From: a virus
Lineage: Duplodnaviria > Caudoviricetes
Virus record (IMG/VR): IMGVR_UViG_3300031555_003590
Coordinates: 1-64,000 of that record
Reading direction: 5' to 3' (one strand)
DNA length: 64,000 nucleotides
Shown here piece by piece: positions 1 to 64,000 of the stretch. A program made the position numbers and the translations under genes. Under the pieces are notes generated by a model. It did no database searches, had not been told where the DNA came from, and saw only the letters and a list, made by a program, of their open reading frames with translations. Within the stretch, counting starts at the first letter, position 1, and each line of letters opens with the position of its first letter.

Positions 1-52
1 TAATATATTTACAATATCTTGATATACTAGAAATACCAATATTTTGAGATAT
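1..52 (-). CDS. 5' fragment of a third tail-tip paralog (I/M-SQNIGISSISRYCKYI...), runs off the window edge; apparent start is ATA
   Basis: RBS GAAGGTGA at 60-67. Translation matches the IG(V/I)xxIAR N-terminal motif of 3740..4591 and 285..1024. Confidence 0.5.
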   Translation of the reverse strand, partial: MSQNIGISSISRYCKYI

Positions 53-284
53 ATATTTATCACCTTCTTTTTGAGACAATATAAAAATTATTGTCCAATT
101 TAATTATTATAAAAAATAATTAACTCAATAATGATCTTCTCTATATTATTACTCCGGTACTCTAAGTATCAACATTTTCATATGTAAGTACAGGTTCATT
201 TAATAAATAACAATCAAGAATATCAGTCTAGACAGTATCTTGAAGTATATATGATAAATACTAATTTATATAGTTTCATTATTT

Positions 285-1024
285 TTAAGATTCGTTCGAT
301 AGCCAGATATCACGAATTCCGTGCCAAACTAGATATTCACTGCTCCTTGATGTTTGATACATGGCAACAGCAAGCATTGTATAGGTTACATCTGTTAAAT
401 CGAATGTATATTCTATAATATCTTTGTCCATCAGTTCACCGCTTGATTGGATAGGGCTCCCGAGATAAATATATCCCATGTTATCATGGTGTCTATAAAG
501 GTCAAAATAACATCCGTAATCGCTGTGACTGTTTATACTGGTTCCTCTGATTTTTAAATATTTATATCCTGTCGGATCGATATGTGTAACACCTATACTT
601 GTTTTATATCCACTATCTCCTGTATCACGAATAGTGTCGGAAAAATAATAGCCAGCTGTATATACACCTGAAGATGTAGGCATGGCTCCAACGACACCGG
701 GAACGTCCGATGAACTACTCATATGTTTAAAATACCGCAAGTCACAACTCATCTCATAAGTATTGGCATACTCGATGTCTTCCGGTGTATTACTTGGTCC
801 TAATGCACTTCGAGAATTACCAGCTCGAAATGCCCACTCTGGTAATGAAGGAGCACTAGATACACCTGTTCCCTGAAAGATGAATTTATCTCCACCGAAG
901 AATTTTCTAGCTATTCCACTAACTCCTATAAAACCATTACTTACACTTCTAGCAACCCCCCCACTCCAATATTTGGGGTTTCTATTTGTCTTGCTATACT
1001 AGATACACCTAAATCAATTGACAT
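285..1024 (-). pseudogene. Tail-tip / receptor-binding paralog, frameshifted at a G7 tract (956-962); G8 would give a 246-aa protein
   Basis: GGAGG RBS, then ATG at 1024: MSIDLGVSSIARQIETPNIGVGG, stop at 941-943. Adding one G gives VARSVSNGFIGVSGIARKFF..., which reads openly into ORF 285..752. Confidence 0.8.
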
Positions 1025-1043
1025 AATAATTTACCTCCAATAT

Positions 1044-2873
1044 TTATTCATATTGGAGGTAAATTCTACCAGTAGTTAGAGCAGTAGTACCAGCAGTCAT
1101 AGCACCAGTACCAGCATATATACGTCTAGCAGCAGCAGTACCAATAGCAGGTTCAGCAGGATACAATGTACTAGTGGATACAGATGAACCAAGTACACTA
1201 GTTTTAGTAGCAGTATTACCAAGCGTAATAGTACCTCTTGCAGATCCAGATGTTCCAGGAGCTACTGCAAGTACCTGAACATTTGATACAGCAGTTGCAG
1301 TATCAGAATTATATGCTTTACCATAGATATACTTAGATTGTGCTAAATAAGTATGTGCATTAACTGCAATAGTAGCACCAGCAATAGCAGTATAAGTAGT
1401 AGCATTGCCAATTGTAACAGTTCCAGGAGCTGATGAAGCAGTACCAGGACTCATTGATGCTATAATATAATTACCTAAAGTTGAACTACTAGCTGTATAT
1501 GATTTACCATAAATGTATCTACTGCCATTCATATAAATATGACCAGTATGAGTAGTATTGCCAGTAATAGTGACACTTGAACCTTTTAGGTTAGTAAGTA
1601 TTGAAGTGTTTCCTAGTTCTAAATTACCAGCAGCTGAACTAGCTGTTCCTGCATTCATTTTAGCTATAATTAAACTAGATACGGCTGTAGCTGTAGCCGA
1701 AGCATATGCTTTGCCGTAAATATATTTACCAGTATTCATTGTAAAATTGCCATTACTAGTAGTTCCACCAGTACCTAAAGTAATAGCACCGCCATCAGTA
1801 TTAATATTAATACCTGTAACAGTAGTTCCATTTGATTTAGCTTGGATTTCATTATTATCAATTTCAATATGGGCAGATGTTCTAGTACCACCTATAACAA
1901 GTGCAGGACCATTATCTGCAATACCAGACATATCTGTTGTTTTAGATAATACTAATGTTCCAGTAAATGTTTTATCACCAGCAATAGTTTGTGCACCAGT
2001 TGTAATAGCACCAGCTGCTGAAGCACTGGCAGCTGCCATTGCAATAGCACCAGAAGAAATAGATAGACCATTTCCTGCAGTAACTTTAACGTGACCATAG
2101 TTACTAGTAGTACCAACCCCATATGTAGTATCACTTGATGCATGAGAAGTAGGAGCTTTTCCATTTAACTGAGTTTGAATAGCAGATGTTACTCCATCTA
2201 AATATCCTAGTTCAGTACTAGTAACTGCTGATACAGCTACTTTTCCATTTGCATCTGAAACTAATGCTCTACTAGCAGTTAGATTACTACTAGTAATAGT
2301 AGTAGCACCACCAGTAATAGTAGCTTGTGCTCCTATATCTACTGGAGTGGGCTTATTATGTTCACCATAAATTTTATATCCATTAGAATTATCATCTATA
2401 CAATCATAAAGTATAAGAGAATTTGATAAATCAGAAAAAGTGTCATGATTAGAATTATATAAATTTAATCCACGTCTAGTAGTAACATCTGATTTTACAT
2501 TAAGATTTTGAATTGAAACAGTATTATCAGTATTTAATACACGCATTTCTGATTCAGTATTATTATCAATTCCTGTGATAAGTGGATTATTTTTTTCAAT
2601 AGTTAAATTACCACTCATTGTATCTCCGGTTTTCTTTACTGCTCCAATATCATCTGGGGTAATAGGATCACTACCGCTACTAGTATGTGTACTAGCATGT
2701 GATGGAACCATATCAGTAGGTACTTTATTATTTTCATCTGTATATAATATATTTACTTTCTTACCATTATTATCTACTAATGCTGATACTGTAGTTCTAG
2801 GATAAATATAAGTACCATCATCATTATGCAAAGTTTGAATTTTTGCATTTGTGGCCATATAATTCACCTCCAT
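1044..2873 (-). CDS. Tail fibre protein, paralog B
   Basis: Ser/Thr/Gly/Ala-rich fibre motifs (GDTMSGNL, IYGEHNKPT, ELGYLDGVTSAIQTQLNGK, YGHVK). N- and C-termini are shared with 4610..6220. Confidence 0.8.
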   Translation of the reverse strand: MEVNYMATNAKIQTLHNDDGTYIYPRTTVSALVDNNGKKVNILYTDENNKVPTDMVPSHASTHTSSGSDPITPDDIGAVKKTGDTMSGNLTIEKNNPLITGIDNNTESEMRVLNTDNTVSIQNLNVKSDVTTRRGLNLYNSNHDTFSDLSNSLILYDCIDDNSNGYKIYGEHNKPTPVDIGAQATITGGATTITSSNLTASRALVSDANGKVAVSAVTSTELGYLDGVTSAIQTQLNGKAPTSHASSDTTYGVGTTSNYGHVKVTAGNGLSISSGAIAMAAASASAAGAITTGAQTIAGDKTFTGTLVLSKTTDMSGIADNGPALVIGGTRTSAHIEIDNNEIQAKSNGTTVTGININTDGGAITLGTGGTTSNGNFTMNTGKYIYGKAYASATATAVSSLIIAKMNAGTASSAAGNLELGNTSILTNLKGSSVTITGNTTHTGHIYMNGSRYIYGKSYTASSSTLGNYIIASMSPGTASSAPGTVTIGNATTYTAIAGATIAVNAHTYLAQSKYIYGKAYNSDTATAVSNVQVLAVAPGTSGSARGTITLGNTATKTSVLGSSVSTSTLYPAEPAIGTAAARRIYAGTGAMTAGTTALTTGRIYLQYE

Positions 2874-3013
2874 ATAAATTTTTATTATTTAAATAATATT
2901 TATTCATAATTATAAATACAATCCCCTTTCTATATAATATTTGTTACTTTTTTATTACTTTAATGGTTCCGAATGAAATTATATATTCTCATAATAGGAA
3001 GGAGTGAATATAA

Positions 3014-3163
3014 TTGAAGAAAAATAAAAAGAAACTTAATGGTAGAGATGATGTTATTATTGTACATGAAGAAAATCCATATCTTAAACATAAGAAAAAT
3101 AGTAAAAAATATTCCATAATTAAAAAAATTTTTAAACCAATAAGATATAATGAGAAGGGATGA
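3014..3163 (+). CDS. Small basic hypothetical protein (49 aa, TTG start)
   Basis: Promoter motif at 2977-2989, RBS AGGAAGGAG, open frame MKKNKKKLNGRDD..., followed by a hairpin. Confidence 0.45.
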   Translation: MKKNKKKLNGRDDVIIVHEENPYLKHKKNSKKYSIIKKIFKPIRYNEKG

Positions 3164-3306
3164 TTATCCCTTCTCATTATATTCTTTATTAATATTATTC
3201 TAGGGTAGAATAATCTACTACAATAGTATCTAGATATTCAATAGATTCATATATCATGGTTTCTACTTCTTTAGTATGAGTGTTTAATTAAATTTTTATT
3301 ATATCA

Positions 3307-3714
3307 TTATTCAGTAAAATCTGCAGGTGCTTTTGTACTCGCAATACCTTTAACACCTAAAGATTTAAACCAAGCATATTGCTCTGACTGAGTCATATCC
3401 TCATCAAGTTCATCTAAATTAACATCCCCAGAAGCTATTTTAGCATTGAGAGAAGCAGAAAAAAGAGTTTCATTACTAATGAAATACTTAGGTACAAATA
3501 ACTCACTCATTTTAGCATTCGCTTCATCTACAGTCATCGTGCTAGTACATAAAGTTGTATCAAAATTACCAATAATTTCTATAAAACTATGCATCATATT
3601 ATCAGAATTAATCTGCCTAATATTATGATCTGAAAGACCTATAATTGAAAATGCTGATCGAGCATTTTCACCAAGATAATCAATTAAATTTCCTTTAAAA
3701 TATGCGATAGTCAT
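3307..3714 (-). CDS. Hypothetical tail-associated protein (possible fibre chaperone)
   Basis: ORF with AGGAGG RBS, last gene of the 6220-3307 cassette. Confidence 0.55.
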   Translation of the reverse strand: MTIAYFKGNLIDYLGENARSAFSIIGLSDHNIRQINSDNMMHSFIEIIGNFDTTLCTSTMTVDEANAKMSELFVPKYFISNETLFSASLNAKIASGDVNLDELDEDMTQSEQYAWFKSLGVKGIASTKAPADFTE

Positions 3715-3739
3715 TGTTATTTAATTCCTCCTTATATTA

Positions 3740-4591
3740 TTAAGATTTTACTCCTACAGCTTTATCTACTATAAAATCTGTTGAATAATTAATTGTTGTA
3801 GTTGTTAATAAAGCACCATTATTAGGATTAATTTCATATAGATAATTTCTATAAGTAATAAATATTCTAGAATCTAGTCCAATAATACCCATAATACTAC
3901 TATTACTACTAAGCGGTGAATCATATGAAGTAAAATTAGATTGTACAAGATCAGTATAAATTCCAGATGCAGAATTTTTTCCTATACTTAATTTTTGACT
4001 ATCATTATATCCATATCGGGCTATTATTCCAGATTTATTTCCTCCATAAGAACCGGCATAAGTAAAATTATCATCACTAATACTACCTGAAGATATAATA
4101 CTTAGATTAGATGAGTTACGAACATATGATGTATAAGAATTATCATCATAACTATACATCCATGTTCCTATACTTACACCTATTCCTGTAGGAGAAGTAA
4201 TAGAGTTAATAACACTAAGATTTTCTAAATTAAGTTGTTGATATGTTTTAGTAGAATTATTATAAATCCAATAATAACCATCTACTCCTTGTGGTATTTC
4301 TTCCCACCAGTCAGTACTTAATGTTCTAACAATAGCACCAGTATCTGGATTTATTTCATTTAATTCTTGATATGTTATATCTGTATATCCTTCACTATCT
4401 TCATATTCATTATAATGAATATGAAGAATCATTTCTCTACCAGTAAGACTACTATAAAACAATCTAGCTATACCATCGGAATCACCAATCCAGGCTTTTA
4501 TTGCTTTTCTAGCAATATTATCTACACCAATCCACATATTTTTACAATTTTGAGCAATATTATTTACTCCGATATTAATTGCTTTACTCAT
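3740..4591 (-). CDS. Tail-tip / receptor-binding protein, paralog A
   Basis: Three IG(V/D)xxIAR-type N-terminal repeats followed by a Ser/Tyr-rich, beta-propeller-like region; directly downstream of the fibre gene. Confidence 0.6.
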   Translation of the reverse strand: MSKAINIGVNNIAQNCKNMWIGVDNIARKAIKAWIGDSDGIARLFYSSLTGREMILHIHYNEYEDSEGYTDITYQELNEINPDTGAIVRTLSTDWWEEIPQGVDGYYWIYNNSTKTYQQLNLENLSVINSITSPTGIGVSIGTWMYSYDDNSYTSYVRNSSNLSIISSGSISDDNFTYAGSYGGNKSGIIARYGYNDSQKLSIGKNSASGIYTDLVQSNFTSYDSPLSSNSSIMGIIGLDSRIFITYRNYLYEINPNNGALLTTTTINYSTDFIVDKAVGVKS

Positions 4592-4609
4592 AATTAAAAA
4601 ACAACCTCC

Positions 4610-6220
4610 TTACTCATACTGAATATATATTTGTCCAGTAGGAAGTTCAGAAGTTCCAGAAGTTAGAGCAGTTGTTCCCGCTGTGATGTTGCGCACCTGA
4701 GCGAGGGTGAGGGATTGATAGCCGCCCGTGATGATCCCCCTCGTGCGGGTCGTCGCGTAGACATTCAGATCCGTCTCATATGTGTTGTATGTGTCTGTGG
4801 TCTCGTCGGCGGCTTCGGGGCTGATGAGCGTCCAGCCCTGATTGCCGAGCGCCTGTATGTTGATCGTCATGTCAACGTCAACCTCTCCCGGCACGAACAC
4901 TTCAAGATAAGCTTTTGCGCCGGAGTAGCTTTTGGGTATCGAAAGCCTGATTTTGGAGACAGGTCGCTTGCTGCCGCTGAAATATGACACATGAAGTGCT
5001 TCCGCGCCCGGATAAGACGAGTATGTCGCCCCTGCAATCACAAAAAGGCTGACATGCGCCGATGATCCTGAGACCTCTATGCTGAAAGCCCCCATATTCC
5101 GCGTCACGCTTGAGCGGGATGAGGCTATTCTATACCAGCCTTCCGCAATAGGGAGAACCCCATTAAGTTCTGAGCCATGAGCAGCTTGGATATTAGTTCT
5201 AACAATTGCATCATCAACATTAGATAATGTATTATCTGCTGCTCCTACTTCATTAGCAGTATAAGTAGGTTTAGTAGATGCTTTAGCCCATTCAGGTACA
5301 GTAGGATCTGTTTCAGTATAACTAGTAAGATATCCACTATCATTTGTTAATTCACTAGTTTTAGTAGGAACAACAATAGCATCTATTAAACTCTTTAATA
5401 CAACACCTTGAGCAGCAGATAAAGGTTTAGTAGACACATTAGTAGTTAAATTATCAATAATATCAGATACATTGACTTTATTAGTAGTAATTGCATCAAT
5501 TAATGATTTATTAGATTTAATATATGCTACAATTTCACTTAATTGATCTAATGTAGTATCATCACTATCTGCTAATGTATTAAGTTTTGTAGTTAATTCA
5601 GTTATTAATAAACGAACATCATTATGTGAAGTATTATCAGTATTATGAGATGAAATTTCTTCATCAGTATATTTATTAGCAGTAGATAAAGCATTATCAG
5701 CACTACCAATAGGATCAGCACCTACTTGTTCTGCAGTAACACTATGAGGATTATTTTTATCACTAGTATGATTATCTAAATTAGTCTGAACAACTGAAGC
5801 TGCTCCAGCAGTTTCTACATTACTTAATTCATCAGGTAGTTGTTCTAGTGGAACTTTACCACTATCATCTAGTGTTGCTACACCACCTGGTACTCCTTTA
5901 GCATCTTCATAAATAGGTTCTGGTAATAATTCTACATCCTCGCTATCACTGCCGTCATCTGAATATACTAGATTATTTAATAATTGTCTAATATCTTCAT
6001 GTGCATTAGAATCAGTATTATGAGCTTCTATTTCTGAGCTTACATCAACATTAATATCATCTGGTAACATTTCAGATGGAATTTTATTATTTTCATCTGT
6101 ATAAACTATATTAACTTTTTTACCAGTATCATCTACTAGCGCACTAACTGTAGTACGTGGATAAATATCAGTAGTACCATCAGAACTAACTAAAGTTTCA
6201 ATAATAGCTTTAGTTGACAT
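4610..6220 (-). CDS. Tail fibre protein, paralog A, with an internal high-GC domain
   Basis: HNTDSNAHEDIR, NPHSVTAEQVGA, TKTSELTNDSGY and ETDPTVPEWAK fibre motifs; C-terminal GQIYIQYE. Confidence 0.8.
   Translation of the reverse strand: MSTKAIIETLVSSDGTTDIYPRTTVSALVDDTGKKVNIVYTDENNKIPSEMLPDDINVDVSSEIEAHNTDSNAHEDIRQLLNNLVYSDDGSDSEDVELLPEPIYEDAKGVPGGVATLDDSGKVPLEQLPDELSNVETAGAASVVQTNLDNHTSDKNNPHSVTAEQVGADPIGSADNALSTANKYTDEEISSHNTDNTSHNDVRLLITELTTKLNTLADSDDTTLDQLSEIVAYIKSNKSLIDAITTNKVNVSDIIDNLTTNVSTKPLSAAQGVVLKSLIDAIVVPTKTSELTNDSGYLTSYTETDPTVPEWAKASTKPTYTANEVGAADNTLSNVDDAIVRTNIQAAHGSELNGVLPIAEGWYRIASSRSSVTRNMGAFSIEVSGSSAHVSLFVIAGATYSSYPGAEALHVSYFSGSKRPVSKIRLSIPKSYSGAKAYLEVFVPGEVDVDMTINIQALGNQGWTLISPEAADETTDTYNTYETDLNVYATTRTRGIITGGYQSLTLAQVRNITAGTTALTSGTSELPTGQIYIQYE
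5841..5941. repeat. 101-bp direct repeat, copy 1 (copy 2 at 9741..9841, 1 mismatch)
   Basis: Both copies encode EDVELLPEPIYEDAKGVPGG(V/I)ATLDDSGKVPLEQ. Confidence 0.95.
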
Positions 6221-6260
6221 ATATAAACACTTCCTTTCATAATATTTATTTAAAACTTTA

Positions 6261-6291
6261 ATTAGAGGTGGGTGATTTACCCACCTCTAAT
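6261..6291. terminator. Intrinsic terminator hairpin
   Basis: ATTAGAGGTGGGT-N5-ACCCACCTCTAAT. Confidence 0.7.
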
Positions 6292-6304
6292 ATTATTAAT
6301 TATT

Positions 6305-6541
6305 TTATAATATTAAATTTTTAATTCCGGTATTTTCAATTTTCAGATATGGTTTAGTATAGAATTCTTGTTTTTGTCTATTAATAAAAATTTGATTATA
6401 TGGAAAATTAATTTTATTATCAATAACAAATTTAAATTGAACTCTACTACCATCATCATTACTACAATCAGGATTATTACATACATAATGAGTATCTGAA
6501 ATGAGAGTAGTATTATTAGTCATACATTTAGGACATAGCAT
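6305..6541 (-). CDS. Small Zn-ribbon protein
   Basis: CPKC...CNNPDC. Confidence 0.6.
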   Translation of the reverse strand: MLCPKCMTNNTTLISDTHYVCNNPDCSNDDGSRVQFKFVIDNKINFPYNQIFINRQKQEFYTKPYLKIENTGIKNLIL

Positions 6542-6549
6542 AATTATAT

Positions 6550-6978
6550 TTACCTCCTACCAAATAATGTATAGTGAGGTTTTTCTTCATTAAACCATTT
6601 ATAACGTAACCAATCATCTACTAATACTGCTATTATAGATAATCCTATCCATGCAATAATAAATGGTAAACAAATTTGCCCCATTATATTAAATGGTAAA
6701 TTTGAATAATCCCAAATATTTAAATTAAGCCATACATTTAAAATTATTCCAGATAAAAATTCTACTATAGTTACTATAATAGATCCGATTATACCTTGAA
6801 GAATTAATGACATATTCCAAGGAAAGAATTCATTAATTGCTCCTATTAGTATAAAACATAATCCACCTACAACACCCATAGTCCAATGAGTATGACCTCT
6901 CCATAATATTTCAATTATTAAATATAATATACCACCGGTTAGAAATAATGAAACTGCCTTTTGTATATGATTTTTCAT
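6550..6978 (-). CDS. Membrane protein of the 'putative ABC permease' type common in Firmicutes phage tail/lysis modules
   Basis: Four hydrophobic segments; IEILWRG-THWTM-GG and WDYS-LPFN-GQICL motifs. Confidence 0.75.
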   Translation of the reverse strand: MKNHIQKAVSLFLTGGILYLIIEILWRGHTHWTMGVVGGLCFILIGAINEFFPWNMSLILQGIIGSIIVTIVEFLSGIILNVWLNLNIWDYSNLPFNIMGQICLPFIIAWIGLSIIAVLVDDWLRYKWFNEEKPHYTLFGRR

Positions 6979-6980
6979 TA

Positions 6981-7667
6981 TTATACACCATTAGTTGAAG
7001 TAAGGATTTGTTGCATATTAGTGGCTAGGTCTTCAGGAAGATTATCAGCACTATAGGTAATAGATTGAATCTCTTCTAAAGTTTCTGCTCTACGAACCCA
7101 AGTAAGCAAATGATTGCATAAAGTAGTATGATATAATTTATGAGCAGTAGCTGCATTAGCAATATTAGTAATTTCTTCTGCAGTAAACATACGACAAAGA
7201 GAACCATCTGCATGATATGGATACTCAGTAGCACCCTGTTGAACAGCGGTAAATGCATTAGTTAAGTTAATTTGATCAGTTTCTTGTAATGAAAAATGTT
7301 CAGTACCTACTGAAGTTTCTACATCCATACCAGTTACAATAGCTTTATTGCATGCAGTAGAAATTTCTTGTTCTTTATTAGCACGGGTAGGTTCTAACAT
7401 CATTGCCGATTTAGTAGCATTAAGTTCTTCGTCAGAACGTTTAACTACTTCACCATTCTCATATTTGTATAATGGAATCATAAGTTCAAAATCAAATAGA
7501 ATAGGATTTTCTTCTCCATCAGAGAATAAACGGAACTGATAACCACCTTGTTCATTAATACAAATATCACTTTCTTTAGGCTGTTCAAATGCATCTGAAA
7601 ATCCTTTAATGATACAATTATTTTCACCAATGGTAATATAGTGTTTATTATAGAACATTTCTTCCAT
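6981..7667 (-). CDS. Tail fibre assembly/chaperone protein (DUF4376-like C-terminus)
   Basis: HFSL..TDQINL...YHADG..CR.FT..EI motif; lies downstream of a fibre gene. Confidence 0.7.
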   Translation of the reverse strand: MEEMFYNKHYITIGENNCIIKGFSDAFEQPKESDICINEQGGYQFRLFSDGEENPILFDFELMIPLYKYENGEVVKRSDEELNATKSAMMLEPTRANKEQEISTACNKAIVTGMDVETSVGTEHFSLQETDQINLTNAFTAVQQGATEYPYHADGSLCRMFTAEEITNIANAATAHKLYHTTLCNHLLTWVRRAETLEEIQSITYSADNLPEDLATNMQQILTSTNGV

Positions 7668-7710
7668 ATGTTAAATCTCTCCTTATTTATATTAAATAAA
7701 GTTTATTTTA

Positions 7711-7861
7711 GAACAGCTGGAACTGGCACCCTCCCCATATTCGTTGATGCATATGTCATTCTCAATTAGTGCACGAGATATGTGTGGCCCGTCTGACCAT
7801 TTGTCGATAATACATCCGTCCTCACGGGTGCGGATGTAGTGTCTGTTGTAAACTCGTCCAT
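7711..7861 (-). pseudogene. High-GC frameshifted, truncated paralog of the 6981..7667 chaperone N-terminus
   Basis: AGGAGG RBS, MDEF/YNRHYIRTREDGCIIDKWSDG...DICINEYG../QFQLF aligns with MEEMFYNKHYITIGENNCIIKGFSD...DICINEQGGYQFRLF. Confidence 0.8.
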
Positions 7862-7873
7862 GTGCATTCCTCC

Positions 7874-10162
7874 TTACAGGTTGGCGTCGATATAGATTGT
7901 TTCGTAATTACCAACAACGGTTGCCGCATGGGGTTTGCTGGCAATTTGTTCCTCTGAAGTTGCTATTACGATTAAACCATTACTGCTCTTGTAAAAAACA
8001 AGATCTGCCTCTCTATTCGGATACACTCCTGTTTCAACATTGAAAGCCAGTAATGTGCTGATCGGCGAGGGATTTGCTCTCATTTCTACAGGAGTCGGAA
8101 TGAAAAACGCCACTTCATTTGTTGTAGCATTTGCGCTTCCGGCAAATTTTCCATAAGCAGGTGGTATTGCCAGAAAATACCTCTGGCACTTCGCCAGCTC
8201 CAGCGCCTTATTGGGAGGCGGGTCGTTGAGCACCCAGTTTCCGTCCGCATCTTGATGGGCGAGGGTCTGGACAGAGCCAAGTTCGAGTTTGGCGGCAAAT
8301 ATTTTGACTTTTTTTGCTTCACGGGCAAAAATCACAAATTGAACCAATTGTGCACCTGATATTTGCCACCTAAGCACAATGTCATCAAAAGAAGTGTCAA
8401 GCACTACAGCATTTGTACTTTCAAATATTTCTGTTGCTGTCCTAAGTCCCGAATCTGTAAGAACAGATAAAGTTACAGTTTTATTAACATAATCTGCAGG
8501 ATCGCAATCTAATTTTTGAAAGAAATAATGTTTGGCAGTATTTGCTGAATTGTCTAATATAATCCCATCTTCATCTTCTTGTAAGATTAGAGGTTTTTCT
8601 AATTTCCATCTATCAATGCTATATACTGAACCAGTAGAAATATACCCTCTTACTGCCTTCGTCCAGTCCACATAATAGGTCGTGTCATCCACGCTTACGC
8701 TGCCATATACCCCATCAGCATAAAGCGCTTTTGTATACGTTGTCACTGTCCCCACCTGCGTTGTCAGTCCCGTGTCGCTGTAGTATAACGTATCCGGTGG
8801 AACAATGTACCCGTTCCGCTGGTCAATTACATTGTCCGCGGCGAAGTACCAGTTATCTAATAAATTTGGGTTAGAGTGTTGTGAACCAACAAACTCCCCT
8901 GTAATAGGACTATATTGTTCACATATAATATATTGCTCAGTATAATCAGGTATTTCATTTAATACCCAATTACCATTATTATCTTGATGAGCTAGTGTTT
9001 GAATATCTCCTAGTTCTAATTTAACTGCTTCAATTATTGCTTCTCCTTCACCCTCTAGATTAAACCCAACTCTAATATTACCACTAATTTCATTAGGTAG
9101 TGTAACAGTTGTATATGTTAAACCATTGCTTATATATTCACTTCTTGCATATGCATTTACATCTCTTGCATATGCATTTACATCATCGGTAATACTAATT
9201 CTAGCTCTTGAAGTTCCTGATACCACCTTCATAGAAATAGTAACAGTTTTTCCAGTTAAACATTCAGAATTATAAATATTTTGTAATAAAAATATTGAAT
9301 AATCAATAGAAGTAAATTTAATACCATCATTTTGTAATACTATAGAACTTTTAGGATTATTAAATCTCCATCTATCAAATGCATTACCGGTTATAAATCC
9401 AATCTGCACTAAATTCCAATCTACATAATAAGTTGTATTAACAGTAGTTTCAGTACCATCATCACTAGTAGTAGTTTCTGATATTACAATTCTTCCATAT
9501 ACTCCATCACCATAAAATACTTTCGTAGAACCATCAACTGTACCTACTACTGTTTGTAATGTAGTATCACTATAATATTGAGTACCTTTATTAACAAAAT
9601 ACACCATCTGATTTCTATTAACTGGTTTTACAAAATACCAGTTATGTAGTAGATTAGGATTGGAAGAAGCTGCACCAATCATACTAGGTGTAATAGGATC
9701 ACTACCATCATTAGCATGTGTACTAGCATGTGTAGTTAATTGTTCTAGTGGAACTTTACCACTATCATCTAGTGTTGCTATACCACCTGGTACTCCTTTA
9801 GCATCTTCATAAATAGGTTCTGGTAATAATTCTACATCCTCAGATTCACCTTTAAGATATACTGCTCTACTAAATTTTTCTTCTAAATATGCATTGGTAT
9901 CAGCATTTTGAATAAATGCTAATCCATTAGTACAATCAACAAGAACTTTTACAATTGCATTTTGGGCAAATAAATCACTTAATTGAGTAACATCATTTCT
10001 ATGTGCATCAACAAATGTAAAATCCTTACTAGTTTCAATACCATTAACATCAGGATATACAACAGTTAATCCATTAATACTAGAATAATCTAAAGGTGAT
10101 TTAAATAATACTTCTGATCCATCTGTAATTGTATAATCAATTATTGCTCTAATATTAGCCAT
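7874..10162 (-). CDS. Tail fibre protein with two tandem SNPNLL-x-NWYF (CBM-like) domains
   Basis: Duplicated domain SNPNLL..WYF...DRW...KLELG..QTLAHQD; C-terminal ELAKCQRYF motif of Firmicutes phage fibres. Confidence 0.8.
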   Translation of the reverse strand: MANIRAIIDYTITDGSEVLFKSPLDYSSINGLTVVYPDVNGIETSKDFTFVDAHRNDVTQLSDLFAQNAIVKVLVDCTNGLAFIQNADTNAYLEEKFSRAVYLKGESEDVELLPEPIYEDAKGVPGGIATLDDSGKVPLEQLTTHASTHANDGSDPITPSMIGAASSNPNLLHNWYFVKPVNRNQMVYFVNKGTQYYSDTTLQTVVGTVDGSTKVFYGDGVYGRIVISETTTSDDGTETTVNTTYYVDWNLVQIGFITGNAFDRWRFNNPKSSIVLQNDGIKFTSIDYSIFLLQNIYNSECLTGKTVTISMKVVSGTSRARISITDDVNAYARDVNAYARSEYISNGLTYTTVTLPNEISGNIRVGFNLEGEGEAIIEAVKLELGDIQTLAHQDNNGNWVLNEIPDYTEQYIICEQYSPITGEFVGSQHSNPNLLDNWYFAADNVIDQRNGYIVPPDTLYYSDTGLTTQVGTVTTYTKALYADGVYGSVSVDDTTYYVDWTKAVRGYISTGSVYSIDRWKLEKPLILQEDEDGIILDNSANTAKHYFFQKLDCDPADYVNKTVTLSVLTDSGLRTATEIFESTNAVVLDTSFDDIVLRWQISGAQLVQFVIFAREAKKVKIFAAKLELGSVQTLAHQDADGNWVLNDPPPNKALELAKCQRYFLAIPPAYGKFAGSANATTNEVAFFIPTPVEMRANPSPISTLLAFNVETGVYPNREADLVFYKSSNGLIVIATSEEQIASKPHAATVVGNYETIYIDANL
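9143..9184. repeat. Perfect 21-bp tandem duplication, in frame (DVNAYAR x2)
   Basis: TCTTGCATATGCATTTACATC at 9143-9163 and 9164-9184. Confidence 0.95.
9741..9841. repeat. 101-bp direct repeat, copy 2
   Basis: Matches 5841..5941; the copies are exactly 3900 bp apart. Confidence 0.95.
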
Positions 10163-10176
10163 TATCTATCCCTCCT

Positions 10177-10383
10177 TTATTCAGCTACTGTTTCTTCTTC
10201 AGTAGTTGTTTCTTCAACAACTTCAACTGTAGCAAGTCTACTAGTTGTAATTGAATTTTCTAATTCTTTAAGTCTTGCATCTGTAGTAGTTCTAGGTGCA
10301 TATAAAATATCTGTTTTTGATCTAAGTTCAACTAACATTTTATCTAGACCATTAGGATCTAAGAATTGATATTCTGTAGCCAT
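10177..10383 (-). CDS. Small hypothetical tail-region protein
   Basis: AGGAGG RBS; FLDPNGL motif; acidic tail. Confidence 0.65.
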   Translation of the reverse strand: MATEYQFLDPNGLDKMLVELRSKTDILYAPRTTTDARLKELENSITTSRLATVEVVEETTTEEETVAE

Positions 10384-10467
10384 AAATATATTCCTCCTTA
10401 TATTATAATAATTATCGTTACTTTAATGGTTTCACATAATCAATTATATTGTATAAATTAAACAAAT

Positions 10468-10497
10468 ATAGAGGAGGGAATTAATTCCCTCCTCTAT
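10468..10497. terminator. Perfect 30-bp palindrome / terminator
   Basis: ATAGAGGAGGGAATT|AATTCCCTCCTCTAT. Confidence 0.75.
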
Positions 10498-10506
10498 TAT
10501 TATAAA

Positions 10507-12123
10507 TTATACTGTATAATTATATACCTTAGTGGCATTAGTTAAAGGAGTATTGGTACTAGCAGATTCAATAGTAATATAAGTCCAATCAGATTGACTA
10601 CCAGTATAATTTACAGTTCTAAGTGCAGAACAACCATAGAATGCTCCACCACCAATAAATGACAGATTTCTATAAATAGTAACTGTAGCTAACTTTGTAC
10701 AATTTTGGAATACAGCTCTGTCAAGACTAGTTATTTTTGAAGGAATAACAATACTAATTATTCCAGTAGCCTGGAATGCAGCACGGCCAATATATGTAAC
10801 ACTATTAGGAATAGTTACATTCTTTAATAGAGCACAATTCATAAATGCACCAATACTAATTTCAGTTACACTATTAGGAATATTTACAGTAGTTAAATTA
10901 ACACAAGTATTGAATGCGTAGTCATCAATGCTTTTTACTGTATTTGGAATATTTACATTAACTAAATTATTACAGTTAGCAAATGCATTATCTCCAATAC
11001 CCACTACTGTATATGGAATTCCATCCTCACCAGTAAATGTACCAGGAATATTTAATTCAGTAATTGTACTATTATATCCAACCATAGATCTATTTTCTGC
11101 AGTTACAATAAATTCAGAAGGATTAACAATACTCCATTGTACTTCCTTAGTAATTGTAAATCCATCACTCCATTTATAGTTATCAAGAGGAGTGAAAGTA
11201 GTAGTATAGGTACCTAAAGCAGAAGAAGAAGTTGTACCACCAATTGTCATCTTATTAGAATCATATCCATTAAAAATGGGAGTAATTTCATTACCAGTAT
11301 AAATATTATTTACAGTAGATACTATAGGAACTTCAATAGTAGCCTTATCGATCATCCAATCTACATTCTTAGGATCACTAGTACCATCTTCCCATTCATA
11401 ATTATCAATTGGAACAAATGTAGCAGTATAAATTCCAGATTCAACTGCACTAGTAATTCCACTAATGGTTAGTTTGGTACTATCATAATTAACCCATTCA
11501 GGAGATTGTTCTGTTCCATCATATACTAGCATACCAGTGGTTGTAGGAATAATATTTGTATCATCATCATGAATTATCCATTGAACTTCTTTTCCATTGA
11601 TAGTACCATCAGACCACTGATAATTGATAGTTGGAACAAATATAGCAGTATAAGTACCAGCATTAATAGCAGTATCCCCAGTTACAAACATCTTATTAGA
11701 ATCATAATTATTCCATTCAGCAGTAATAGTAGATCCAGTATAATTATATTCTGTAGCTTGAGTAGGTACTGTATCAATAATTGCTCTACCGATAGACCAT
11801 TCAATAGTAATAGGATCTATGGAACCACCCTGCCATATATAATTAGTAGTATCGTTTAATGTAAATATAACATTATATTTACCAGCTTCAATTGCGCTAG
11901 TAATTCCACTAATAGTCATTATACTAGCATCATATCCAGACCATTCAGGAAATTGTTCTGTTCCATCATATATTAAATTATTATTAACTAAAGTTGGATA
12001 TTGTACTACAGTTATACCATCTAGTATATTTAAACTAACAGTACCTTCAACAGAATGAAATTTTTTAATATCACTTGGAGTAAATCCCCATAATACTTTT
12101 ACTGTTTTTAAAAAAGTACTCAT
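10507..12123 (-). CDS. Virion surface protein: four Ig-like repeats plus BspA-type leucine-rich repeats
   Basis: Four ~73-aa Y(D/T)G..W..YD..(M/L)TISG..A..AG.Y...F....Y.W.DG repeats; C-terminal IPNSVTxIxxxAFxxC LRR_5 repeats. Confidence 0.8.
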   Translation of the reverse strand: MSTFLKTVKVLWGFTPSDIKKFHSVEGTVSLNILDGITVVQYPTLVNNNLIYDGTEQFPEWSGYDASIMTISGITSAIEAGKYNVIFTLNDTTNYIWQGGSIDPITIEWSIGRAIIDTVPTQATEYNYTGSTITAEWNNYDSNKMFVTGDTAINAGTYTAIFVPTINYQWSDGTINGKEVQWIIHDDDTNIIPTTTGMLVYDGTEQSPEWVNYDSTKLTISGITSAVESGIYTATFVPIDNYEWEDGTSDPKNVDWMIDKATIEVPIVSTVNNIYTGNEITPIFNGYDSNKMTIGGTTSSSALGTYTTTFTPLDNYKWSDGFTITKEVQWSIVNPSEFIVTAENRSMVGYNSTITELNIPGTFTGEDGIPYTVVGIGDNAFANCNNLVNVNIPNTVKSIDDYAFNTCVNLTTVNIPNSVTEISIGAFMNCALLKNVTIPNSVTYIGRAAFQATGIISIVIPSKITSLDRAVFQNCTKLATVTIYRNLSFIGGGAFYGCSALRTVNYTGSQSDWTYITIESASTNTPLTNATKVYNYTV

Positions 12124-12190
12124 GAATAGTTATACCTCCTTTAATTGACATATATAAACATTCTTTTCATAATATTTAGATAAATAATTA

Positions 12191-12301
12191 TTAAAAATAT
12201 TCAATATCATTCATTTTAGCTGCAGTACATAATATTGCTGCAATAAAACCTACAAAAGCTGACAATGGTACAATCCATAATAAATGTAATATATTTATCA
12301 T
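12191..12301 (-). CDS. 36-aa single-TM membrane protein
   Basis: GAAAGGA RBS; MINILHLLWIVPLSAFVGFIAAILCTAAKMNDIEYF. Confidence 0.6.
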   Translation of the reverse strand: MINILHLLWIVPLSAFVGFIAAILCTAAKMNDIEYF

Positions 12302-12444
12302 ATTATTATTTCCTTTCAATATAATATTAGCAAGTAAATTATAAAATTGTGATATGTTAATAAATTAATTTTATTAAGTATATTATCAATTTACACAGCT
12401 TCTTAATATTAATTATTAATAAATATAATAGGTAGGTGAATTAA

Positions 12445-15400
12445 ATGTATGATAATATTATAAGTTTAGAAAATCTAGAATATGGTGCATATATTTTAGA
12501 TTATGAAGACAATTATGCATTAAGTGAAAATGTTAAATATGCTGGTGCAGAATTTAACAAACTTCATGTACGTAAAGTTAGACTTCCAGAAGGTAGAGGA
12601 AATATTATTTTCTTATTATCTAATACATTTGATAGTACCATTAAAATGTTAAATGGTAATAATTTTCTAATTCCTCCATCATATAATAAAATCTTTTATC
12701 CACAAATGATTACTTCACAATTTATGAGTAAGCGCATTAGAATCAATAATTCAAAAATTAGATCAGAAAGAAATAATATTATCAATAAACAAACAAAGAT
12801 GAAACCATATCCATCTAGAGTTATTCAAAATAAATCAATGGATAATATTTTCTTTATTACTAGTGATATTTTTGAAGCTACATTACCAATCATGAAAAAT
12901 TATACTCCAAAAAGAATTTATCAAGAATTTTATCCACAATTTATTTCAATATTAAAAGGGTATTGTCCAGAAAAACCAGCTGTTAGTAAAAATAATAACT
13001 GGGATAATAGAATTCTATTAATTGATGTAGATGGATTTAAATTTGATATTAATTCATCATTAATTAATAATAAAATGAATCCATTATTTATGATTTATTT
13101 AGCTTTCTTAAGAAATAAATCATTATCATCATTAAATGTTGATATTGATATGATGATTTGTAGTAAGAATTTATTTATTAAATTTAATCCTGCTAAAACT
13201 ACTAAAGATGATTGGTCTATATTTAAACGAGCATTATTCCGTATCATGAATGTTAATTTAGATGATTATACTAATAATCTTTCAGATACAGATAAAAGTG
13301 AACTTAGTTTATCAGTAAAAGATAATATCATAGATAATGTAATAAATGATACAGTTGAAGTATATGGGCAGATGGCTTCTACTACAACTAAGATTGCACT
13401 AGCTAATGCTATTGAAACTAAAGTTAAAAAGAATATTACTGATAAAGCTGTAGTATCAAAAGCAATTAGAAATGATGTAAAAGCCGTAGCTGATACGTTA
13501 AATCAAGATAAAGAAACTCCAGAACAATTCTTCATGAAATATGTAGATCCAAGAAGTGAAAAATTATTTAATACATTTAGTAAATATGAACCATTAGGTG
13601 TTAGTACTGGAACTATTATTGATGAAGACGAATTAGATGACGAAGAACTTGAAATGATTGATTCAGAAACATTAGAAGATGATGTTAAGGATGAAATTAA
13701 TGATGTATTAACTGCAGATGAAGAAGTAGTTGCAGAAGTATTAGAAGAAATTCAAGATAAGACAGCTCCTATGAAAAATCCTAAAACAGCACCTGTGAAT
13801 AGTGCTAGGGATTTGAAATTAAGAGAAGAGCAGAAAAAATTAGTAATTAAGAATGAAACTATCGAGCAGGTACTCGCAAGAGATGCATCAAATATTCCAG
13901 TAGAAAATGTTGATAAATCAGCAGTAATGCATACTTCAAATGAAAATATGAAGAAGATTACATTTACTAATTTTGATAAAACATATATTGAAAAATTATA
14001 TACTAAAGATTTATTGTCATGCTTTGATATGCTAAAAGATAAATCTTCTCCATTTTATATTACTGGAATTGATATTAAAGATACTTCTAATACCATGAAT
14101 TATCAGGATACATGGACAGTTCATTTAGTAGATGAAGTAAATAAAAAGCATACAATTAAAGTTGATATTCCAAAATTTCAAAATAATCGTTTTATGTTAA
14201 TTGATGGAACTAGGTGGATTATATTAAAACAAAATTTTTATAATCCATTAGTAAAAGATACTCCTGATACAGTTATCCTAACTACTAACTACAATAAAGT
14301 TACAATTACTAGAAAATCTACTAAATCATTATCTACTATTGAAAGAATATTTTCTTTAATTAAGAAGACTGGGGACACTAATGTATTTACAAATGGAGAT
14401 TCCAGTAGAAGTAATATGAAGTATATTTCATCATTAGAATATGATGAATTATCAAGAAGATTATTTAAATTTGAATCCAATGGATGTGAAATTTATTTCT
14501 CCAGAGATTATATTAAAGATAATTTATCTGATAAGATTCCTAATAATATGAAGGGTAATGAATTCTTCATTGGAATTGAAAATAATTCTCCTATTATTAT
14601 TAATGAAGATACTGGATTAGATAGATTAGGTAGAACAATCGCTGAAATTATTGAATCAAATTTATCAGATGAATATAAAGAATTATATAAATCAATTAAA
14701 GCACCTAGCCAATCAATGTATGCAGAAGGAAAATTGGCAGGTGAAATGATTCCTATTATTGTAACATTAATGGTATGGAATGGATTATCTAAAACTCTAG
14801 ATAAGATAGGTATGAAATGGACATTTCATCCTAATTCTAAAAAAGTTACAAATCCAATACCAGGTATGAAATATATTAGATTTAGTGATGGTATACTCGA
14901 GTATGAAGCATTAACATATGCTGAATTAATCTTAAATGGATTAAATAAACTTAAACCTGAAAAAATGAAATTTGAAGACTTTGATTCTGAAGTTGGTTAT
15001 GCAGATTATGTATATTCTCAATGGGGATCGTATAATGGTATTACTGAATTAAAAAACTTCAATGAATTCTTAATTGACCCAATTACTAAAGTAACTTGTA
15101 GAGATTTATTCTTACCTGAAGAAGCTGATGCTTTATTAATTTATGCAGTAAAAATGTTAGCAGATAATGCATATAAATCTAAAGCGTATGATGGTTCATA
15201 TCGTGTAAGATCAATTGAAATGATACCAGCTATTTTGTATTCTTGTATTGCTAATCAATATAAAGCTTATGTTAAAAGCGGTAGACGTATTCCAATGACA
15301 TTAAATCAAAGAGTAGTAATTTCTAAATTAATTTCTGAAAAAACTGTAGAAGCATATTCTACTCTAAATCCAGTTATTGAAGTAAGTAAAACTCATACTA

Positions 15401-17416
15401 TTTCTACTAAAGGATATAGAGGTTCTAACTCCGATCATTCTTATGATGAAGAGAAACGTTCTTATGATCCATCTGCAGTTGGAAAGATAGCAATTAGTAC
15501 TAGTCCTGATGCCAATGTTGGTGTTAATAAGCAGATAGTCGTTGAACCTACAATAGCTAATGCAAGAGGATATCGTGATCAAGTTGATGATCCAAATGAG
15601 TTAAAGGATATTAATGTTTTTTCTCCAGTAGAAATGTTAACTCCAGGAACAGCTCGAAATGATGATCCAATTCGGACAGCGATAAACATACAGGACACAT
15701 TATACCCTGCTGTCGCTGTAAAACCACACAAATGCGGGGAGTCCCTTAGAGCATGAACTACCACGACTGACAGTAATGTACAGTGCAGTAGTAACTGTAA
15801 TGAGTTACGGGCGGTAAAAACGTTCATGATTGGGTAATCCGCAGATATTATTCTGTACTTTAAAAATAATTTTCCTAATGGAAATGGTGACGAAGTAAAG
15901 TTAATTCGTCAATATATTCAAGAAGGATTGTCTAATAATGAAATATTAGAAAAGATTGGTAAAGAAAAACTAAATATTATGTCAATCTATTTGGAAGAGA
16001 AAAACAACGCTTCAAGAAAAATAATAAAATCAGTACAGAATAACTTTCAACGACTATCGAAAGCATAGCATAAGATATAAAAACTTATGTGAAGAAGCAA
16101 GTAGAGTACGGCTATACTGATAATAGTATAGTGGGTGAGAATACCTTAAATGGAAACGTGTGGCACTATATATGATAATACTATATAGCGAAGATATAGT
16201 CTGGCTATTATGGAAACATAGTAGGTTTATAAAAAGAGCAGCCAAACAATCATCTCATGTAGTACCAGTAAAAGATGCAGCACCTTCATTAGTATCTAAT
16301 GGATATGATGAAGCAGTTCAATTCCATTTATCAGATGATTTTGTTATTAATGCAGAAGAAGATGGTAAAGTAATTGATGTTAATGAAGAATTAGGATTTA
16401 TTGTAGTAGAATATAAATCTGGTAAGACTAGAGCTATTAATACTAAACCTGAAGTTGTTAAAAACTCCAATGGAGGTTTCTTCTTATCTAACCAACTTAC
16501 TCCCACTCATACTAAAGTAGGAGAAAAATTTAAAAAAGATGAACCACTAGCATATCATGATAAATACTTTAAATATTCTAAAATGAATGGTTTGCGTTAT
16601 TCAGTAGGACCAATAGCAAAAATTGCATTTATGTCTTCTTATAATACATATGAAGATGCAGGTTTATGTACTGAATCATTTGCCGATCGTATGAAATCCA
16701 GTATGGTATATCAAGAAACTGCAAAATTTAAAAAGAATAATAATATTCTTGATATGGTTAAAATTGGTGATCATGTTAATATTGGTGACCCATTAATTAA
16801 ATTTGATGTATCAGTAGAAGATAATGAATTAGCAAAGTATTTATCTAAATTATCTGAAGATAATGCTGCATTATTAGAAGAAGAAACTAAATCTGATATT
16901 AAAACTAGTCATGCTGGTAAAGTAATTGATATTAAAGTATATACTTTGCTTGACCCTAGTAATTTATCTCCTTCTCTAGGTAAAATTGTTCAACAATATT
17001 TTGATAAATCAATTAATACAAAAGAATATTTAAGTAAATTTGATAACAATGATAGTATTATGAAAGCAGGCATTCTATTAACTGATTCTAATGAACCTAT
17101 TAAAAATAGATATAATACTATTAAAGGAAATAAAGGTATTGATGTTTTAATTGAAATTTATATTGAACATGATGATGTAATGGGTGTTGGAGATAAAGTT
17201 GCATTATATTCCGCAAATAAACAAATCATTTCAGAAGTAATTCCTAAAGGTTGGGAACCTTATTCTGAATTTGAACCAGATGAAGAGATTAGTGTATTTA
17301 CCTCACCTGGAACTATCGCAAGGAGAATGACTAGTAGTGTTATTGCTATTTCTTCCGCTTTTAAATGTTTAATCTATCTTAAAAAGAGAATAAAGAAGGA
17401 AATAAAGTATAAATAA
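12445..17416 (+). CDS. Phage multisubunit RNA polymerase beta-like subunit; exons 12445..15683 and 16237..17416 (1472 aa spliced)
   Basis: Beta motifs DD.IRTAI^AAKQSSH, YNTYEDA, GDKV...NKQII and PG.IARRMT. It ends early, as in the split beta subunits of phiKZ/AR9-type phages. Confidence 0.9.
15684..16236 (+). mobile_element. Group I intron in RNAP gene (553 nt) with a degraded endonuclease remnant
   Basis: P1 ACAGCGAT/GTCGCTGT with U.G at 15683; P10 CTGCT/AGCAG; P AAATGCGGGGA, Q AATCCGCAG, R TTCAACGACTA, S AAGATATAGTCT; terminal G at 16236; splicing restores the frame. Confidence 0.93.
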
Positions 17417-17444
17417 AAAGAAGGGAGGATATCCTCCCTTCTTT
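17417..17444. terminator. Bidirectional terminator (perfect 28-bp palindrome) between convergent genes
   Basis: AAAGAAGGGAGGAT|ATCCTCCCTTCTTT. Confidence 0.8.
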
Positions 17445-19467
17445 ATTTTTCAATTAATATTATAAATTCCTTATTACCTTCAAAATGAGATTTATTATAT
17501 ATAGCATTGATAATATTATATTTATACTTCTCAGTTTCATCTACTACAAACAAGTACTTTTTACATTTGAATCTATTTAAACATTCATCTATCCAGTCAT
17601 CACATGATCTAGTATCTACTGGTACTTCTAACCACTGTTCTTTATCTGAATAGGGTGAACAAGTAAATAGACACTCATATTCACCACTAGAATCAAAAAT
17701 GTTTTTACATTCTATATTAACATCTATATTATCTAAATTAAACCATTTTATATTTTCTTTAAGAAATTGAATAAGCCTAATACTTTCATTAACATGAATG
17801 ATACTAATATCTTGACCAATATATCGTTTACCTAAACTAATAGTACCTAACATTCTACCACTAAATCCACTAAATGGATCAAATATCTCACTACAATCAC
17901 TAAGATATCTATTAATCAACATCTTAGCTCTACCTGCTGAAAATACTGATACCTTAGGTGCTATTTTACTAACATTGAATCCTTGTAGTAATTTATTAGG
18001 ATTAAGATGAGTTTGATAAATAATCCTATTCTGAATACATTCTTTCAGTAACTTATCGTCATGCCACGCATCATATGGTGATATCTTACCACAACGACTA
18101 GCACGATAAATACTTGGATGAAAATGTTGAATTAATCTATCACCAATTCTAGTATTTAAAGATAAATTTTTATGATATTTATCATCACAATTCAGCATAA
18201 TCAATTTATTAAAAGAATTAATTAATTCTTTATTATTGTATTTTGGTTCAGGAAATGGCATAGCTCTACATAATTTAAATTGATATTCTACATATTCATC
18301 ATAATTTAACATTAATAATTTAACCATTTCTTCAAAACATTTACTAAAATTCAATTCTTGAATAAAGAAATAATTGATAGTATCAACTATAGATAATGTT
18401 CTTTTTTCATCATATTCTTCTCTACTATGAATACCATCATAATCACAAATATCAGCATGAAAATATGCACCATCTAAATCTACTACCATTACTAATTCAT
18501 TTGTAAATTTATTATAAATCCCATAGTCCCATATATGAATTGTTTCACCAATCATTGGATATTCAGATAATAAATAAAAATCATTGCTCAAATGAGATTC
18601 ATTAAAAGCTTTTTCAAATTTTATAGCAAATTTATTTATTTTACCAGATGAAGATAATGCTTTCTTACTTCTCTTGGCTTGCTCTTCACTAGTTAATTTA
18701 TTCCAGTTATCCTGATGAAGTTTAGATATTCTCATTTTTTCTTCTAATGGTAAATTATTTGCCCTATCTTTAGCTTTTTGAGAATAAGCTTCTTTTTCTT
18801 CAGGCGATAGGTTATCATGCCATTCTTTTTTAGAATTGGCATAATCAACTTTTTCTTCATCATCTAAATCATAATACCACTGATGACTTCTTTTATAAAT
18901 ATCAGCTTTTTCTTCATCTGATTTCAATTTATTAACATCATTCATATGAGCAGCTCTAGCTTGCTTCTCTTCCATAGATAATGAAGCATTATATGCTTTC
19001 ATTTTTTCAGATTTATTTAGTCTATCATTCTCACGCTCTTCAGGAGTCATGTTTTCATATTGCTTTCTAGCAATAGCACTTTTCTCTTCAGGCGTCATTT
19101 GTTTTCTTTTTTCTTTTATCATTGTTTGCATTGGTTCAGTGCGTTTCTTTTTATCCTCTGAAGAAACAGTTTTCCAATGCTTTACTAATCCTTCAGAATT
19201 CTTTTTATTAATTATAGCTTGCTCTTCAGGAGTTCTTCTTGCTAATTGATCTCTAGTTCTTTGAGCATGAGCTTCTTTTTCTTCAGGAGTTTTATTTTCA
19301 TAACGTTCTTTTTCAATTTGAGACTTATATTCTTTCATACATTTCCTACAAAAGTTAGGAGTATTATTTTTATTACGAGTATAAAATGTATTTAATGGTA
19401 TTGAATATTTACATTTACATTTATTACATTCTAAATCAACAAATTTACCAACTCTACTATATGACAT
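17443..19467 (-). CDS. Fusion: Zn finger + (S/T)PEEK helical repeats + Vsr/EDxHD-like endonuclease + amino-DNA-methyltransferase
   Basis: CNKC..CRKC; roughly ten (T/S)xEEK repeats; WDYGIY...DLDGAYFHAD; FDPFSGFSGR (motif I) and FTCSPY (motif IV-like). Confidence 0.7.
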   Translation of the reverse strand: MSYSRVGKFVDLECNKCKCKYSIPLNTFYTRNKNNTPNFCRKCMKEYKSQIEKERYENKTPEEKEAHAQRTRDQLARRTPEEQAIINKKNSEGLVKHWKTVSSEDKKKRTEPMQTMIKEKRKQMTPEEKSAIARKQYENMTPEERENDRLNKSEKMKAYNASLSMEEKQARAAHMNDVNKLKSDEEKADIYKRSHQWYYDLDDEEKVDYANSKKEWHDNLSPEEKEAYSQKAKDRANNLPLEEKMRISKLHQDNWNKLTSEEQAKRSKKALSSSGKINKFAIKFEKAFNESHLSNDFYLLSEYPMIGETIHIWDYGIYNKFTNELVMVVDLDGAYFHADICDYDGIHSREEYDEKRTLSIVDTINYFFIQELNFSKCFEEMVKLLMLNYDEYVEYQFKLCRAMPFPEPKYNNKELINSFNKLIMLNCDDKYHKNLSLNTRIGDRLIQHFHPSIYRASRCGKISPYDAWHDDKLLKECIQNRIIYQTHLNPNKLLQGFNVSKIAPKVSVFSAGRAKMLINRYLSDCSEIFDPFSGFSGRMLGTISLGKRYIGQDISIIHVNESIRLIQFLKENIKWFNLDNIDVNIECKNIFDSSGEYECLFTCSPYSDKEQWLEVPVDTRSCDDWIDECLNRFKCKKYLFVVDETEKYKYNIINAIYNKSHFEGNKEFIILIEK

Positions 19468-19507
19468 ATTAAGGTACCCCCTTATATCAATTAATATATT
19501 CTATAAA

Positions 19508-19614
19508 ATAATATATAATTATATCTACAGGTACACTTGCATGTAGTAAATAATTTATATTATTTATCTATATTTTACTATCAATTAAATATATCAATTA
19601 TAATTATATATTAT
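19508..19614. promoter_or_regulatory. Divergent pair of AATTATATATTAT early-type promoters
   Basis: Motif on the minus strand at 19508-19520 and on the plus strand at 19602-19614, each facing a gene start. Confidence 0.6.
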
Positions 19615-19669
19615 ACTTGTAATTATCAGTAATATTATAGTATATATTTATTAAGAAAGGAGAATAGTT

Positions 19670-19843
19670 ATGGCTAAGAATGTTACAAATAATAGTTCTA
19701 AATTTACACCTGAAGAACAGGCTCGTATAGATGCTGAAGTTAAAGCATATCAGGAAAAAGTTAGACAAGCTGAGATAGAAGCTGCTATTCGAAATAAAAT
19801 CTTAGATGAGCAATCTAAAAAGCCTGGCTACCAATATTATTAA
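19670..19843 (+). CDS. 57-aa coiled-coil hypothetical protein
   Basis: AAAGGAG RBS; MAKNVTNNSSKFTPEEQARIDAEVK...; followed by a hairpin terminator. Confidence 0.75.
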   Translation: MAKNVTNNSSKFTPEEQARIDAEVKAYQEKVRQAEIEAAIRNKILDEQSKKPGYQYY

Positions 19844-19928
19844 AATGATTAATAATAAAAATAATGGAGGTTTGTATAACCTCCATTATTTTTATTATAT
19901 TTTCTATGTTCTAAAAATCGATTTTATA

Positions 19929-20690
19929 TTATTTGCTATTAGTTACAATTTGTTGAGCTAAAGAATTAATATTTTTTAATTTAGTTTCATATTGAGTAAC
20001 TTTATTTTTTAGGGTAGTATTTTCAGATCTTAATTGACTAATAGTTTTATTTAATGCAGCAATTTGAGAAGAGGTTGCACTTGATGATGTACTACTAGTA
20101 GTACTAGAAGAAGCAGTGGTAGTAGTTTTAGGAATCTTCATATCTTCTTCATTAAGCCATGCAGGGTTATAAGTTGGATCAACAACTGTATGACTTTTAT
20201 CAGTATAAAGAATATAAGAAGGATTTACAGTGCTATCAGTACCTTTCTTCCAGAAAGTACCACCAGCAACTTGAGGAGTATAAGTAGGATAGTTAGTATC
20301 TGTATCAAATTCTAAATGAAGATGATAATCACCAGTTCCTTCTTTACCTTCATCAGCTAAAGGAGTACCTAATGTAACAGTATCTCCTTTTTTAACATAA
20401 ATTTTTGACATATGCATATAACGTGCAATTAAATCGCATGTTTTACGAGTTTTATGATTATAACAATCTTTATATAATATAGCAATACCGTAACCAAGTT
20501 TATTATCTTTTCCGGCTGCAACAACTGTACCATCACCAGATGCATACATAATATGATTGTCACTAGCTCCACCTTGAATAGTAGAAATATCTACTCCATA
20601 ATGTGCATAACCCCAATGTTTTTTATATTCTGCATTCTTATAACCACAAAGCATCATCTGTTTATCAAATGGCATAATTAATTTTTGCAT
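19929..20690 (-). CDS. M23 family peptidoglycan peptidase (endolysin-like) with Ser/Thr linker and C-terminal coiled coil
   Basis: HYGVD, YMHM and YHLH zinc-ligand motifs. Confidence 0.85.
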   Translation of the reverse strand: MQKLIMPFDKQMMLCGYKNAEYKKHWGYAHYGVDISTIQGGASDNHIMYASGDGTVVAAGKDNKLGYGIAILYKDCYNHKTRKTCDLIARYMHMSKIYVKKGDTVTLGTPLADEGKEGTGDYHLHLEFDTDTNYPTYTPQVAGGTFWKKGTDSTVNPSYILYTDKSHTVVDPTYNPAWLNEEDMKIPKTTTTASSSTTSSTSSSATSSQIAALNKTISQLRSENTTLKNKVTQYETKLKNINSLAQQIVTNSK

Positions 20691-20801
20691 AAAACTAATC
20701 TCCTTTCTATTTGATAATACTAATTATAAAATTGTGATAAAAAATAAGGGGACCCACTTATAATTTAATATATGTAACTTATCTGAAAGGAGATTTAAAT
20801 A

Positions 20802-21353
20802 ATGAAAATTGATTCTGCAATTAAAACATTTTATGAAAAATATAATCGAGAAGCAATTCAATCTATCGATAATATTTCTAATGATTATGGATTAAATATT
20901 TCAGATTCTATTATTAAAGCATTTAATATTAATGAAAGTTTTGATAAATTTAAAACATATCTAGAAGGATATACATCTTATAAAATTAATAATAAAGATG
21001 ATAAAATTGATCAAACTGCAATCAAAGAAAGAACTAAAGTCTTTATTGATACTAAAATATTTGAAAGTTGCGATATTAAATATAATCAACTTCCTAAATT
21101 TATCACTGGATATATTGAGGGTGTAAATTCTTTATGTGAAACAGTTGATAATATAAAACGGGAAATGATTGATGCTAATATTAAAGCTGAAGATATTGGA
21201 GATATCAATGAATTTGCTGATATGTTTATGGATAAACTTCATGAATCATTTGATCCAAGTATGGATAGAATCCTATGGGCTAGTGGATATAATGCTAAAC
21301 AAAGATTATCTAAAGAGAATACTGATAAACCTAAAGCTCCAATATTTTTATAA
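20802..21353 (+). CDS. Hypothetical protein
   Basis: ORF with AAGGAG RBS and a downstream terminator. Confidence 0.7.
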   Translation: MKIDSAIKTFYEKYNREAIQSIDNISNDYGLNISDSIIKAFNINESFDKFKTYLEGYTSYKINNKDDKIDQTAIKERTKVFIDTKIFESCDIKYNQLPKFITGYIEGVNSLCETVDNIKREMIDANIKAEDIGDINEFADMFMDKLHESFDPSMDRILWASGYNAKQRLSKENTDKPKAPIFL

Positions 21354-21361
21354 AAAAGAAA

Positions 21362-21388
21362 ATCAGCAGGGGAAATTCCCCTGCTGAT
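21362..21388. terminator. Bidirectional terminator
   Basis: ATCAGCAGGGGAA-A-TTCCCCTGCTGAT between convergent genes. Confidence 0.8.
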
Positions 21389-21404
21389 AAATAAATATTT
21401 ATAT

Positions 21405-21611
21405 TTAATCAATTGGTGTATTCATTAAATCATCACAATTTTCATACAATTCAACTTTTTCATTTGATTCAAAAAGTTCTTTCCAATTTTTATGATGACC
21501 ATTATATGCAGTTTCAATAAGACTTTTATCTATATCATCTAAAGTTTCAAAATCATCTTCTTCATATAATTCCTCTTTAACAGCCCAATCAAACATTTCT
21601 TTTTTAAACAT
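21405..21611 (-). CDS. Acidic small protein, candidate antitoxin
   Basis: Starts 2 nt after the RelE-like gene; C-terminal YENCDDLMN resembles RelB/DinJ-type tails. Confidence 0.45.
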   Translation of the reverse strand: MFKKEMFDWAVKEELYEEDDFETLDDIDKSLIETAYNGHHKNWKELFESNEKVELYENCDDLMNTPID

Positions 21612-21613
21612 TA

Positions 21614-22075
21614 TTAATTACCTCCATTATTAGATTTAATATTATTTTCTAAATCTTGAATAATACGTTCTAAAGTTTTAGCTTGTTTAGGTTTTAAGTC
21701 TTCATTTTTAGATTTAGAATAACATAATAATAGATAAATCGTATTATCTCCAGAAATATATGCATTTATAACTCTCATATCACCAGTATTACTAGCTTTA
21801 TTTGTTTTAGAATTCCATCTAAGTTTTCTAGCTTGATTTAATTTAGGATATCTAGCATCTTTTATTGGAGGATTATTTAACTCAGGATATATTGAAAGAT
21901 ATGTTTTTAAATTATCTAAACTTTTTCTATTAGTAATTTTTAACCAATCTTTTTCAAATGTTCCATATGACTCAACTGAATCTATAGTTTTGGCCATTTC
22001 ATATAAATCATTAATAGGTTCATCAGCTAGATCATCAAATAAATCATCATTAACTAAAATATTCATAATAAACAT
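21614..22075 (-). CDS. RelE/HigB-family toxin-like protein
   Basis: ARKLRW...MRVI.AYI....IYLLLCYSKSKNEDL pattern. Confidence 0.7.
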   Translation of the reverse strand: MFIMNILVNDDLFDDLADEPINDLYEMAKTIDSVESYGTFEKDWLKITNRKSLDNLKTYLSIYPELNNPPIKDARYPKLNQARKLRWNSKTNKASNTGDMRVINAYISGDNTIYLLLCYSKSKNEDLKPKQAKTLERIIQDLENNIKSNNGGN

Positions 22076-22142
22076 CTCCTTTTATTTTAATTAAAATAAT
22101 ATAATCAGTAGGGAGATATTCTCCCTACTGATTTATTTGATT

Positions 22143-22421
22143 TTAGAAACTAACTACTCTGATAGACTGACCAATATGGATTTCAGTATCAGTAACACCA
22201 ATATGCATCCACCCACCAGTTTCTTTCATTTCAATAGAATAAATTACATTGGTACCATAATTAATACCAGATGCATGATTAAGCATATAGATCAAATCTA
22301 TTGCAGCAGGAGTATTTCTATTAACACAAAGATATACCTCCTCAACCTTTGCATTAGTATATACGTTTCCATGAACCTCGCAATTTTCAGGTAATTTAAA
22401 AATGAATTCTTTGTTTTCCAT
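22143..22421 (-). CDS. Hypothetical protein
   Basis: ORF with RBS in an early-type operon. Confidence 0.6.
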   Translation of the reverse strand: MENKEFIFKLPENCEVHGNVYTNAKVEEVYLCVNRNTPAAIDLIYMLNHASGINYGTNVIYSIEMKETGGWMHIGVTDTEIHIGQSIRVVSF

Positions 22422-22447
22422 GTTGTCAATTCCTTCCTATTAATACA

Positions 22448-22726
22448 TTATTTTATATGAGTACCAAAATACATATATTCATCATCACAATGAATATACA
22501 TAAAGAAATAACTTTGATGACTATAATTATTGGAATAAATTATATATAGATTTCCATTAGTCATATCACAGCCAGCTCTTTCAGCTAACTTAGATTCAAA
22601 GATTCCTTCAGAAATAGAACTTCTTGTAAGTTTAAATAATGGATCTAAAATATGATATTTATTTTGAGTGCCAATTAATTCAACTTTAGTACTATCTTCA
22701 AGTTCAAAAATTCTATAATCTTCCAT
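22448..22726 (-). CDS. Hypothetical protein
   Basis: AGGAGG RBS; promoter motif at 22775-22787. Confidence 0.65.
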   Translation of the reverse strand: MEDYRIFELEDSTKVELIGTQNKYHILDPLFKLTRSSISEGIFESKLAERAGCDMTNGNLYIIYSNNYSHQSYFFMYIHCDDEYMYFGTHIK

Positions 22727-22813
22727 TATTATACCACCTCCTTGTAAAGATATTGTTGTTTTGGTACTATTAAAATAATATATAATTTCATTTAATGCTT
22801 ATACGGAAAGGAA

Positions 22814-23560
22814 GTGTATAATATGAATATGTCAAATGCTGTATCACATATAAAACTTCAATTAGGTCTTTATGGTATTACATTACCTTTTAAAGATGAA
22901 ACTACAGGTCAACCTTTACCAACAGAAAAAATTATTCATAATGTAATAACAACTGTTACAATTCCAATTTATTCTCAATTTGTACCATGGATAAGAGAAG
23001 GTACTATTGATGTTGATAAATTAAAAATAGTAGATAAAGAAAATGGTATTTATATGTTGCCTGCATTTTTAACAATAACACCAGTAATGTATGTTTCTAG
23101 TGTTGGATTACCTTATCATAACAATAGAGGCACTTATGGAGATATTGCTCCTGCATATGGTATCAATAGATCAGTTCAAGGTGTACTTACTAGTCAAGCA
23201 TATATGATGGTAGCAGGACAAATGAGATCTGAACCAACATTTGATTATTTAGGAAATAATAAAATTAGATTATATGGATATCCTAGAGTACCATTAACAT
23301 TTAAAGTAGCATGTCAACATGATCCAAATGGGGAATCTATTGAAGAAAGTTGTTATGACTCATTTATGCAACTAGCAATGTTAGATGTAAAACAGTTCCT
23401 ATATAATACTTTAAAATTATATGATGGAATTCCGACTGCTTTTGGTAATATTAATTTAAAAATTGATGATTATCAATCAGCTGAAGCTGATCGTAAAGCA
23501 TTACTTGATGATTGGAATGATCGATTTCATCTTGATATGGACTGGGAACAATTTATGTAA
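22814..23560 (+). CDS. Probable virion structural (neck/head-completion-like) protein
   Basis: IKLQLG N-terminus and C-terminal G.I.L..DDYQ.AE..R.ALL..W pattern resemble neck proteins of large myoviruses. Confidence 0.5.
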   Translation: MYNMNMSNAVSHIKLQLGLYGITLPFKDETTGQPLPTEKIIHNVITTVTIPIYSQFVPWIREGTIDVDKLKIVDKENGIYMLPAFLTITPVMYVSSVGLPYHNNRGTYGDIAPAYGINRSVQGVLTSQAYMMVAGQMRSEPTFDYLGNNKIRLYGYPRVPLTFKVACQHDPNGESIEESCYDSFMQLAMLDVKQFLYNTLKLYDGIPTAFGNINLKIDDYQSAEADRKALLDDWNDRFHLDMDWEQFM

Positions 23561-23591
23561 AAATAAAGTGGGAGGAATATTCCTCCCACTT

Positions 23592-24071
23592 TTATATATT
23601 TCTATCTAAATACCATGCATTATTTTCAGAAATCATATTATTAATCATATTTAATGAAATTTGATATCCAACCTTTTTAGTATTATTATTTACAACTTGA
23701 ATAATACGGGGGATATGTAATATATCATAAATTCTATTAATACTAATACTATTATTACCAGTTATTTCATATCTAATTCTTCTAACTTCAAATAGAAATC
23801 GATATGTTGGTACTCCTTCTTCTGATATACCATGATTTGTATATAAACTGTATCTAAAACCAAATACAAATAAATTTTTATTAGGTTTAAAATTTTTATG
23901 CTCAATTGGTAAAAATAGAATCTCATCAAATCCTTTGGATATATTTATTTTTATTTTATCTGACATTGGATAGTAATTTGGTATACCATTTATATCTGGT
24001 AATACATAATATTTATACGTATTTCCATATTCAGTAACATTCAATATAGGATCATTAAATATTTCTTTCAT
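23592..24071 (-). CDS. Hypothetical protein
   Basis: ORF flanked by terminators. Confidence 0.6.
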   Translation of the reverse strand: MKEIFNDPILNVTEYGNTYKYYVLPDINGIPNYYPMSDKIKINISKGFDEILFLPIEHKNFKPNKNLFVFGFRYSLYTNHGISEEGVPTYRFLFEVRRIRYEITGNNSISINRIYDILHIPRIIQVVNNNTKKVGYQISLNMINNMISENNAWYLDRNI

Positions 24072-24131
24072 AATTATTCTCCAGAATATAAAAAGAGAGG
24101 ATCCTATAAATGGATCCTCTCTAGTTATTCT

Positions 24132-24914
24132 TTATTCTCTACCAGCTACATCATCAGATTTTAATGCGAGTTTCATTTGAATATTTGGTTGAAATTCTAT
24201 AATCTCTTTATCATCTTCTTCATTATAACTATAGAATACATCAAATAAACCAAATACATTCATAGATACTTCAGATACATCTGTTCCATCAGCTTCTTTA
24301 AATTTTACTTTCAATACATTTACAATATGATCCATAAAGATACAGAATAAAGGAATGATAGCTTCAGAAGTTCTAAGATTAGTTTTATACTGATTCTTTA
24401 GTACATCATATGCATGTTCTTGAATCTCTTTATAATACTCTACATTTTTCTTAGAATTTAATTGTTGCCATCTAATACAATTTTGAGAAGTTCTATCAAT
24501 ATCACGAGAATTATCTTCATTAACTACACTTCTATTGATACCAATATACTCCATAATAGGCATAAAGTTACCAACTTTTTCATTATTCTCATCAGTAGAA
24601 TTAGTATAACCTAGATTAATAGAATTAAACATTTGAATAGTAAAGTTATTATAACTATTCTGTTTACCCTTTAAGAATTTGAGAATAGTCATAAATGTTG
24701 CATAGAATACAACTCCATATACTTCAGTATTACCGCTTTTCAAATAAATACTAAATTGTTCTTCAGCTGATCTAGCAGTCAAATCACAAACAAATTTTAC
24801 TTCAGTTCTATTATTAACTGCATAATCATTAAACCATCTTGTTACAAAAGTTTCCTTTTTAACTTGATTATTTACATCAATTACTTGTTCTTCTTCTTTT
24901 GGTTTTCTTGGCAT
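24132..24914 (-). CDS. Hypothetical protein
   Basis: 260-aa ORF with AGGAGG RBS. Confidence 0.75.
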   Translation of the reverse strand: MPRKPKEEEQVIDVNNQVKKETFVTRWFNDYAVNNRTEVKFVCDLTARSAEEQFSIYLKSGNTEVYGVVFYATFMTILKFLKGKQNSYNNFTIQMFNSINLGYTNSTDENNEKVGNFMPIMEYIGINRSVVNEDNSRDIDRTSQNCIRWQQLNSKKNVEYYKEIQEHAYDVLKNQYKTNLRTSEAIIPLFCIFMDHIVNVLKVKFKEADGTDVSEVSMNVFGLFDVFYSYNEEDDKEIIEFQPNIQMKLALKSDDVAGRE

Positions 24915-24983
24915 AATAAACTTAACCTCCTAAATTTCAATTATTAATTGTATTGATACATAATTAGAATATATAAATATATT

Positions 24984-27900
24984 TTATGTATCAATTAAAG
25001 AGGAATCAATTTTATACGCAGACATCATAGATTTACGTCCCTTCATATCTTCAGGTGTAGATCCCCTTAATAATTGGAATATTTTCATATCATTCTCAAT
25101 ATCAGAAATATTTACTCTAATTAACATACGAGTATTTGGTTCCATAATTGTAGTCCTAATATCATCTGCATCGTTCTCGCCTACATTACCTTCACACTAG
25201 TTCGCAACACTAGTGCAGTTCTCAGATACTATTCAATATCATGAACTTCTCTAGTTCTCACTAGATGCTGAGACTATATCTTATTTATCATTATGATAAA
25301 TATTAACCGCTTCGATTTAAGGGATTCTCACCCACCTGCATTAGCTTCAGGTCCTACTCCTATTGTTATACTATACTAGTATAACCTACGGGATAGTCGT
25401 TGAACTATATTCTATATTATGCAACTTTATTTTTTATACGTAATTTTGGTCGACGCTTATTAAAGACATCATATTTCAATGATAATTTTTTATATTTTGG
25501 ACTCATATATACAATCTTTGATAATGTTCTAATAGGAATATCAGTCATTTTAGATATTTTATCATATGATAAATCTTTATCAGTTAATAATTTGGCTGCT
25601 TCTTCTAATTTCTCAATTGGAAATTCTTCTTGAATAGCAGGTGGAATTATATTATAATCTTTAGCAATATGACTCCATGAACGACCTGTTCTTATTGAAT
25701 ATAATATAGATCTATTGATACCAGTTTCTCTTTCAATATCAATTAACCTAATATTAGGATCTTGACACATTTCACAGGCTTGTCTAATTTGTTCCTCAGT
25801 ATAAACATTTTCTGGATGATTGATTCCTTTAAAACTCATAAGTCCAAATTTTCTAGCATGTTCTTTATTTTCATCAGCAGTGCACCATTCCAGATTACCT
25901 ACCCAATTAAATTTAGGATTACCATTTAAATGGTTTACTTCTGGTTTATTCTCTGGATTAGGAATAAATGCTTCTGCAACTGCTCTATGAACACTAATAT
26001 GAAATGATTTTCCATTAAGATATCCATTTACACGCATACGACCAGTATTACTTACTTCTTGTTTAATAATTTCTCCACGTTTTCCAATAATTTCACCAGT
26101 ATTACTAACTAGATATCCAGTAGTTATACCTTTATGAATCACAGATCTCCATTCAGGATTAGCTAGATCATGAATATATCTATCCAGTTTTAATACTTCT
26201 TCAAATGTTAATTCAGATTCTGGAATTTTAAATAATTCCATAGATCTTTGATCTCGCATTTCTTGAATGGCTTCATTAAGAAGTTTCTTATCCAATAAAA
26301 TAACCTCCTTTCCATTATATTTGCTAATGGTAAGGTAATTAATTTTTGCATAATATAGAATCTTAGCTGCTGATTATCCAATCTCTAATCTTTTTACCAT
26401 ACCTGAATAATTAGTTCAGCCACTAGTTATATCACTATACTAGTTTGGTAATTAGAGCTCTAAGGAACTTCCAGCAATTCAATTAATAAGGCCTAGAGTT
26501 AAGCCTTTGAATCGGTGAGAAATAGTAGGTTGATATTTCTTTAAAATTTTTAGTACACCCAACATTGATAAATTATGTTCAGTACCAGTTTTAATATCCT
26601 TTAATACAAATGATTCTACTTTTGGAAATCCCCATTTACCTAGTATACAAATTAAATCTGATGCTTTCCTGAGTAATGATTCTGATACTTCAATTAGCTG
26701 CATCTTAGCATCAATAACACCTTTTATCAATTTATCTTTTTGATCATAATACATCTCAGGAAATTCTTCACCAATTCTATTTTGGATATAATTAATATTT
26801 TTATGGAATATTTCTACATACTTACTACTATTATTAGTATCAATATTATCATTATCAGAATTATATGCAATAGCTGCAAACTCTTCTAATATAATTTCTA
26901 ATAATCTATCATTAATTTTATAATGATCTACTAATAATTTGATACTATCTACATAGTTACTAGTAGAAGATAAGAATTCAATCCATTGGGTTTTATTTAG
27001 ATATTCAATTTCATCTTCATTATTATATCCTAATTTATAATCTTTACTAACTGCTTTTACATATCGATTGATATAATCTTCTTTATTAATAACGAATGGA
27101 TCCTTTTTATCATCAACACGATATAGAGGAGGTTCAGCTATAAATAATCTACCATCTTGAATAATTTCTGGATATAATTTAAAGAAGAAAGCCATGAGTA
27201 AACTGCGTATAAAGAGTCCATCAACCAATTGTGTTCACATTAGATTGCAAGTCTAATGCAGTTCTCTTATGAACTTCCCTATATTTCTATAGGAGTTCAG
27301 ACTATATCATCACTAATATCATTAGTGTCTCCTATTTCCAGTTACCATACTACTATTCCGTTTGTAGTATCCCTCATTAGCTTAGGGTGTACTCTACTAA
27401 CTACATATATATGTAGTGGTTCGATAGTCGTTGAACTTTCTATTTTAACGGAGAGTAAGTTAAAATAGTTTAGCTGCTGATTGTCCCAATGGGAGTTCCC
27501 AGCAATTAAAGAGATTTTAAGCGGACATTGAATTTTTATCCGCATCAGATGCAATAATTATTTTATTATATTGCAATTTACTAAGATCAAATTTACTTCC
27601 AACATTACATCCCATAATAGTAATAAGATCAGTAAATTCTTTATTACCTTTAGGGCCTACAATCTGATCTAATGTCATCTTGAAAACATTTGCACTGACA
27701 CCCCTTATTGCATAGAGTGCTTGGAATTTAGGATCTCTTGCTTGTTTTAAAGAGCCTTTGGCGCTATCTCCCTCAATTATATAGAGCTCTTTATATTCTT
27801 TCAATCCTTTGTTAGTACAAGGATCATAGTTTTTCATCTTATAAGATGACCAGTTAGTTAGAGCACCTTTAACAACTGCTGATTTTACTTTATCCCCTTC

Positions 27901-29097
27901 TCTACGAGCTTTAGCATTCATCTTAACAATACCAACTAACTCTTTTAATTGACCAGGATTCTTTTCAAAATAAGTTGTTAAATAATCACTAACTAATCCA
28001 ACTATAATTCTACGAACATCACTATTGACAACTTTATGTTTAGTTTGTCCAGTATATAATCTTTCATAATTAGTACGTAAAGCTACTGCAACTGATAAAC
28101 CTTGTCTAACATCATCCCATTTAATATCTAATGAATTCTTTTCTTTTTCAGATAATGTGTTTTTTGTTGCTTGTTGAAAGAATCTACAGATAGCTTCAAT
28201 AGTACCATCTAAATGATCGCCATTATCAACAGTATTATTTGAGTTGCTAAAACTATCAATATATGGAGTTAGTAAACTAGTAAATACAAATGCAACATCC
28301 AATGCCATAAAACGTTTTACATTTTCACCATCTAACTCTTCAATTATATTATCATCTTCTACAGTAAATCCAATTTTACTACTAATAAAATTTTCTTTAT
28401 TATTTCTTAATAAAATTTCATCAAATGGTTTGATATTATATTTTTCTGTAATTACTTGACCTTTCTTATTAGTATAAACAGAATCAATTGAAATCTTTTT
28501 CTTATTAAGAAATTGAAGATTCAATAATTCATTATGAATATCTTCCCAAACAATTTTTGTTTGTTTACCCATAACTTTAGAAGGTTTATATCTGATACTC
28601 ATACCATGTTTATCTGGAGAACATTTACCTTGATTCTCAGATACTTTAACACCTTCTTCAAATACTAAAGTCTTAAAAATATTTTCAGTACCGCCACGAT
28701 ATGAAGTAATTTCAACTCTTTCTGCTAGACCGCAAATGGCTAAGGTACCAGTACCATTTTGCCCAAGAGTTTCTGCTTTTAAACTAGCTTTATTAGATGT
28801 ATTAATATTAGAACCCATATTAAGGCTAGTATAAATTTGCTCTAAAATATTTGTAGGAATTCCCCTACCATTATCAATTATAGTAATAAACCCATCTCGT
28901 TCATCAAATTCAATATGAATTTTGTTACCAGGAGAACGAGGTGTTCTACACTCATCCAATGCATTATTTAAAATTTCATCTACTACAGATTTTGCACCAG
29001 CTTCATTAGAATAACTAATATATTGCCTATGTCTTACACGTATTTTTGAAATATCTGACTCTAGGTGAGTAAATACATCATCTTGGTATTTTGCCAT
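24984..29097 (-). CDS. gyrB: DNA gyrase/topoisomerase II subunit B; exons 29097..27538, 27225..26502 and 25183..24984 (827 aa spliced)
   Basis: E..NNALDE, DNGRGIP, GQTK, IIEGDSA; splicing restores DAD^VDG (TOPRIM) and RFKGL^GE. Confidence 0.93.
25184..26501 (-). mobile_element. Group I intron 2 of gyrB (1318 nt) carrying an HNH endonuclease
   Basis: P1 AAGGCT/GGCCTT with U.G; P AATTGCTGGAA, Q AATCAGCAG, R TTCAACGACTA, S AAGATATAGTCT; terminal G at 25184. Confidence 0.92.
25417..26295 (-). CDS. Intron-encoded HNH homing endonuclease (NUMOD4-like + HNH + HTH repeats)
   Basis: [43 protein letters not shown]...N..H. Confidence 0.92.
   Translation of the reverse strand: [292 protein letters not shown]
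27226..27537 (-). mobile_element. Group I intron 1 of gyrB (312 nt, no ORF)
   Basis: P1 GCGGAT/GTCCGC with U.G; P10 TCAAT/GTTGA; P AATTGCTGGGAA, Q AATCAGCAG, R TTCAACGACTA, S ATGATATAGTCT; terminal G at 27226. Confidence 0.93.
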
Positions 29098-29245
29098 ATA
29101 ATTAAATGCTCCTTTCTTTGATAGGAAATTATAAAATTTAATCCTATACTAATGTCATTATTAGAATATATAATTTAAATTCTTAATATTTAGAATGTTA
29201 TTGAATATAAAAATAATAATTTAAAAATAATAGTTTATTATTAAT

Positions 29246-29285
29246 AAATAAAAGAGGGGGGATACGTATCCCCCCTCTTTTATTT
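29246..29285. terminator. Perfect 40-bp palindrome / terminator
   Basis: AAATAAAAGAGGGGGGATAC|GTATCCCCCCTCTTTTATTT. Confidence 0.8.
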
Positions 29286-29293
29286 GTATTTTA

Positions 29294-29485
29294 TCAAGGT
29301 ATCTCTTTACATGATATAACACGTGTATGAAAGAATCCTCTAGATTTTAATTCATTTTCTGCTTTTTTAATAGCCAATTCAGCTTTAGTAGCTTTAACAA
29401 GAACGCTTTCTTCACGATTTGCACACATATTAACTTCACATATTACATTCCATGATTTCTTTTTAATTAATTTCATATCTTTCAT
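29294..29485 (-). CDS. Small hypothetical protein
   Basis: ORF with GAGG RBS just after the polymerase stop. Confidence 0.6.
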   Translation of the reverse strand: MKDMKLIKKKSWNVICEVNMCANREESVLVKATKAELAIKKAENELKSRGFFHTRVISCKEIP

Positions 29486-29489
29486 TCCT

Positions 29490-31340
29490 CTAATAATTCA
29501 TTTCCTTTTCTACCATTTGTAGTAGAGTATTTATATTTGGTAATCCAAAATAATTATATCCCATGGTAAGTATGTTATTACTAACATAGGTATTTACTGC
29601 TTCACCAGTGATATCCAAACTTCTAATATTGCCATTTTTATCTTTCTCTTTATATTGAGTATTAAGAGATTTATTAGACATTTCACCACTAATGAATTCT
29701 TCATTATTAAATGATGCTTTGTACAATAGAGTTCCTGGATCCATGTTAGAGGCAATCTTAATACTGGGATAAAATGCACCCATGTCGAAATCCATAGAAT
29801 TCTGAAATACATTATTACTTCTAGTGCCATTAACAATCATACCTACATGAGCGTTCCATTTAGGTTCAGCATTAATAGCACCTTTATATGAAGATTTCTC
29901 TTCATCTTCGTCTTCATCGCTGCCATAGAACTCTCTATCTTCATCTGATAATCCATCATCAATAATATTTATATTATTAGCTTGAACCCATCCTTCTTTA
30001 TTAAAATACATTTCACGTACGTTCCTGAGTAGATGAGTTTCTTTAAAGATTTTATTATATGGAGTAAGATTCTGATGAGATCTCATATAATATGTCATGA
30101 CATCTTTACATTTTCTTTCAATACCCATTGCTAGTAAAGTATCTTTTATATTATATATAATAAAGAGTAGCCAATCATAAAATGGAAATAATACTATATT
30201 AGCTTGATCAGGATATTCAACTTTTTTATCTTTTAATTCTCTATCTGCAATAGCATTTAATTTTACTGATTTTAGTTTGTGTTGTGACTTCCTAATACTC
30301 GCATATAAGCGCATAGAACATATATACATCGTATATGAAGAGCAGAAGAAATAATCATATTGTTTTTCTAACATATAAGTTGATTTATCAACTTTGAATG
30401 AACATCTTCTATCTTCTTCTTTAAAATCAGGATGACACATAATACTTTTAGGATCATAACCTAATGCAATAATTCTATATAATAAATATTGAACGTCGAA
30501 ACGCATATTCCAACATAAACAGAAATTAGGTTTTCTAAGATTAATTAATCTAAATGCATCTGCTATAAGATCAATTTCTCTTTCATATTCTCTGATATTA
30601 TAGTTAATATATCCATAAGTGTTATCGAATTCATTATGAATTCTTTGAATAAATTTTTCTTTATTATTGAATAAATCTTGATGAGCTTTCATTTGTTTTT
30701 CATATAAAGAATATCTTTTTTTATATTCTTCTTCTGATCTACCATTTCTAGATGGAACATATGGTCTCAATGCAAAAGTCCATGCTTCTTTAGTTTCTTC
30801 TAATATAATAGTAATCAAATTAACTGGAGAATATGCTGTATGTGCAATATCATCTAAATTAGTTTGATAATCAATTAAATCAGTTTCGATATCCATAAAT
30901 GCTACAGATAGTTTTGGACGTTTTAATTCATACTTTTGATACCAATTATCCATATAATAAAATTCTGGTTGGAAATCGCATCTATATGCATATGGCCATT
31001 TATATAATTGATTTAATATTCTTGAGTCTCGTTCATCTCTTGCTCTGTTTGCAATTTGAGTACCAAATGATCCAGATTCTTTTTGAATTACCTTTCTGAT
31101 ATCTCTAATGCGAACTGTTAATTTATCCATTCTTTCCATTCGTTCCTGAGGTTTATTATAAGTATAATCACGAAACTCAGGTTTTACAATATAGATATCA
31201 GCATTTGCAGGTTCATCAGTTTTACGTACTTCTCCATCTTCAGTCTTATAAATTACTTCGAATTTATCATTATAATCATTATCTTTATTTGGACGAATAT
31301 ACGTAACATTCAAAAGTGTAGGATTATTACCTTTAATCAT
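29490..31340 (-). CDS. Family B DNA polymerase, N-terminal subunit of a split enzyme (3'-5' exonuclease + motif A)
   Basis: ExoI DIETD, ExoII WNMRFD, ExoIII YNIKD, YKGA, motif A DFDMGAFYPS; no motif B/C (KxxxNSxYG, DTD). Confidence 0.88.
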   Translation of the reverse strand: MIKGNNPTLLNVTYIRPNKDNDYNDKFEVIYKTEDGEVRKTDEPANADIYIVKPEFRDYTYNKPQERMERMDKLTVRIRDIRKVIQKESGSFGTQIANRARDERDSRILNQLYKWPYAYRCDFQPEFYYMDNWYQKYELKRPKLSVAFMDIETDLIDYQTNLDDIAHTAYSPVNLITIILEETKEAWTFALRPYVPSRNGRSEEEYKKRYSLYEKQMKAHQDLFNNKEKFIQRIHNEFDNTYGYINYNIREYEREIDLIADAFRLINLRKPNFCLCWNMRFDVQYLLYRIIALGYDPKSIMCHPDFKEEDRRCSFKVDKSTYMLEKQYDYFFCSSYTMYICSMRLYASIRKSQHKLKSVKLNAIADRELKDKKVEYPDQANIVLFPFYDWLLFIIYNIKDTLLAMGIERKCKDVMTYYMRSHQNLTPYNKIFKETHLLRNVREMYFNKEGWVQANNINIIDDGLSDEDREFYGSDEDEDEEKSSYKGAINAEPKWNAHVGMIVNGTRSNNVFQNSMDFDMGAFYPSIKIASNMDPGTLLYKASFNNEEFISGEMSNKSLNTQYKEKDKNGNIRSLDITGEAVNTYVSNNILTMGYNYFGLPNINTLLQMVEKEMNY

Positions 31341-31431
31341 ATTTAAACCACCTCCAATAAAAATAAGTTTGGCAGTGATTTGGATTTAACCAAATCACCA
31401 CCATATACTTATTTTATTTTAATCTGACAAT

Positions 31432-31725
31432 TTAAATATGCCAGTGTTTATTTTTATTCTTCTTTTTCTTTTTCTTCTTTTTATCTTTTGTACTTAGATA
31501 GAAAGAATAGCTGGTAGGAACTTCATCTTTCTTCTTTTTCTTTTTATCTTTCTTTTTCTTCTTTGGTTTAGTATAATCCTTCACTACATCATAGATAGCA
31601 CGAGGAGTACCATTCTTTTTAGTACCAAGAACATACTTCTGAAGTCCTTCAGGACTAACTAACGTAGTTAAATTATCAACCAATACACTATTATTCTTTT
31701 CAGTTGTTTTAATTTCATCAGCCAT
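31432..31725 (-). CDS. Small poly-lysine protein
   Basis: Likely start MADEIK after AGGAGG; two runs such as KPKKKKKDKKKKKK. Confidence 0.7.
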   Translation of the reverse strand: MADEIKTTEKNNSVLVDNLTTLVSPEGLQKYVLGTKKNGTPRAIYDVVKDYTKPKKKKKDKKKKKKDEVPTSYSFYLSTKDKKKKKKKKNKNKHWHI

Positions 31726-31747
31726 TATTATATCCTCCTTATATAAA

Positions 31748-32725
31748 TTATCTATTAGGGTCACTCCAACGATCAGAAGTTCTATTAAATAAACGACTAG
31801 TGAACTCTAATGTTTTTTCTACTTTATCATTACTATGTTTAGACTTCTGAGCTTTATTATGAGCTTTTTCAAGTTCTTTAAGATCACTCTTGGATATAGA
31901 ATACATTTTCATCCAACGCTTTAAAACATCATGACGAAATTCTTTCTTCCACTCTGAATTACCAGGAATAAATTCTCTAAGAAATTCTTTAATAATTTTT
32001 TCATCACGTTTTCTAGCTTTCTTATTATTACAAATAAGAACTCCATGTCTGTTATAAGCTCTTTTAGCATTCTTGGATTCTTTTAAAATTTTAGATTGAG
32101 AGTAACCTTTACCTAGTTTACTTTTATATCCAATGACATCATCATCTTCTTTATCATCATCTTCATCAACATCATCAAAATTAATTCCAAAACTTTTAAA
32201 GAAATCATTTACTGGATTATCACTACCAGTATATTCAACTTCATCAATATCGTCATAATCATCATCTTCAATATCTTTATAATTATTAATGATAGTTTCA
32301 ACTAATTTACACATAGATTCTGTTTTATGATATCTAAATACACCATTTGGATCACGACTAATATTAAAGAATTTACTTTCAAGAGTTAATAGATTATTTA
32401 CAACCGGTAAATCAATTTTATTATAAATTTCATCATATTCATTTACTTCATAAAGATATTCAATACAAATATCAATCATAGTATTAGGAACATTTTTCAT
32501 GAATAATTTAATAATATTATTACCAAGAATATCAATATCAATATTTTTAATATCATCACTGAGATATAGAATACTATATCCATCAGGAATCTTATTAACT
32601 TTAATATCAGTCATTGTAGAAAATACTTTTCCATCTACTGAAGGTTCGTATCCTTCAACACTATTAAGTAGTACATCAGATGGAATAACATAGATTTTGA
32701 GATTGCTTTGATTCATTTTTTCCAT
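31748..32725 (-). CDS. Hypothetical protein with acidic middle and basic C-terminus
   Basis: ORF with RBS. Confidence 0.7.
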   Translation of the reverse strand: MEKMNQSNLKIYVIPSDVLLNSVEGYEPSVDGKVFSTMTDIKVNKIPDGYSILYLSDDIKNIDIDILGNNIIKLFMKNVPNTMIDICIEYLYEVNEYDEIYNKIDLPVVNNLLTLESKFFNISRDPNGVFRYHKTESMCKLVETIINNYKDIEDDDYDDIDEVEYTGSDNPVNDFFKSFGINFDDVDEDDDKEDDDVIGYKSKLGKGYSQSKILKESKNAKRAYNRHGVLICNNKKARKRDEKIIKEFLREFIPGNSEWKKEFRHDVLKRWMKMYSISKSDLKELEKAHNKAQKSKHSNDKVEKTLEFTSRLFNRTSDRWSDPNR

Positions 32726-32800
32726 TTTTAAATATACCTCCTTATTACATTATCTCACCTTTAGAATATACCATTATTATATCTTCTATTTTCATAGATA

Positions 32801-33040
32801 TTAAAATATAGATTCTTCATCTAAATCATCTCTAAATATAGATTTATCTCCTTTTCTTAATTTTTTAATAAGTTTTTTAGTACGCATAATACCTTCTTGT
32901 ATTTGTTTACCATATTCATCAATAAGGTCGTCTGGAATAATCATAACATCTTCTAAATTATTTAAATACTCTTCAATATGATCTGCAAGCTTTTTCATAT
33001 CTTCTTTAGTTGCAGTATTAGGATCAAATGCATCAAACAT
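32801..33040 (-). CDS. Hypothetical protein
   Basis: GGAGG RBS. Confidence 0.7.
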   Translation of the reverse strand: MFDAFDPNTATKEDMKKLADHIEEYLNNLEDVMIIPDDLIDEYGKQIQEGIMRTKKLIKKLRKGDKSIFRDDLDEESIF

Positions 33041-33130
33041 TTATAAATTTCACCTCCAATAAAAATCTCATATTACATTGATATATTTATAATATATCAT
33101 TTAAAATAAATTGAATGGAGGATAATTATT

Positions 33131-34414
33131 ATGCAACTTACCAATATTAAAGAATCTGGCACAAATAATATTTTAATGTGGGCTATTGCAAATGGTGCTG
33201 ATATTAAAAATGATCCAGCACTTCAATCAATTATTAGAGATGAACTTTCTTACATTGTAACAATTAGTGATATTAACTTTTTTGAATTATTTAGATTAAC
33301 TCAATTGTATCGTGATAGACTTCGTATTATTGATGAAAAGCAAGCTGAAATGCCTACTAGAAGTGAATTGCATAAATTGTTTAATGGAGTATATAAAGTT
33401 GATTTAGAAGATAGAAGTAAAGATATTCAATTAAGTGAATTAGTAGAATATTGTGGTGATATGTTTATTAATCTTGCAATGCAAATGAATGTTGATGATG
33501 ATATTATAAGTCCTAGTACAGTAAGAATGTTTTTACCAATGATTAGTCGTAAATTTACTATTCAAATTCCAGTTGAATTTACTGATATTCTAAATTCTAT
33601 GTCTGAAGACGAATCCAATCAAATTTATAATAATGATTATCCTAATACATTAAATACTATTATTGAGTCTGATACTCATGGAGTAAAAACTGCATTACAG
33701 CTTGCAATTATAAGAGCTACTTCTATTATTAAGTATAACAAGCAGTACGATAAGTATGTTAAAATTATTAAATATAATCCTTTGAAGACTTGTATTAATA
33801 ATAAATTATATAAATTTAGTTTATTAGGATTCTATAAAAGAGATAATGTTTCTAGAGGAGAAATTAGAATTGATTTATTTAATCCTAATAGAGAAAATAT
33901 GACCAATGCTCTTCACTATATGTCTAAAATAAATTCTCCATTAAAACTTGAATTTGCTATTCAACTTCCAATTCAATATATGCAGATGTTGGAAAATTCT
34001 TTTAGTGATGATTTATTAACAATTGCATATGAATCATCAATGTCTAATATCATTGATAGTGGTTTAATATTTGATGATTTTATTACTTCTGATTATGATG
34101 AAGAAAGTGAAGATGAAACTGAAAGAACTAAGGCCATTGAACATAATAATGAGATTAGTGCATATAAAGTTCGTATTACAGAAGCTAATCAAAGGACATT
34201 AAATGCAATGCCAATTCTTTTAAGTTCTGAAGGTGATGTTGATGTTACTAGTGTATTTTCAATGCTACCTTCTATTTATACTACTAGAGCAGTTATTAGA
34301 ATTGATATGAATAATAAACCTCTTACTCATTACGATCCAATCATTGATGAAATGTTTAAAGAAATTTATAAAGTTTCATATTCAATTATTGAAGATATTA
34401 ATAAAGCTAAATAA
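33131..34414 (+). CDS. Hypothetical protein
   Basis: 427-aa ORF, GGAGG RBS, downstream terminator. Confidence 0.75.
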   Translation: MQLTNIKESGTNNILMWAIANGADIKNDPALQSIIRDELSYIVTISDINFFELFRLTQLYRDRLRIIDEKQAEMPTRSELHKLFNGVYKVDLEDRSKDIQLSELVEYCGDMFINLAMQMNVDDDIISPSTVRMFLPMISRKFTIQIPVEFTDILNSMSEDESNQIYNNDYPNTLNTIIESDTHGVKTALQLAIIRATSIIKYNKQYDKYVKIIKYNPLKTCINNKLYKFSLLGFYKRDNVSRGEIRIDLFNPNRENMTNALHYMSKINSPLKLEFAIQLPIQYMQMLENSFSDDLLTIAYESSMSNIIDSGLIFDDFITSDYDEESEDETERTKAIEHNNEISAYKVRITEANQRTLNAMPILLSSEGDVDVTSVFSMLPSIYTTRAVIRIDMNNKPLTHYDPIIDEMFKEIYKVSYSIIEDINKAK

Positions 34415-34492
34415 AAAGAAAAGATAATAGATGTACAGATAATCCTCAGAAATGAGGATCTGTACATCTATTATTCTTATTTCCGTTCATTG

Positions 34493-35146
34493 TTAGCGTG
34501 AGGCAGCAATTGGACGAGTATTCAATGCAACTAATGCAGGAACAATAATAGCTGCCATATTCAATAAGAATTCACCATTTTCTTTAAAATACTTTTTAAC
34601 TTTCTTAAAGATATTTCTAGCTACACGTTTAACTCTTCCAACAAATCTGTTGAATCTTGTTCCTTTATCTAATTCATGAACTTTAATACCAGAATGCATT
34701 TCAAGCATTTGAAGTTCAGCATCAATATCCTTAAGTTTTATATTAATAACCGCAATCTTCTTTGCATCTTTCTTTTTACGAATATCAAGTTCACCAAGCT
34801 TTGCTCTAAGCATATCTCTACGAGCAAGTAATTGAATCATCTCAATATGATCTTGTTTCTTATCTTTAGCTCTTTTAATTGTTTGCTTGGTTTTTTGTTT
34901 CCAATACCAATCCTCTGTAATTACAAGAGGTCCGTTATTAGTTCTTGTATCAATATAAGGCATTGGAATTTCTCTAGGTTTAAACCATTTAGGAGGTTTA
35001 GGATATCTTTTTTCCATTTCTAGATCTGCATAATTAAATATCTTTTCTCTTTCTGCAGGAGTAACTTCTAATGGATCTTTTTTTCTAACAACATCAGTTT
35101 GAGAACTATACATTTTGACTGGTATTGTAGCATTCATCTGTATCAT
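34493..35146 (-). CDS. Basic coiled-coil protein with C-terminal hydrophobic segment
   Basis: ORF with AAGGAG RBS; FLLNMAAIIVPALVAL tail. Confidence 0.65.
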   Translation of the reverse strand: MIQMNATIPVKMYSSQTDVVRKKDPLEVTPAEREKIFNYADLEMEKRYPKPPKWFKPREIPMPYIDTRTNNGPLVITEDWYWKQKTKQTIKRAKDKKQDHIEMIQLLARRDMLRAKLGELDIRKKKDAKKIAVINIKLKDIDAELQMLEMHSGIKVHELDKGTRFNRFVGRVKRVARNIFKKVKKYFKENGEFLLNMAAIIVPALVALNTRPIAASR

Positions 35147-35227
35147 CTCCTTTTAGTAAAATATCTAGTATAATCAAAGCAAATATTTTATAATCCTCCA
35201 AATTAATTTGGATTCTTTTGATAATCA

Positions 35228-35287
35228 GGAATAGCACTGCAACTATCCATCTTTATATACTTATTAAAGTAAACACTGCAATTTACT
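35228..35287 (-). promoter_or_regulatory. Twin 5'-leader hairpins with an identical 8-nt loop (UUGCAGUG)
   Basis: ATAG-CACTGCAA-CTAT and AGTAAA-CACTGCAA-TTTACT (plus strand). Confidence 0.5.
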
Positions 35288-35302
35288 ATTCATATTATAG
35301 TA

Positions 35303-35320
35303 ATAATATATAATTGAAAA
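35303..35320 (-). promoter_or_regulatory. Early-type promoter TTTTCAATTATATATTAT
   Basis: Identical 18-mer at 47291..47308. Confidence 0.65.
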
Positions 35321-35374
35321 TAATAATATAAAGAGAGGGGCAACATAAAGCCCCTCTCTTTATATTATAAATTA

Positions 35375-38300
35375 TTATGGACGTGCCATTGTAGTTACAG
35401 ATCTAGTATTAGTTTTAGTGGCAGCGCTAAATGCTGAAGTAGAACTTTTAACTTTATTACGTGATCCTAACGAATTAATTGAATCTCTTAAACCTTTATC
35501 AACAAAATCTTTTTGATTAAGTGCAGTAAGTAAATCAGAAGAAGACCCAGTATTTCTAGTGATATATGTTAATTGAACTATAATTTCATTTAATAATCTA
35601 ATTGTAGTTTCAGGATCTATAGTTCTAGGAATATTAACTACTGGAATATTTGCATCACTTGAAGATTGATATACTGGTGGATTATAAGTAGAACTACTTG
35701 TACTAATTTGTTTTTGTTGATAATTATTTTGAGAAGATTGAGTTATTCCTGTTACAGTTGGAGTTTTAGTTGCATAATTAGATTGATGAATTGTACTTGA
35801 ATCAATATCATCTGCTCCACCTATAGCATCATTATTTTCCTTCCATTCACCTTTCATCTTGTCATAATAATACTTAGCATATTTCTGGCGTTCAGAAAGT
35901 TTTACCCATTCAATATTAGGATCAATACCTTCCCAATCTTTTAAGAATACTCTTGCAGCTTTAGAAGTACTTGATTCTGCAGTAGTCCAATTAGACATAA
36001 AATCTCTATAGCCACCATTTGAAGATGGTTGAATTGAATATTGTAATTGTGCTCCCATGTCATACCAATTCATACCAAGCTTATTTGCGAATTTCATTAA
36101 CCTAGTTGCAGCAGGACCAGTAAATTGACCTAAACCGAGACCAGGTCTAGGTATTCCATCATCACCTTTATATGCTTCTTCATTAATACTAAGACCCTTA
36201 CTAGCATAATCAGCAAATAGTTGTTCAGTGAATGATTTAGGATTTTCTAAAGCTTCAGTTTTCTTAGGACCAATTCGATATTTTTCATTATATATAGATT
36301 CGACTGCAGTTGGATCAATACCACTTTCATGAGACCAGTTACCAAGTACTCCAGCTATATTAATATCAGGAATATTATAATTCTTTAAAAATTGATATGT
36401 TTGCTTAGCATTCTCTTCAGCATCATCTGTTGTTTGAATATTAGCAATAGATGCAATTTCAGAATCAGAAAGTTCAACATTAACATCGTTTGATTCTATA
36501 TCATTAGATTCAGAATCACCAAATAAACCTCCAGAAATCCAATTTAATATTTTACTACCAAAGGATTTCAGTGTATTTAGTAATTTTGCAAGAGGAGATT
36601 CACTGTTAATTGTTGAAGTTCCATCTGTTGCATTTCTATTAACATCAGCCGTATGAACTGAATCAGATGTATTAATAAAATTAGATAATGTTGTACCAGC
36701 AGTTACATTAGAAAGAGGATTGATTGGTTTACCATTAGAATCTTCAATTTGATAATGTAAATGTGGTCCGCTAGAATTACCAGTAGATCCCATTTCACCA
36801 ATTTTATCACCAATACGAACTCGTGATCCAACTTTAATTGATGCTGGAATTGAATTGGCTTTAAGATGCATATTTTTAATAGTATATCCATCATCAGTTT
36901 TAATCCATACCATATTACCACCCATCTTAGTACTAGTACCAAGACCAGTATGGCTATCAGGTACACTTGATTCTACTAATGATACTGTACCATTATATCT
37001 TGAGCCAATATCAGCTGAATCTCCATAAGTTTCAGGACGAAGATCTATACCGTTATGGTAATCTTCTTTTGATCCATTACCATCTAAATCTCTCCATCCA
37101 AAATAGCTAGTAATATGTAATGGTTTATTAAGAGGATTTCCTCCAGATTTAATAGTAGATGATTGAGATTGTCCAGTTGATTTATTTTGAGATGCATTAG
37201 AACTATCTCCACCTACTCCTTCAGTGCTACTTGGAGATTCTTCAACAGTTGAGAATGCCTCACCTAATGAATCCCAACCAGATTCAAGTTTATCAATAAA
37301 CCAATTTTTGATTTTATCTATACCTTTTCCAATAAAATTTCCAATTCCATGGAATATTCCAATTGCACTCTGGAATAGTTTATTAATTCCAAATGATGCT
37401 TTCCATATTCCAGATAATGGATCTCCATTTTGAAGTTCAAGTTTGGTATTCCAAATATCCATAACTTTTCCATCATTAGCTAATGTTGAAATTTGTTCAT
37501 TTGCAGAATCTAAACTTTGATAGTTACCTTGAGTTATGGATACCATTTCACTGAAAGCTTTTGAAATTTTATTACCAACCCAATGAACTGCAGTTCTTGG
37601 ATAATTAATAAGTTTTGCAACTGTAAAAATTCCACTCATTATTCCATTAAGAGGATTTCCTTCATTTTCTTGTATAACGACATTACTTAATCCTTCAAAA
37701 TCGCCAGCTTTGGCATTTATACTTAATTCATCAATACCAGCATCAAGTGAATCTTTTGCAGTTTTAATAGTTTCCATTATTTCATTAAATGGACCCTTTA
37801 TCTTATTGCCCAACCAATGAAATGCAGTAGGAACGTAATGAATTATTTTATCAATACTAAATATTGCACTTCCAATTTTTCCAAGTGGATTCTCAGGATC
37901 ATCTTCAAGCACAATAGAACTTAGTGCTCCAAAATCTCCTGTTTTACTAGCAGCATTAAGATTTTCATGATTAGTGCTTAAAGTACTCATAGTATTTTTA
38001 ACTTTATTTACAATACTATTGAATTTATCTTTTATTTTAATACCAACCCAACTTATTGCTGCTGTAGGAACATTTAAATATTTAACAATATTAAATATTG
38101 ATTCAGTAAATCCTCCTACTGGGTTTTCTGGATCATTTTGGAATGTTAAATTTAATACTCCTGAAATATCTCCTCTTCTAGCTGTATCATTAATAGTACT
38201 AGTATTACTACTTAATACATCTATACTATTTTTAACTTTATTAATAGCTCCACCTATAACATTGCCAATTTTATTTCCAATAACTTTAAAAATAGCCTGT

Positions 38301-41300
38301 GGTATAATACTAATACGAGATGAAATAATTGCAGCTTTCATAAAACCATTCATCGGATTTTCAGGATCATCTTCTATTTTAAATAAATCTTTTAAATCAG
38401 ATGATTTATCTTTTAATAAATTTTTAGCATATTCTTGTTCATTTGATAATTTATTACCAAAATTCTTTATTTTATCAATAAAACCGCTAAATTTATCACC
38501 AATACCACTAGAAAAATTTTTAATATTAGATCCAATTGTTGATATAGTAGATGGATTTTTAGTGCCATCTTCATTAGTACTACCAACAAAGAAATTCTTA
38601 ATACCAGATCTAATTCCTTTAAGACCGCCAGATGTTTTTATACTTCCATCATCAGTAATTACTGGCATACCATTTTCATCATATACTGTTTTACCATTCC
38701 AAATACGACTAAATACTCCTTTATTAGTCATATCATTATACTCAGCAGTAGATAAATTTGAACCAGTTTGTTCATTATAATATTCTACTTGAGAAGACAT
38801 ATTAGATTGTTTTTGATCTAATTTATCTTCACCCATTAGAGCTTTATATGCTGCTTCCGCTAGAATTTGACGAATGCCTTTTCCATCATTTAATGGAGCA
38901 ATTATAAGATCGACAATTTCAATTAAACCTACATATGGAAGCCCGTCAAATACAGCACCTAGTGCAGCAGCAATTGTAGTCATCAATCCATCAACATCAT
39001 TAGGTGATACACTAAATAAATTTGCAGCATTCATTCCACCTAAAACAGCTCCACCAGCTGACATTACTGCAATACTAACACCTAATGTTACTCCAGCTCC
39101 TACTGCTTTACCAGTTTCTTTAGCAAAAATTTTAGTAACAACAGATCCGAGTTTCTTCAATACAGGTTCAGTAATTTTGGAAGTAAATTTTCCAATTAAG
39201 TCTTTTAATTTACTAGCAATTGGTTTGAATGTTTTACTTGATGCAAGTTTTTCTCCTAAATTTTTTAATACTTCAATTATTTTTTTAGCAATAGTATTAA
39301 GAGTACCACCTTCATCAAGAATACTATTAGTAAGTTTTTTAGTAGCTTTGCCTATAGGACCTACTCCTAATGTTGAACTTACTTGAGTTACAGCTTCAGT
39401 TCCACGACCAAGCATATCAGATGATTCTTCATCCATGCCTACTTTTTCTGCTATATTGCTTACAAGCCAATTAGCACCTTTACCAGCCACTGATCCAATT
39501 CCAGTTCTAAGTGCCATTTTACCCATAGCTTGCATAGGTTTAGATTTAAAAACACCTTTAGCTTTATTTAAGTTTTGTCGTGCTCTCATGCCACTTGCAG
39601 TTGCATCTCCATATTTAGCAGCATCCATAGCATTTAATCCAATACCATGTTGAAGTCCTGCAGACATTAAATTACTTCCAGCAACTAATCCAGCATTACG
39701 CCATATTGAATTTTTTGCTCTAGTTACATTTTGATTTACAATTTCATTTCCAGCTGCATCAGTATTTACATGAGTTAAATCTGCAAGAGGATTAAAATAA
39801 TCAATTTCACTATCGGCTTGAAATCCTAAAGGAGCTGTCAATGTATTAAGAACAACATTTTCTTTTTCTCCTCCATTTACAACCCAATCTAAAAGATTAC
39901 TTGCACCTTGTCCGAATTTTGTAAGAAGATCATCAAGCTTACCAGTAAATCCTAATACTGCTGCTATTAAAGCTGCAATTCCCATAGGACCGCCAAGAAC
40001 ATCTTTAATATTAGATAAAACCCCACCAATTTTATCCCAAATACTTGTTTTTTCTTCATCTGATTCTTGAGATTTCTTTTTCTGTCCACCCATTAAATTT
40101 TTTAATCTATTTAATATAGTGGATTTATTTGGATTTTTCTTAGCTCCTTCATCGATAAGATTAGTAACTTCTCTATGTTCGCTATCAGTTATAACATCAT
40201 TACTAGCAATGATAGATGCAGCTGCAGGAATAGTACTACTAATAATTTCATTATCATTATTATCAGATTTACCAATAGATTTCTTTTTACCAGTAATAAA
40301 CTTAATAATTTCATCTAATCTTTCATGTAATCCTTTATCATGAGTAAAAATAGATCCTTCTGTAGTTCCATGATCTGCAAGAGTTTCAACTGCATCTTTA
40401 GTTGCCTTTGTATTTTCAGCAATTTCAGATGTTAACTCAACAGTTTCTTCTTTAGTATAATCATCAATATTTAATTGATCTCTTTCAATATCTTGATTTT
40501 CTTTCCAAGATTCCCAATCTTTACGTCCACTTACACGGTGTCTCTTTACAACTTTAATCATTTTTCCAGGAGGTCCATCTGGATCTTGTACATAATCAGC
40601 TTCATAGCTATTATTATAATATCCGCTTTCAGCCTTATCCATATCAGCATCAGCTTTTTGAGATTTTATACGCTGATTAATCTTATCTCTACCTTCTTTA
40701 CCAGCAATCATTTTAGCAATAGAATTTAATCCACCACCAATAACTGCGCCACCAGTTTCAGTTCCTCCTCGAACAAGATTACCAATTGCTGTAATTGGAG
40801 CTTTAGCAACATTTAATGGGAACATTAAGAATTTCTTTAAAAGTCCACCCATTCCCTTGAATACTTTTCCAAATGCTGTATCGGCAACTTTACCAGCAGC
40901 ATTAGACATTCTTTCTTTAATTGCTTCTCCAATATTAGATAATGGACCCATAATATTTTTCTTTAATACAGAACCAAAGGAAGTCATAGTTTTACCAATC
41001 TGATATCGAATTGGATCTGTTATGTTATCTACAACTTTACCAATTAATCCTCTTCTTTTATCTCGATCTTTCTTTTTATCTCCTTCATGTTCTTTATCAC
41101 CAAATAATAGTTTTTTAATTTTTGATCCTATTCCACTTGTTTGACTAATTGCATTTCCTGCAATACCGCCCATTATAAGTCCAAGTGGACCTCCTAAAAT
41201 ACCAGCACCAAGCATTGAACCAATAGCTGTACTAAATATTTTATTACGTTTATTATCTATACTAGAATCCTTATCTTCTTTATCGCCATAATTAAAATAT

Positions 41301-43585
41301 CCAGCTACCGATTTAACCCATTTTGATGCATTTGAAGAAGTATTTTTTAATGCTGCTTTATAACCGCCTGGTCCAAAAATTAAATTATTAAAATATCCTA
41401 AATAACCACCATTTTCATTTTTCTTAACTTCATATTCTTTTCCATCTTTAGTATATTTATAACTAGAACCAGTAATTTTGTGTTTTAAATAACCAGCTAT
41501 ATTTTCATTATTATCATTAATTTTTAAAAGCTGATCTTTTATAAAAGAAGAACTTACTTGCCCTATATCAGTAATAATATTACCAAAAGCAGCTCTTACT
41601 TCTTCAGGAGATCCACTAAATATAGCTTTACGTAAATTGCCTCCGCGATGTTTAGCCCATCTACCAACTCTTTGACCAGTGGTTAGTTGTTCAGTAGTAC
41701 CATCTTCATTAGTTTGATTTTGAAGTAGATTAGGTTCATCATCACCTTTAATAGAAGATGAAGTAGAAGTTGTTGAAGTTGATGTATCAGGCTCATCTGG
41801 ATCATTAATAATTTTAGGTTTATATCCTAATGGAGGAGATACAAATTTATTTCCAAATCGTGCATATGGTTTCTTACGAGAATTTTTAGATCCCATCTGA
41901 AATACATTAATGCCAGTATCGAGTTTACGGAATATTTCATATAATACAATATTGGTATAATTAAAACCTGTAGCTGCTTTTGGATCAGAAATAGATGCAG
42001 TAGATGTATCTTCTATTTTACCATATCTAGCAAGAATAGTTTTTCGTTCATTCTCATGAGAATCTTCAACTCCAGATATATCAATATTATATTTATCATA
42101 TTCAGAAATAGCATTTCTAACTCTATTATTGCGATATATTGTATTTTTGCTAGCTTGCTGAGCAATGTCAATGATACCATTATTTGATGTAAGAGCAACC
42201 AGACCTTTTATAACTCTATCATATTCTTTTTGTTCATCTTTATCTATTTTAACGCCTTTCATGACATATTTATCAAAATACTCTCTAACTGCTTTTTCAT
42301 TCTTAAAACTTCCAAGTTTCTTTTCAGGACTTCTTTCAGTACTAAGTTGAGATAATAATAACTCATATGCCATATTAGATGTACTAGAAGTACCAATTGC
42401 ATCACGAACTTTAGAAGATGATGCATAAATACTACCACTATTTGCAGTTGTATTTAAAAATTCTTTATTAATTGCTCTTTGGGTTTTAAATGATCTAGAT
42501 CTATAATCATAGACTACATCATCTCCACCTAAAGCAACTAATATTTTTCTTAAATATCCTGGAATTGTATTAGTGATAGATTCACGAGTAATTGTATCAA
42601 AACTTGTTGCTTTAACATCAAATGTAGATCTTTCAGTAGATTGAGATTTTCTTGAAGCATCCAATCCTAAAAATTTTCCTAAAATTCCAGTTGGTCCAAA
42701 TGGATTATTTCTACCAGCATTTCCTAATCTAATTAAAGATTGCATTATTGTATCATTGACTGCACTATCTAATGCTTTTAAGTTTTTTTCTAAATTAGGA
42801 GATGCTTTATTTATACCAAAACCGATTACGGATTTAAATATATCTTGTGGAGAAGTTCCACTAATTATCATTGGTATCATTTGTAACATTGAAACCATGG
42901 GATCATTTTTAATTCTATTACCAACCAGCTTCTTATATGAGCTAAGATCAAACTTACCATTTTTGATCATACTTGATGAAAGATCATCTTCTTTATTATT
43001 CAAACTTCCACCAATAGCTGTAGTTGCTTCAATCATAGCTGAAGTATTCTTGGTAAGAACTTCAAGAATTTTATCTAATCTATTATTAACATTATCAAAT
43101 CCACTAGTGATAACAGCAGTTTGTTTATCAATAGTAGTATCAAGAGTTGCAATTGATGAAATTTGACTTTCAACCATTTGTTTAGATGATTCAACTACTG
43201 CTTTTGCAATTTTATTTGAATTCTTTTCATTTTCATTGAATTGAGCTTCTGCAATATCACTAGAATCAATATCACTATCAAATTCTAAATTAAGATCAAG
43301 ACCAGAATCATCAAACTCATCTTCTTTTTCCATATACCAACGGTATATGTTTTTAAAATTAGCTTGTGATTTAAATTGTTTAATTCTATTTGAAGCATTT
43401 TGTGACATACTTGCAAATCCGGAAGTAACTTGTGATATAGTGGATTTTGCTTCAGATAATGTTGAACTAGTTGTTGGCATTACTTCACTAATATAATCTC
43501 CAGTAGCACCAACAATATATCCTCCAGTTTTCTTTAAAAAATCTAAGTTAAGTTTTTTATTCTTAACAGCGATAGAAGAACTCAT
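35375..43585 (-). CDS. Tape-measure-like virion protein with C-terminal M23 peptidase and phage tail lysozyme domains
   Basis: 2736 aa; amphipathic Gly/Ala segments; ~56-aa D(D)PENP repeats; YHNGID...NMHL...STGNSSGPHLH; IAGVLGNWSHESG...GLGQFT. Confidence 0.85.
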   Translation of the reverse strand: MSSSIAVKNKKLNLDFLKKTGGYIVGATGDYISEVMPTTSSTLSEAKSTISQVTSGFASMSQNASNRIKQFKSQANFKNIYRWYMEKEDEFDDSGLDLNLEFDSDIDSSDIAEAQFNENEKNSNKIAKAVVESSKQMVESQISSIATLDTTIDKQTAVITSGFDNVNNRLDKILEVLTKNTSAMIEATTAIGGSLNNKEDDLSSSMIKNGKFDLSSYKKLVGNRIKNDPMVSMLQMIPMIISGTSPQDIFKSVIGFGINKASPNLEKNLKALDSAVNDTIMQSLIRLGNAGRNNPFGPTGILGKFLGLDASRKSQSTERSTFDVKATSFDTITRESITNTIPGYLRKILVALGGDDVVYDYRSRSFKTQRAINKEFLNTTANSGSIYASSSKVRDAIGTSSTSNMAYELLLSQLSTERSPEKKLGSFKNEKAVREYFDKYVMKGVKIDKDEQKEYDRVIKGLVALTSNNGIIDIAQQASKNTIYRNNRVRNAISEYDKYNIDISGVEDSHENERKTILARYGKIEDTSTASISDPKAATGFNYTNIVLYEIFRKLDTGINVFQMGSKNSRKKPYARFGNKFVSPPLGYKPKIINDPDEPDTSTSTTSTSSSIKGDDEPNLLQNQTNEDGTTEQLTTGQRVGRWAKHRGGNLRKAIFSGSPEEVRAAFGNIITDIGQVSSSFIKDQLLKINDNNENIAGYLKHKITGSSYKYTKDGKEYEVKKNENGGYLGYFNNLIFGPGGYKAALKNTSSNASKWVKSVAGYFNYGDKEDKDSSIDNKRNKIFSTAIGSMLGAGILGGPLGLIMGGIAGNAISQTSGIGSKIKKLLFGDKEHEGDKKKDRDKRRGLIGKVVDNITDPIRYQIGKTMTSFGSVLKKNIMGPLSNIGEAIKERMSNAAGKVADTAFGKVFKGMGGLLKKFLMFPLNVAKAPITAIGNLVRGGTETGGAVIGGGLNSIAKMIAGKEGRDKINQRIKSQKADADMDKAESGYYNNSYEADYVQDPDGPPGKMIKVVKRHRVSGRKDWESWKENQDIERDQLNIDDYTKEETVELTSEIAENTKATKDAVETLADHGTTEGSIFTHDKGLHERLDEIIKFITGKKKSIGKSDNNDNEIISSTIPAAASIIASNDVITDSEHREVTNLIDEGAKKNPNKSTILNRLKNLMGGQKKKSQESDEEKTSIWDKIGGVLSNIKDVLGGPMGIAALIAAVLGFTGKLDDLLTKFGQGASNLLDWVVNGGEKENVVLNTLTAPLGFQADSEIDYFNPLADLTHVNTDAAGNEIVNQNVTRAKNSIWRNAGLVAGSNLMSAGLQHGIGLNAMDAAKYGDATASGMRARQNLNKAKGVFKSKPMQAMGKMALRTGIGSVAGKGANWLVSNIAEKVGMDEESSDMLGRGTEAVTQVSSTLGVGPIGKATKKLTNSILDEGGTLNTIAKKIIEVLKNLGEKLASSKTFKPIASKLKDLIGKFTSKITEPVLKKLGSVVTKIFAKETGKAVGAGVTLGVSIAVMSAGGAVLGGMNAANLFSVSPNDVDGLMTTIAAALGAVFDGLPYVGLIEIVDLIIAPLNDGKGIRQILAEAAYKALMGEDKLDQKQSNMSSQVEYYNEQTGSNLSTAEYNDMTNKGVFSRIWNGKTVYDENGMPVITDDGSIKTSGGLKGIRSGIKNFFVGSTNEDGTKNPSTISTIGSNIKNFSSGIGDKFSGFIDKIKNFGNKLSNEQEYAKNLLKDKSSDLKDLFKIEDDPENPMNGFMKAAIISSRISIIPQAIFKVIGNKIGNVIGGAINKVKNSIDVLSSNTSTINDTARRGDISGVLNLTFQNDPENPVGGFTESIFNIVKYLNVPTAAISWVGIKIKDKFNSIVNKVKNTMSTLSTNHENLNAASKTGDFGALSSIVLEDDPENPLGKIGSAIFSIDKIIHYVPTAFHWLGNKIKGPFNEIMETIKTAKDSLDAGIDELSINAKAGDFEGLSNVVIQENEGNPLNGIMSGIFTVAKLINYPRTAVHWVGNKISKAFSEMVSITQGNYQSLDSANEQISTLANDGKVMDIWNTKLELQNGDPLSGIWKASFGINKLFQSAIGIFHGIGNFIGKGIDKIKNWFIDKLESGWDSLGEAFSTVEESPSSTEGVGGDSSNASQNKSTGQSQSSTIKSGGNPLNKPLHITSYFGWRDLDGNGSKEDYHNGIDLRPETYGDSADIGSRYNGTVSLVESSVPDSHTGLGTSTKMGGNMVWIKTDDGYTIKNMHLKANSIPASIKVGSRVRIGDKIGEMGSTGNSSGPHLHYQIEDSNGKPINPLSNVTAGTTLSNFINTSDSVHTADVNRNATDGTSTINSESPLAKLLNTLKSFGSKILNWISGGLFGDSESNDIESNDVNVELSDSEIASIANIQTTDDAEENAKQTYQFLKNYNIPDINIAGVLGNWSHESGIDPTAVESIYNEKYRIGPKKTEALENPKSFTEQLFADYASKGLSINEEAYKGDDGIPRPGLGLGQFTGPAATRLMKFANKLGMNWYDMGAQLQYSIQPSSNGGYRDFMSNWTTAESSTSKAARVFLKDWEGIDPNIEWVKLSERQKYAKYYYDKMKGEWKENNDAIGGADDIDSSTIHQSNYATKTPTVTGITQSSQNNYQQKQISTSSSTYNPPVYQSSSDANIPVVNIPRTIDPETTIRLLNEIIVQLTYITRNTGSSSDLLTALNQKDFVDKGLRDSINSLGSRNKVKSSTSAFSAATKTNTRSVTTMARP

Positions 43586-43703
43586 AATCTATCTCACCAC
43601 CTTTATCGTTATATTTTATTCCATAATTAAATAAAGTGTGGGCAATAAGTATTAAAAATGAATAAAAAATAAAAGGGGCGGAATTACTCCACCACCTTAA
43701 ATT

Positions 43704-44324
43704 TTATTTATATCTCTTCTCCTTCCATTCTCTAGATTTAATTATAAACTTACGATATGCTTCATATGTCTTAAATATCTTATATTTACCAGTACGAACA
43801 TCAAGACATTGTTCTCCTCTAGCCATTTCATAACTATTAGCTGAAACGATAATGTATACATCCTTATCAGGATTAGTATCAATAATAGTTTTAAAAAGCT
43901 GATCTTTGACATCGATAATATTATCAATGCTTAAACCACTATCAATTGCATCGAACATAAACCATACTTCAGAAGCATCATTATTATCTCTAATAAACTT
44001 ACCAATCTTACCAGCAGCAGTACCAAGATTAATATGAATTTGTTCTCCTTCTGAAGAACATGCTAACATAGCAAGCAGATCCATACTTTTATATAGAGCC
44101 GCTTGTCTAGCATTATTTCCTCCATCAGTAAGATTGTTATATTTCATATTAGGAATTCCTACTCTATTTAATTGATCTTTAATATAATAATCAATTAAAG
44201 TGGTTTTACCAGTTCCATTACATCCAACAAGAACTGTTACTCCAGGATTAATAGTAACATTCTTATATAAATATAATACACCATTATCAAAAGGATCTCT
44301 ATCAAGTTTAAAAGTTCTACTCAT
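43704..44324 (-). CDS. Stand-alone ABC-type ATPase
   Basis: Walker A GCNGTGKTT, signature SSEGE, FMFDAIDSGL. Confidence 0.8.
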   Translation of the reverse strand: MSRTFKLDRDPFDNGVLYLYKNVTINPGVTVLVGCNGTGKTTLIDYYIKDQLNRVGIPNMKYNNLTDGGNNARQAALYKSMDLLAMLACSSEGEQIHINLGTAAGKIGKFIRDNNDASEVWFMFDAIDSGLSIDNIIDVKDQLFKTIIDTNPDKDVYIIVSANSYEMARGEQCLDVRTGKYKIFKTYEAYRKFIIKSREWKEKRYK

Positions 44325-44336
44325 ATACTAATCTCC

Positions 44337-44633
44337 TCATACTTTTAATATTACACCTGATACAACTGTATCTCTTCTTAACCATTCTTCTTTATATGAT
44401 ATATTTTTCATATCATATAATTCAGTAACATCACCTCTTATATCATATAATTTATCTCTATATAATAACATAAAATGACAATCAATAGTTTCATATACTA
44501 TTTCTCCACCAAATCTTTCTTGAAGAATAACTGAGAAATAGTAACAGTATCCATTCATAAAAGTATCTTCTAATGATTCAGTGTTTCGTTTTTTAAAATT
44601 AAATATAAATTCTAATACAGGATCATTTGTCAT
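44337..44633 (-). CDS. Phage hypothetical protein
   Basis: F..GYCYYF..IL..RF.GEI...CHF....YDIRG (Cys/His/Asp pattern). Confidence 0.7.
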   Translation of the reverse strand: MTNDPVLEFIFNFKKRNTESLEDTFMNGYCYYFSVILQERFGGEIVYETIDCHFMLLYRDKLYDIRGDVTELYDMKNISYKEEWLRRDTVVSGVILKV

Positions 44634-44700
44634 TATAAATACCTCCTATATTTTTAATTAAAAATAAAGGTGGCACAATTAGTGCCACCTTTTATGTATA

Positions 44701-44826
44701 TTAAATGGATTTTAATTTACGAAGTTGACGATTAAGTTTTCGAATAATATTTTGATTCTCAACTGGATTAATACTTAACTTTTTAATTCGATTTTCTAGA
44801 TATAAAATTCTTACATTATTACTCAT
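44701..44826 (-). CDS. 41-aa basic hypothetical protein
   Basis: AGGAGG RBS; MSNVRILYLENRIKKLSINPVENQNIIRKLNRQLRKLKSI. Confidence 0.65.
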   Translation of the reverse strand: MSNNVRILYLENRIKKLSINPVENQNIIRKLNRQLRKLKSI

Positions 44827-44894
44827 AATTATATCCTCCTATATAATATTTTATGACGGAGTTTTAGTAAATATGTAATATTATTTATAATATT

Positions 44895-44980
44895 GAGCCA
44901 TAGGGCTTTCACCTATGGGAGTAAAGGTTGGATTAGTGCTGCAGCCACTTACCAACAGTCTGGACTCTGCCGACTAAGCA
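44895..44980 (-). ncRNA. tRNA-like structured RNA (D-arm-like and T-arm-like hairpins, no acceptor stem)
   Basis: GCTTAGTCGGCAGAGT resembles the D-arm; GTTGG/CCAAC with AGTG/CACT; CCATAGG-TGAAAGC-CCTATGG. Confidence 0.4.
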
Positions 44981-45035
44981 TAGATAAATTTTACTTTACT
45001 TTTTCATATTATGTACTTTTAAGAGATTTTCTTTT

Positions 45036-45113
45036 TGGTCAAAGTTAATAGGAGTCGAACCTAATCCCTCCGCCGTATGTGGCAGCGTGCTATTTCCGCT
45101 ACACTAAACTTCT
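45036..45113 (-). pseudogene. Atypical or degenerate tRNA with 3' CCA and a 6-nt ACATAC anticodon loop
   Basis: GGTTCGACTCC T-arm, GTGT/GCAC D-stem, CTGCC/GGCGG stem, weak acceptor stem. Confidence 0.6.
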
Positions 45114-45218
45114 AATCTCTGCTACACTAGTCTCGATCGCTGTACATTCAATCATTGAAACTAGTTTGTACAATGTAGCATACATAAATATGGCTTTATA
45201 CTCACTACTCAATATTAT

Positions 45219-45294
45219 TGGTGTGCCTGGCGGGATTCGAACCCACGACCCTTTGATTAAAAGTCAAATGCTCTACCGACTGAGCTACAGGCAC
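45219..45294 (-). tRNA. trnK: tRNA-Lys(TTT)
   Basis: GTGCCTG...TTTGA-CTTTTAA-TCAAA...GGTTCGAATCC...CAGGCAC-ACCA. Confidence 0.97.
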
Positions 45295-45300
45295 ATGTTT

Positions 45301-45450
45301 AAAAGGATTCACCGTGGGCTACTCACACATAGTTCTGTCGGTTAGTGTTACCGACGTACTATTATATGTTTTCACCTTTAGTATATAGGCTCACTACTTC
45401 CTATATACCCAGGGGCACGGCTACTCTACTCCCTGTAAATTAAACATATA
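45301..45450 (-). ncRNA. Unidentified ~150-nt structured RNA with possible pseudoknots
   Basis: TATATGTTT/AAACATATA, CAGGG/CCCTG, GTATATAGG/CCTATATAC and GTCGGT/ACCGAC stems; loop CCGTG pairs with 3' CACGG. Confidence 0.6.
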
Positions 45451-45514
45451 TTGTATAATTATCTTTGGCACACAACACACATCAAAGATGTTATATAATA
45501 TATGTAATTTATAA

Positions 45515-45590
45515 TGGCTGGGCTAGATGGATTCGAACCATCGGAATGCAGGAGTCAAAGTCCTGTGCCTTACCACTTGGCTATAGCCCA
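45515..45590 (-). tRNA. trnQ: tRNA-Gln(TTG)
   Basis: TGGGCTA...CAGGA-CTTTGAC-TCCTG...GGTTCGAATCC...TAGCCCA-GCCA. Confidence 0.97.
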
Positions 45591-45670
45591 ATATATAAAA
45601 AGGTTTAATCTATATCTCCCACCTTCAAGGATGCACTTTTAGTAGCATTACTTCGGGAATAATTTCCCTA

Positions 45671-45746
45671 TGGCTCCCCCAGTTGGACTCGAACCAACGA
45701 CACTGCGGTTAACAGCCGCATGCTCTACCGACTGAGCTATGGAGGA
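45671..45746 (-). tRNA. trnN: tRNA-Asn(GTT)
   Basis: TCCTCCA...TGCGG-CTGTTAA-CCGCA...GGTTCGAGTCC...TGGGGGA-GCCA. Confidence 0.97.
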
Positions 45747-45751
45747 ATATA

Positions 45752-46118
45752 AAGTACAGACAGATCAACATTTTACACACTAACCTAGTCCTAAGACTGC
45801 TAGTACCTCTCCAAACAATTATTGCTTTCCACGCCTCAAATGTTGATGTGACTCTGCCTGATATTTACTCTGAGCAGTCACTACCCAGTTGTCAACCCCC
45901 ACTTAATCCTGCCTATTCTAGGTATCGATGTGATTGACTGCTTATGCCTTTAAGCATCGGATATCCTACTTCACCCATTTCAGATAATCCGCATAGCCTC
46001 CTACTTGGCTCTTATAGGCTTGATTTGCATTTTTTGAATAGAGTGCTACTCCCACACGTTCCCATCTCTATTACTGTAGTCAGTAATCCAGCCAGGATAT
46101 ATCATTTCACCTGGACTT
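45752..46118 (-). ncRNA. Unidentified ~370-nt highly structured RNA
   Basis: GC-enriched, no ORF in the track, about 10 complementary stems including crossing pairs (see findings). Confidence 0.65.
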
Positions 46119-46120
46119 AA

Positions 46121-46461
46121 TGGTGCGGGTAGCCGGACTCGAACCGGCATGGATTACTCCGAGAGATTTTCATCACACTCTTGGTTATGAATTCCCAAGC
46201 CAATTCAAAGAATTGTTGTGCGCTGGAATACGTTTTTACCATATCATTCCTGACTTAGGTAGTAGGTCTATATTCTCTACACATTTATCAAATTATTTCT
46301 AATTTGAATTTAGCACGGCGTTCCCATTGAGCCATTCACCGTTTTAGCCTACTCCACTTATAAAGTTTCCTTCATAAGGCTCCACCTTTACTCAAGGCAA
46401 CTTACTATAGCAAGTTCTCAATGGAGAAGTCTCTTGTGTCTGCCAATTTCACCATACCCGC
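46121..46461 (-). tRNA. trnL: tRNA-Leu(TAA), intron-split; exons 46461..46427 and 46170..46121 (85 nt mature)
   Basis: GCGGGTATGGTGAAATTGGCAGACACAAGAGACTT^AAAATCTCTCGGAGTAATCCATGCCGGTTCGAGTCCGGCTACCCGCACCA. Confidence 0.93.
46171..46426 (-). mobile_element. Group I intron (256 nt, trnL/IC3-like) in the Leu anticodon, U^AA
   Basis: P1 CTT/GAG with U.G; P2 CTTATGAAG-GAAA-CTTTATAAG; P3 AGTAGG/CCTACT; P7 GAATA/TATTC; terminal G at 46171. Confidence 0.88.
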
Positions 46462-46471
46462 ATATTATATA

Positions 46472-46975
46472 TCAAATATATTTAAAATAAGTTTTCTCAA
46501 TTTTTTGTGCAGGAATTTTATCTATTTTATTATTTTGAATAGATGCACCATATTTACCTGCACATTCTTTACTACAGAAATGAGGTTTATTTCTATTTCG
46601 TTTATCAGTTTGAGCTTTAGTTGGAGTAAACATCTTACCACATATCGGACATTTAATATCTTTAACTTCAACTCTAATTGCATCATTTTTGGTATGTTCT
46701 TTACGAGGTTGGATATCTAAATTATGAGGCAAATTATTAACTACATTCCAATCTTTATGATGAATGGTATCAGTATCTTTTATAAGTTTATTTATTTCAA
46801 TCTCTTTTAACGCTTTTGGGTAAGAAATTGTTTTTGTCTTACCTTTTATATTTTTTGATTTAGATGAGTCATTTAAAACTATATGTAATCTACCATCATC
46901 TCTTAGATATGGACCGTAAACTTTATCATATTCTGAATATAATTTCAGAATAGGACTTAAATCTTTATTATCCAT
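46472..46975 (-). CDS. Free-standing HNH endonuclease with C-terminal Zn finger
   Basis: IHHKDWNVVNNLPHNL......EH; CPICG...FCSKEC. Confidence 0.85.
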   Translation of the reverse strand: MDNKDLSPILKLYSEYDKVYGPYLRDDGRLHIVLNDSSKSKNIKGKTKTISYPKALKEIEINKLIKDTDTIHHKDWNVVNNLPHNLDIQPRKEHTKNDAIRVEVKDIKCPICGKMFTPTKAQTDKRNRNKPHFCSKECAGKYGASIQNNKIDKIPAQKIEKTYFKYI

Positions 46976-47010
46976 ATTATTAAAACCTCCAATATATTAA
47001 GATGAAATAG

Positions 47011-47038
47011 CTGTGTCTGCCAATTCCACCACACCGGC
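47011..47038 (-). pseudogene. Orphan 5' half of a tRNA-Leu
   Basis: GCCGGTGTGGTGGAATTGGCAGACACAG versus the intact exon GCGGGTATGGTGAAATTGGCAGACACAA (24/28 identical). Confidence 0.8.
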
Positions 47039-47162
47039 AGATAAATGGCACTAACGTAGTTCCCACGGCTCTTTTTTCACCCTTCTTTATATAAAGTTAG
47101 GATGCCTCTCGCACTAGCTGTGCTAAGGTTTTAAGAATACTATATAGTATTCTTATTGCAAT

Positions 47163-47239
47163 TGGTGGGCCTTCAGGGGCTCGAACCCTGGACCTGCAGA
47201 TTATGAGTCTGATGCTCTAACCGGCTGAGCTAAAGGCCC
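47163..47239 (-). tRNA. trnI2: tRNA(CAT), most likely Ile2 (lysidine type)
   Basis: GGGCCTTTAGCTCAG...CTCATAA...AAGGCCC-ACCA; the acceptor resembles Firmicutes Ile2 and lacks the fMet C1:A72 mismatch. Confidence 0.9.
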
Positions 47240-47290
47240 AAATATATTGTTTTAATAAATTTAGATATATTGTAATTTAAATTCAAAGAA

Positions 47291-47308
47291 ATAATATATA
47301 ATTGAAAA
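47291..47308 (-). promoter_or_regulatory. Early-type promoter of the tRNA operon
   Basis: TTTTCAATTATATATTAT about 50 nt upstream of the first tRNA, after a terminator at ~47370-47402. Confidence 0.65.
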
Positions 47309-47410
47309 ATGAGGTTTATTTTTTAACCGTAAATATTTGTATATCTTTATTCACTTTTTATTTTAAAAATAGGATGGGGCAATTTTATATACCCCATCCT
47401 ATGATTATGA

Positions 47411-48646
47411 TTACTTCTGATTCTTAATAAAGTTTTTGACACGCTTGAAAGCTTCATCAGAACCAATAAGTCCTGCATTGTAATCAATGATGATCTCACT
47501 GATAACTTCATGACCATTATAAGATACAATCTTATTAGCCATATCATTATCAATTGCAATACCAGCATTCCGAAGATCACTTACGAAACTGGCACAATCA
47601 GTTTCGATAGCTACAGCATTGATATCTTCTTCAGAAGCTACATTCATGGGATCAGCTACTACAAGTTCTTCAGGTTCAACTTCTTCAGTTTCATCCTTAA
47701 TAAGATATGCACTGATTTTATCACAGGCATTCACTGCAGAGATCTCACCATTCTTGAATTCACTCAGAATATCATTGATGTTTTTATCATTGGCATATTC
47801 CATCAGATTAAATACCTGATCTTCATTGAGATGAACATCCTTGCTACTAAAGATATCCTGAACATTATCCATGAACTCAGTGACATTAGTAGCATGAACC
47901 TTATTATCAGTTTCTTCTTCAGGTGCATCATTGAGTACATTAACAACTTCATTAGGTTCAATATTACCATTGACAGGACTACCATAGCAGTACTGATAAG
48001 CTTCTCTAAGATAAGAAGTCATCTGATAAGAATGATTGGTGAGAATATCATCAGCCATTGCAACGTGATCATCTTGAACATTGATTTCATTATATACAAA
48101 GCCAACCTTATTAGCAAGCTTATACATAACTTCATTGAGTTCATTTACTTTCTTTTTCTTAAGGAATTGAGGAACTTCAACATCTTTCAGATCTTCATGA
48201 AGATCTTCAATGGACTTCTGAGTATTGATCCATTCAGAAGTATCCATTGCAGCCTGAAAGATTTCTTCCCATAACTTAGCAGCTTTCTTCATTCGATCAG
48301 TTGTTTTCTTACTTACCTTGTGAATTTCAGATATAAAATCTTCTTCAGGTTTATTGTTGTTTTCGATAAGATGTTCTTGTTTATGATCTTTAGATTTATT
48401 TTTCCCAATTCTAGGAATCTTAATATCGAAATTTAAAGAATCATCGAACCAGGAAGCAGAAGCCAATGCAATGAAAGCAGAACTAGTAAGAACTTCGATA
48501 CCATTTCTGGCAATAACATCAATATATTTATTACCAGTAGTATTTTTCTTCAGAACATTATCGAGTAGAATATTGCTACAAATACCAGTACCATAAATAG
48601 CAACAGCAGAGATTTTACCAACAGGGATAGTGATTTCTTTTTTCAT
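47411..48646 (-). CDS. Hypothetical acidic protein with N-terminal hydrophobic segments
   Basis: GGAGG RBS; 411-aa ORF. Confidence 0.75.
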   Translation of the reverse strand: MKKEITIPVGKISAVAIYGTGICSNILLDNVLKKNTTGNKYIDVIARNGIEVLTSSAFIALASASWFDDSLNFDIKIPRIGKNKSKDHKQEHLIENNNKPEEDFISEIHKVSKKTTDRMKKAAKLWEEIFQAAMDTSEWINTQKSIEDLHEDLKDVEVPQFLKKKKVNELNEVMYKLANKVGFVYNEINVQDDHVAMADDILTNHSYQMTSYLREAYQYCYGSPVNGNIEPNEVVNVLNDAPEEETDNKVHATNVTEFMDNVQDIFSSKDVHLNEDQVFNLMEYANDKNINDILSEFKNGEISAVNACDKISAYLIKDETEEVEPEELVVADPMNVASEEDINAVAIETDCASFVSDLRNAGIAIDNDMANKIVSYNGHEVISEIIIDYNAGLIGSDEAFKRVKNFIKNQK

Positions 48647-48681
48647 TTTAATTTCCTCCGATTTTTAATTTCATATTTTAA

Positions 48682-49083
48682 TTACATTTTGGAACCAATG
48701 GAAGCCATGTAGTTTATAACTTTTGCCATAACTTTTGCATAAACACCAAATGCTAAGCTGCATTGTTTAATAAAATCTGGATCATCAGCATTACAGTTGG
48801 TATCAATTGAAATAAAAACTGGATGATCATAATCAGCAATACCTTTGTTATTTACTCGAATCATAGAAACTTTATCATTGCTAACAAAATAGATCTTCCC
48901 AATTACATCACCGATATCAGGATTCCCACCAGTAGATGTAATCACATTGAATTCACGTTTTGAGTTGTAAATGTGAATAAATCTGGCAGGATAAGAGATA
49001 TCAAGAGTATAATATCCAATATCATTTACAGATGCATTTTCTATAAACTTCTTGACATCATTGAAAGTGTATGTATTTTCCAT
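48682..49083 (-). CDS. Hypothetical protein
   Basis: AGGAGG RBS; upstream TATATATTAT motif. Confidence 0.7.
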   Translation of the reverse strand: MENTYTFNDVKKFIENASVNDIGYYTLDISYPARFIHIYNSKREFNVITSTGGNPDIGDVIGKIYFVSNDKVSMIRVNNKGIADYDHPVFISIDTNCNADDPDFIKQCSLAFGVYAKVMAKVINYMASIGSKM

Positions 49084-49228
49084 TTGAAATTTCCTCCTAA
49101 ATTATAATCAAATTCCTAATGAATATAAACAATTATCTCATCTATATTCTACATTTATAATATATACACAAACTATTAGAAGATACGATAAAAAAAAGAA
49201 ATAGGAGCTATATAGCTCCTATTTCTAA

Positions 49229-50320
49229 TTAATATAATAGCATTTGTAAGTTAATTGGATACTCAAAGAATCGTTTATTATTTAATGCTTCTACTGATTC
49301 AATATCAATCTTATCAATGATTTGAGATTTAATAGAATCAATATCAGTATCAGATAATAAATCAAATTGAGTTTCAATACTAGTACATTGAAATGCTTGT
49401 TTAATATCATCTCTATAATCTTTTGGAAATAATTGAATCACCGAATCAATAGCTGAAAAATCTCTTAATACAATATCTTTATCTAATCCTTGTTTCAATA
49501 GATTCATAAACTTGCTATATCCAAATCCTTTTGCAGATCTAATATTTCTAATCTTACTTCCTTTAATAGATAATAATAAACGATAATAAAGTTCAGAATT
49601 GAATATAGTTAAATCAAATGGTGATTCATCTTTAATAATTGATTGTACTGTAGAATCAATATCACTACACACATTAAATTCAGAATACTTTCGTTTGATA
49701 TAAATAGTTGCAAAATTAGGATTAAATAAATATAATGTATCAAATATATCTCCAGTAATTATTACATTCTTTGCATTATTAAATGTTGATACGATATATG
49801 GAATAATACTTCCATCAAATGTTTTAGATTCTAAGAAATAACAATTTGGAATATATGATAAAATCAATTTAATTTCTGGAATAATAATTGTATTTAATAC
49901 ATCACCCATTAATCTAAACTGAGGATTTTGTGTATATCGATTGTAATAAAAATTTCTATAATATTTATTATATACTGACATTTGTTGCGGATATTGTTGA
50001 TCTAATGCAGTATGATATAAATATACTTTTACATTACATTTTTCTTTTAGAAAATAACTTCTATAATTACCAATCAAATTTAGAATAGATGATTCTAATT
50101 CAATCACTAATTGTTGTTTATGAAAATTGACTAAATTCAACAATCCTCGTTTCATACTTAAATTTTTTAATATACATTCAAAGTTAATAAATACATTAAC
50201 TTCATCTCCTGATTGAATATTAATTGTATGATTATGAATATGATGATTAATCATATCCCATTTTAATCTATATACTCCTGCTACTACACCTATTCCAGGA
50301 GTGTATGTTTCTATATTCAT
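49229..50320 (-). CDS. Divergent 5'-3' exonuclease / T4 RNase H (FEN/PIN-like) protein
   Basis: VIITGDIFD and H3TH-like IRSAKGFG; adjacent to primase; several catalytic acidic residues appear substituted. Confidence 0.5.
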   Translation of the reverse strand: MNIETYTPGIGVVAGVYRLKWDMINHHIHNHTINIQSGDEVNVFINFECILKNLSMKRGLLNLVNFHKQQLVIELESSILNLIGNYRSYFLKEKCNVKVYLYHTALDQQYPQQMSVYNKYYRNFYYNRYTQNPQFRLMGDVLNTIIIPEIKLILSYIPNCYFLESKTFDGSIIPYIVSTFNNAKNVIITGDIFDTLYLFNPNFATIYIKRKYSEFNVCSDIDSTVQSIIKDESPFDLTIFNSELYYRLLLSIKGSKIRNIRSAKGFGYSKFMNLLKQGLDKDIVLRDFSAIDSVIQLFPKDYRDDIKQAFQCTSIETQFDLLSDTDIDSIKSQIIDKIDIESVEALNNKRFFEYPINLQMLLY

Positions 50321-50331
50321 TAAAATACCTC

Positions 50332-51303
50332 CTATACTTTACTCTCTACAAGTTTTATTTTATCAATTTTAACTCCAACATCTTTTGATATAATATTTTT
50401 ATAAATTAATATAGATCCAAATATCCATTTATATTTTTTCAATTGACGTTTTAATTCTTTTTCATTTACGTCATTATCAATATAAATTTTTATAATGATA
50501 TTATTTCCAATAAATCCCTTTGAAATAGCATATTCAACTCCACTAATATAATCTGAACCTAATGTAGCTATATATGCAGAATTTTCATCATTAAAATTTT
50601 TATATATTGATAATACATCCATAACTCCTTCAGCAATATTAATTATAATTGAATCTTGTGTAAATAAATCTAATGTAGTTTTAATTGTATAGAAAGATTT
50701 ATTACCAGATGAAAATAATGTAATTTTTCTCCACCGATCACCTTCATCTGAAAATGATCTAGTTAGTAATACTGATTTATCATCTGATAAAAATGTAATA
50801 CTATCATTATTGCTTGGCATAGTATTTTTAATTCGCTGATTAGTTATATATGGAAATACTGAATTCATATCCCAGATAATTTTAAATTTATCAAAATCTT
50901 CTAATGTAAATCCATTACCTAATCTATGTTCTATATAAGCGATTTGTTTTGAATTTATTACAGGAACTCCAGTAATTAATTCAATATTAGTTTTTGTTAT
51001 AGAACCAATTTTATTGAATCTTTGATTATCAATTTTATTTATTAAATCGGATTTTATCCCAAGTTTTCTTAGAAAACTACTAGTAACTTTACCGCTCTCA
51101 TTACATTTAAAACAATTAAACAATAATGGCTCAGTTGGATTATTAAAATCGCATTTAATATAACAATGAGAATCATTTAAATCTTTTTGACTATCTCCAC
51201 ATATAGGGCAACGAATTCTATATTGAATTGAATTAACTTTTTTAAATACAGTACTATGATTTTGAATTTCATCTAGTACTCGTTGTTTAATATCATTTGT
51301 CAC
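50332..51303 (-). CDS. DNA primase (T4 gp61-like)
   Basis: CPICGDS...FNCFKC zinc-binding domain; TOPRIM IAEGVMD...YIDND...KD. Confidence 0.9.
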   Translation of the reverse strand: MTNDIKQRVLDEIQNHSTVFKKVNSIQYRIRCPICGDSQKDLNDSHCYIKCDFNNPTEPLLFNCFKCNESGKVTSSFLRKLGIKSDLINKIDNQRFNKIGSITKTNIELITGVPVINSKQIAYIEHRLGNGFTLEDFDKFKIIWDMNSVFPYITNQRIKNTMPSNNDSITFLSDDKSVLLTRSFSDEGDRWRKITLFSSGNKSFYTIKTTLDLFTQDSIIINIAEGVMDVLSIYKNFNDENSAYIATLGSDYISGVEYAISKGFIGNNIIIKIYIDNDVNEKELKRQLKKYKWIFGSILIYKNIISKDVGVKIDKIKLVESKV

Positions 51304-51361
51304 TATAATACCTCCTTAACCCTGAGAGTTTCTCTATATATAAACATAATATATATTTTTA

Positions 51362-51374
51362 AATTATATATTAT
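51362..51374 (+). promoter_or_regulatory. Early-type promoter of the tubulin gene, back-to-back with the primase promoter
   Basis: AATTATATATTAT on plus; TATATATTAT on minus at ~51346-51355. Confidence 0.55.
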
Positions 51375-51506
51375 GAATGTAAGAATATAAAAAATAAAAC
51401 TTAGCTATTAATTCTATAATGAAACAAGGAGGTATTTTCTTTATTTCTAAACAACTAACACATATCCTAGTTATAACTAAAATTTACTTTAAGGAGGATT
51501 TTTAAA

Positions 51507-52676
51507 ATGGAAAAGAAAATTTGTATAATTGGTGTAGGTAATTGTGGAAGTCAGGTAGCCCAACTTGCACAAAATAAGTATCCTGATTTATTTGATTGCA
51601 TCTATATTAATAGTAGTGAATCTGATCTTGCTATGGTACGTGGTGAAGATTCACTAAAATTCAAAATTGGTAAAAAGGAAGAAGTAGAAGGATCTGGTAA
51701 GAATCGTACCAAAATGAAAGAATATCTGATGACAGATATTAATAAAATTCTAACAGATGAATCTCTTCAAAGGACTATTGTAAATAAAAAATATTGTTTT
51801 ATTATTTCTTCCGCAGCAGGTGGTACTGGTTCTGGTGCAACTCCTGTACTAATGGAAATTATGCGTCAGATGTATCCTGATACTAATTTTGTTTTAGTTA
51901 GTGTACTTCCTCAAATTGCTTCTTCTCTTATGGAACAAGGCAATGCACTAGAATTTTTAAATGAACTTTATGATGTACTTGGTGAATCTACTACTTATAT
52001 GATCTATGATAATGAAAATACTTCTGATCTTCCTCCTACTAAAGCTCTTGAAGTAATCAATGAAAATATTGTAGAAGATTTACGAGTTCTTTCTGGTGTA
52101 GATAATTATCCAACTCCTTATGAAAGTATTGATGAAGCAGATATGGAATCTATTATAACTACTCCTGGTCGTCTGTTAGTAGTTAGACTTAATAAGAAAC
52201 TGACTGAAAAGGCTATGGAAGATAATAACCTTGATGAAATTATTATTAAAGGTATTAAACAGTCTGCACATGCTGAAACAGATCGTAATAAGAAAGTTGT
52301 TCGTTGGGGGATTATCACATATTTTACTGATGCAGTAAATAAACTATATACTTCTGATTTAGAAAAACTAGCAGATTTCATTGGTACTCCTATTGAAAGA
52401 TTTAATCATAATGCAATTAATAATAATAATGAGTCACTAAACTTCTTGTATATGATTGCTTCTGGTTTATCTCCAATCAATGATCGTGTTATCAAAATTA
52501 CTGATCGTATTTCAGAATTAAAAGCTGCACTTGCTAGTGATGATAGTTCTCGATATATTCTATCTGGTGATGGTGCATCTTATGATGTATTAGAAGCTCG
52601 TCGTAAAGCGGATAAAAGAGCTAATACTCCTGAAGAAATTAATCCTGCAGAGATCTTCAAAAAGTTTATGAAATAA
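51507..52676 (+). CDS. phuZ: Phage tubulin (PhuZ/TubZ/FtsZ family)
   Basis: IIGVGNCG, EGSGKNR, AGGTGSG signature, YDNE, IDEAD T7-like loop. Confidence 0.9.
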   Translation: MEKKICIIGVGNCGSQVAQLAQNKYPDLFDCIYINSSESDLAMVRGEDSLKFKIGKKEEVEGSGKNRTKMKEYLMTDINKILTDESLQRTIVNKKYCFIISSAAGGTGSGATPVLMEIMRQMYPDTNFVLVSVLPQIASSLMEQGNALEFLNELYDVLGESTTYMIYDNENTSDLPPTKALEVINENIVEDLRVLSGVDNYPTPYESIDEADMESIITTPGRLLVVRLNKKLTEKAMEDNNLDEIIIKGIKQSAHAETDRNKKVVRWGIITYFTDAVNKLYTSDLEKLADFIGTPIERFNHNAINNNNESLNFLYMIASGLSPINDRVIKITDRISELKAALASDDSSRYILSGDGASYDVLEARRKADKRANTPEEINPAEIFKKFMK

Positions 52677-52754
52677 AATAAAAATGGAGGGGATAAAACT
52701 CCCCTCCATTATCTACTTTATTTTACAATTAATTTATACAAGAGGTGGAGTTAT

Positions 52755-54053
52755 ATGGAAAATATTAAAACTAAAATTATTCAAGGTACAAAAGATAAAA
52801 TTGGTAAAACTGTAATTGAACCTTTAAATTCATTAGTAGATCAAAATATTTCTGATATCACAACCACTATTGGATCATTCGTAATTAGATCTATTAGAGG
52901 TAGATTTCAAAGAAGTATTACATTTACTATTGGTAATAGATATGCCGATATTTGGATGGAAGAAGCTCTATATGGCATTTTATATAAATATAATAATATT
53001 AAGAAAAGTAGTAGATTGGAATTAACTAATAATGCTAAAGTTAATGATGGAACTGGTATGTATTATCGACTTGATGATGGAACTCATAATTTGAAATATC
53101 GCAATTATGAAATTTTATTAGTAATTCAATCTACTAATACTGCAGGATTAAATGGAAGAAGTTATCCTAGTAGAATTTATACTATCATCACATATAACCT
53201 AAGCATTGATTTTGTTAGAGATTTTGAACGAGATATGATTTCTCATCGTAATAGTTTATTAAAAATTAAAGCTGATTCTCCTGTTGTAAATGTATATAGA
53301 GATCTTCATGAAGGTGATGGATACACTTATTGGGAGAGAATGGGAAATATTCCTAAACGTAGATTGAATACAGTATATCTTCCTAGAGAAACTAAAGAAT
53401 TAATTGTTAATACTGTAAATGAATTCTTTTCTAATAAAGAATATTATAAAAAACATGGAGTTGCTCATAATTTAAAAATTCTTATGCACTCGCATCCAGC
53501 TGGAGGAAAAGATACAATAGCTAGAATGATTGCATCTGAATGGAATAGAAATTTATATTACTGCACAGGTGGTAAAAATGGTTTATTTATTCCTAATGCA
53601 ATTACTGATAATAGTGATGATGTTAATTATCCTGTATTTTTAATTTCTGATATTGATAGATATCCTTATTTAATTAATGAACCAGATGTAAATCCAGACG
53701 ATGAAGGATCTAATAGAGAAGAAAAAATTAAACATAAACAAACTTTTGCAAATATGATTAATGCATTAGATGGTATTTTATCTGGTGAAGATAGAATAGT
53801 TATTATGACTACTAATCATATTGAAAAGTTTAGTGAAACATTTCTTCGTCCAGGTAGAATAGATTTAATTCTTAAATTAGATTATGTTTGCCCAGAAGTA
53901 TTTAGAAAATACGTTCATGATTTTTATGGTGTTGATTTACCAAAAAATATTAAAGTTAAAGAAAAGACTACAATTGCTATGATGCAATCTGATGTAGTAT
54001 TTATGAAGATGAGTGTTGAAGAGTTTCTAAATAAGTATACAATTAAAGAATAA
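52755..54053 (+). CDS. BCS1-like AAA+ ATPase with atypical Walker motifs
   Basis: RRLNTVYL, SHPAGGKD (Walker A), LISDID, INALDG, MTTNH...LRPGRID. Confidence 0.8.
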   Translation: MENIKTKIIQGTKDKIGKTVIEPLNSLVDQNISDITTTIGSFVIRSIRGRFQRSITFTIGNRYADIWMEEALYGILYKYNNIKKSSRLELTNNAKVNDGTGMYYRLDDGTHNLKYRNYEILLVIQSTNTAGLNGRSYPSRIYTIITYNLSIDFVRDFERDMISHRNSLLKIKADSPVVNVYRDLHEGDGYTYWERMGNIPKRRLNTVYLPRETKELIVNTVNEFFSNKEYYKKHGVAHNLKILMHSHPAGGKDTIARMIASEWNRNLYYCTGGKNGLFIPNAITDNSDDVNYPVFLISDIDRYPYLINEPDVNPDDEGSNREEKIKHKQTFANMINALDGILSGEDRIVIMTTNHIEKFSETFLRPGRIDLILKLDYVCPEVFRKYVHDFYGVDLPKNIKVKEKTTIAMMQSDVVFMKMSVEEFLNKYTIKE

Positions 54054-54089
54054 AAAAGAAAGAGGGATTTAAATCCCTCTTTCTTTTTT
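54052..54089. terminator. Perfect 38-bp palindrome / terminator
   Basis: AAAAAAGAAAGAGGGATTT|AAATCCCTCTTTCTTTTTT. Confidence 0.8.
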
Positions 54090-54146
54090 AATTAAAATAA
54101 TACCCTCTCACCCTGAGTAAAATGCAGTTCGAATTTTCAATTATAT

Positions 54147-54264
54147 ATACTATGTGTAAACATAGTATGTTTACATACTATGGTTACCACCATAGTATGT
54201 TAAACTATACTATCATAATATATGATATTGATATATCATATATTATGTTACAACATAGTAGTTT
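54147..54264. repeat. Cluster of alternating inverted ATACTATG/CATAGTAT repeats plus a 15-bp perfect inverted repeat
   Basis: Units at 54147, 54161, 54175, 54191, 54207 and 54254; CATAATATATGATAT-TGAT-ATATCATATATTATG at 54214-54247. Confidence 0.85.
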
Positions 54265-54300
54265 CTAAGTGGGATTTTCTTTTTTATAATTTTTTAAAAA

Positions 54301-55485
54301 TTATTCTATATTTAATTTATTTTCTATAATAGATATTCTGCTATTAATATTAGATAATTCTAATTGTATTTTGTATAATTGATTTGTTAACATATCACTT
54401 GGTAAATTATTTACTACTGAATCTAAAGTATGTTGGATTGATTTAACTTTAGAATTTAATTCTTTAACATCTTGATCACTAGCTTTAGATTTTAATTCAT
54501 TTTTCATACCACTAATTTCACCAATAGTAGATAAAGAATTAACTAAACTAGATACAGTATCATTTAAATTAATAAAGTCAACTCTATTAGCTTTATCTTG
54601 TAATATTTTATCTAAATTAGTAATATCAGAAGTATGTAATTCAGGTAAATCTCTAATAGTTAACATTTCACCTTTAGTAACTAAACCATTACTATCTACT
54701 TTAATTTTAGTATAAGTACCAGGTGTTATAGTTTTATTAGAAGATACTTTATTGGATAATTCTTTACTAATAGCATCTAATGAATGTTGAGAAGCTAAAT
54801 TGACTATATTAGATTCTATTTGATTTATTCTATTAATTAATTCCATTGGGATATCATTAATAGTTAATTTATCACCAGATAATACTCTACCATATTGATC
54901 AATAGTTACTTTTGCAAAAGTACCTGAATTAGTTTTAATACTAGGAATATCATTATCATTATCACTAGTTAATGATATTGAATTAATTGATGAAATAAAA
55001 TCTGATAATCCTTCAATTTTTGAAATTGGTAGTATAGGAATATCACTAGCAAGTAAATCACTAGTAGATATTATTCTACCATCTGAATTATAATTAACTT
55101 TAATTCCTGTACCTGATATTTCTTTTAGTGTACTAGATACAGGTTTAATCATTTCAATAATAGAAGATTTAAAAACATCAAAATCTCTATTACTAGCTTT
55201 ATCTTCTAATGACTTTCTTAAACTAACTATTTTATCAATTGATAATTCTGGAATGTCGGTATGTTCTAATTTAGTACCTTGTAAAATTAATCCATGTTTA
55301 TCATATGCTACTTTACAAGCTACACCAGGAGGAATATCAGTATTAGCATCTAATCTACGTTGATCGTTTATTTTTAATGCATTAACTGTTTTACTTATAT
55401 TATCTACTTTAGTAGATAATGATTCTACTAAATCTCTTAATTGAACAATTAATTCTGTATTCATAATCAATATCTCCTTTGACAA
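54301..55485 (-). CDS. Fibre-like virion protein with four GT(Y/F)xKVxVDxxGxV...DIPxL repeats and coiled coils
   Basis: Repeat motif typical of phage tail/collar fibres. Confidence 0.7.
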   Translation of the reverse strand: MSKEILIMNTELIVQLRDLVESLSTKVDNISKTVNALKINDQRRLDANTDIPPGVACKVAYDKHGLILQGTKLEHTDIPELSIDKIVSLRKSLEDKASNRDFDVFKSSIIEMIKPVSSTLKEISGTGIKVNYNSDGRIISTSDLLASDIPILPISKIEGLSDFISSINSISLTSDNDNDIPSIKTNSGTFAKVTIDQYGRVLSGDKLTINDIPMELINRINQIESNIVNLASQHSLDAISKELSNKVSSNKTITPGTYTKIKVDSNGLVTKGEMLTIRDLPELHTSDITNLDKILQDKANRVDFINLNDTVSSLVNSLSTIGEISGMKNELKSKASDQDVKELNSKVKSIQHTLDSVVNNLPSDMLTNQLYKIQLELSNINSRISIIENKLNIE

Positions 55486-55580
55486 AATTTGTAATATTTA
55501 TTAGAAATTGGTCAATTATTTAAATCGACTCAGTATTAACAGATAAATTTATAAAACTAGTAAAGGAGGTTGAATGATCA

Positions 55581-58500
55581 ATGCGTAATGATATGTACGA
55601 AAATAACTGGAGTCCATTTGATCCACAATGGTATTCAGCTGCTTTTGATCAGTTTGTTAGTACAGCTGATCAATTATTCAATCAGAATTTGATCATACAA
55701 CAAGGTTTCAAACTACCAGATGCTGATGGTTCTAGATCATCAGTATTTAGAAATGAAGCTGTATTAAATAATTCATTTAATGAACAAAAACTACGTGAAA
55801 CTCTAAAAGATATTTATTTAAACTCTACACACAAATTGATTGCTAGTAATCATGATAACACACATTTTTATCAATGGCATGGTTATATGTCAGATATGGA
55901 ATTAATCCCAAATACTAATATGTGTCAATTTAAAATTCCTACTGAAACATTTATCTATCCTAAAGAGCGAGATAAATATAAATTATCTCAATTCTATAAT
56001 ACTTGGATTAAACCTGAAGATATACTAAATAATTGGGAAGTATTTAAATGGCATTGTTTATTATTTATTGATCAACGTATCTATTCTGATTATGAATTAT
56101 ATATGGATGATCATGAAACTATTATTAGATTTAAATACTATGATTATTGGGTTAAAGTAAATCATTCTGTATATATTTATAAATTTGATACAAATGCTTC
56201 TTGTAGAATTAAAATTACTAGAGAATTATGTAAAAATCAATGGAATTGGAAATTACCAATTTCTTATATTGATAATAAGAAAATTGTTAATTTTAATAAT
56301 ATAATGGTAGCATTTAATAAAATTAGTGATACTACAATTCGTAAAGACGGATTAACTCATGTAGATGTTTTAGGTGATAATTTAGAATTTTTAAAAATTG
56401 AAGATGGATATATTGATTTATCTAAAATTAGTAATTTTAATAAAATTCTAATTGAATCTGAATCTACTGAATGGATATGGATGTCTATTATTGTACCTAA
56501 ATTTTTCCATGAGTATCCTATTATATTGCCTACAGATGTTGTATATAGGCCTTATGAAGCTGATCTACGTCCAATTGTTATTTCTGATAGTATGGATATT
56601 AGGCATACTAAAGTTGATACTAATAATGAACGTAAACAAGTGTACGTAGATATGAATGGTAAATTTAATGAAGAACATATTGGATGGAAACAATTAATCA
56701 GGCCAATAGTATTATCAGATGCTTTTGATAATCCATTTGATGAACCTTATACTTCATATATAGGTGAATTAAGTAACCTTAGAGATTTAACTGTAAAAGG
56801 TGCTGATACAATTGAAGAATTCAGATTCTATATGTCAGACAATCCTACTAATGAAGGTATATTAGAATTTGTTGATAAATTAACTAATGATATCAATAAT
56901 ATTCATACTTCATACAATGATTTTTTAATTAAACGACATATGGAAACTGATATGGAGTATGAATATCAATATAAAAAATTTCTTTCAATAATGGATGAAA
57001 TTAAGGAAGATAAATTATATAGCAACTGGTTTATTTATAATAATACTGAAGATGGTAATACAAAAGATTTATGGCATACAATTTCTAATCAAATTTATAC
57101 TCCTAGCGAAATGTATGATAAATATTCATTTGCAAACATTATTCAATCAATGCATAATAATGGTATACTATGGACTGATGCTGATAAATTTATGAATCAA
57201 CATCGATTCCGTAGACCTATTGATGAATTAGATTTTTGGACATTTGAATATGATATTACTAATGAAGTATGGAGACCTTATCATCTAAATGTTACTAGAC
57301 ATTTTCCTGATGTATATATACTAACAGATCCAGCACAAGAAATTCCTTCAACAAATAGAATATTTAAATCATTCTTCTTTTATAGTGATACAATGAATGT
57401 GCTTGATCAAAATGAAGATATTATCCGTGCTACTAGTAGTTGGGATATTGATATGCAAGAATATGAATATGATAAAGGTGCTATTTATCGTGATATCTTT
57501 ATGGAAAAATTTTATTGGATGGGTATTAAATCTATCTATAAAGGAATTACAGAAACTAATTCTAGATGGGAAGTATTGGAGTATGTAATTGATAATCCTT
57601 CATATGAACGTTTCAATCAGCTATTCTTAAATACCATGGATCCATATTTTAAAATGGGATTAGCTACATTTTTAAAGAGTTCTAATTATGAATTTCCATT
57701 TGATGATGCAGTAGATAAAATGAATGAAGCTATTAATCAACAATTCGTAGGTTATAAAAGAATAACTAATTTTGAAACATATCTAAACAAAACCTGGATT
57801 CCATCATATTTTGATTATGTTACAAAAATAATGGATGATTGGGATCCTGGAGATAGATTACTTCATCGTCCTAGATCTTCATTTGATGTTTTACGTTTAT
57901 TACCTCTACTCCTTGATGTTGAAAATAATATTTCAATTGCAGTAGGTACTGTATCTAAAACTTTATCTTGGATTTTAGAAAAATTAAAAGAAGAATCGTA
58001 TAATTTAAATATAGAAAATATTGAAACTATCCAATCTAAAACTGAAGAGATGTTAAATAATATTATTACAGTTTATAAATTTACTAAAGATTTAGATTTA
58101 GATATTTACAGTATTGAAGATTTAAATTATATTATTTCTAAACTTCAGTATCATATGAAACTAACTGATGAGTTAGAACAATTATTTTCAAACTCAAGAC
58201 AAGATATCCAAAATAATAATGTATATGAGAATAAAAAGAATAATTTATTAGAAATTACTAATACTAATTTAGATACTCTTTATAATTATATCATTAATAT
58301 TGGTGGAATGGTTCAAAATTTTGATATGGAAACATTTATGAAATCTATTAATGATCTTACTAGTTATTTTGAATATAATAAAGTCAATCCAAGTGATACT
58401 AGTTTAATTGGTTATATTAATAAATTTAATACACCTTGGTCTATTAATATTAAAGAATTACGTAATAAATTATTCCAATCAACTTCTATTATGTATGGTA

Positions 58501-61500
58501 AATTTGAACCTACTAAAGCTTATACTAATGATGAAGTAATTGAATTTGTTTCTTTAGTTAAGAATGTACAAAATGATCTTATATCATTTATTGATGCTAT
58601 TTCTAAATTCTGGAATGATATGGGATATTCTAAAGATGAAATTATAATTGATAAATTTGATAATGTAACTGAATTGCTTGATAAATTGATTTCAAATCTA
58701 TCCACATATATGAATTCTAGAGAAGAATTATTATCTAATACCAATTTAATATTAAATATCCTCAGTGATATATTAAAATACAATATTAGTGATAAAGAAA
58801 AAGATATTTATAATAATCTCTATGATAATATTAATAATATTATTTTATCTTTATCATATATTGCTGGAAGTAATAATAGAGATGAAGCTTTAAAATATTT
58901 TCAAGAATTTAAAACACATTTAGTGGATTGGAATTCATATTTATCAATAGAAGAAGAGGTATTTACTAAGTTAATTAATTTTACTGAACTTCCAATTGAA
59001 TTTATTGATAGATTACGTAAGGATGAATCTTTACTACAATCAATGTGTGAATATATGGATACTAATAATATACCATATGTTCCTGATACTGATTGGCCAA
59101 CATATTCAGATGTATATACAGTTGATCAGATTGAATTATTAAGTGGAGGATTTAATAATAAATTTGGTGAACTGGTAGTAGTTCCAAATTTAGGATCATA
59201 CAAAATAACAAAACTTGGTGATGATAATGGTACTGCTGAATTAATTGAAGATACTGGATATCGTAATACAGTATTTAGAGATCCAATGATTCAGTCTAAT
59301 CCATATGATACTATTACAAGTGGTAATGGAATGGGTATTACAGTTAAGCCAATTCATTCTAATAGAATCCCCATTATAAATGATGAAGTCATTAGTGTTT
59401 ATATTACTAGAATGCAGAATAGTTCTTATCTAATATCTGAAAATCTAAAAACTCCTAATCCTTATAATAATGATTCATTTACTAATTCACTTAATGGAAT
59501 TAGAGAAATAAAATCTGATTGGGATAATGTTATTAAATCATATACTGATCATATATCTGATAACGCTAGAAATTGTATTAATGAATTAATTAATATTCTA
59601 ATATCACTTATTGAACCTTGTGAGAATTTCATTGATGTTCGTAAAAAAGCTGATTTAGCAGGGTTAATTACTTTAATAGATTCATTTATTACTTCTTGCT
59701 TTAATTTTGCAGATATAAATAATCTTTTGAATACAGATTATTATTACTATGAAGATAGTATAAAAGTTATATTAACTGATTTACAAGAATTTTATGGAAA
59801 TGGCACTACATGGAATGACTCTACAGAACTTAAAAATTTATTAGATTCATCTAAATATCCTATTAGGTTATTCAAAGTTAGAGTAATTGATCAATTTCCT
59901 AATAGTAATGATAAAACTTCAATTATTTCTAAATATGACACTATTATGGAAAAGATTTCTACTATTGAATCTACTTTATCTGAACTTCCTAAACTTTTAA
60001 TCGATATTAATCCAATTATTCGTAATCTTGATAAAAAGATAACCGAAATTCCAAATGATATTATTAAAAATGATATTTGGTATAGAATTAAAATTATTAG
60101 AGTTGCATTAGAAGGTGAAGGGTATAAAATAGGAGATGTTGTATCTATTATTCCTGAGCTGCCAAAAGATTCTGAAGGTAATTATATTCGTGATATGGAA
60201 GACATAATCATGAATGATACAATTCTAGTTAGAGTCACAGAAGTAGTAGATAATAAAGTAACATCACTTGAGCCTATTATGGATTATGCAATACCTTATT
60301 TAATTTGGGGTATTCGTGAAACTAGAACTGTTGTTGGTACTGGTAGGGGATTAACTGTTGATGTATATTCATATCAGTTACAGCTATCTGATAGTAAACT
60401 ATTTGAAAATGAAGAATCAGATATAGCAACATTGCCACAATATAATGAAAATGATATGTTTGTATTCATGTTTGAAAATATTCATGATCTGAATATTCAA
60501 TATGAAATTTTTTATGGTGGTAAACAAATTACAAATTTCTTCCAGAGACATATTAGTAGCACTGATCCTCTCCATCCTACTGGTATTGATGCTATTTATT
60601 TAAATGCAAATGAAGTATCTAATTTAAAGAATTCATCTATTTATATTCCTGCAGAGCATTATTTTATTTATAAACTCGATCATATTACAATTAAAGATCC
60701 AGGTGCAGGATATTCAGTTGGTCAAGAAATATTTGTTGATCTAGAAACTGTTGCATTGAGATTAAAAATTGCAAGTCTTATTTTTGGACCATATAAGGGA
60801 ATTGAATCAGTAGAATTATCTGATGCTAGAATTAGTGTAGATGGTGGCAATCCAAGTTCTGAAAATGCAATGGTTGTAACTGATTCACTCAATAATATTG
60901 ATGATGAATTCAATAACGGATATTATGATCAATTGAATAATGAAGGAATTATTAAAGCAGCTACTAGATCTCTTGATGCTGATAGATATCAATTTATTTC
61001 TAATAGGTTTGATAATTTATCAGATGGGGATCGTAATAAAAATTTTATGTACCCAGATGTAGATATTCCTTTAGTAGAAGATGCCTCTACCAATGGTGAT
61101 CCAGATGATCATTTCTATTTAGGTAGTAGAATTGATAATTCTCAACATCCTATGTCAGATGATCATAAATGGAATGGTATTATGAATATTATTTCTCCTA
61201 CTGATCCATTTATTCCTGATGATAGAAGAATTCCTAATAATAAACCAATTAAAGGTGAATATCAGGAAATTGCACATTTAAGAATTCATAATTCAATTAA
61301 TGAAACTAATACAGATGTAAATAAAATATATAATAAATCTATAAATAATACAGCTATGATAGAAGGTGACTATGTAGTTGATAAATTTTCTCAATTACCT
61401 AAACATTTAAATGATTGGCCTGCTGCTAAAATTGGTAAATGTGTTATTGTTGAAAATGATGAAACTAATAATGGTCATAGAATGATGTACAGATTGAGAA

Positions 61501-63806
61501 CATTTGTTGCTGCTGGATTCTTTGTATACGATCTTCCTGAAATAGCTGATTATAAATGGAATAGTTTCGATATTGACTGGATGAATTGTGATTTTTATCC
61601 TGACCATCCATCTGATAAAACTAAGTATCCTGATGCTAATTGGAATAATTCAAAAACATTTTTATCAATACAACGAGATATTGTAGATGGAAATTATATT
61701 GATCAATTTCCAATTGAAGATTATAACAATACTACTTATATCCATAATATTACACTTGATGATCTTTCTGTTTGGAATGATACTAAACATGAATGGGAAG
61801 ATTTATATGATGAAACAAAATGGAAATTAGAAGTAACTAATGATGATATCAATCAAAAATGGGGATTTAAACTTTCCTATCTTGAAGAAGGAATATATTC
61901 ATATGATATGAAATTGTTTTTGAATAAAGTTCCTGATAATCAAATTAGAAATTCTAAATTAAAACGTAATGCAATTATGGATATAGCCGCATCTATTTCA
62001 GCAGAAGTTGATAATCCTAGTATCAATAGTTCTGTTAATACTGGTAGGCATTTACGTATCAGAAAATTATTCCCATATGAACAAAAAGAAACATTTACAA
62101 TTGGAAAGATGCCTGACGGTGGATATGTTGGTTATATAATGCATTTTAAAGTAAATCCATATATCCATTTTAAAAATGAACTTCATTTAGAAGACGTAAA
62201 AATCTATAATAAAACTGCTGGAAGATTTGAAAATATTCTTGATCCAAAAATGTTTGAGGTTATGTTTAAAGATGATAAAGCAATTGGAACTGGATATGAA
62301 ACTCAAACAAAAATAATTCAAACTGTTATTAGTTATCCTGGATCCGGATTTGTAGATGGTGAAGTTTGGGCATATAATCAAGAATATGGAGTTAGTGTAT
62401 TTGGAACCGTTACTACAAATTATCAAGGTGATGGAAATATTTTAACTTTTACTCCAATTCATACTGTTAATATCCCAACAGAAAGTATTGCATTAGAATT
62501 TCAAGTATTTCAAAGAGATAGTCAAGATCGTAAACAAATGGCTATTGTTACAATTGAATTTAATACTGAAAAAGTACAAGTTATTGGAGATGGATATATT
62601 CATAATGTACAAAATCCATATGCTCCTTTACCTAAAGAATTTAAGATAGTTTGTCAATATGATTTAGATACTCTTTGTGAATATGATGTAATAATTTCTA
62701 AAACTCCAAAACAGTGGAAGTTTATTGAATCAAAATGGATGATATGTCCTACATTCCATCTTCCTGATTATAATATTCAACAGAATAGAGTTTATATTCT
62801 AACTAATAAAGGAAGATTCCCATTACGTAATCCATCAACTGGTAAACCTTCAATCAATGTAATTCAAACTGATGATGGAACTGATGTAACTTTCTTAAAT
62901 TTATATAAACGATATGAACATTTAGAAGTTAGAACAGTTCCATATCCAATGAGATCTGTATATGTACAAAGAAGAATTCCTTCTTCTGGATTCATTGATT
63001 TAGGTGGCAAGATTAATAAACCTCTAAACAAAAAATATTTTGAATTCTGGGTAAATGGTAAATTATTATATGATGAAGTAACTATAATTACTCCTACTAA
63101 GATATTCTTACACGGATTAACATCATTGAAAAATTTAGAAATTATTGAAGTGAATCGAGATCCTAATGAATATTTTAGTGATTCATTTTTAGAGGTTGAA
63201 AATTCTGAACTAGGTAGACCATATTATCATTGGAATTATAAAACGTATTTAGATGATGCATTAGAAGGAGAATTAGAAGGAGATAACTATACACCTGAAG
63301 AACAAGAATATTTGTTATCTCCAGTTTGGAAACAAGTAGCAAAGGATCATCCTGAATTTAAAAATTATCCTCCTAATGTTGATATTGAAGATGATATTTT
63401 AGTACGTGTAGATGAAGATGATGAACCATTAGAAGATTTAGAAGAACCTAGTTATCAGTTTATGATTATCAATACTCCTACTATTGAAAGTCAGCCACTT
63501 ACAGACAGAAGTATTACTTTTGAACGTTTAGGTTTTACTCCAATGACTGATGAAATGATCATTGATATTATGAATGAAGAGTGGGCAGAAGAAATTGGAA
63601 ATGATTCATATTTTCCTGAACATTCTGTAATGACTGATGCTGAATGGTATGGATTAACTGCTAGATTATATGATGAATATGGAATTAGAGTTCATACACT
63701 TAATGAAAGTGCATATTCAATTACTGATAATAATTTATTGAGAATTAATAATAGTAGCAAACTCAGTAGAATTGTAAAAAATAATATTACATATGATCTA
63801 ACATAA
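55581..63806 (+). CDS. Very large virion structural protein (baseplate-like)
   Basis: 2741 aa; recurring GxG(Y/F)xxG(D/E/Q) strands and GxGxG(L/I)TV motifs seen in baseplate wedge proteins; AAGGAGG RBS. Confidence 0.6.
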   Translation: MRNDMYENNWSPFDPQWYSAAFDQFVSTADQLFNQNLIIQQGFKLPDADGSRSSVFRNEAVLNNSFNEQKLRETLKDIYLNSTHKLIASNHDNTHFYQWHGYMSDMELIPNTNMCQFKIPTETFIYPKERDKYKLSQFYNTWIKPEDILNNWEVFKWHCLLFIDQRIYSDYELYMDDHETIIRFKYYDYWVKVNHSVYIYKFDTNASCRIKITRELCKNQWNWKLPISYIDNKKIVNFNNIMVAFNKISDTTIRKDGLTHVDVLGDNLEFLKIEDGYIDLSKISNFNKILIESESTEWIWMSIIVPKFFHEYPIILPTDVVYRPYEADLRPIVISDSMDIRHTKVDTNNERKQVYVDMNGKFNEEHIGWKQLIRPIVLSDAFDNPFDEPYTSYIGELSNLRDLTVKGADTIEEFRFYMSDNPTNEGILEFVDKLTNDINNIHTSYNDFLIKRHMETDMEYEYQYKKFLSIMDEIKEDKLYSNWFIYNNTEDGNTKDLWHTISNQIYTPSEMYDKYSFANIIQSMHNNGILWTDADKFMNQHRFRRPIDELDFWTFEYDITNEVWRPYHLNVTRHFPDVYILTDPAQEIPSTNRIFKSFFFYSDTMNVLDQNEDIIRATSSWDIDMQEYEYDKGAIYRDIFMEKFYWMGIKSIYKGITETNSRWEVLEYVIDNPSYERFNQLFLNTMDPYFKMGLATFLKSSNYEFPFDDAVDKMNEAINQQFVGYKRITNFETYLNKTWIPSYFDYVTKIMDDWDPGDRLLHRPRSSFDVLRLLPLLLDVENNISIAVGTVSKTLSWILEKLKEESYNLNIENIETIQSKTEEMLNNIITVYKFTKDLDLDIYSIEDLNYIISKLQYHMKLTDELEQLFSNSRQDIQNNNVYENKKNNLLEITNTNLDTLYNYIINIGGMVQNFDMETFMKSINDLTSYFEYNKVNPSDTSLIGYINKFNTPWSINIKELRNKLFQSTSIMYGKFEPTKAYTNDEVIEFVSLVKNVQNDLISFIDAISKFWNDMGYSKDEIIIDKFDNVTELLDKLISNLSTYMNSREELLSNTNLILNILSDILKYNISDKEKDIYNNLYDNINNIILSLSYIAGSNNRDEALKYFQEFKTHLVDWNSYLSIEEEVFTKLINFTELPIEFIDRLRKDESLLQSMCEYMDTNNIPYVPDTDWPTYSDVYTVDQIELLSGGFNNKFGELVVVPNLGSYKITKLGDDNGTAELIEDTGYRNTVFRDPMIQSNPYDTITSGNGMGITVKPIHSNRIPIINDEVISVYITRMQNSSYLISENLKTPNPYNNDSFTNSLNGIREIKSDWDNVIKSYTDHISDNARNCINELINILISLIEPCENFIDVRKKADLAGLITLIDSFITSCFNFADINNLLNTDYYYYEDSIKVILTDLQEFYGNGTTWNDSTELKNLLDSSKYPIRLFKVRVIDQFPNSNDKTSIISKYDTIMEKISTIESTLSELPKLLIDINPIIRNLDKKITEIPNDIIKNDIWYRIKIIRVALEGEGYKIGDVVSIIPELPKDSEGNYIRDMEDIIMNDTILVRVTEVVDNKVTSLEPIMDYAIPYLIWGIRETRTVVGTGRGLTVDVYSYQLQLSDSKLFENEESDIATLPQYNENDMFVFMFENIHDLNIQYEIFYGGKQITNFFQRHISSTDPLHPTGIDAIYLNANEVSNLKNSSIYIPAEHYFIYKLDHITIKDPGAGYSVGQEIFVDLETVALRLKIASLIFGPYKGIESVELSDARISVDGGNPSSENAMVVTDSLNNIDDEFNNGYYDQLNNEGIIKAATRSLDADRYQFISNRFDNLSDGDRNKNFMYPDVDIPLVEDASTNGDPDDHFYLGSRIDNSQHPMSDDHKWNGIMNIISPTDPFIPDDRRIPNNKPIKGEYQEIAHLRIHNSINETNTDVNKIYNKSINNTAMIEGDYVVDKFSQLPKHLNDWPAAKIGKCVIVENDETNNGHRMMYRLRTFVAAGFFVYDLPEIADYKWNSFDIDWMNCDFYPDHPSDKTKYPDANWNNSKTFLSIQRDIVDGNYIDQFPIEDYNNTTYIHNITLDDLSVWNDTKHEWEDLYDETKWKLEVTNDDINQKWGFKLSYLEEGIYSYDMKLFLNKVPDNQIRNSKLKRNAIMDIAASISAEVDNPSINSSVNTGRHLRIRKLFPYEQKETFTIGKMPDGGYVGYIMHFKVNPYIHFKNELHLEDVKIYNKTAGRFENILDPKMFEVMFKDDKAIGTGYETQTKIIQTVISYPGSGFVDGEVWAYNQEYGVSVFGTVTTNYQGDGNILTFTPIHTVNIPTESIALEFQVFQRDSQDRKQMAIVTIEFNTEKVQVIGDGYIHNVQNPYAPLPKEFKIVCQYDLDTLCEYDVIISKTPKQWKFIESKWMICPTFHLPDYNIQQNRVYILTNKGRFPLRNPSTGKPSINVIQTDDGTDVTFLNLYKRYEHLEVRTVPYPMRSVYVQRRIPSSGFIDLGGKINKPLNKKYFEFWVNGKLLYDEVTIITPTKIFLHGLTSLKNLEIIEVNRDPNEYFSDSFLEVENSELGRPYYHWNYKTYLDDALEGELEGDNYTPEEQEYLLSPVWKQVAKDHPEFKNYPPNVDIEDDILVRVDEDDEPLEDLEEPSYQFMIINTPTIESQPLTDRSITFERLGFTPMTDEMIIDIMNEEWAEEIGNDSYFPEHSVMTDAEWYGLTARLYDEYGIRVHTLNESAYSITDNNLLRINNSSKLSRIVKNNITYDLT

Positions 63807-63857
63807 AAAGATTAAATTAAAGAGAGGGGATTATCCCCTCTCTTTAATTTTTAATAA

Positions 63858-64000
63858 TTATTTATTGGGGTTAGTTTTCTTATCGACCTTCTTATTAGAA
63901 GTACTACATTCAGTAATAATTTTCTTAGAATTATCCTGAATCATTGTAATGATGCTATCAGATTGTTCCATAATCTTTTTGTCAATATAATCAATTAATT
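63858..64000 (-). CDS. 3' end of a gene entering from outside the window
   Basis: Open frame ...LIDYIDKKIMEQSDSII...KTNPNK*, ending near the hairpin at ~63815-63848. Confidence 0.6.
   Translation of the reverse strand, partial: LIDYIDKKIMEQSDSIITMIQDNSKKIITECSTSNKKVDKKTNPNK

What the first reader, a model, noticed from the sequence alone, without database searches (positions are those of the whole stretch)
44890..47310. tRNA operon used as a scaffold for a series of unidentified structured RNAs
Seen, in transcript order from the promoter at 47291: Ile2, structured element, orphan Leu half, HNH, intron-Leu, 370-nt RNA, Asn, hairpin element, Gln, 150-nt RNA, Lys, 60-nt pseudoknot, atypical tRNA, tRNA-like RNA. 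Nearly every spacer is GC-enriched and self-complementary, unlike the AT-only spacers elsewhere in the window. Inference: tRNA processing (RNase P/Z) releases a set of phage ncRNAs and tRNA mimics, possibly countering anticodon-nuclease defences (PrrC/PARIS-type), whose known targets include tRNA-Lys.
Basis: partly seen in the sequence, partly recalled or inferred. Interest (0 to 1): 0.8.

Follow-up and report, generated by a model that had tools for sequence, protein, structure and literature searches.

The report
Passenger RNAs in phage tRNA island
The only tRNA gene cluster of this 292-kb gut phage holds ordinary tRNAs, a mobile intron with its endonuclease gene, and at least one conserved folded RNA of unknown function that matches no Rfam family and recurs just upstream of a tRNA in four other, distantly related phages.

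Summary
Window 47239-44890 (minus strand) is the only tRNA island of a 292-kb, 28% GC phage from animal faeces.

- **Ordinary parts.** It holds four canonical tRNAs (CAU, Asn, Gln, Lys). It also holds a tRNA-Leu(UAA) split by a 256-nt group I intron, an HNH gene and a 28-nt orphan Leu 5' fragment.
- **Spacers.** Six of ten spacer segments have 37-48% GC, against 24% for other intergenic DNA.
- **Intron and HNH.** These belong to a recurrent phage family in which the HNH gene usually lies inside this same intron.
- **The "150-nt RNA" (45440-45300).** This is the real discovery. It matches no Rfam 15 family and is conserved with compensatory base changes. It occurs once each in five mostly distantly related phages, always inside a tRNA array and ending 5-12 nt before a tRNA or tRNA-like 5' end.
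- **Lys-to-end block (45218-44890).** It comprises a pseudoknot spacer, a weak tRNA-like, a linker and a terminal-hairpin RNA, and it has a syntenic homologue in one other phage.
- **Unsupported elements.** The 374-nt element, spacer S1 and the Asn-Gln spacer have no homologue. The 374-nt element also folds no better than shuffled sequence.
- **Defence reading.** Nothing tested bears on anticodon-nuclease defence. The canonical tRNAs read the phage's commonest codons.

The general theme, structured RNAs inside phage tRNA arrays, was noted earlier in this scan on other DNA and is known from T4, ROOL and GOLLD.

The parts
47163..47239 (-). tRNA with anticodon CAU. G1-C72 is paired, so it is not an initiator. 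Elongator Met versus Ile2 was not resolved.
   Evidence: ARAGORN; Rfam 70 bits.
47040..47162 (-). Spacer S1: a perfect 10-bp hairpin plus two further hairpins, 37% GC.
   Evidence: MFE z -3.2 and -3.0. No Rfam hit and no homologue.
47012..47039 (-). Orphan 5' fragment of a tRNA-Leu (acceptor and D arm only). It loses similarity before the anticodon stem. Read as a relic of recombination or homing.
   Evidence: 89% identity over 28 nt to 46462-46435. It resembles the Leu 5' exons of other phage loci. A faeces contig joins a sequence like it directly to an intron like ours (joint 46376->47010).
46472..46975 (-). HNH_3-family endonuclease gene (167 aa) with its own GGAGG ribosome-binding site.
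   Evidence: 65 homologues, some carrying PF13392. Most relatives examined lie beside or inside a tRNA-Leu gene, usually Leu(UAA).
46121..46461 (-). tRNA-Leu(UAA). Exon 1 is 46461-46427, the group I intron 46426-46171 lies between U34 and A35, and exon 2 is 46170-46121 with encoded CCA.
   Evidence: ARAGORN -i finds a 256-nt intron. The 5' exon ends in U and the intron ends in G. MFE z -3.1. Rfam Intron_gpI scores 15.3 bits, E 0.1, with P3-P7 aligned. nhmmer finds the intron cores of other phage loci, mostly in tRNA-Leu(UAA), down to E 1.7e-14.
45747..46120 (-). 374-nt ORF-free element, 41% GC and purine-rich (A32 G27 U26 C14). Its nature is unresolved.
   Evidence: GC z +3.2 against intergenic DNA. 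MFE z -0.7 and -0.5. No Rfam hit. No homologue found. Relatives in faeces runs share only its first ~60 nt.
45671..45746 (-). tRNA-Asn(GUU).
45591..45670 (-). Asn-Gln spacer with small hairpins, 32% GC.
   Evidence: MFE z -0.8. No homologue.
45515..45590 (-). tRNA-Gln(UUG).
45441..45514 (-). AT-rich stretch (21% GC) with the hairpin AUCUUUG...CAAAGAU. It sits where the other four family members have a GC-rich 5' domain.
   Evidence: Alignment A3; MFE z -1.1.
45300..45440 (-). Core of a conserved structured RNA family that matches no Rfam family.
- SL1: 45435-45431 pairs with 45414-45410; its loop AGUAGAGUAGCCGUGC is invariant.
- SL2: 45409-45400 pairs with 45389-45380; the loop holds GUAGUG.
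- SL3: 45367-45358 pairs with 45333-45325, and 45355-45350 with 45342-45337; the loop holds CACU.
- The invariant GCCGUG (45421-45416) is complementary to the invariant CACGGU (45316-45311).
- The RNA ends 5 nt before tRNA-Lys.
   Evidence: Model R1 scores 150.6 bits here. Four other distinct phage members score 95-145 bits. MFE z -2.7.
45219..45294 (-). tRNA-Lys(UUU).
   Evidence: 78.7 bits.
45113..45218 (-). Lys-3' spacer (the 'pseudoknot' element). Its conserved 5' part is GUAGUGAGUAUAAAGCCAUAUU. Candidate helices are GCUAC/GUAGC and GUACA/UGUAC, plus a crossing helix CUAGUUUC/GAGACUAG.
   Evidence: Homologous to L081:2404-2506 (nhmmer E 1.7e-8; alignments). In L081 the crossing helix reads CUUUGG/CCAAAG, by my reading. 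MFE z is only -1.1 to -1.3.
45036..45112 (-). Weak tRNA-like. The acceptor has 6 of 7 pairs, the T arm is good, ACCA follows, and the anticodon loop is abnormal (6 nt, or 7 nt with C33).
   Evidence: Rfam tRNA 19.5 bits, below 29. ARAGORN finds it only at -ps80. An 85% relative exists in faeces contigs. L081 holds a different tRNA-like between the same conserved flanks.
44990..45035 (-). A-rich linker, 17% GC, yet 88% identical to L081:2576-2627.
   Evidence: blastn E 3e-12; alignment A6.
44890..44989 (-). Last element, 45% GC. It has the conserved helix GUUGG/CCAAC and a terminal hairpin at 44918-44898 (CCAUAGG-UGAAAGC-CCUAUGG).
   Evidence: Homologous to L081:2625-2745 (nhmmer E 4.2e-11). 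Two of the seven hairpin pairs change on both sides and all seven are kept. No tRNA signal. MFE z -0.5 to -0.7.
44666..44692 (-). Intrinsic terminator after the 41-aa ORF (44826-44701). It is the likely end of the transcription unit.
   Evidence: 11-bp stem followed by a T run.

Best explanation
The stretch is a mosaic, horizontally assembled tRNA island. It is probably transcribed as one unit, from downstream of the hairpin that ends the upstream gene (about 47399-47365) to the terminator at 44692-44666. It has three layers.

1. **Ordinary tRNAs.** tRNA-CAU, Leu-UAA, Asn, Gln and Lys top up decoding of the A/U-rich codons this 28% GC phage uses most.
2. **A selfish layer.** A group I intron sits at the classic U34/A35 site of tRNA-Leu(UAA). 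The HNH endonuclease gene that usually lives inside this intron in other phages here lies just upstream, next to a 28-nt duplicate of the 5' exon left by recombination.
3. **Passenger RNAs.** These are compact folded RNAs carried between tRNAs.

The clearest passenger is the ~140-nt RNA at 45440-45300. Its fold has a 5-bp stem with an invariant 16-nt loop and two variable-sequence hairpins with invariant GUAGUG and CACU loops. An invariant GCCGUG/CACGGU pairing makes either a pseudoknot or the closing helix of a three-way junction.

In all five phages this RNA stops 5-12 nt before a tRNA or tRNA-like. I therefore infer that RNase P cleavage of the downstream tRNA makes its 3' end, and that 3' processing of the upstream tRNA frees its 5' side. 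The product would be a stable small RNA that acts in trans on an unknown partner.

The block 45218-44890 is a second conserved passenger module. Its degenerate tRNA-like keeps an acceptor stem, a T arm and ACCA but has no normal anticodon loop. It most likely serves as a processing handle rather than a decoder.

**Shown:** the anatomy, the conservation, the covariation and the adjacency to tRNAs.

**Inferred:** co-transcription, release by RNase P, stability and trans action.
For: **Anatomy:**

**Codon supply:** AAU is the commonest codon, AAA the fourth and UUA the eighth, and CAA is 81% of Gln codons.

**Intron and HNH family**
- 65 HNH homologues were found.
- In L036, L039, L044-46 and L049-51 the ORF lies inside a 620-720-nt intron of tRNA-Leu(UAA).
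- Our intron core matches theirs at E down to 1.7e-14 and matches Rfam Intron_gpI weakly.

**140-nt family**
- Pattern scans of IMG/VR found L073/L076, L081/L086, L082 and L083.
- Each copy lies in a tRNA array directly upstream of a tRNA: Trp, Ser-UGA, Ser-GCU, a tRNA-like, and Lys in ours.
- Model R1 scores 95-151 bits, finds one copy per genome, and finds none in 42 other phage records with tRNA arrays.
- 79.6% of cells are paired, against 62.5 +/- 2.7 in shuffles (0 of 500 reach it).
- 20 of 30 pairs change on both sides, against 9.2 +/- 2.0 in shuffles. With the partners slid by 1-3 columns, only 37-48% of cells pair.
- Sixteen G-U cells fit the tRNA strand only.
- The carriers are distant. 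Topoisomerase II is 26% identical in G003, 30-33% in G046 and absent in G048. The close relative G001 (73%) has no tRNA and no copy.

**Second module:**

**GAGUAG motif:** it occurs 6 times on the RNA strand against 0.66 expected, and never on the other strand.
Against: - There are no expression data: no RNA sequencing run holds the phage.
- Only five family members are known, and alignment A5 was fitted to the model's structure, which flatters the pair counts.
- The GCCGUG/CACGGU pairing is invariant, so covariation cannot prove it.
- Our copy lacks the GC-rich 5' domain of the other four and could be a decaying copy.
- The second module rests on one other sequence. Its crossing helix was read by eye, and its fold is no more stable than shuffles.
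- The 374-nt element, S1 and the Asn-Gln spacer have no comparative support and may be relics.
- No partner protein was found. No TROVE/Ro60 gene is present, and no neighbouring gene is shared.
Confidence: 0.6

Rival explanations
1. The 140-nt family is a cis-acting leader of the tRNA that follows it. It would help or gate processing, folding or transcription of that tRNA or of the downstream part of the array, and it would not act as a trans-acting RNA.
For: It always lies directly 5' of a tRNA or tRNA-like, 5-12 nt away, in five phages. The conserved CACGGUGAAU tail lies next to the cleavage site.
Against: - The downstream tRNA differs in every phage: Lys, Trp, Ser-UGA, Ser-GCU and a non-decoding tRNA-like.
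- The other 4-21 tRNAs of the same arrays do without it.
- There is one copy per genome.
Confidence: 0.2
2. The unmatched spacers (the 374-nt element, S1 and Asn-Gln) are non-functional relics. They would be decayed tRNAs, intron pieces or foreign DNA left by repeated homing and recombination, and they would be GC-rich only because they arrived recently from GC-richer sources.
For: - One relic is certain: the 28-nt Leu 5' fragment.
- The island is missing in the closest relative.
- The carriers of related modules have 38-48% GC.
- The 374-nt element folds no better than shuffles.
- No homologue was found.
Against: - Within the island, 41% GC blocks sit next to 17-21% GC linkers. This suggests module-wise constraint.
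- The transcribed strand is purine-rich, and GAGUAG is strand-specific.
- S1 has z -3.2.
- No tRNA or intron remnant is detectable inside these spacers, even at E up to 10.
Confidence: 0.45
3. The passenger RNAs and degenerate tRNA-likes would be decoys or inhibitors of host tRNA-targeting defences (PrrC, PARIS or VapC-type anticodon nucleases), and the Lys, Gln and Asn tRNAs would be replacement copies.
For: From my own knowledge, Lys, Gln and Asn tRNAs are known targets of anticodon nucleases. Two tRNA-likes with intact tops and abnormal anticodon loops sit in these arrays. This is circumstantial only.
Against: Codon usage alone explains the tRNA set. No defence or anti-defence gene is linked. 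Nothing in the RNA family resembles an anticodon stem-loop.
Confidence: 0.1
4. The 140-nt family is a small self-cleaving ribozyme that trims tRNA precursors. It would be a counterpart of theta ribozymes acting on the 5' side.
For: It has invariant junction and loop nucleotides, a possible pseudoknot and a position abutting a tRNA. Theta ribozymes show that gut phages use ribozymes at tRNA ends (PMC10879173).
Against: - It matches no ribozyme family in Rfam.
- The distance to tRNA +1 varies from 5 to 12 nt, so it cannot set the mature end.
- No HDV-like arrangement follows any tRNA 3' end here (my reading).
Confidence: 0.07

Closest known systems
T4 species 1 and 2 RNAs (rnaC, rnaD) in the T4 tRNA cluster (own knowledge)
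   Same: They are small stable RNAs of unknown function, co-transcribed with phage tRNAs and cut out by the tRNA-processing machinery.
   Different: No similarity in sequence or structure was tested or is expected. The family here comes from uncultivated gut phages, and its expression has not been shown.
ROOL (RF03087) and GOLLD RNAs
   Same: They are structured RNAs of unknown function that sit next to tRNAs in phages and prophages (PMC5737381). A ROOL copy lies in the L082 array, which also holds a member of the new family.
   Different: They are 580-800 nt long and form multimeric cages (10.1101/2024.12.08.627333). The new family is ~140 nt (~200 nt with the 5' domain) and matches neither model.
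Theta (minimal HDV-like) ribozymes of gut phages (PMC10879173)
   Same: They are small structured RNAs that directly abut tRNA genes in gut Caudoviricetes and are linked to tRNA end maturation.
   Different: Theta ribozymes follow the tRNA 3' end and cleave at their own 5' end. This RNA precedes the tRNA 5' end and shows no HDV-like fold and no Rfam hit.
mascRNA/MALAT1-type 3'-end formation (own knowledge), and the scan's earlier 'mini-tRNA elbow' note e1-3634301
   Same: A tRNA-like structure serves as an RNase P handle that defines the 3' end of the upstream RNA. This fits the degenerate tRNA-likes after the passenger RNAs here and in G003.
   Different: That system is eukaryotic. Here the handle is usually a normal decoding tRNA.
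Cyanobacterial and plastid tRNA-Leu(UAA) group I intron; phage HNH-bearing group I introns; free-standing endonucleases in tRNA regions (T4 SegB, T5 F-Tfl) (own knowledge)
   Same: The insertion site is the same, between U34 and A35. The 5' exon ends in U and the intron in G. An HNH endonuclease is associated with it.
   Different: Our intron has no ORF. The HNH gene sits upstream, beside a duplicated exon fragment. Rfam scores the intron only 15.3 bits.
YrlA / Y RNAs with Ro60 (RF02553)
   Same: They are tRNA-like-containing small RNAs found in some phage tRNA clusters. A sub-threshold YrlA-like hit lies in L081.
   Different: None of the five phages has a TROVE/Ro60 gene, and nothing in the window matches YrlA.

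Membership tests
Group I intron (element 46426-46171) | The 5' exon ends in U, which can pair with G of an internal guide. The intron ends in G. | tested here: met
   ...GACUU|CUCCAUUGAG... and ...GUGAUG|AAAAUCUCU, read. The splice restores the anticodon loop CUUAAAA (anticodon UAA).
Group I intron (element 46426-46171) | A conserved catalytic core (P3-P8) recognised by the Rfam model at its gathering score. | tested here: inconclusive
   RF00028 scores 15.3 bits against a gathering score of 50, E 0.1 in a 268-nt search. P3, P4-P6 and the P7 strand are aligned. The full-window search found no hit.
Group I intron (element 46426-46171) | Homology to introns at the same tRNA site in other genomes. 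| tested here: met
   nhmmer E 1.7e-14 to 1e-3 against introns at the same anticodon-loop site, mostly in tRNA-Leu(UAA), in L056, L041, L042, L062, L066, L054, L050 and L051.
Group I intron (element 46426-46171) | Self-splicing with guanosine. | not testable with these tools
   This needs an in vitro assay.
tRNA (element 45112-45040) | A cloverleaf scoring at or above the Rfam gathering score of 29 bits, with a 7-nt anticodon loop and U33. | tested here: not met
   It scores 19.5 bits. The loop has 6 nt in the Rfam alignment, or 7 nt with C33 in ARAGORN's fold.
tRNA (element 44989-44890) | Any tRNA-like signal. | tested here: not met
   No RF00005 match at E up to 10. ARAGORN finds none there on the RNA strand, even at -ps70.
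Known Rfam families (GOLLD, ROOL, HDV-like, Y RNA, tmRNA, RNase P and others) for all spacers | A match to the covariance model. | tested here: not met
   Only tRNAs reach the gathering score. Searches at E up to 10 on each spacer give only chance hits.
Theta ribozyme | A minimal HDV-like fold whose cleavage-site G1 lies within about 1-5 nt of a tRNA 3' end. | tested here: not met
   By my reading, the sequence after each CCA has no P1/P3 arrangement of sufficient length. No HDV-family hit was found. No descriptor search was run.
New ~140-nt tRNA-array RNA family (model R1) | The invariant blocks GGAGUAGAGUAGCCGUGCCC, GUAGUG, CACU and CACGGUGAAU lie in order, and three covarying helices are present. 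| tested here: met
   Window 45440-45300 scores 150.6 bits. The invariant columns are listed.
New ~140-nt tRNA-array RNA family (model R1) | It lies in a tRNA array and ends 5-12 nt before a tRNA or tRNA-like 5' end. | tested here: met
   In our phage it lies between tRNA-Gln and tRNA-Lys. The relatives are described.
New ~140-nt tRNA-array RNA family (model R1) | A GC-rich 5' domain with helices of type GAUCC/GGAUC and GAUCG-UGAGA..CUA.U-CGAUC. | tested here: not met
   It is present in L073, L081, L082 and L083. Our copy has an AT-rich hairpin in its place.
Passenger stable RNA of a phage tRNA operon (T4 rnaC/rnaD kind) | It accumulates as a discrete stable RNA processed from the tRNA precursor. 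| not testable with these tools
   No RNA run holds the phage.

The most novel reading that the evidence does not exclude
The ~140-nt RNA would be the founding member of a new class of horizontally mobile phage RNAs, possibly together with the Lys-3' pseudoknot module. These RNAs would use neighbouring tRNAs as processing handles. They would act in trans on the host translation or RNA-surveillance machinery, for example as a decoy or inhibitor of a tRNA-directed defence nuclease or of a host RNase, or as a small catalytic RNA.
Probability: 0.15. Interest if true: 0.85.

Novelty: new variant of a known kind. Interest (0 to 1): 0.6.

Why it matters
Phage tRNA arrays are usually annotated as tRNAs plus empty spacers. 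Here at least one spacer is a conserved, covarying RNA. It is shared by distantly related large gut phages and is absent from a close relative, so it behaves like a mobile functional module.

It joins ROOL, GOLLD, theta ribozymes and the T4 species 1 and 2 RNAs as evidence that tRNA operons serve phages as a general expression and processing platform for non-coding RNAs. The RNA is small and well defined: about 140 nt, with four invariant blocks. That makes it easy to probe, to cleave with RNase P in vitro and to search for more widely. Finding its partner could reveal a new way in which phages manipulate host RNA biology.

Separating the real family from the unsupported elements (the 374-nt stretch and the 'tRNA-like' tail) also prevents over-annotation.

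Tried and rejected
**Rfam and close relatives**
- Rfam at gathering score, and at E up to 10 on each spacer, gave nothing but tRNAs and a weak intron hit.
- blastn of the region and of single spacers against GenBank phages gave only tRNA or chance hits.
- The flanking 411-aa protein has no homologue except itself. Its contigs are the same phage with almost no variation.
- The tubulin neighbour led to G001/G002, which lack all tRNAs and all spacers. Synteny breaks there.

**Sequencing runs**
- No RNA holder is listed.
- Laying four faeces DNA runs showed 80-90% relatives only for the intron, the weak tRNA-like and the first ~60 nt of the 374-nt element.

**Pattern scans**
- Two metagenome scans for the weak tRNA-like found nothing, as did one viral scan.
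- A 19-mer from the 374-nt element found nothing in IMG/VR.
- The genome-contig scan with the family pattern gave 24 loci, all GC-rich chance matches.
- L072, L074, L075, L077, L078, L084 and L085 are also chance matches.

**Other ideas tested**
- No spacer is repeated elsewhere in the phage's own genome.
- The spacers hold no hidden ORF.
- The sigma-70 promoter scan was no better than shuffles.
- The Y RNA/Ro60 idea fails because none of the five phages has a TROVE gene.
- No neighbouring protein is shared by the five carriers.
- Theta/HDV-like ribozymes after tRNA 3' ends were rejected by reading only.
- The 41-aa ORF resembles an ORF at the end of the L083 array by eye, but tblastn finds nothing significant.

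Full report
**Setting.** The window is the first 64 kb of a 292,119-bp IMG/VR phage record with 28.3% GC. The same phage occurs almost unchanged in about a dozen contigs from animal-faeces metagenomes. Its only tRNA genes lie on the minus strand between 47239 and 45219. A hairpin with a U run closes the upstream 411-aa gene at about 47399-47365 (read). A canonical terminator lies at 44692-44666, after a 41-aa ORF. The island therefore looks like one transcription unit. This is an inference. The sigma-70 scan was uninformative, and the promoter at 47291 was not tested.

**Checking the list.**
- Four canonical tRNAs (CAU, Asn-GUU, Gln-UUG, Lys-UUU) are confirmed at 66-79 bits.
- With introns allowed, ARAGORN finds a fifth tRNA with a 256-nt intron. 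The sequence reads ...GACUU|intron...GAUG|AAAAUCUCU. Splicing restores the loop CUUAAAA of a long-variable-arm tRNA-Leu(UAA), with the intron between U34 and A35.
- A 28-nt copy of the Leu acceptor and D arm lies at 47039-47012, 89% identical to the real exon. It loses similarity before the anticodon stem, so it is a fragment.
- The ORF between the fragment and the real tRNA (46975-46472) has 65 homologues, several carrying PF13392 HNH_3.
- GC content of the spacers is 37-48% for S1, the intron, the 374-nt element, the 150-nt RNA, the tRNA-like and the last element. The 136 other intergenic stretches average 23.9 +/- 5.4%. Two linkers inside the island are as AT-rich as the rest (17-21%).
- Folding energy beats dinucleotide shuffles only for S1 (z -3.2), the intron (-3.1) and the 150-nt RNA (-2.7). 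The 374-nt element scores -0.5 to -0.7.
- Rfam 15 recognises nothing but tRNAs at gathering score. At E up to 10 on single spacers it adds only a 15.3-bit Intron_gpI match and a 19.5-bit sub-threshold tRNA match at 45112-45040.

**The selfish layer.**
- Most relatives of the HNH protein that I examined lie beside or inside a tRNA-Leu gene, usually Leu(UAA).
- In L036, L039, L044-46, L049-51 and others, ARAGORN reads a tRNA-Leu(UAA) with a 620-720-nt intron, and the HNH ORF lies within that intron. It starts 15-70 nt after the 5' splice site and is followed by ~200 nt of ribozyme core. Other loci hold ORF-less introns of 190-240 nt.
- Our intron core is homologous to these (nhmmer E 1.7e-14 to 1e-3).
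- The 'orphan half, HNH, intron-Leu' part of the finding is therefore a rearranged member of a recurrent phage element, a mobile group I intron of tRNA-Leu(UAA) with an HNH homing endonuclease. In our phage the ORF has ended up outside an ORF-less intron, beside a duplicated exon fragment.
- A faeces contig joins a Leu 5' exon like the orphan one directly to an intron like ours, with no HNH gene between them (joint 46376->47010). This fits recombination between alleles.

**The closest relative lacks the island.** G001 is a complete 289-kb phage with 73% topoisomerase II and 63% tubulin identity. It has no tRNA at all and no match to any spacer. Gene order diverges exactly here. The island is a lineage-specific acquisition.

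**The 150-nt RNA is a real family.**
- An 18-mer from its first hairpin found L073/L076, which are records G004 and G003. G003 is a 231-kb phage that was present in the same sample. The match is 73% identical over 146 nt.
- A pattern linking GAGUAGCCGUG to CACGGUGAA found three further distinct phages: L081/L086, L082 and L083. All 24 hits of that pattern in bacterial genomes were GC-rich coding chance matches.
- In every phage the RNA lies inside a tRNA array and stops 5-12 nt before a tRNA 5' end:
  - Gln|RNA|Lys in our phage;
  - Ile|RNA|Trp in L081;
  - Tyr|RNA|Ser-UGA in L082;
  - Thr|RNA|Ser-GCU in L083;
  - RNA followed by a 107-nt tRNA-like in G003.
- The invariant blocks are GGAGUAGAGUAGCCGUGCCC, GUAGUG, CACU and CACGGUGAAU.
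- Covariance model R1, built on three helices, scores the five members at 95-151 bits. It finds one copy per genome and none in 42 other phage records that have tRNA arrays.
- On the model-fitted alignment, 79.6% of cells pair, against 62.5 +/- 2.7 in shuffles (0 of 500 reach it). Twenty of 30 pairs change on both sides, against 9.2 +/- 2.0. Sliding the partners by 1-3 columns drops pairing to 37-48%.
- SL1 is paired in all sequences and has three pairs that change on both sides. In my reading, L082 has lost one G and one C, so its stem is CAGG/CCUG. The inner SL3 helix is 86% paired, and five of its six pairs change on both sides.
- G-U pairs fit only the tRNA strand.
- GCCGUG in the SL1 loop and CACGGU ~95 nt downstream are complementary but invariant. 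RNAalifold uses them to close a three-way junction. Together with SL1 they would form a pseudoknot. Which holds is open.
- The other four members have a GC-rich 5' domain with covarying helices, which fills the whole ~200-nt inter-tRNA spacer. Our copy has an AT-rich hairpin there.
- The carriers are far apart. Topoisomerase II is 26% identical in G003, 30-33% in G046 and absent in G048. The RNA is therefore either exchanged horizontally or strongly conserved.

**A second conserved block.**
- Window 45218-44890 aligns along its length with L081:2400-2745.
- The first ~50 nt after tRNA-Lys, the ~25 nt before the tRNA-like, the A-rich linker (88% identical despite 17% GC) and the last element are conserved.
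- The tRNA-like between them is a different sequence in each phage. The top four acceptor pairs are kept through changes on one or both sides.
- The terminal hairpin changes two pairs on both sides and keeps all seven.
- The crossing helix CUAGUUUC/GAGACUAG is replaced by CUUUGG/CCAAAG at the same place. This is my reading, because the MAFFT alignment is out of register there.
- The evidence is suggestive but rests on two sequences, and the fold is not thermodynamically exceptional.
- The weak tRNA-like has a good acceptor and T arm followed by ACCA, but an abnormal anticodon loop. G003 has a similar defective tRNA-like right after its copy of the 140-nt RNA.
- I read these as RNase P handles rather than decoders. 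This is an inference.

**What stays unexplained.**
- The 374-nt element, S1 and the Asn-Gln spacer have no homologue in GenBank phages, in about 90 held phage loci, in the IMG/VR 19-mer scan or in four faeces runs. The one exception is the first ~60 nt after tRNA-Leu.
- The 374-nt element is 41% GC, purine-rich and free of ORFs, but it folds no better than shuffles.
- It may be a large RNA with an irregular fold or a recently acquired relic. I put the relic reading slightly ahead.
- GAGUAG occurs six times on the RNA strand of the non-ORF part of the island, against 0.66 expected, and never on the other strand. The copies lie in intron P3, the 374-nt element, the family core and tail, and just after tRNA-Lys. 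It may be a shared tertiary or protein-binding module.

**Function.**
- The canonical tRNAs read the phage's most used codons: AAU is the commonest, AAA the fourth and UUA the eighth, and CAA is 81% of Gln codons. Codon supply is a sufficient explanation for them.
- Nothing tested bears on anticodon nucleases.
- For the passenger RNAs I commit to maturation by the tRNA-processing machinery and action as stable trans-acting small RNAs, by analogy with the T4 species 1 and 2 RNAs. A cis role in precursor processing is the main rival.
- No Ro60/TROVE gene and no shared neighbouring gene points to a partner.

**Comparison with what is known.**
- Structured RNAs beside phage tRNAs are established: ROOL and GOLLD (PMC5737381), theta ribozymes at tRNA 3' ends (PMC10879173), and the T4 RNAs C and D (own knowledge).
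- One of the arrays that carries the new family also carries a ROOL RNA at 387 bits, and another has a sub-threshold YrlA-like hit.
- This scan has noted passenger RNAs in phage tRNA operons before, on other DNA (e1-5341646, e1-161897, e1-3634301). None shares sequence with this family.
- The kind is therefore known. This family matches no Rfam family, and I did not find it described.

**Verdict.** The result is one solid new RNA family, one probable second module, one known mobile intron and several unsupported elements.

Noticed in passing
L082:4042-4646: A ROOL RNA (RF03087, 387 bits) lies directly after tRNA-Thr, in the same phage tRNA array that holds a member of the new 140-nt family.
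   Followed up: no
L081:1755-1874: A sub-threshold YrlA-like hit (39 bits). By eye it reads as a permuted tRNA, with the T arm and 3' acceptor strand before the 5' acceptor strand and D arm. None of the five phages has a Ro60/TROVE gene.
   Followed up: partly
L082:5616-5746 and L083:8626-8757: A further inter-tRNA spacer of about 105 nt is shared at 84% identity by two phages. It is probably another passenger RNA family.
   Followed up: no
L036, L039, L044-L046, L049-L051 (around position 5000 of each; about 2100-2860 in L039): Relatives of the window's HNH protein lie inside 620-720-nt introns of tRNA-Leu(UAA). Other tRNAs in these arrays also carry long introns, for example Ser-GCU with 456 nt in L027 and Arg-UCU with 620 nt in L050.
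   Followed up: partly
L007 (JGI contig), matching window 45296-45231: This contig is identical to the window over 5.7 kb, except for 12 substitutions and 4 indels that all lie inside tRNA-Lys. It is either an allele swap or a metagenome assembly chimera.
   Followed up: no
window 44701-44826 (-) and L083:9361-9495: A 41-aa ORF closes the island. By eye it resembles a 44-aa ORF at the end of the L083 tRNA array (NRI..L...QN..I.K..R.LR.LK). tblastn finds nothing significant.
   Followed up: partly
L073:8149-8255 (-): G003 has a 107-nt tRNA-like directly after its copy of the RNA. It has a perfect acceptor stem and T arm, a long variable arm and no recognisable anticodon loop. RF00005 does not detect it.
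   Followed up: partly
L073:8420-8920 (-), L081:1935-2380 and L082:8047-8410: Other phage tRNA arrays also hold 350-490-nt GC-rich, ORF-free spacers with no Rfam match and no similarity to each other or to the window's 374-nt element.
   Followed up: partly
G000 genome 71590-71921, 106246-106584 and 110583-110925 (outside the window): These are further intergenic stretches with 36% GC in a 28% GC genome. They may be introns or RNA genes.
   Followed up: no
window 45934: The only variant seen inside the 374-nt element among the sampled copies of the phage is A>G on the RNA strand, in contig L008.
   Followed up: no

Follow-up and report, generated by a model that had tools for sequence, protein, structure and literature searches.

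Phage tRNA clusters repeatedly carry unexplained folded RNAs, among them species 1 and 2 of phage T4, GOLLD, ROOL and the theta ribozymes. Species 1 and 2 (rnaC and rnaD) are 119-139 nt long and lie at the end of the T4 tRNA cluster, and to our knowledge they have no known function. GOLLD (RF01998) and ROOL (RF03087) have sizes of about 580 and about 800 nt. Both are habitually located beside phage tRNAs (10.1101/2024.12.08.627333). For the theta ribozymes, tRNA-Leu is among the three tRNA types that most often precede them (Kienbeck et al. 2024, PMC10879173).

The locus described here is a gap between two tRNA genes of a 292,119-bp IMG/VR virus (G000), whose record is rated 100% complete and has a GC content of 28.3%. 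The window, i.e. the whole stretch of DNA that was analysed (64 kb), is the initial part of this record. Five tRNA genes were found on the minus strand within 47239-45219 (Table 1). The original prediction had placed a structured RNA at 45752-46118 between tRNA-Leu and tRNA-Asn; both flanking genes were confirmed, and the limits of the gap were corrected to 45747-46120. In the numbering of the gap RNA, nt 1 corresponds to 46120. The gap contains 121 A, 100 G, 99 U and 54 C, and stop codons occur in all six frames, leaving no open frame on either strand. The choice of the minus strand as the RNA strand was upheld, as the tRNAs lie on this strand and its minimum free energy (MFE) was -94.7 kcal/mol vs -75.4 kcal/mol for the plus strand.

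The tRNA-Leu(UAA) gene, which has a long variable arm, was detected by ARAGORN only with introns allowed, and ends in an encoded CCA that abuts the start of the gap. ARAGORN labelled this gene Phe(gaa), because the intron junction can shift by 1 nt; with the junction CUU/...G/AAAA, in which the final base of the 5' exon is U and the final base of the insert is G, the anticodon is UAA. The insertion gave a weak match to RF00028 (15.3 bits) and carries the words GUGUAGAGA...ACCUAAG...UAUGG, which are common to the tRNA-Leu introns of other phages. Judged by its sequence, it is a group I intron, and it lies 45 nt from the gap. No terminator-like site was found in the operon, gap included, before the strong hairpin terminator at its end.

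Table 1. Features of the tRNA operon, local modules of the gap RNA, and pairings of the original prediction (all of them present in the gap RNA). Positions are those of the window; nt, numbering of the gap RNA.
Feature	Position	nt	Strand	Remarks
tRNA(CAU)	47239-47163		minus	
HNH gene	46975-46472		minus	167 aa; just upstream of tRNA-Leu
tRNA-Leu(UAA)	46461-46121		minus	ARAGORN, introns allowed; 256-nt insertion after U34
Inter-tRNA gap	45747-46120		minus	374 nt; flanked by tRNA-Leu(UAA) and tRNA-Asn
tRNA-Asn(GUU)	45746-45671		minus	67.2 bits; directly downstream of gap
tRNA-Gln	45590-45515		minus	
tRNA-Lys	45294-45219		minus	
Strong hairpin terminator	44692-44666			end of minus-strand operon
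Hairpin 1	46090-46117	4-31	minus	CCAGG/CCUGG plus AG/CU across bulged U6; 13-nt loop
Hairpin 2	46070-46087	34-51	minus	AUUACUG-ACUA-CAGUAAU; pair probability 0.8-0.99
Small hairpin AGCC-AAGUAGGA-GGCU	45995-46010	111-126	minus	pair probability 0.77; without comparative support
Hairpin CGGAU(U)AUC...GAUAUCCG	45958-45991	130-163	minus	pair probability 0.7-0.8; without comparative support
Ambiguous middle region	45870-45938		minus	two alternative pairings
Y-shaped 3' module	45757-45860	261-364	minus	8-bp plus 9-10-bp stem; 6-nt bulge AGUCAC
Pairing CCAGG / CCUGG		7-11 / 25-29		
Pairing AUUACUG / CAGUAAU		34-40 / 45-51		
Pairing AAUAGAG / CUCUAUU		49-55 / 78-84		
Pairing GCCUAU / AUAGGC		102-107 / 205-210		long-range stem
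Pairing AGCC / GGCU		111-114 / 123-126		
Pairing CGGAU / AUCCG		130-134 / 159-163		
Pairing AUGCUU / AGGCAU		164-169 / 172-177		
Pairing AGCAGUCA / UGACUGCU		179-186 / 241-248		8-bp crossing helix
Pairing CAGGCAGA / UCUGUCUG		261-268 / 357-364		
Pairing AUCAACAUUU / AAAUGUUGAU		274-283 / 348-357		10 bp

The best evidence that the gap encodes a functional RNA is its GC enrichment. The GC content of 41.2% corresponds to the 98.9th percentile among 374-nt windows (genome, 28.3%), and a 150-nt profile was uniformly at 41-45% over the full length of the gap. The HNH gene in the same island has 25-30% GC, and the intergenic DNA at the promoter and terminator sides of the island has 19-21%. Among the non-coding segments of the genome (n = 68; median GC 23.5%) the tRNA island ranks second, and several other GC-rich segments coincide with putative group I introns in RNA polymerase genes. 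The excess of G over C (100 vs 54) is like that of the adjacent group I intron (60 vs 36). Since the gap is non-coding and GC-rich, it probably encodes one or more folded RNAs. These results suggest selection on the gap as RNA, either at present or until very recently. Its high GC content could in part be inherited and not selected.

Covariance-model searches against Rfam 15 gave no family match to the gap, GOLLD and ROOL included. With the gathering score, no family was placed on the gap in a search of the whole window; at E <= 10, searches of 44800-47600 (2.8 kb) and of the gap alone returned only tRNAs and noise, for example snoR442 on the plus strand (22 bits). The families without a match to the gap were GOLLD, ROOL, raiA, OLE, RNase P, tmRNA, SRP, 6S, T-box and riboswitches, and among the self-cleaving ribozymes, hammerhead, twister, pistol, hatchet and the HDV-like class. 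These searches agree with the original prediction, which had seen no signatures of RNase P, tmRNA, SRP or group I RNAs. Because the gap is non-coding, GC-enriched, located in a tRNA operon and without an Rfam family, a structured RNA is a reasonable reading.

At E <= 10 the gap was not matched by RF00028, the model that detects the group I catalytic core (P3-P8, with the G-binding site in P7), and this negative result for group I has some weight, since the adjacent intron was recovered (15.3 bits) in a comparable search. The gap does not contain the core words of related tRNA-Leu introns (GUAGAGACU, ACCUAAG, UAUGG and AGUCCAGAC). With a complete tRNA 3' end (CCA) on one side and a complete tRNA 5' end on the other, it has no exons to join. 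An HDV-like fold was also considered, as phage tRNA-Leu genes are often followed by theta ribozymes (PMC10879173). The fold sought was a nested double pseudoknot (P1, P2, P3 and P1.1, with the catalytic C in J4/2) that begins within about 5 nt of a tRNA 3' end. When the island was scanned with a permissive, home-made descriptor, no such fold was seen at the tRNA-Leu 3' end (46120), the numbers of hits equalled those in shuffles, and the sole match inside the gap extends into tRNA-Asn.

Some readings of short motifs were rejected. The segment AAGUCC with a bulged U (nt 3-8) resembles P4 of RNase P; AAGUCCAGG (nt 3-11) pairs locally in hairpin 1, whereas P4 would be a long-range pairing. For T-box, hammerhead and loop-E readings of the gap, neither inspection by eye nor Rfam showed a consistent motif. 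The repeated AGUA motifs of the original prediction, which it had described as loop-E-like, number five vs 2.7 expected (p = 0.14) and are not enriched.

According to the folding models, only the two end modules fold better than shuffles. The two-hairpin 5' module (nt 1-52) had a z of -2.44, and the 3' module (107 nt, nt 260-366) a z of -2.51, with pair probabilities of 0.8-0.96. In the latter, the adjoining 8-bp and 10-bp pairings of the original prediction (nt 261-268/357-364 and nt 274-283/348-357) were recovered, and two hairpins, at nt 294-308 and at nt 317-342, branch from the junction at its top. The middle 150 nt gave z values of -0.8 to -1.8, with competing folds. The hairpin at nt 130-163 has a 15-17-nt loop that holds a second copy of the AAGUAGGA loop of the small hairpin; a 374-nt sequence should contain about one repeated 8-mer by chance. 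As modelled, the gap resembles a string of modules that fold separately, unlike a single interlocked fold.

Variation at the 5' end was seen in contigs from animal-faeces runs, which match the tRNA-Leu 3' end plus gap nt 1-45, 1-61 or about 1-108. The identity of such contigs to 46013-46146 is 84-97%. No RNA run was listed among the sequencing runs that contain the stretch. The phage is at low depth in these runs, and their contigs leave 45781-45942 almost uncovered and are otherwise identical fragments of the phage. One contig carries C38U together with G47A (46083 and 46074), a compensatory change from C-G to U-A in hairpin 2. The same contig also has C45U (46076), which turns G-C into G.U, and A49G (46072), which turns U-A into U.G, so that all four changes in the 7-bp stem preserve pairing. 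In an abundant faecal contig, C38U, which leaves a wobble pair in hairpin 2, occurs together with G10U. Hairpin 1 is present in both the MFE and the centroid folds (pair probability about 0.6); its support is weak, as the G10U of this abundant foreign contig disrupts one of its pairs. There is a little comparative sequence evidence, which is limited to the 5' end of the gap.

In the reading that we prefer, and to which we assign a probability of roughly 0.5, the gap would be a co-transcribed, modular, non-coding spacer RNA of the tRNA operon, freed by tRNA processing, with helices that insulate its neighbours. The operon transcript, on the minus strand, would extend between about 47300 and the terminator at 44692-44666 and would include the gap. 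Indications of this co-transcription are that the gap shares the strand of the five tRNA genes and has no internal terminator. The tRNA-processing enzymes would cut at the tRNA-Leu 3' end and at the tRNA-Asn 5' end, the latter being a presumed RNase P site that would set the 3' end of the gap RNA, and a free RNA of ~370 nt or smaller pieces would result. This RNA would consist of the two-hairpin 5' module, a loosely defined middle and the Y-shaped 3' module, and the gap would stay GC-rich because its RNA must fold. Its helices would keep the neighbouring pre-tRNAs, chiefly the intron-bearing tRNA-Leu, folding independently, with clean processing sites. By analogy, the RNA may persist as a stable passenger like species 1 and 2 of T4. 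We infer its transcription, processing, stability and function.

The alternative that survives best, which is possible though we hold it to be doubtful, is that the gap is a decaying remnant of a tRNA, an intron or a mobile element, left by recombination involving homing endonucleases and introns, functionless and GC-rich only because it is young. The nearest related phages (G001 and G002; tubulin 63% identical) have no tRNA genes and no match to the gap, and the complete 289-kb relative G002 has no counterpart of the island region beside its tubulin gene. As the closest relatives lack tRNAs, the island is a recent accessory acquisition in a variable region, and such a lineage-specific origin would suit a remnant. 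The HNH protein of the island has 65 homologues, and in eight of the nine distinct contexts that were scanned (the exception being locus L044) a tRNA-Leu(UAA) gene, intron-bearing or not, lies within a few bases of the HNH gene, an arrangement like that of segB in the T4 tRNA cluster. Nothing downstream of these homologues resembles the gap. At another locus (L045) a 48-nt match (79%) takes in the tRNA 3' end and some 20 nt beyond it and there continues into an ORF; a reading of the gap as a pseudogene of this ORF was rejected.

Fragments of tRNA genes also fit a remnant. An orphan tRNA-Leu-like 5' half lies upstream of the HNH gene in the island, with a depth peak of faecal contigs at 46996-47076, and in the analogous island at locus L049 an intron-bearing tRNA-Leu is followed directly by the orphan 3' half of a tRNA and by another group-I-like core. 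The orphan halves and the extra intron core indicate that such islands gather recombination debris. The first 45-108 nt of the gap, which are common to other contigs of the same faecal samples, could be a co-converted flank, and the fold of the whole gap (MFE -94.7 kcal/mol) was no better than that of shuffles (z = -0.70).

Against a decaying remnant, no tRNA-like fold was recognised in the gap by ARAGORN at thresholds of 95, 85 and 75% with introns allowed, RF00005 had no match in it at E <= 10, and group I signatures were likewise absent. Paralogy of the gap with other spacers, the intron or tRNA-Leu was rejected, since the local alignments were at shuffle level. Moreover, GC is high throughout the 374 nt, in contrast to the low, genome-like GC of the embedded HNH gene, and hairpin 2 shows a compensatory change.

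Beyond copies that are 99.9-100% identical, no homologue of the gap was found in the phage, plasmid, viral, metagenome and genome collections searched. A blastn search (word 11) of 50,697 phage records, T4 included, returned only tRNA matches and two short chance matches; the one in a Staphylococcus phage falls within an ORF, away from any tRNA, and was discarded as chance. Plasmids gave no blastn match to the gap, and the genome itself contains no second copy. Searches of viral contigs with the 167-aa HNH protein, a 206-aa P-loop protein and a 411-aa protein yielded nothing of use, and a collection of 5.8 billion proteins contained no relatives of the neighbouring 411-aa and 41-aa proteins. 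The 411-aa protein is encoded on ten contigs, and the seven that reach the gap at least partly are 99.7-100% identical over the compared stretch.

With the tRNA-Leu 3' end as an anchor, none of 10 viral loci showed a similar trailer. Pattern scans gave no matches. Viral contigs were scanned for gap nt 11-37, metagenome contigs for nt 25-44 and for nt 3-26, and both viral and genome contigs for the hairpin-1 stem and linker with a free loop and for the pair of AAGUAGGA loops. The covariance model R1, built on the 3' module (gap nt 260-366), found only itself in 27 loci and four large phage genomes. With near-identical copies only, the gap RNA is a single-lineage orphan, and a plausible spacer RNA but not a demonstrated ornate RNA.

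The original prediction had read the gap as one pseudoknotted RNA of ~370 nt, with a long-range stem and an 8-bp helix crossing it; this would make it an ornate RNA comparable to GOLLD and ROOL. We now regard this as unlikely. Its size, its GC enrichment and its place beside phage tRNAs are in keeping with what is usual for GOLLD and ROOL, and all the complementary segments that had been named exist in the gap RNA. As evidence of a fold, however, the number of such segments equals the shuffle level. Perfect Watson-Crick stems were counted in the gap (~70,000 position pairs in 374 nt) and in 300 dinucleotide-preserving shuffles. Stems of at least 6 bp were at chance level (13 observed vs 12.4 +/- 3.4), and those of at least 7 bp numbered six vs 3.1 (p = 0.07). 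There were two stems of at least 8 bp vs 0.8 in shuffles, a number reached or exceeded in 18% of the shuffles (p = 0.18). A 10-bp stem was present in 4% of them (p = 0.04).

The proposed topology, a stem that encloses three hairpins together with the crossing helix, is possible, and enforcing either the long-range or the crossing helix costs 3-4 kcal/mol. The pair probabilities of these helices were 0.16 for the long-range stem GCCUAU/AUAGGC and 0.03 for the pseudoknot helix AGCAGUCA/UGACUGCU, because stronger local helices compete. One local alternative is the helix GUCAAUC/GGUUGAC (nt 183-189/224-230; probability 0.76), and another is the hairpin CUGGGUAG-UGA-CUGCUCAG at nt 233-251 (stem 233-240/244-251; probability 0.80). 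The sole SNP seen in the gap, at 45934 (nt 187 A>G, locus L017), keeps the 187-226 pair of the former helix as G.U and falls outside the crossing helix. Of the remaining pairings, AAUAGAG/CUCUAUU shares AAU with the hairpin at nt 34-51 and had a pair probability of 0.02, and AUGCUU/AGGCAU as written would have a loop of only 2 nt.

None of the predicted hairpin loops in the gap folds is a GNRA or UNCG tetraloop, and neither a match to the large RNAs of Rfam nor homologues were found. For the RNA as a whole, the outcome comes close to refuting the original prediction, as the fold (z -0.7) does not surpass that of dinucleotide shuffles and the collections searched contained no covarying homologues. 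The single interlocked fold was thus not borne out, and its key helices are outcompeted.

Quite unlikely, and slightly more so, is a bolder version, in which the whole 374 nt would form a new class of large structured phage RNA, perhaps with a P3/P7-like crossing. Such an RNA would be excised and act in trans, for example as a decoy for a host nuclease or a tRNA-targeting defence or as a ribozyme, and it would appear as an orphan only through sparse sampling.

A catalytic RNA is very improbable, whether a group-I-like ribozyme (degenerate or novel) or a self-cleaving one that would trim the neighbouring tRNAs. In favour of it, the genome is putatively rich in group I introns and has one of them 45 nt upstream of the gap. 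The order of the helices (102-107/179-186/205-210/241-248) formally mimics the P3/P7 crossing of group I, and HDV-like theta ribozymes are frequent beside phage tRNA-Leu (PMC10879173). Against it, the would-be P7 and P3 strands are 17 nt apart, an RF00028 match, intron core motifs and exons are lacking, the HDV-like descriptor stayed at shuffle level, and Rfam detected no hammerhead, twister, pistol or hatchet.

The present value of the gap, which we continue to read as a modular spacer RNA, is that of a candidate and not of a discovery. If a stable RNA is made from it, its site after an intron-bearing tRNA, together with a tRNA-associated homing endonuclease, could help to show how such RNAs arise (as debris or by selection) and how they act.

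Compared with GOLLD and ROOL, the gap is likewise a large non-coding stretch beside phage tRNAs from a gut/rumen-type habitat. Unlike them, it is shorter, matches no model, belongs to no family and has no supported long-range or pseudoknot pairing. The group I introns of tRNA-Leu(UAA) genes (RF00028) are similar to the gap in size, GC content and excess of G over C, and one of them is located in the same island; in contrast to the introns at loci L005, L007, L008, L013 and L049, however, the gap has no core motif and no flanking exons, and it shows no similarity to them. The gap starts directly after a phage tRNA-Leu, as theta ribozymes often do, but it lacks the nested double-pseudoknot fold.

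In T4, species 1 and 2 are, like the gap, non-coding, located within a phage tRNA cluster on the tRNA strand, and bounded by tRNA-processing sites. The T4 cluster carries the free-standing homing endonuclease segB, and the island of the gap carries an HNH gene. There is no sequence similarity between rnaC or rnaD and the gap by blastn, and the covariance model R1, which covers nt 260-366 only, had no match in the T4 locus (L038). In contrast to the T4 RNAs, the gap is 374 nt long, lies between two tRNAs, and its RNA is a predicted one. An unexplained folded RNA in a phage tRNA cluster is of a known kind, to which the gap would add a new single-lineage candidate; should a stable RNA be made from it, this would be a further, unusually large example of such RNAs, from a jumbo phage of the animal gut.

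The intron-split tRNA-Leu(UAA) gene was missed by default tRNA finders and by Rfam at gathering score, and was wrongly labelled Phe(gaa) by ARAGORN. Four other phage contigs (L005, L007, L008 and L013) carry tRNA-Leu introns with a core similar to that of its group I intron. Downstream, the relaxed settings of ARAGORN called a Cys(aca) tRNA in a weak tRNA-like element located between tRNA-Lys and the operon end (see the table below).

Features of the tRNA operon and its surroundings
Feature	Position	Strand	Remarks
tRNA-Leu-like orphan 5' half (GCCGGUGUGGUGGAAUUGGCAGACAC...)	~47010-47046	-	just upstream of HNH gene
HNH gene (167-aa protein)	46472-46975	-	homologue loci L040-L043, L045, L049-L056
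tRNA-Leu(UAA) with 256-nt group I intron	46121-46461	-	intron inserted after U34
Compact nested double-pseudoknot candidate, HDV-like topology	~45126-45173	-	~46 nt 3' of tRNA-Lys
Weak tRNA-like element	45040-45112	-	RF00005, 19.5 bits (threshold 29)
41-aa ORF, strong AGGAGG ribosome-binding site	44701-44826	-	just before terminator hairpin
Bidirectional terminator hairpin, perfect 11-bp	44666-44692	-	closes tRNA operon

The pseudoknot candidate (UUGUACA...ACUAGU...UUC-AAUGAUU-GAA-UGUACAG...ACUAGU) does not adjoin a tRNA end, and the permissive HDV-like descriptor used to scan the tRNA island was unspecific, with equally many matches in shuffled sequences. The 41-aa ORF had no homologues among 5.8 billion proteins.

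Two other ORF-free segments of the window, 7668-7873 (41.7% GC) and 753-1043 (38.8% GC), are also unusually GC-rich for this genome, and their sequences are unrelated to the 374-nt gap between tRNA-Leu(UAA) and tRNA-Asn. In the complete 289-kb related phage genome G002 (tubulin 63% identical), no tRNA genes were found, and no counterpart of the region 43700-49100 was present within 10 kb on either side of the tubulin gene. The G002 homologue of the window's 432-aa gene (52755-54053) contains an interruption of roughly 1.08 kb that may be an intron or an intein.

The HNH protein belongs to a family with 65 homologues. Nine distinct homologue contexts were fetched and scanned; in eight of them, all except locus L044, the HNH homologue lies within a few bases of a tRNA-Leu(UAA) gene, which may or may not contain an intron. 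In one of these contigs, L049, the HNH gene is accompanied by an intron-bearing tRNA-Leu gene built like that of the window. The 860 bases after this L049 gene pair (2273-3132) are gene-free and include the orphaned 3' half of a tRNA, another core resembling group I (GGUGUAGAG..., UCUGGUAAAGA, GUCCAGAUACC) and a CAU anticodon in an uncalled tRNA-like sequence. Foreign contigs from faecal runs, which align at the orphan 5' half of the window, connect it with tRNA-Leu-like sequence.

The HNH protein is probably a homing endonuclease of the free-standing type with specificity for tRNA-Leu, and in this putative role it can be likened to segB of the T4 tRNA cluster.

Follow-up and report, generated by a model that had tools for sequence, protein, structure and literature searches.

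The virus record to which this locus belongs is 292 kb long with a GC content of 28%, and the window analysed here, 64 kb of DNA, is its first part. The window encodes a PhuZ-like tubulin and a primase that, among cultured phages, is most similar to those of AR9/PBS1-like jumbo phages (~30% identity), and identical DNA is contained in animal faecal metagenomes. When the whole genome was scanned with ARAGORN, five tRNA genes were predicted, all on the minus strand at 45.2–47.2 kb. Read along that strand, the order is tRNA(CAU), a spacer, an orphan piece of a tRNA-Leu gene, a 36-nt spacer, an HNH ORF, 10 nt and a tRNA-Leu(UAA) gene. The features of this part of the array are as follows:

47012–47038, minus strand: orphaned 5' fragment of an earlier tRNA-Leu gene, covering the 5' acceptor strand and the D arm; 24/27 identity to the real exon
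46976–47011, minus strand: AT-rich spacer with a Shine-Dalgarno-like site at 46986–46990, read directly from the sequence
46472–46975, minus strand: free-standing HNH endonuclease gene, 167 aa (PHROG match, alignment and structure model)
46427–46461, minus strand: 5' exon of tRNA-Leu(UAA), 35 nt, ending at U34 and keeping the common D-loop core
46171–46426, minus strand: group I intron of 256 nt without an ORF, inserted between U34 and A35
46121–46170, minus strand: 3' exon of tRNA-Leu(UAA), with encoded CCA

As the initial annotation had it, an intron-bearing tRNA-Leu lies downstream of the HNH gene, and it can now be specified as tRNA-Leu(UAA), interrupted after U34 by a group I intron that has no ORF. 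Joining 46427–46461 to 46121–46170 yields an 85-nt tRNA-Leu(UAA) whose 3' exon forms 7/7 Watson–Crick acceptor pairs with the present 5' exon and fails to do so with the orphan. The gene (46121–46461) is the sole Leu tRNA gene of the genome and reads its commonest Leu codon, TTA, which accounts for 57% of Leu codons (3067/5337). ARAGORN calls it as a tRNA-Phe, having placed the junction one base off, and so misses or mis-calls the only Leu tRNA of this genome.

All group I helices tested in the intron (P1–P9) pair by coordinates; a U-G pair is present at the 5' splice site, the intron ends in G, and P7, which contains the G-binding pair, differs from that of related introns by paired changes. 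The fold z-score of the intron is −2.6. A search with Rfam model RF00028 did not detect it; a profile made from four trnL introns (L014, L022, L008 and L027 in the family survey below, three of which exceed the RF00028 cut-off) matched it with 42.6 bits (E = 1.9e-12), the match being missed with default filters and found with filters off. Compared with six trnL introns it gave z-scores of 3.0–7.8, versus at most 2.7 with the genome's own introns, and because of these scores we assign it to a trnL lineage rather than to the other group I introns of this phage. Its splicing is predicted to restore the tRNA. The genome is otherwise rich in introns: RF00028 has three matches above its cut-off, in addition to several of lower score; group I intron matches lie at 27277–27547 and 25249–25390 of the window (both minus strand) and at 106217, 110551, 189483 and other positions of the genome.

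The HNH gene is located outside any intron or intein, its end 10 nt from the 5' exon of the tRNA. Its product matches the PHROG HNH endonucleases (phrog_14913, E = 1.2e-11) and consists of an I-HmuI-like N-terminal sheet, an HNH core (H72–H73, N85, H94) and a C-terminal four-cysteine zinc finger (C109, C112, C134, C138) that resembles YacG. H73 and N85 are invariant in the 55 aligned sequences and H94 is kept in 51; residue 72 is H in the window's protein and D in most family members. Judged from these residues, the HNH (beta-beta-alpha metal) active site is intact. The structure model (pLDDT 95.5) has I-HmuI (1u3e) as its top fold match (Z = 7.2, 87 aligned residues, rmsd 3.6), and Foldseek also ranks 1u3e first (E = 0.024), so that the predicted similarity of fold is modest. 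In its active site, its fold with a separate DNA-binding domain and its position outside introns and inteins, the gene corresponds to a free-standing HNH homing endonuclease of the Mob/I-HmuI type.

The orphan (47012–47038) is identical at 24/27 positions to nt 1–27 of the real 5' exon (46435–46461), a match for which the chance expectation in a 292-kb genome is ~2e-7, and it is the only second copy of the exon start genome-wide. The earlier observations that the HNH gene is bracketed by two copies of the Leu 5' half, and that the upstream copy breaks off at the start of the anticodon stem, both hold: the similarity ends there. Matches of the orphan to phage sequences in BLAST are tRNA-Leu genes wherever they are annotated, and a similar stump is present in ~25 loci of the family. 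The orphan would be the stump of a recipient trnL. Its acceptor strand meets the present 3' exon with a C-C mismatch at pair 3, which makes it unlikely that the 3' exon derives from the old gene; no old 3' stump was found within 170 nt downstream of the window's tRNA-Leu. Two other roles considered for the orphan were rejected: as a promoter its matches are at chance level (10 found versus 12 expected), and as a hairpin over the ribosome-binding site its fold is not significant (z = −0.95).

Several neighbouring segments, all on the minus strand, were also examined. Directly after the tRNA-Leu lie ~370 nt (45747–46119) with no long ORF, a GC content above that of the genome, a fold z-score of −0.7 and no match in Rfam, which could possibly be an unknown non-coding RNA. 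Two tRNA spacers, 45300–45440 and 47045–47130, are structured (z = −2.6 and −1.75) and have short words in common; they gave no Rfam match either and are possible small RNAs or ribozymes. The segment 45040–45112 is degenerate and tRNA-like, being called by ARAGORN at a relaxed threshold and scoring 19.5 bits with the Rfam tRNA model, below the cut-off.

Searches with the HNH protein identified 65 close homologues and 208 cluster representatives at E = 1e-30 or better. Genomic context was drawn from part of these 208, in viral, metagenome, genome and cultured-phage collections, and was tallied by hand over 40 non-redundant loci, some of them related to one another; L001 and L002, which match through the zinc finger only, were excluded. 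A Leu tRNA gene or fragments of one adjoin the HNH gene in 39/40 loci, and the gene concerned is trnL(UAA) in 35/40. Among background viral trnL(UAA) genes, picked by pattern, 2/105 have a family-like ORF within 800 nt, and the one directly adjacent case (L064) has the layout stump, HNH, new gene, stump. The HNH family is tied to trnL(UAA) across its loci, the new tRNA gene being found on either side of the HNH gene.

In 27 of the 40 loci the adjoining trnL(UAA) is intron-less. Seven have an intron, inserted after U34 in this window, L014 and L029 and after approximately nt 26 in L008, L009, L017 and L027. As for other arrangements, the HNH gene lies within trnL(UAA) in L041, and L018 is cut by the contig end; in L022 its neighbour is trnL(UAG), beyond which lies a trnL(UAA) that bears an intron. 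A decayed tRNA is found in L021, only an orphan in L173 and no tRNA in L025, a long-branch outlier. The background set was selected with an intron-less anticodon pattern and thus yields no background rate for introns. Within the family the intron is optional, given 27 intron-less against 7 intron-bearing neighbours. The initial annotation had proposed a survey of HNH–intron co-occurrence, and regular pairing is not what that survey returned; for this reason we do not file these genes as a collaborative-homing family. The HNH proteins of L014 and L036 are 84% identical and yet differ in intron state, and the nearest relatives of the window's HNH by identity or tree (L005, L006 and L039) all adjoin an intron-less trnL.

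Individual loci of the survey merit separate mention. The introns at approximately nt 26 are group I introns at the end of the D arm (L008:3018–3331, L009:3007–3336, L027:2998–3300, and L017 at a contig end), three of them over the RF00028 cut-off; to our knowledge, no intron at this point of trnL(UAA), outside the anticodon, has been reported. In L041 (288–922) the HNH gene follows immediately after U34 of trnL(UAA), with a short inverted repeat around it and no room for a ribozyme core, so that either the tRNA is disrupted or the insert is an intervening sequence of an unusual kind. L029 (2498–3666) has a truncated free-standing HNH gene followed by a trnL whose U34 intron contains an ORF with an HNH-like motif (by eye), a possible case of endonuclease turnover. 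A tRNA with a CUA anticodon lies directly 3' of the HNH gene in L006 (3506–3580) and L184 (1994–2068), and amber recoding is possible in these phages. The tRNA region of L014 (3910–3990) has a match resembling the Twister-sister ribozyme (31.7 bits versus a gathering score of 34). The only match from the genome collection, L033, comes from an archaeal metagenome-assembled genome; the contig that carries it, 72 kb in length, may be a viral one within the bin.

Cultured members of the family have close relatives that lack the insertion. Seunavirus SPLA5a possesses an intact, intron-less trnL(UAA) and no HNH gene. Phage R7 is identical to it at 148/150 positions upstream, its orphan is exactly the first 29 nt of the SPLA5a trnL, and then the HNH gene follows, with a new whole trnL(UAA) that is only 57% identical to that of SPLA5a. 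The supposition that half of an old trnL is left behind is thus borne out directly in these phages, and the R7 stump and the window's orphan end at the same point, where the anticodon stem begins. In Klebsiella phages KP13-16 and KP2025, compared with FBKp34, FKP3 and phi1_175008, the tRNA gene has been exchanged as a whole and no orphan remains. R7 and KP13-16 belong to different subfamilies; their cassette tRNAs share 78% identity with one another versus 57–66% with the empty alleles, a pattern suggesting that the enzyme travels with its tRNA. The two HNH proteins are 59% identical.

Both ends of the old gene are retained in 10 loci, with 7/7 acceptor pairing between them in 8, and the anticodon loop is where nine of the 3' stumps begin. 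Because these ten loci flank the new gene with both old ends, we conclude that the gene is replaced as a whole; in four of them (L008, L009, L014 and L027) the new gene bears an intron. The breakpoints are bracketed by the two intron positions seen, after approximately nt 26 and after U34. The idea of an invading unit made of the HNH gene and new tRNA sequence therefore stands, whereas its restriction to a 5' exon plus intron does not. For the window, the loss of the old 3' half and the mismatch between orphan and 3' exon at pair 3 agree with whole-gene replacement.

HNH-less relatives with an uninterrupted trnL, which the initial annotation had proposed to look for, exist for cultured family members (SPLA5a, FBKp34); for the phage of the window none was found. 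An exact DNA search of viral contigs with the orphan or the exon start gave 0 matches, a search for relatives through neighbouring genes gave none, and matches in cultured phages were at the tRNA level only. Four faecal DNA runs (searched as contigs only, and probably from one campaign) contained identical pieces across the locus and no HNH-less joined contig of this phage; the joints listed in faecal contigs look like tRNAs and introns of other organisms. No RNA data set was listed among those containing the locus, which says nothing about its expression. Since the empty allele of the window's phage was not found in these searches, the history of its locus is read from that of its relatives. 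Two further cultured phages were observed in the course of the comparison. At the site that the cassette occupies in KP13-16, Klebsiella phage KP13-26 (L052:718–1207) carries a different HNH-like ORF together with a third allele of trnL(UAA), an instance of competing cassettes at one locus. In Salmonella phage NINP13076 (L046:1030–1241) the HNH gene is internally deleted with orphan and replacement tRNA still present, as expected for decay after fixation.

The D loops of the replacement genes were compared through a core defined as nt 18–24 of the window's exon, with either pyrimidine allowed at the third place. This core occurs in 57/104 background viral trnL alleles and in 0/22 intron-less cassette alleles (P = 4e-7 versus background; P = 6e-4 once alleles are collapsed to 11 types). 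It was again absent from four loci fetched later (0/4, one of them related to an earlier locus), making 0/26 in total. By comparison, 5/7 intron-bearing cassette alleles have it, the window's included (P = 2e-4), these five cases corresponding to approximately two independent events, the window and the related nt-26 group. The stumps are not enriched for the core relative to background (9/21, P = 0.35), and the empty alleles of the Seunavirus and Klebsiella phages are without it; the target therefore includes more than the core, or the specificity has drifted along the tree. The simplest reading of this pattern would be a DNA target extending from the D loop to the anticodon loop, with two ways of escaping it, a change of sequence or an intron. 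An RNA target is argued against, since splicing would restore the core.

The linkage to trnL(UAA), the stumps of old genes, the empty alleles in close relatives of cultured members and the altered D loops of intron-less alleles can be accommodated in one explanation. We consider it probable that these loci are mobile cassettes composed of a free-standing HNH nickase and a complete replacement tRNA-Leu(UAA) gene, the window's locus being one member. The enzyme would recognise trnL(UAA) DNA across the D loop, the anticodon loop and the sequence between them, and nick it near positions 27–34. In a founding event, repair would insert the cassette at the break by illegitimate joining, with stumps remaining; later spread would proceed by ordinary homing via shared flanks among co-infecting relatives. 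HNH homing enzymes nick DNA and promote gene conversion in mixed infections (PMC2988022), and disruption of a homing site by an intron has precedent (PMC3984707). The phage would retain a working tRNA because the cassette supplies a copy that its own enzyme does not cut, and this replacement may matter to the window's phage, in which TTA makes up 57% of Leu codons. Most members would escape through sequence change in the D arm. The window's member keeps the common sequence, and its escape would most likely be via the intron, which splits the site and whose splicing would restore the tRNA.

Given the cassette model, the chances that the intron is the shield of the window's allele appear a little better than even. 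The alternative that survives best accepts the cassette and differs on the intron's role only: the donor trnL would have carried the intron or gained it later, with immunity residing elsewhere, for example in the anticodon stem. It would account for an intron of a trnL lineage that was not recruited from this phage's other introns, and for the intron-less trnL beside the nearest HNH relatives (L005, L006, L039). In addition, the introns of L014 and L029 may be passengers, as both of these alleles are without the core. The association of core and intron (5/7 versus 0/26 alleles) speaks against it, and we regard it as possible, at less than even chance.

Strict collaborative homing, as the initial annotation envisaged for the locus, would move the HNH gene, a replacement 5' exon and the ORF-less intron as one unit, use the 3' exon of the recipient and need the intron as a shield. 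It is attractive for the window, where the exon keeps the common core and, over nt 8–27, forms with the orphan the closest old/new pair seen (19/20), and where the intron is located at the point at which 3' stumps begin; the seven loci with an HNH gene beside an intron-bearing trnL also agree with it. As a rule for the family it fails, the HNH gene being routinely found beside an intron-less trnL (27 loci versus 7, and the L014/L036 pair); moreover, the intron-bearing L008, L009, L014 and L027 are whole new genes between old ends, and the window's orphan mismatches the present 3' exon. In this strict form we judge it improbable. Within the broader cut-and-replace strategy suggested by the replacement genes, collaborative homing is plausible as a special case, and would be at most one of two modes of immunity.

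Equally improbable in our estimate is that the HNH protein is a tRNA-cutting RNase toxin with the unusual tRNA-Leu as antidote, on the model of the tRNA-cleaving Septu, an HNH-nuclease defence system that cleaves tRNA-Tyr (PMC13096335). The replacement alleles are indeed unusual and the codon they serve is frequent (TTA, 57% of Leu codons in the window's genome), but splicing would regenerate a mature tRNA with the core, so that the intron would give no protection, and the DNA insertion scars at the anticodon arm together with the I-HmuI-like DNA-nickase layout point to a DNA target. tRNA genes are common sites of integration and recombination. That the fragments arose by duplication of an attachment site, or are debris of generic recombination within a tRNA array, with an incidental HNH gene whose target is elsewhere, would fit this and the frequent presence of HNH genes in phage tRNA clusters (T5 F-TflI/II, cited in PMC2330249), but is very unlikely considering that one isoacceptor is concerned in 35/40 loci from unrelated phages, that the unit is <1 kb and comprises only HNH and tRNA with no integrase match among the flanking ORFs examined, and that presence and absence are clean against the empty alleles.

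Parts of the proposed cassette strategy recall known systems. T4 SegB is likewise a free-standing endonuclease in a phage tRNA array, where it cuts inside tRNA genes and co-converts neighbouring tRNAs; it differs in being a GIY-YIG enzyme that breaks both strands of many tRNA genes at the universal T-loop motif (PMC2330249). The present family has HNH and zinc-finger domains and is tied to one isoacceptor, and whereas SegB can cut the tRNAs of its own genome, here an apparently resistant copy is carried along with stumps of the old gene. I-HmuI and the T4 HNH nickases MobA and MobE share the HNH core and N-terminal fold (PMC2988022, PDB 1u3e). Intronless homing enzymes are also free-standing and absent from close relatives (PMC2988022), but they cut hundreds to thousands of bases away, while the genes described here sit at the break and displace their target. 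Collaborative homing is known from introns of T3/T7-like DNA polymerase and cyanophage psbA genes with adjacent free-standing endonucleases (PMC10448857, PMC3984707); an ORF-less group I intron lying by such an endonuclease and splitting its presumed target is shared with the window, the difference being that in the HNH family the target is a tRNA gene, a whole gene is carried and most members are intron-less. A parallel to the replacement itself may be drawn with fungal mitochondrial endonuclease genes, which insert at the target gene, supply an altered replacement and leave a displaced remnant, with replacement C-termini carried in Allomyces atp6, Ophiostoma rps3 and Phlebia atp6/cox2; those are LAGLIDADG or GIY-YIG enzymes acting on protein-coding targets in organelles, and the replacement is partial (PMC4019555). 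Literature searches of incomplete coverage yielded no description of an HNH/trnL(UAA) cassette family, which thus apparently is undescribed.

The window's intron shares its host gene, core layout and lack of an ORF with the cyanobacterial and plastid trnL(UAA) group I intron (RF00028), which is inserted at the same point, after U34. It differs in belonging to a jumbo phage, in being too divergent for RF00028, in having ~40 extra nt near its 5' end and in having an external HNH gene alongside. Unusual phage tRNA sequences are often explained as an escape from tRNA-cutting defences of the host. The cassettes suggest a second possible cause, namely escape from a DNA endonuclease of the phage itself or of a rival; for tRNA cutting by host defence, one such conflict has been shown (PMC13096335). 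Collaborative homing would be extended to tRNA genes, and a route is suggested by which tRNA introns without an ORF could still spread. Among cultured phages, pairs that differ in the presence of the cassette are available (R7 or PVP-SE1 versus SPLA5a; KP13-16 versus FBKp34). To the fuller proposition, that a widespread family of phage homing endonucleases attacks a single tRNA gene and replaces it whole with a self-immune copy, shielded either by D-loop divergence or by an intron recruited at one of two positions, we would give an even chance. If it is true, L029 and L041 would represent stages in the making, or in the loss, of a mobile tRNA intron, and endonuclease conflict between phages would directly drive both odd tRNA-Leu alleles and the spread of introns into tRNA genes.

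Follow-up and report, generated by a model that had tools for sequence, protein, structure and literature searches.

In a gut jumbo phage with a 292-kb genome, a selfish cassette made up of an HNH_3 nuclease gene and a complete tRNA-Leu(UAA) gene of its own has probably been copied into, and has destroyed, a resident intron-less tRNA-Leu(UAA) gene of host type, of which an orphan 5' fragment is left as a stump. The locus lies within a tRNA cluster on the minus strand of the window, meaning the whole stretch of 64,000 nucleotides of viral DNA that was analysed (positions 1 to 64,000 of IMG/VR record IMGVR_UViG_3300031555_003590), and its elements are listed below in the direction of transcription, with the basis of each in brackets.

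47163..47239, minus strand: tRNA-Met(CAU), the upstream neighbour in the tRNA cluster (ARAGORN; Rfam tRNA, 70 bits)
47012..47038, minus strand: orphan 5' fragment, positions 1-27 of a host-type tRNA-Leu(UAA), without the anticodon arm and without the entire 3' half (24/27 identity to the real 5' exon)
46976..47011, minus strand: left end of the putative cassette, a 36-nt spacer with a GGAGG ribosome-binding site, its first bases being the short motif CTATTT (sequence; junction comparison)
46472..46975, minus strand: free-standing gene for a predicted HNH homing endonuclease of 167 aa, with an HNH_3/I-HmuI-like catalytic core and, C-terminal to it, a Cys4 zinc ribbon (PHROG HNH; Pfam HNH_3 in relatives)
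46427..46461, minus strand: 5' exon of the inner tRNA-Leu(UAA), comprising the acceptor 5' strand, D arm, anticodon-stem 5' strand and C32 U33 U34 (aragorn -i; covariation)
46171..46426, minus strand: ORF-less group I intron of 256 nt (HMM of 11 homologues; compensatory changes)
46121..46170, minus strand: 3' exon of the inner tRNA-Leu(UAA), from A35 through the variable arm, T arm and acceptor 3' strand to A73 and an encoded CCA (sequence; aragorn -i; covariation)
45747..46120, minus strand: 373-nt non-coding spacer ahead of tRNA-Asn (T-arm/acceptor search, fold test)
45219..45746, minus strand: remaining tRNA cluster with tRNA-Asn(GUU), tRNA-Gln(UUG) and tRNA-Lys(UUU) (ARAGORN; Rfam)

Two tRNA-Leu alleles around one nuclease gene

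A sequence-only reading of this DNA had described the HNH gene as bracketed by two diverged copies of the tRNA-Leu 5' half, the upstream one breaking off at the start of the anticodon stem, and both observations were confirmed. The search of the 292-kb genome returned these two copies only, one at 46461-46435 that matches the query without a mismatch and one at 47038-47012 with 3 mismatches in 27 nt; both are on the minus strand, and 0 copies are expected from 100 shuffles. The three differences between the orphan and the inner 5' exon fall at tRNA positions 3, 7 and 13, and the similarity ends after position 27, which is where the anticodon stem would start. The inner copy belongs to a complete tRNA-Leu(UAA) gene at 46461-46121 of the minus strand, in which aragorn -i found a 256-nt insertion. 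The program labels this intron-bearing tRNA Phe-GAA, a mislabel, given that the long variable arm, A73 and the U-1/omega-G rule identify it as a Leu-UAA gene split between U34 and A35. The HNH stop codon lies 10 nt upstream of this gene, the intron holds no ORF, and a Leu-type 3' half occurs only once in the genome. An assembly artefact was rejected because the same arrangement is found at 99.9% identity in two other JGI assemblies and is carried by identical Logan contigs from animal-faeces runs; the joints of the Logan contigs are tRNA genes of other organisms and are uninformative.

Over all 27 nucleotides the orphan equals intron-less tRNA-Leu genes on the chromosomes of 30 bacterial genomes, most of them Ruminococcus/Oscillospirales; the gene is a UAA one in 26 of the 30, and the partner strand is CACCGG in all chromosomal tRNA-Leu genes that match the orphan. 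A host-type intron-less tRNA-Leu(UAA) allele also occurs at L332. The acceptor 3' strand of the inner tRNA is fully complementary to its own 5' exon but would have a single mismatch with the orphan, the differences at positions 3 and 7 being compensated in the inner 3' half. The orphan was itself matched by the family HMM (E=0.011), and no 3' half matching it was found anywhere in the genome. By sequence comparison, the orphan is an independent allele and not a decayed copy of the neighbouring tRNA-Leu gene. The invasion of an intron-less tRNA-Leu gene by a unit of HNH gene, replacement 5' exon and intron, as had been proposed, therefore needs amendment: an HNH unit appears to have displaced an older tRNA-Leu gene whose 5' part remains, as the different, host-type allele of the orphan and the presence of both stumps around the cassette in relatives indicate, but because the inner acceptor strands match each other and not the orphan, the mobile unit would be the HNH gene plus a whole tRNA-Leu gene rather than a 5' exon plus intron.

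Two other origins of the orphan were considered and rejected. A split or trans-spliced tRNA is contradicted by the lack of a second 3' half in the genome and by an orphan without an anticodon-stem strand. Duplication of an att site by integrase-type insertion is contradicted by a duplicated part that is the 5' half, by copies that are different alleles and by an insert that encodes the HNH protein and the tRNA only, with no integrase. The 373-nt spacer contained no T-arm or acceptor match that could be a remnant of the orphan's 3' half and folded no better than shuffled sequence (z=-0.7). Neither this spacer nor the 123-nt spacer had a homologue in the approximately 360 loci compared, and Rfam searches of the region at E<=10 detected no group I, ROOL, GOLLD or other family in the intron or in either spacer.

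A group I intron family in phage tRNA genes

The landmarks of a group I intron could be placed within the insertion. U34 at the splice site pairs with a G at 46382, P3 is formed by 46352-46348 with 46266-46262, P7 by 46275-46271 with 46230-46226, and omega-G is at 46171. Although the Rfam model RF00028 gave no match to this intron even at E<=10, it matched aligned homologues at 46-62 bits (L250, L249, L272, L224 and L173), and an HMM built from 11 homologous phage pre-tRNAs with the present one left out matched 46460-46123 over its full length (E=7.6e-51). RNAalifold on 12 sequences found changes on both sides in 43 of 66 pairs, distributed over P3 (5 pairs), P4 (6 pairs), three P9 helices and the cloverleaf of the exons, whose pairs are supported by covariation including the anticodon stem formed across the intron. 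P7 was not recovered by RNAalifold; in the alignment read by eye, its C-G is replaced by A-U in this intron. The pairing of P1, likewise read by eye and unscored, has a 5' exon ending in CUU, a guide GAG conserved in 12/12 sequences and an intron-terminal G before AAAAUC. Thus, similarity to recognised introns, compensated core helices and a U-1 wobble with G in P1 together with omega-G were all found, and by homology the insertion is a member of a conserved group I ribozyme family for which splicing is predicted.

This intron family is present in more than 118 viral contigs, among which L081 and L045 represent an intron-plus and an intron-minus version of one tRNA locus. The nearest relative of the inner tRNA, L312, agrees with it in acceptor and T arm and has a homologous intron whose P1 loop encodes an HNH protein of the present family; in the present intron, the P1 loop is longer by an insert of about 35 nt where relatives carry the HNH ORF (ORF position from L312). 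These likenesses place the inner tRNA in a lineage of phage tRNA-Leu genes that bear introns. No RNA sequencing run was listed with this sequence.

An HNH family at tRNA-Leu genes

The HNH ORF (46975-46472) is intact, encodes 167 aa downstream of a GGAGG ribosome-binding site and is matched by PHROG HNH families (E=1e-11). On its own it gave no match to Pfam HNH_3; five of six aligned relatives did (best E=1.5e-7), and a profile match to I-HmuI (PDB 1u3e) was weak (E=0.025). H73, D75, N77, N80, N81, N85 and H94 are invariant in the alignment that includes this phage's protein, all invariant H/N/C columns are kept, and the beta-beta-alpha-metal motif with its conserved His, Asn and His/Asn residues is present. 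At least 65 homologues were found at 39-57% identity. Among the matches listed from IMG/VR, the HNH gene lies inside a tRNA-Leu intron at about 36 of 79 loci and abuts a tRNA-Leu gene at about 30; its stop codon precedes an intron-less tRNA-Leu by 0-15 nt at about 14 loci, it follows an intron-less tRNA-Leu directly at about 8, and it stands upstream of an intron-bearing one at 6 further loci, all of these counts being samples from a survey that includes near-duplicates. Because the family lies inside tRNA-Leu(UAA) introns or abuts tRNA-Leu genes, these positions support a tie between the family and tRNA-Leu and a tRNA-Leu-directed activity of the present nuclease.

A free HNH gene paired with an ORF-less intron-bearing tRNA-Leu gene likewise occurs at L249, L250, L268, L272 and L303. 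The nuclease of this phage and those of L249, L250 and L272 form one clade (SH-aLRT 100) in which all four members share the layout, the inner tRNA being interrupted at 34/35 in this phage, at 25/26 in L249, at 31/32 in L250 and at 34/35 in L272; introns are found in about 2 of 31 background phage tRNA-Leu(UAA) genes. These observations bear on the possibility of mere coincidence, namely that two tRNA-Leu genes stood in tandem, that a free-standing HNH gene landed in the first for unconnected reasons, and that the intron of the second is an independent passenger with no interaction between nuclease and intron. A genome full of group I introns and HNH genes is compatible with such an encounter, as is the reputation of phage tRNA clusters as homing-endonuclease hotspots (SegB; PMC2330249). 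However, the layout is seen again with the three nearest HNH relatives, which reside in different phages and have different outer tRNAs, and neither the family-wide link to tRNA-Leu(UAA) nor the site depletion described below would then be expected, and we consider coincidence quite improbable.

The canonical sequence GA|CUUAA at positions 30-36 was present in 33 of 47 background phage tRNA-Leu(UAA) genes versus 5 of 22 intron-less ones abutting a free HNH gene (Fisher p=2.8e-4, in a comparison that ignores relatedness and draws on listed loci, some of them near-duplicates), and the canonical anticodon-arm sequence was kept in 6/6 intron-bearing UAA genes next to an HNH gene. Next to free HNH genes, positions 30-31 can read GC, GT or GG. 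Depletion of the canonical site in the intron-less neighbours fits target immunity gained either by an intron or by substitution. The proposed partnership of nuclease and intron holds only in part. All four members of the clade are intron-bearing and the intron-less neighbours are depleted of the canonical site, but routine occurrence of the HNH gene beside intron-less tRNA-Leu genes, which had been named beforehand as evidence against the proposal, was observed for at least 20 relatives, and five of these neighbouring genes retain the canonical site. Since relatives routinely adjoin intron-less genes, the intron is not an obligatory partner of the nuclease; and given how many neighbours are intron-less, five with the canonical site, it would not be needed, and the recognition site may lie elsewhere.

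Stumps are also found in relatives, and the layout as a whole is seen in many uncultured phages. At 11 other loci among those listed, a 5' tRNA fragment ending at position 20-27 stands 3-80 nt upstream of the HNH start. Beyond the cassette, a 3' fragment that pairs through its acceptor strand with the 5' fragment is present in L249, L250, L272 and L279 (at least 4 loci), and the 3' fragment starts exactly at A35 in L272, L279, L330 and L331. The 5' and 3' stumps of L330 and L331 do not pair with each other, indicating that some stumps travel with the cassette and are not markers of the local recipient. The motif CTATTT at the junction of orphan and cassette is common to this phage, L272 and L330. 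The present locus lacks the 3' stump seen in relatives, and therefore either its history differs or a deletion came later. Stumps were recovered by a motif search; a search by similarity to the inner exon finds almost none because stumps are usually different alleles.

That some 3' stumps begin at A35, the intron insertion site, raises the alternative of a rearranged mobile intron, in which the orphan is an old 5' exon that was once followed by an HNH-bearing intron at 34/35, and recombination with a second tRNA-Leu allele swapped the ribozyme core and 3' exon for a complete gene, so that the HNH gene was left on the outside, in transit from an intron or towards one (the Bonocora-Shub pathway). 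Consistent with this, the HNH genes of relatives start a few tens of nt past the 5' exon within the P1 loop, the P1 loop of the present intron holds its 35-nt insert at that very ORF site, and about 22 switches among six layout classes, in-intron and free-standing included, are needed on the HNH tree. By contrast, the stumps end at 20-27 and not at 34 in 12/12 loci, the anticodon-stem 5' strand and CUU are absent behind a sharp boundary with no gradual decay, and neither Rfam nor the family HMM detected a ribozyme remnant between the HNH gene and the inner tRNA. We therefore regard a rearranged intron as unlikely, though the least unlikely of the alternatives to the overwriting of a resident gene by a cassette.

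The orphan might instead be kept for a role other than recombination, for example as a promoter element or as a processing or stability signal for the HNH message. Stumps stay tRNA-like across HNH proteins of 35-50% identity and always lie 3-80 nt upstream of the start codon, and a -35/-10-like pair (47023-46994) overlaps the orphan and uses TTGGCA of the D loop. However, promoter-like sites occur at chance level (8 found versus 7.8 expected in shuffled sequence), many free-standing relatives have no stump, and nothing is shared beyond the tRNA part itself, with no other structure or motif, making such a role very improbable.

Relatives with an uninterrupted tRNA-Leu gene and no HNH gene had been named as the check to make; no close relative of this phage with an intact tRNA-Leu here turned up in viral contigs, 5.8 billion proteins or JGI metagenome contigs. 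The 411-aa neighbour protein had no relative in viral contigs and only itself among the 5.8 billion proteins, an exact search of JGI metagenome contigs for the spacer-orphan junction gave no match, and in GenBank no phage close to this one was found, the tRNA genes alone being matched. For L272, an intact outer tRNA was found in its own contig only, with no empty site. As no empty site was found, the insertion itself is inferred.

A proposed route of insertion and its relation to known systems

We infer the specificity and position of cleavage, immunity, splicing, and the direction and mechanism of insertion as follows. The HNH enzyme would recognise the part of intron-less tRNA-Leu(UAA) DNA from the D stem to the anticodon loop and cut near tRNA position 26-28, and the break would be repaired from a cassette-bearing genome. 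With homology upstream of the HNH gene missing, the left end would be joined illegitimately, leaving positions 1-27 of the old gene. The cassette's own tRNA would restore tRNA-Leu(UAA) function and would escape the nuclease, as the group I intron parts the target halves between U34 and A35 and would self-splice out after transcription. In combination with the inner 3' exon or with a 3' stump, the stump so formed could then act as a homology arm for homing into further tRNA-Leu genes. It is possible, though we hold this only tentatively, that such loci represent a class of selfish element that has not been described before and is common among phages of gut and rumen, namely a 'gene-replacement' homing cassette in which an HNH gene and a tRNA-Leu(UAA) copy made immune by an intron or by substitutions overwrite resident genes and use the stumps of their victims as homology arms. 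Because the stump is identical to the chromosomal gene of likely Ruminococcus-type hosts, the HNH enzyme might also cut the host's tRNA-Leu(UAA) gene during infection, the phage supplying a protected tRNA.

The closest precedent is collaborative homing by the free-standing endonuclease F-CphI and an ORF-less psbA intron in cyanophage S-PM2, of which a second phage system is known (PMC3984707; PMC6083498). As there, the presumed target coincides with the region of intron insertion, and the intron would give immunity and be carried along. Unlike psbA, the target here is a tRNA gene and not a protein gene, the predicted nuclease is of the HNH_3 and not the Endo VII-like type, a whole replacement gene appears to be carried with stumps of the overwritten gene left behind, and the intron is optional across the family with substitutions seeming to replace it. 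SegB of T4, a GIY-YIG free-standing homing endonuclease of the T4 tRNA cluster (PMC2330249), is likewise a free-standing phage nuclease with a recognition site in tRNA gene sequence (putative in the present case) that spreads with neighbouring tRNA genes; it differs in being GIY-YIG and in reading a T-arm motif of several tRNAs, and no intron, isotype specificity or disrupted-tRNA stumps have been described for it. The HNH nicking endonucleases I-HmuI and I-HmuII, which introns of the Bacillus phages SPO1 and SP82 encode, belong to the same HNH_3-like catalytic family, and many members of the present family are similarly encoded inside phage group I introns. The I-HmuI intron, by contrast, resides in a DNA polymerase gene and the enzyme has another C-terminal DNA-binding part, whereas the present HNH protein has a Cys4 zinc ribbon and a free-standing gene.

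Comparison was also made with bacterial tRNA group I introns, namely those of cyanobacterial/plastid tRNA-Leu(UAA), Azoarcus tRNA-Ile and Synechocystis tRNA-fMet with I-Ssp6803I, an intron-encoded nuclease specific for a tRNA anticodon region, and those of the Williams 2020 census (10.1101/2020.01.27.920355). The insertion site between U34 and A35 of tRNA-Leu-UAA is shared, as are a compact core, omega-G and a short P1 of three pairs with CUU. The bacterial introns are chromosomal, whereas the present family is abundant in phage tRNA genes, is paired with an HNH family and has at least one member inserted elsewhere than in the anticodon loop (L249, 25/26).

All phage introns known at the time of a 2014 review were in protein-coding genes (PMC3984707). 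If the present interpretation is correct, phage tRNA genes would also harbour self-splicing introns, of which more than 100 were found here and none appear in that review. One nuclease family would then be represented in every stage postulated by models of mobile-intron origin, being free beside its target, free beside an intron-protected target, and inside the intron, and how nuclease genes and introns become associated, a question of long standing, would become testable by comparison and simple cleavage assays. These HNH enzymes would also form a natural set of nucleases reading about 20-30 bp in a conserved tRNA gene, for which resistant natural variants are already catalogued. Finally, a homing endonuclease could invade an essential small gene without relying on splicing, by bringing a resistant spare copy and leaving recognisable stumps behind.

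Layout of the tRNA-Leu locus and its intron

The window covers the opening 64 kb of its source virus record, which is 292,119 bp in length and complete by CheckV; identical or near-identical sequence is present in animal-faeces metagenomes, and two further JGI samples contain the same sequence at 99.9% identity. The whole genome possesses only five tRNA genes, arranged in a single minus-strand cluster (Met-CAU, Leu-UAA, Asn-GUU, Gln-UUG and Lys-UUU; 45219-47239). The codons served are AUG, UUA, AAY, CAA and AAA, which, Met excepted, are A/U-rich in agreement with the AT-rich genome.

Features of the tRNA-Leu locus
47239-47163 (-): tRNA-Met, first in minus-strand order
Between tRNA-Met and the orphan (-): spacer, 124 nt
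47038-47012 (-): tRNA-Leu 5' fragment (the orphan), 27 nt
Between the orphan and the HNH ORF (-): spacer, 36 nt, with GGAGG
46975-46472 (-): HNH ORF, 167 aa
Between the HNH ORF and tRNA-Leu (-): gap, 10 nt
46461-46121 (-): tRNA-Leu gene split by 256 nt (the inner tRNA)
After tRNA-Leu (-): spacer, 373 nt, then tRNA-Asn

The sequence-only reading had described two tRNA-Leu 5' copies with the HNH gene between them and a break at the anticodon stem, and this layout is accurate to within one base. The orphan agrees with the start of the real gene in 24 of 27 nt (0 such matches in 100 shuffles), and the likeness stops at position 27, the expected start of the anticodon stem. These are the only two copies of the 5' half in the whole genome, while the Leu-type 3' half is present once. 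A -35-like TTGGCA in the orphan D loop, with a -10-like TAATAT 18 nt downstream, lies ahead of the HNH start (46994-47023, -), and promoter-like pairs of this kind at the orphan are no more frequent than in shuffled sequence.

ARAGORN with introns allowed detects the split gene and labels it Phe-GAA because it sets the boundary one base off. Given the long variable arm, A73 and Leu-type D arm, together with an exon 1 ending in CUU and an exon 2 beginning with AAAA under the group I rule (U before the 5' splice site, G last in the intron), the gene is therefore Leu-UAA, with the split falling between U34 and A35, where cyanobacterial and plastid tRNA-Leu genes classically carry their intron (Williams 2020 preprint, 10.1101/2020.01.27.920355).

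Rfam Intron_gpI gave no match to the window intron even at E<=10, which counts against a group I assignment. A 28-nt core motif with 19 specified bases occurs in >118 IMG/VR stretches among the matches listed, about 100 of them within split tRNA calls, mostly Leu-UAA, by ARAGORN -i, which over-calls. Aligning the window intron with 11 ORF-less relatives gave >100 invariant columns, from which RNAalifold found the exon cloverleaf across the intron as well as P3, P4 and three P9 helices, with 43 of 66 pairs kept via changes on both sides. P7 was not recovered by RNAalifold in this alignment; read by eye, most of the aligned introns have C-G there, and ours has A-U. RF00028 scored 46-62 bits on the homologues in L250, L249, L272, L224 and L173 (IMG/VR phage loci, as are all L numbers here), and a profile of the 11 relatives, with ours left out, matched 46460-46123 over its full length (E=7.6e-51), its other notable match in the genome being the orphan only (E=0.011). 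Homologue scores, profile match and covariation thus place the intron, as a diverged member, in a large group I family, with splicing predicted from sequence. Its P1 loop holds an extra insert of ~35 nt at the site occupied by an ORF in relatives such as L312.

The genome is abundant in group I introns, with 3 regions above the RF00028 cut-off and several slightly under it. A strong one (83.5 bits; 27277-27547, -) comes after a GyrB/Toprim topoisomerase ORF (27517-29097), and directly downstream are a second, weak intron match (25249-25390, -) and another HNH_3 ORF (25417-26295, -). At least three other matches lie at about 106, 110 and 189 kb.

The HNH family and its association with tRNA-Leu

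Pfam gave only a weak zinc-finger match for our HNH protein, while PHROG HNH families matched at E=1e-11 and Pfam HNH_3 was matched by 5/6 aligned relatives. Our protein retains all the invariant His, Asp, Asn and Cys positions of the family and has 65 homologues at 39-57% identity in a large protein collection. The family profile weakly matched I-HmuI (1u3e), the structural relative, at E=0.025.

Homologues at 35-39% identity occupy tRNA-Leu(UAA) introns that belong to the window intron's own family (L211, L154, L152 and L236), and in L105 one is placed 3 nt upstream of a tRNA-Leu(UAA) without an intron. Among the matches listed by a profile-guided scan were 79 IMG/VR loci.

Placement of HNH relatives in the 79 listed loci
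Inside a tRNA-Leu intron: about 36
Ahead of an intron-less tRNA-Leu, with the HNH stop 0-15 nt away: about 14
Directly after an intron-less tRNA-Leu: about 8
Upstream of an intron-bearing tRNA-Leu: 6 more
Elsewhere or ambiguous: the remainder

These placements therefore tie the family to tRNA-Leu, for the most part UAA, and by its genomic context the HNH is probably directed at tRNA-Leu, as had been proposed. Relatives routinely adjoin intron-less trnL, which is to the letter what the sequence-only reading had named as refuting its cassette. Placing six layout classes on the HNH protein tree required about 22 changes; the gene has therefore entered and left introns many times.

According to a 2014 review, every phage intron known at the time interrupted a protein-coding gene, although phages have many tRNA genes (PMC3984707), and our literature search, incomplete in coverage, found neither phage tRNA group I introns nor nested tRNA cassettes described since then. 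The intron core also appears in phage tRNAs called as Arg-UCU/ACG, Lys-UUU, Met-CAU, Ile, Tyr and Ser by ARAGORN -i, whose calls can be spurious (L145, L149, L153, L140, L244, L143, L187, L197 and L201; only L145 was inspected by eye). L081 and L045, both from JGI metagenome 3300045988, have syntenic tRNA clusters forming a clean intron-plus/intron-minus pair that differs by an 877-nt tRNA-Leu(UAA) intron coding for an unrelated HNH; both clusters include a CUA-anticodon (amber suppressor-type) tRNA. A 16-nt motif, GGTGAAATGATATATC, in the spacer that follows our tRNA-Leu (about 46085-46100 of the window) recurs in the non-coding region after the intron-bearing tRNA-Leu of L091, its arms being different in the two but complementary, and the two spacers show no likeness beyond it. 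Upstream of that tRNA-Leu (L091:10300-10720) are tRNA-like genes with ~59-nt insertions and a repeated motif, AGAGCCAATGCTTATTTCTT, with weak Rfam matches to YrlA (Y RNA-like). L173 has a full ROOL RNA (283 bits; 2879-3444) close to its tRNA cluster.

Stumps flanking the cassette in relatives

The nearest HNH relatives (L249, L250 and L272; 44-49% identity) form a clade with ours (SH-aLRT 100), and on the far side of the inner gene all three retain a 3' tRNA fragment. The acceptor strand of this fragment pairs with that of the upstream 5' fragment: ACCAGGA with TCCTGGT (L249), GGGCGGA with TCTGCCC (L250) and GCGGGGG with TCCCCGC (L272). They are therefore halves of one gene split by insertion of HNH plus tRNA. 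The suggestion that invasion left an old half behind holds up. The proposed unit of HNH, 5' exon and intron has to be corrected to one carrying a complete tRNA gene.

Eleven loci besides ours, spread over different HNH tree branches, have a 5' fragment ending at tRNA position 20-27 and lying 3-80 nt upstream of the HNH start, and the 3' fragment starts exactly at A35 in L272, L279, L330 and L331. If the arrangement were instead a rearranged HNH-bearing intron, the main rival, the A35 boundary would be well accounted for, but the position-27 boundary would not be explained. Insertion of a cassette of HNH and complete tRNA gene also came in another internal order, tRNA then HNH, in L279 and L314, with the same outer boundaries in L279. 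The 5' and 3' fragments of L330 and L331 do not pair with each other, and the 5' fragment is nearly the same in L249 and L330; some stumps therefore travel with the cassette. Because stumps are usually alleles differing from the inner exon, a search by inner-exon similarity misses them.

In L249 (3019-3330) a group I intron with a clean U.G P1 separates tRNA position 25 from position 26, where the D stem ends. To our knowledge, all reported bacterial tRNA group I introns are in the anticodon loop, and this one falls outside it. L249 and L250 (3007-3340) have an 11-13-bp perfect leader-trailer helix around the inner tRNA that prolongs the acceptor stem. Just downstream of the L272 cassette (3910-3990 and 4243-4345) are a near-threshold twister-sister match (31.7 bits vs 34) and a 100-nt 23S rRNA match.

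Possible target immunity and a proposed homing route

The canonical GA|CUUAA at positions 30-36 is present in 33/47 background phage tRNA-Leu(UAA) genes, but in only 5/22 intron-less ones adjoining a free-standing HNH of this family (Fisher p=2.8e-4, relatedness ignored; both counts among the matches listed). Where a free HNH adjoins an intron-bearing UAA gene, the predicted spliced form of that gene is canonical in 6/6 cases. Within the four-member clade, introns of different subfamilies sit at 34/35 (ours), 25/26 (L249), 31/32 (L250) and 34/35 (L272). This argues for separate intron gains, given that only about 2 in 31 background genes among the matches listed have an intron. Such a pattern would follow from a nuclease that recognises the D stem through the anticodon loop, and from an adjoining tRNA gene that has to carry an interruption or mutations in that stretch; the five intron-less neighbours with a canonical site are left unexplained by it. 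The earlier idea that the intron destroys the nuclease target survives as one apparent immunity route, with substitution as a second and the intron not a fixed partner.

We propose that the HNH would cut intron-less tRNA-Leu(UAA) DNA near position 26-28, as the common stump end suggests, and that the break would be repaired off a cassette-bearing genome. If only the right side offered homology, joining on the left would be illegitimate and the stump would stay; Parker, Belisle and Belfort reportedly described in 1999 illegitimate repair in T4 homing with limited exon homology. Once stumps surround the cassette, conserved D-arm and T-arm sequences could act as arms, with the recipient's own acceptor strand retained. 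T4 SegB (PMC2330249) is likewise a free-standing nuclease, reading tRNA T-arm sequence and spreading neighbouring tRNA genes. The earlier comparison with collaborative homing, as PMC3984707 defines it, is a fitting one; the model there is F-CphI with the psbA intron (PMC3984707, PMC6083498).

At the window locus, no 3' stump was found, reflecting either a right-hand crossover past the old gene or later stump deletion. The orphan's 27 nt occur exactly in two phage contigs (L083 and L305) and in the genomes of 30 bacterial species, mostly rumen/gut Ruminococcus, Ruminococcaceae and other Clostridia. In 26 of these 30 they begin an intron-less tRNA-Leu(UAA) with a matching 3' acceptor strand, which supplies the uninterrupted trnL with the orphan's start that the sequence-only reading had proposed to look for in relatives. 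The inner tRNA is instead similar to intron-bearing genes carried by phages: in L312 the acceptor stem is the same, the 28 nt at the 3' end are identical, and the intron, with a core 66% identical to ours, holds an HNH of this family in its P1 loop. The simplest reading is that a phage-lineage cassette overwrote a resident host-type tRNA-Leu gene.
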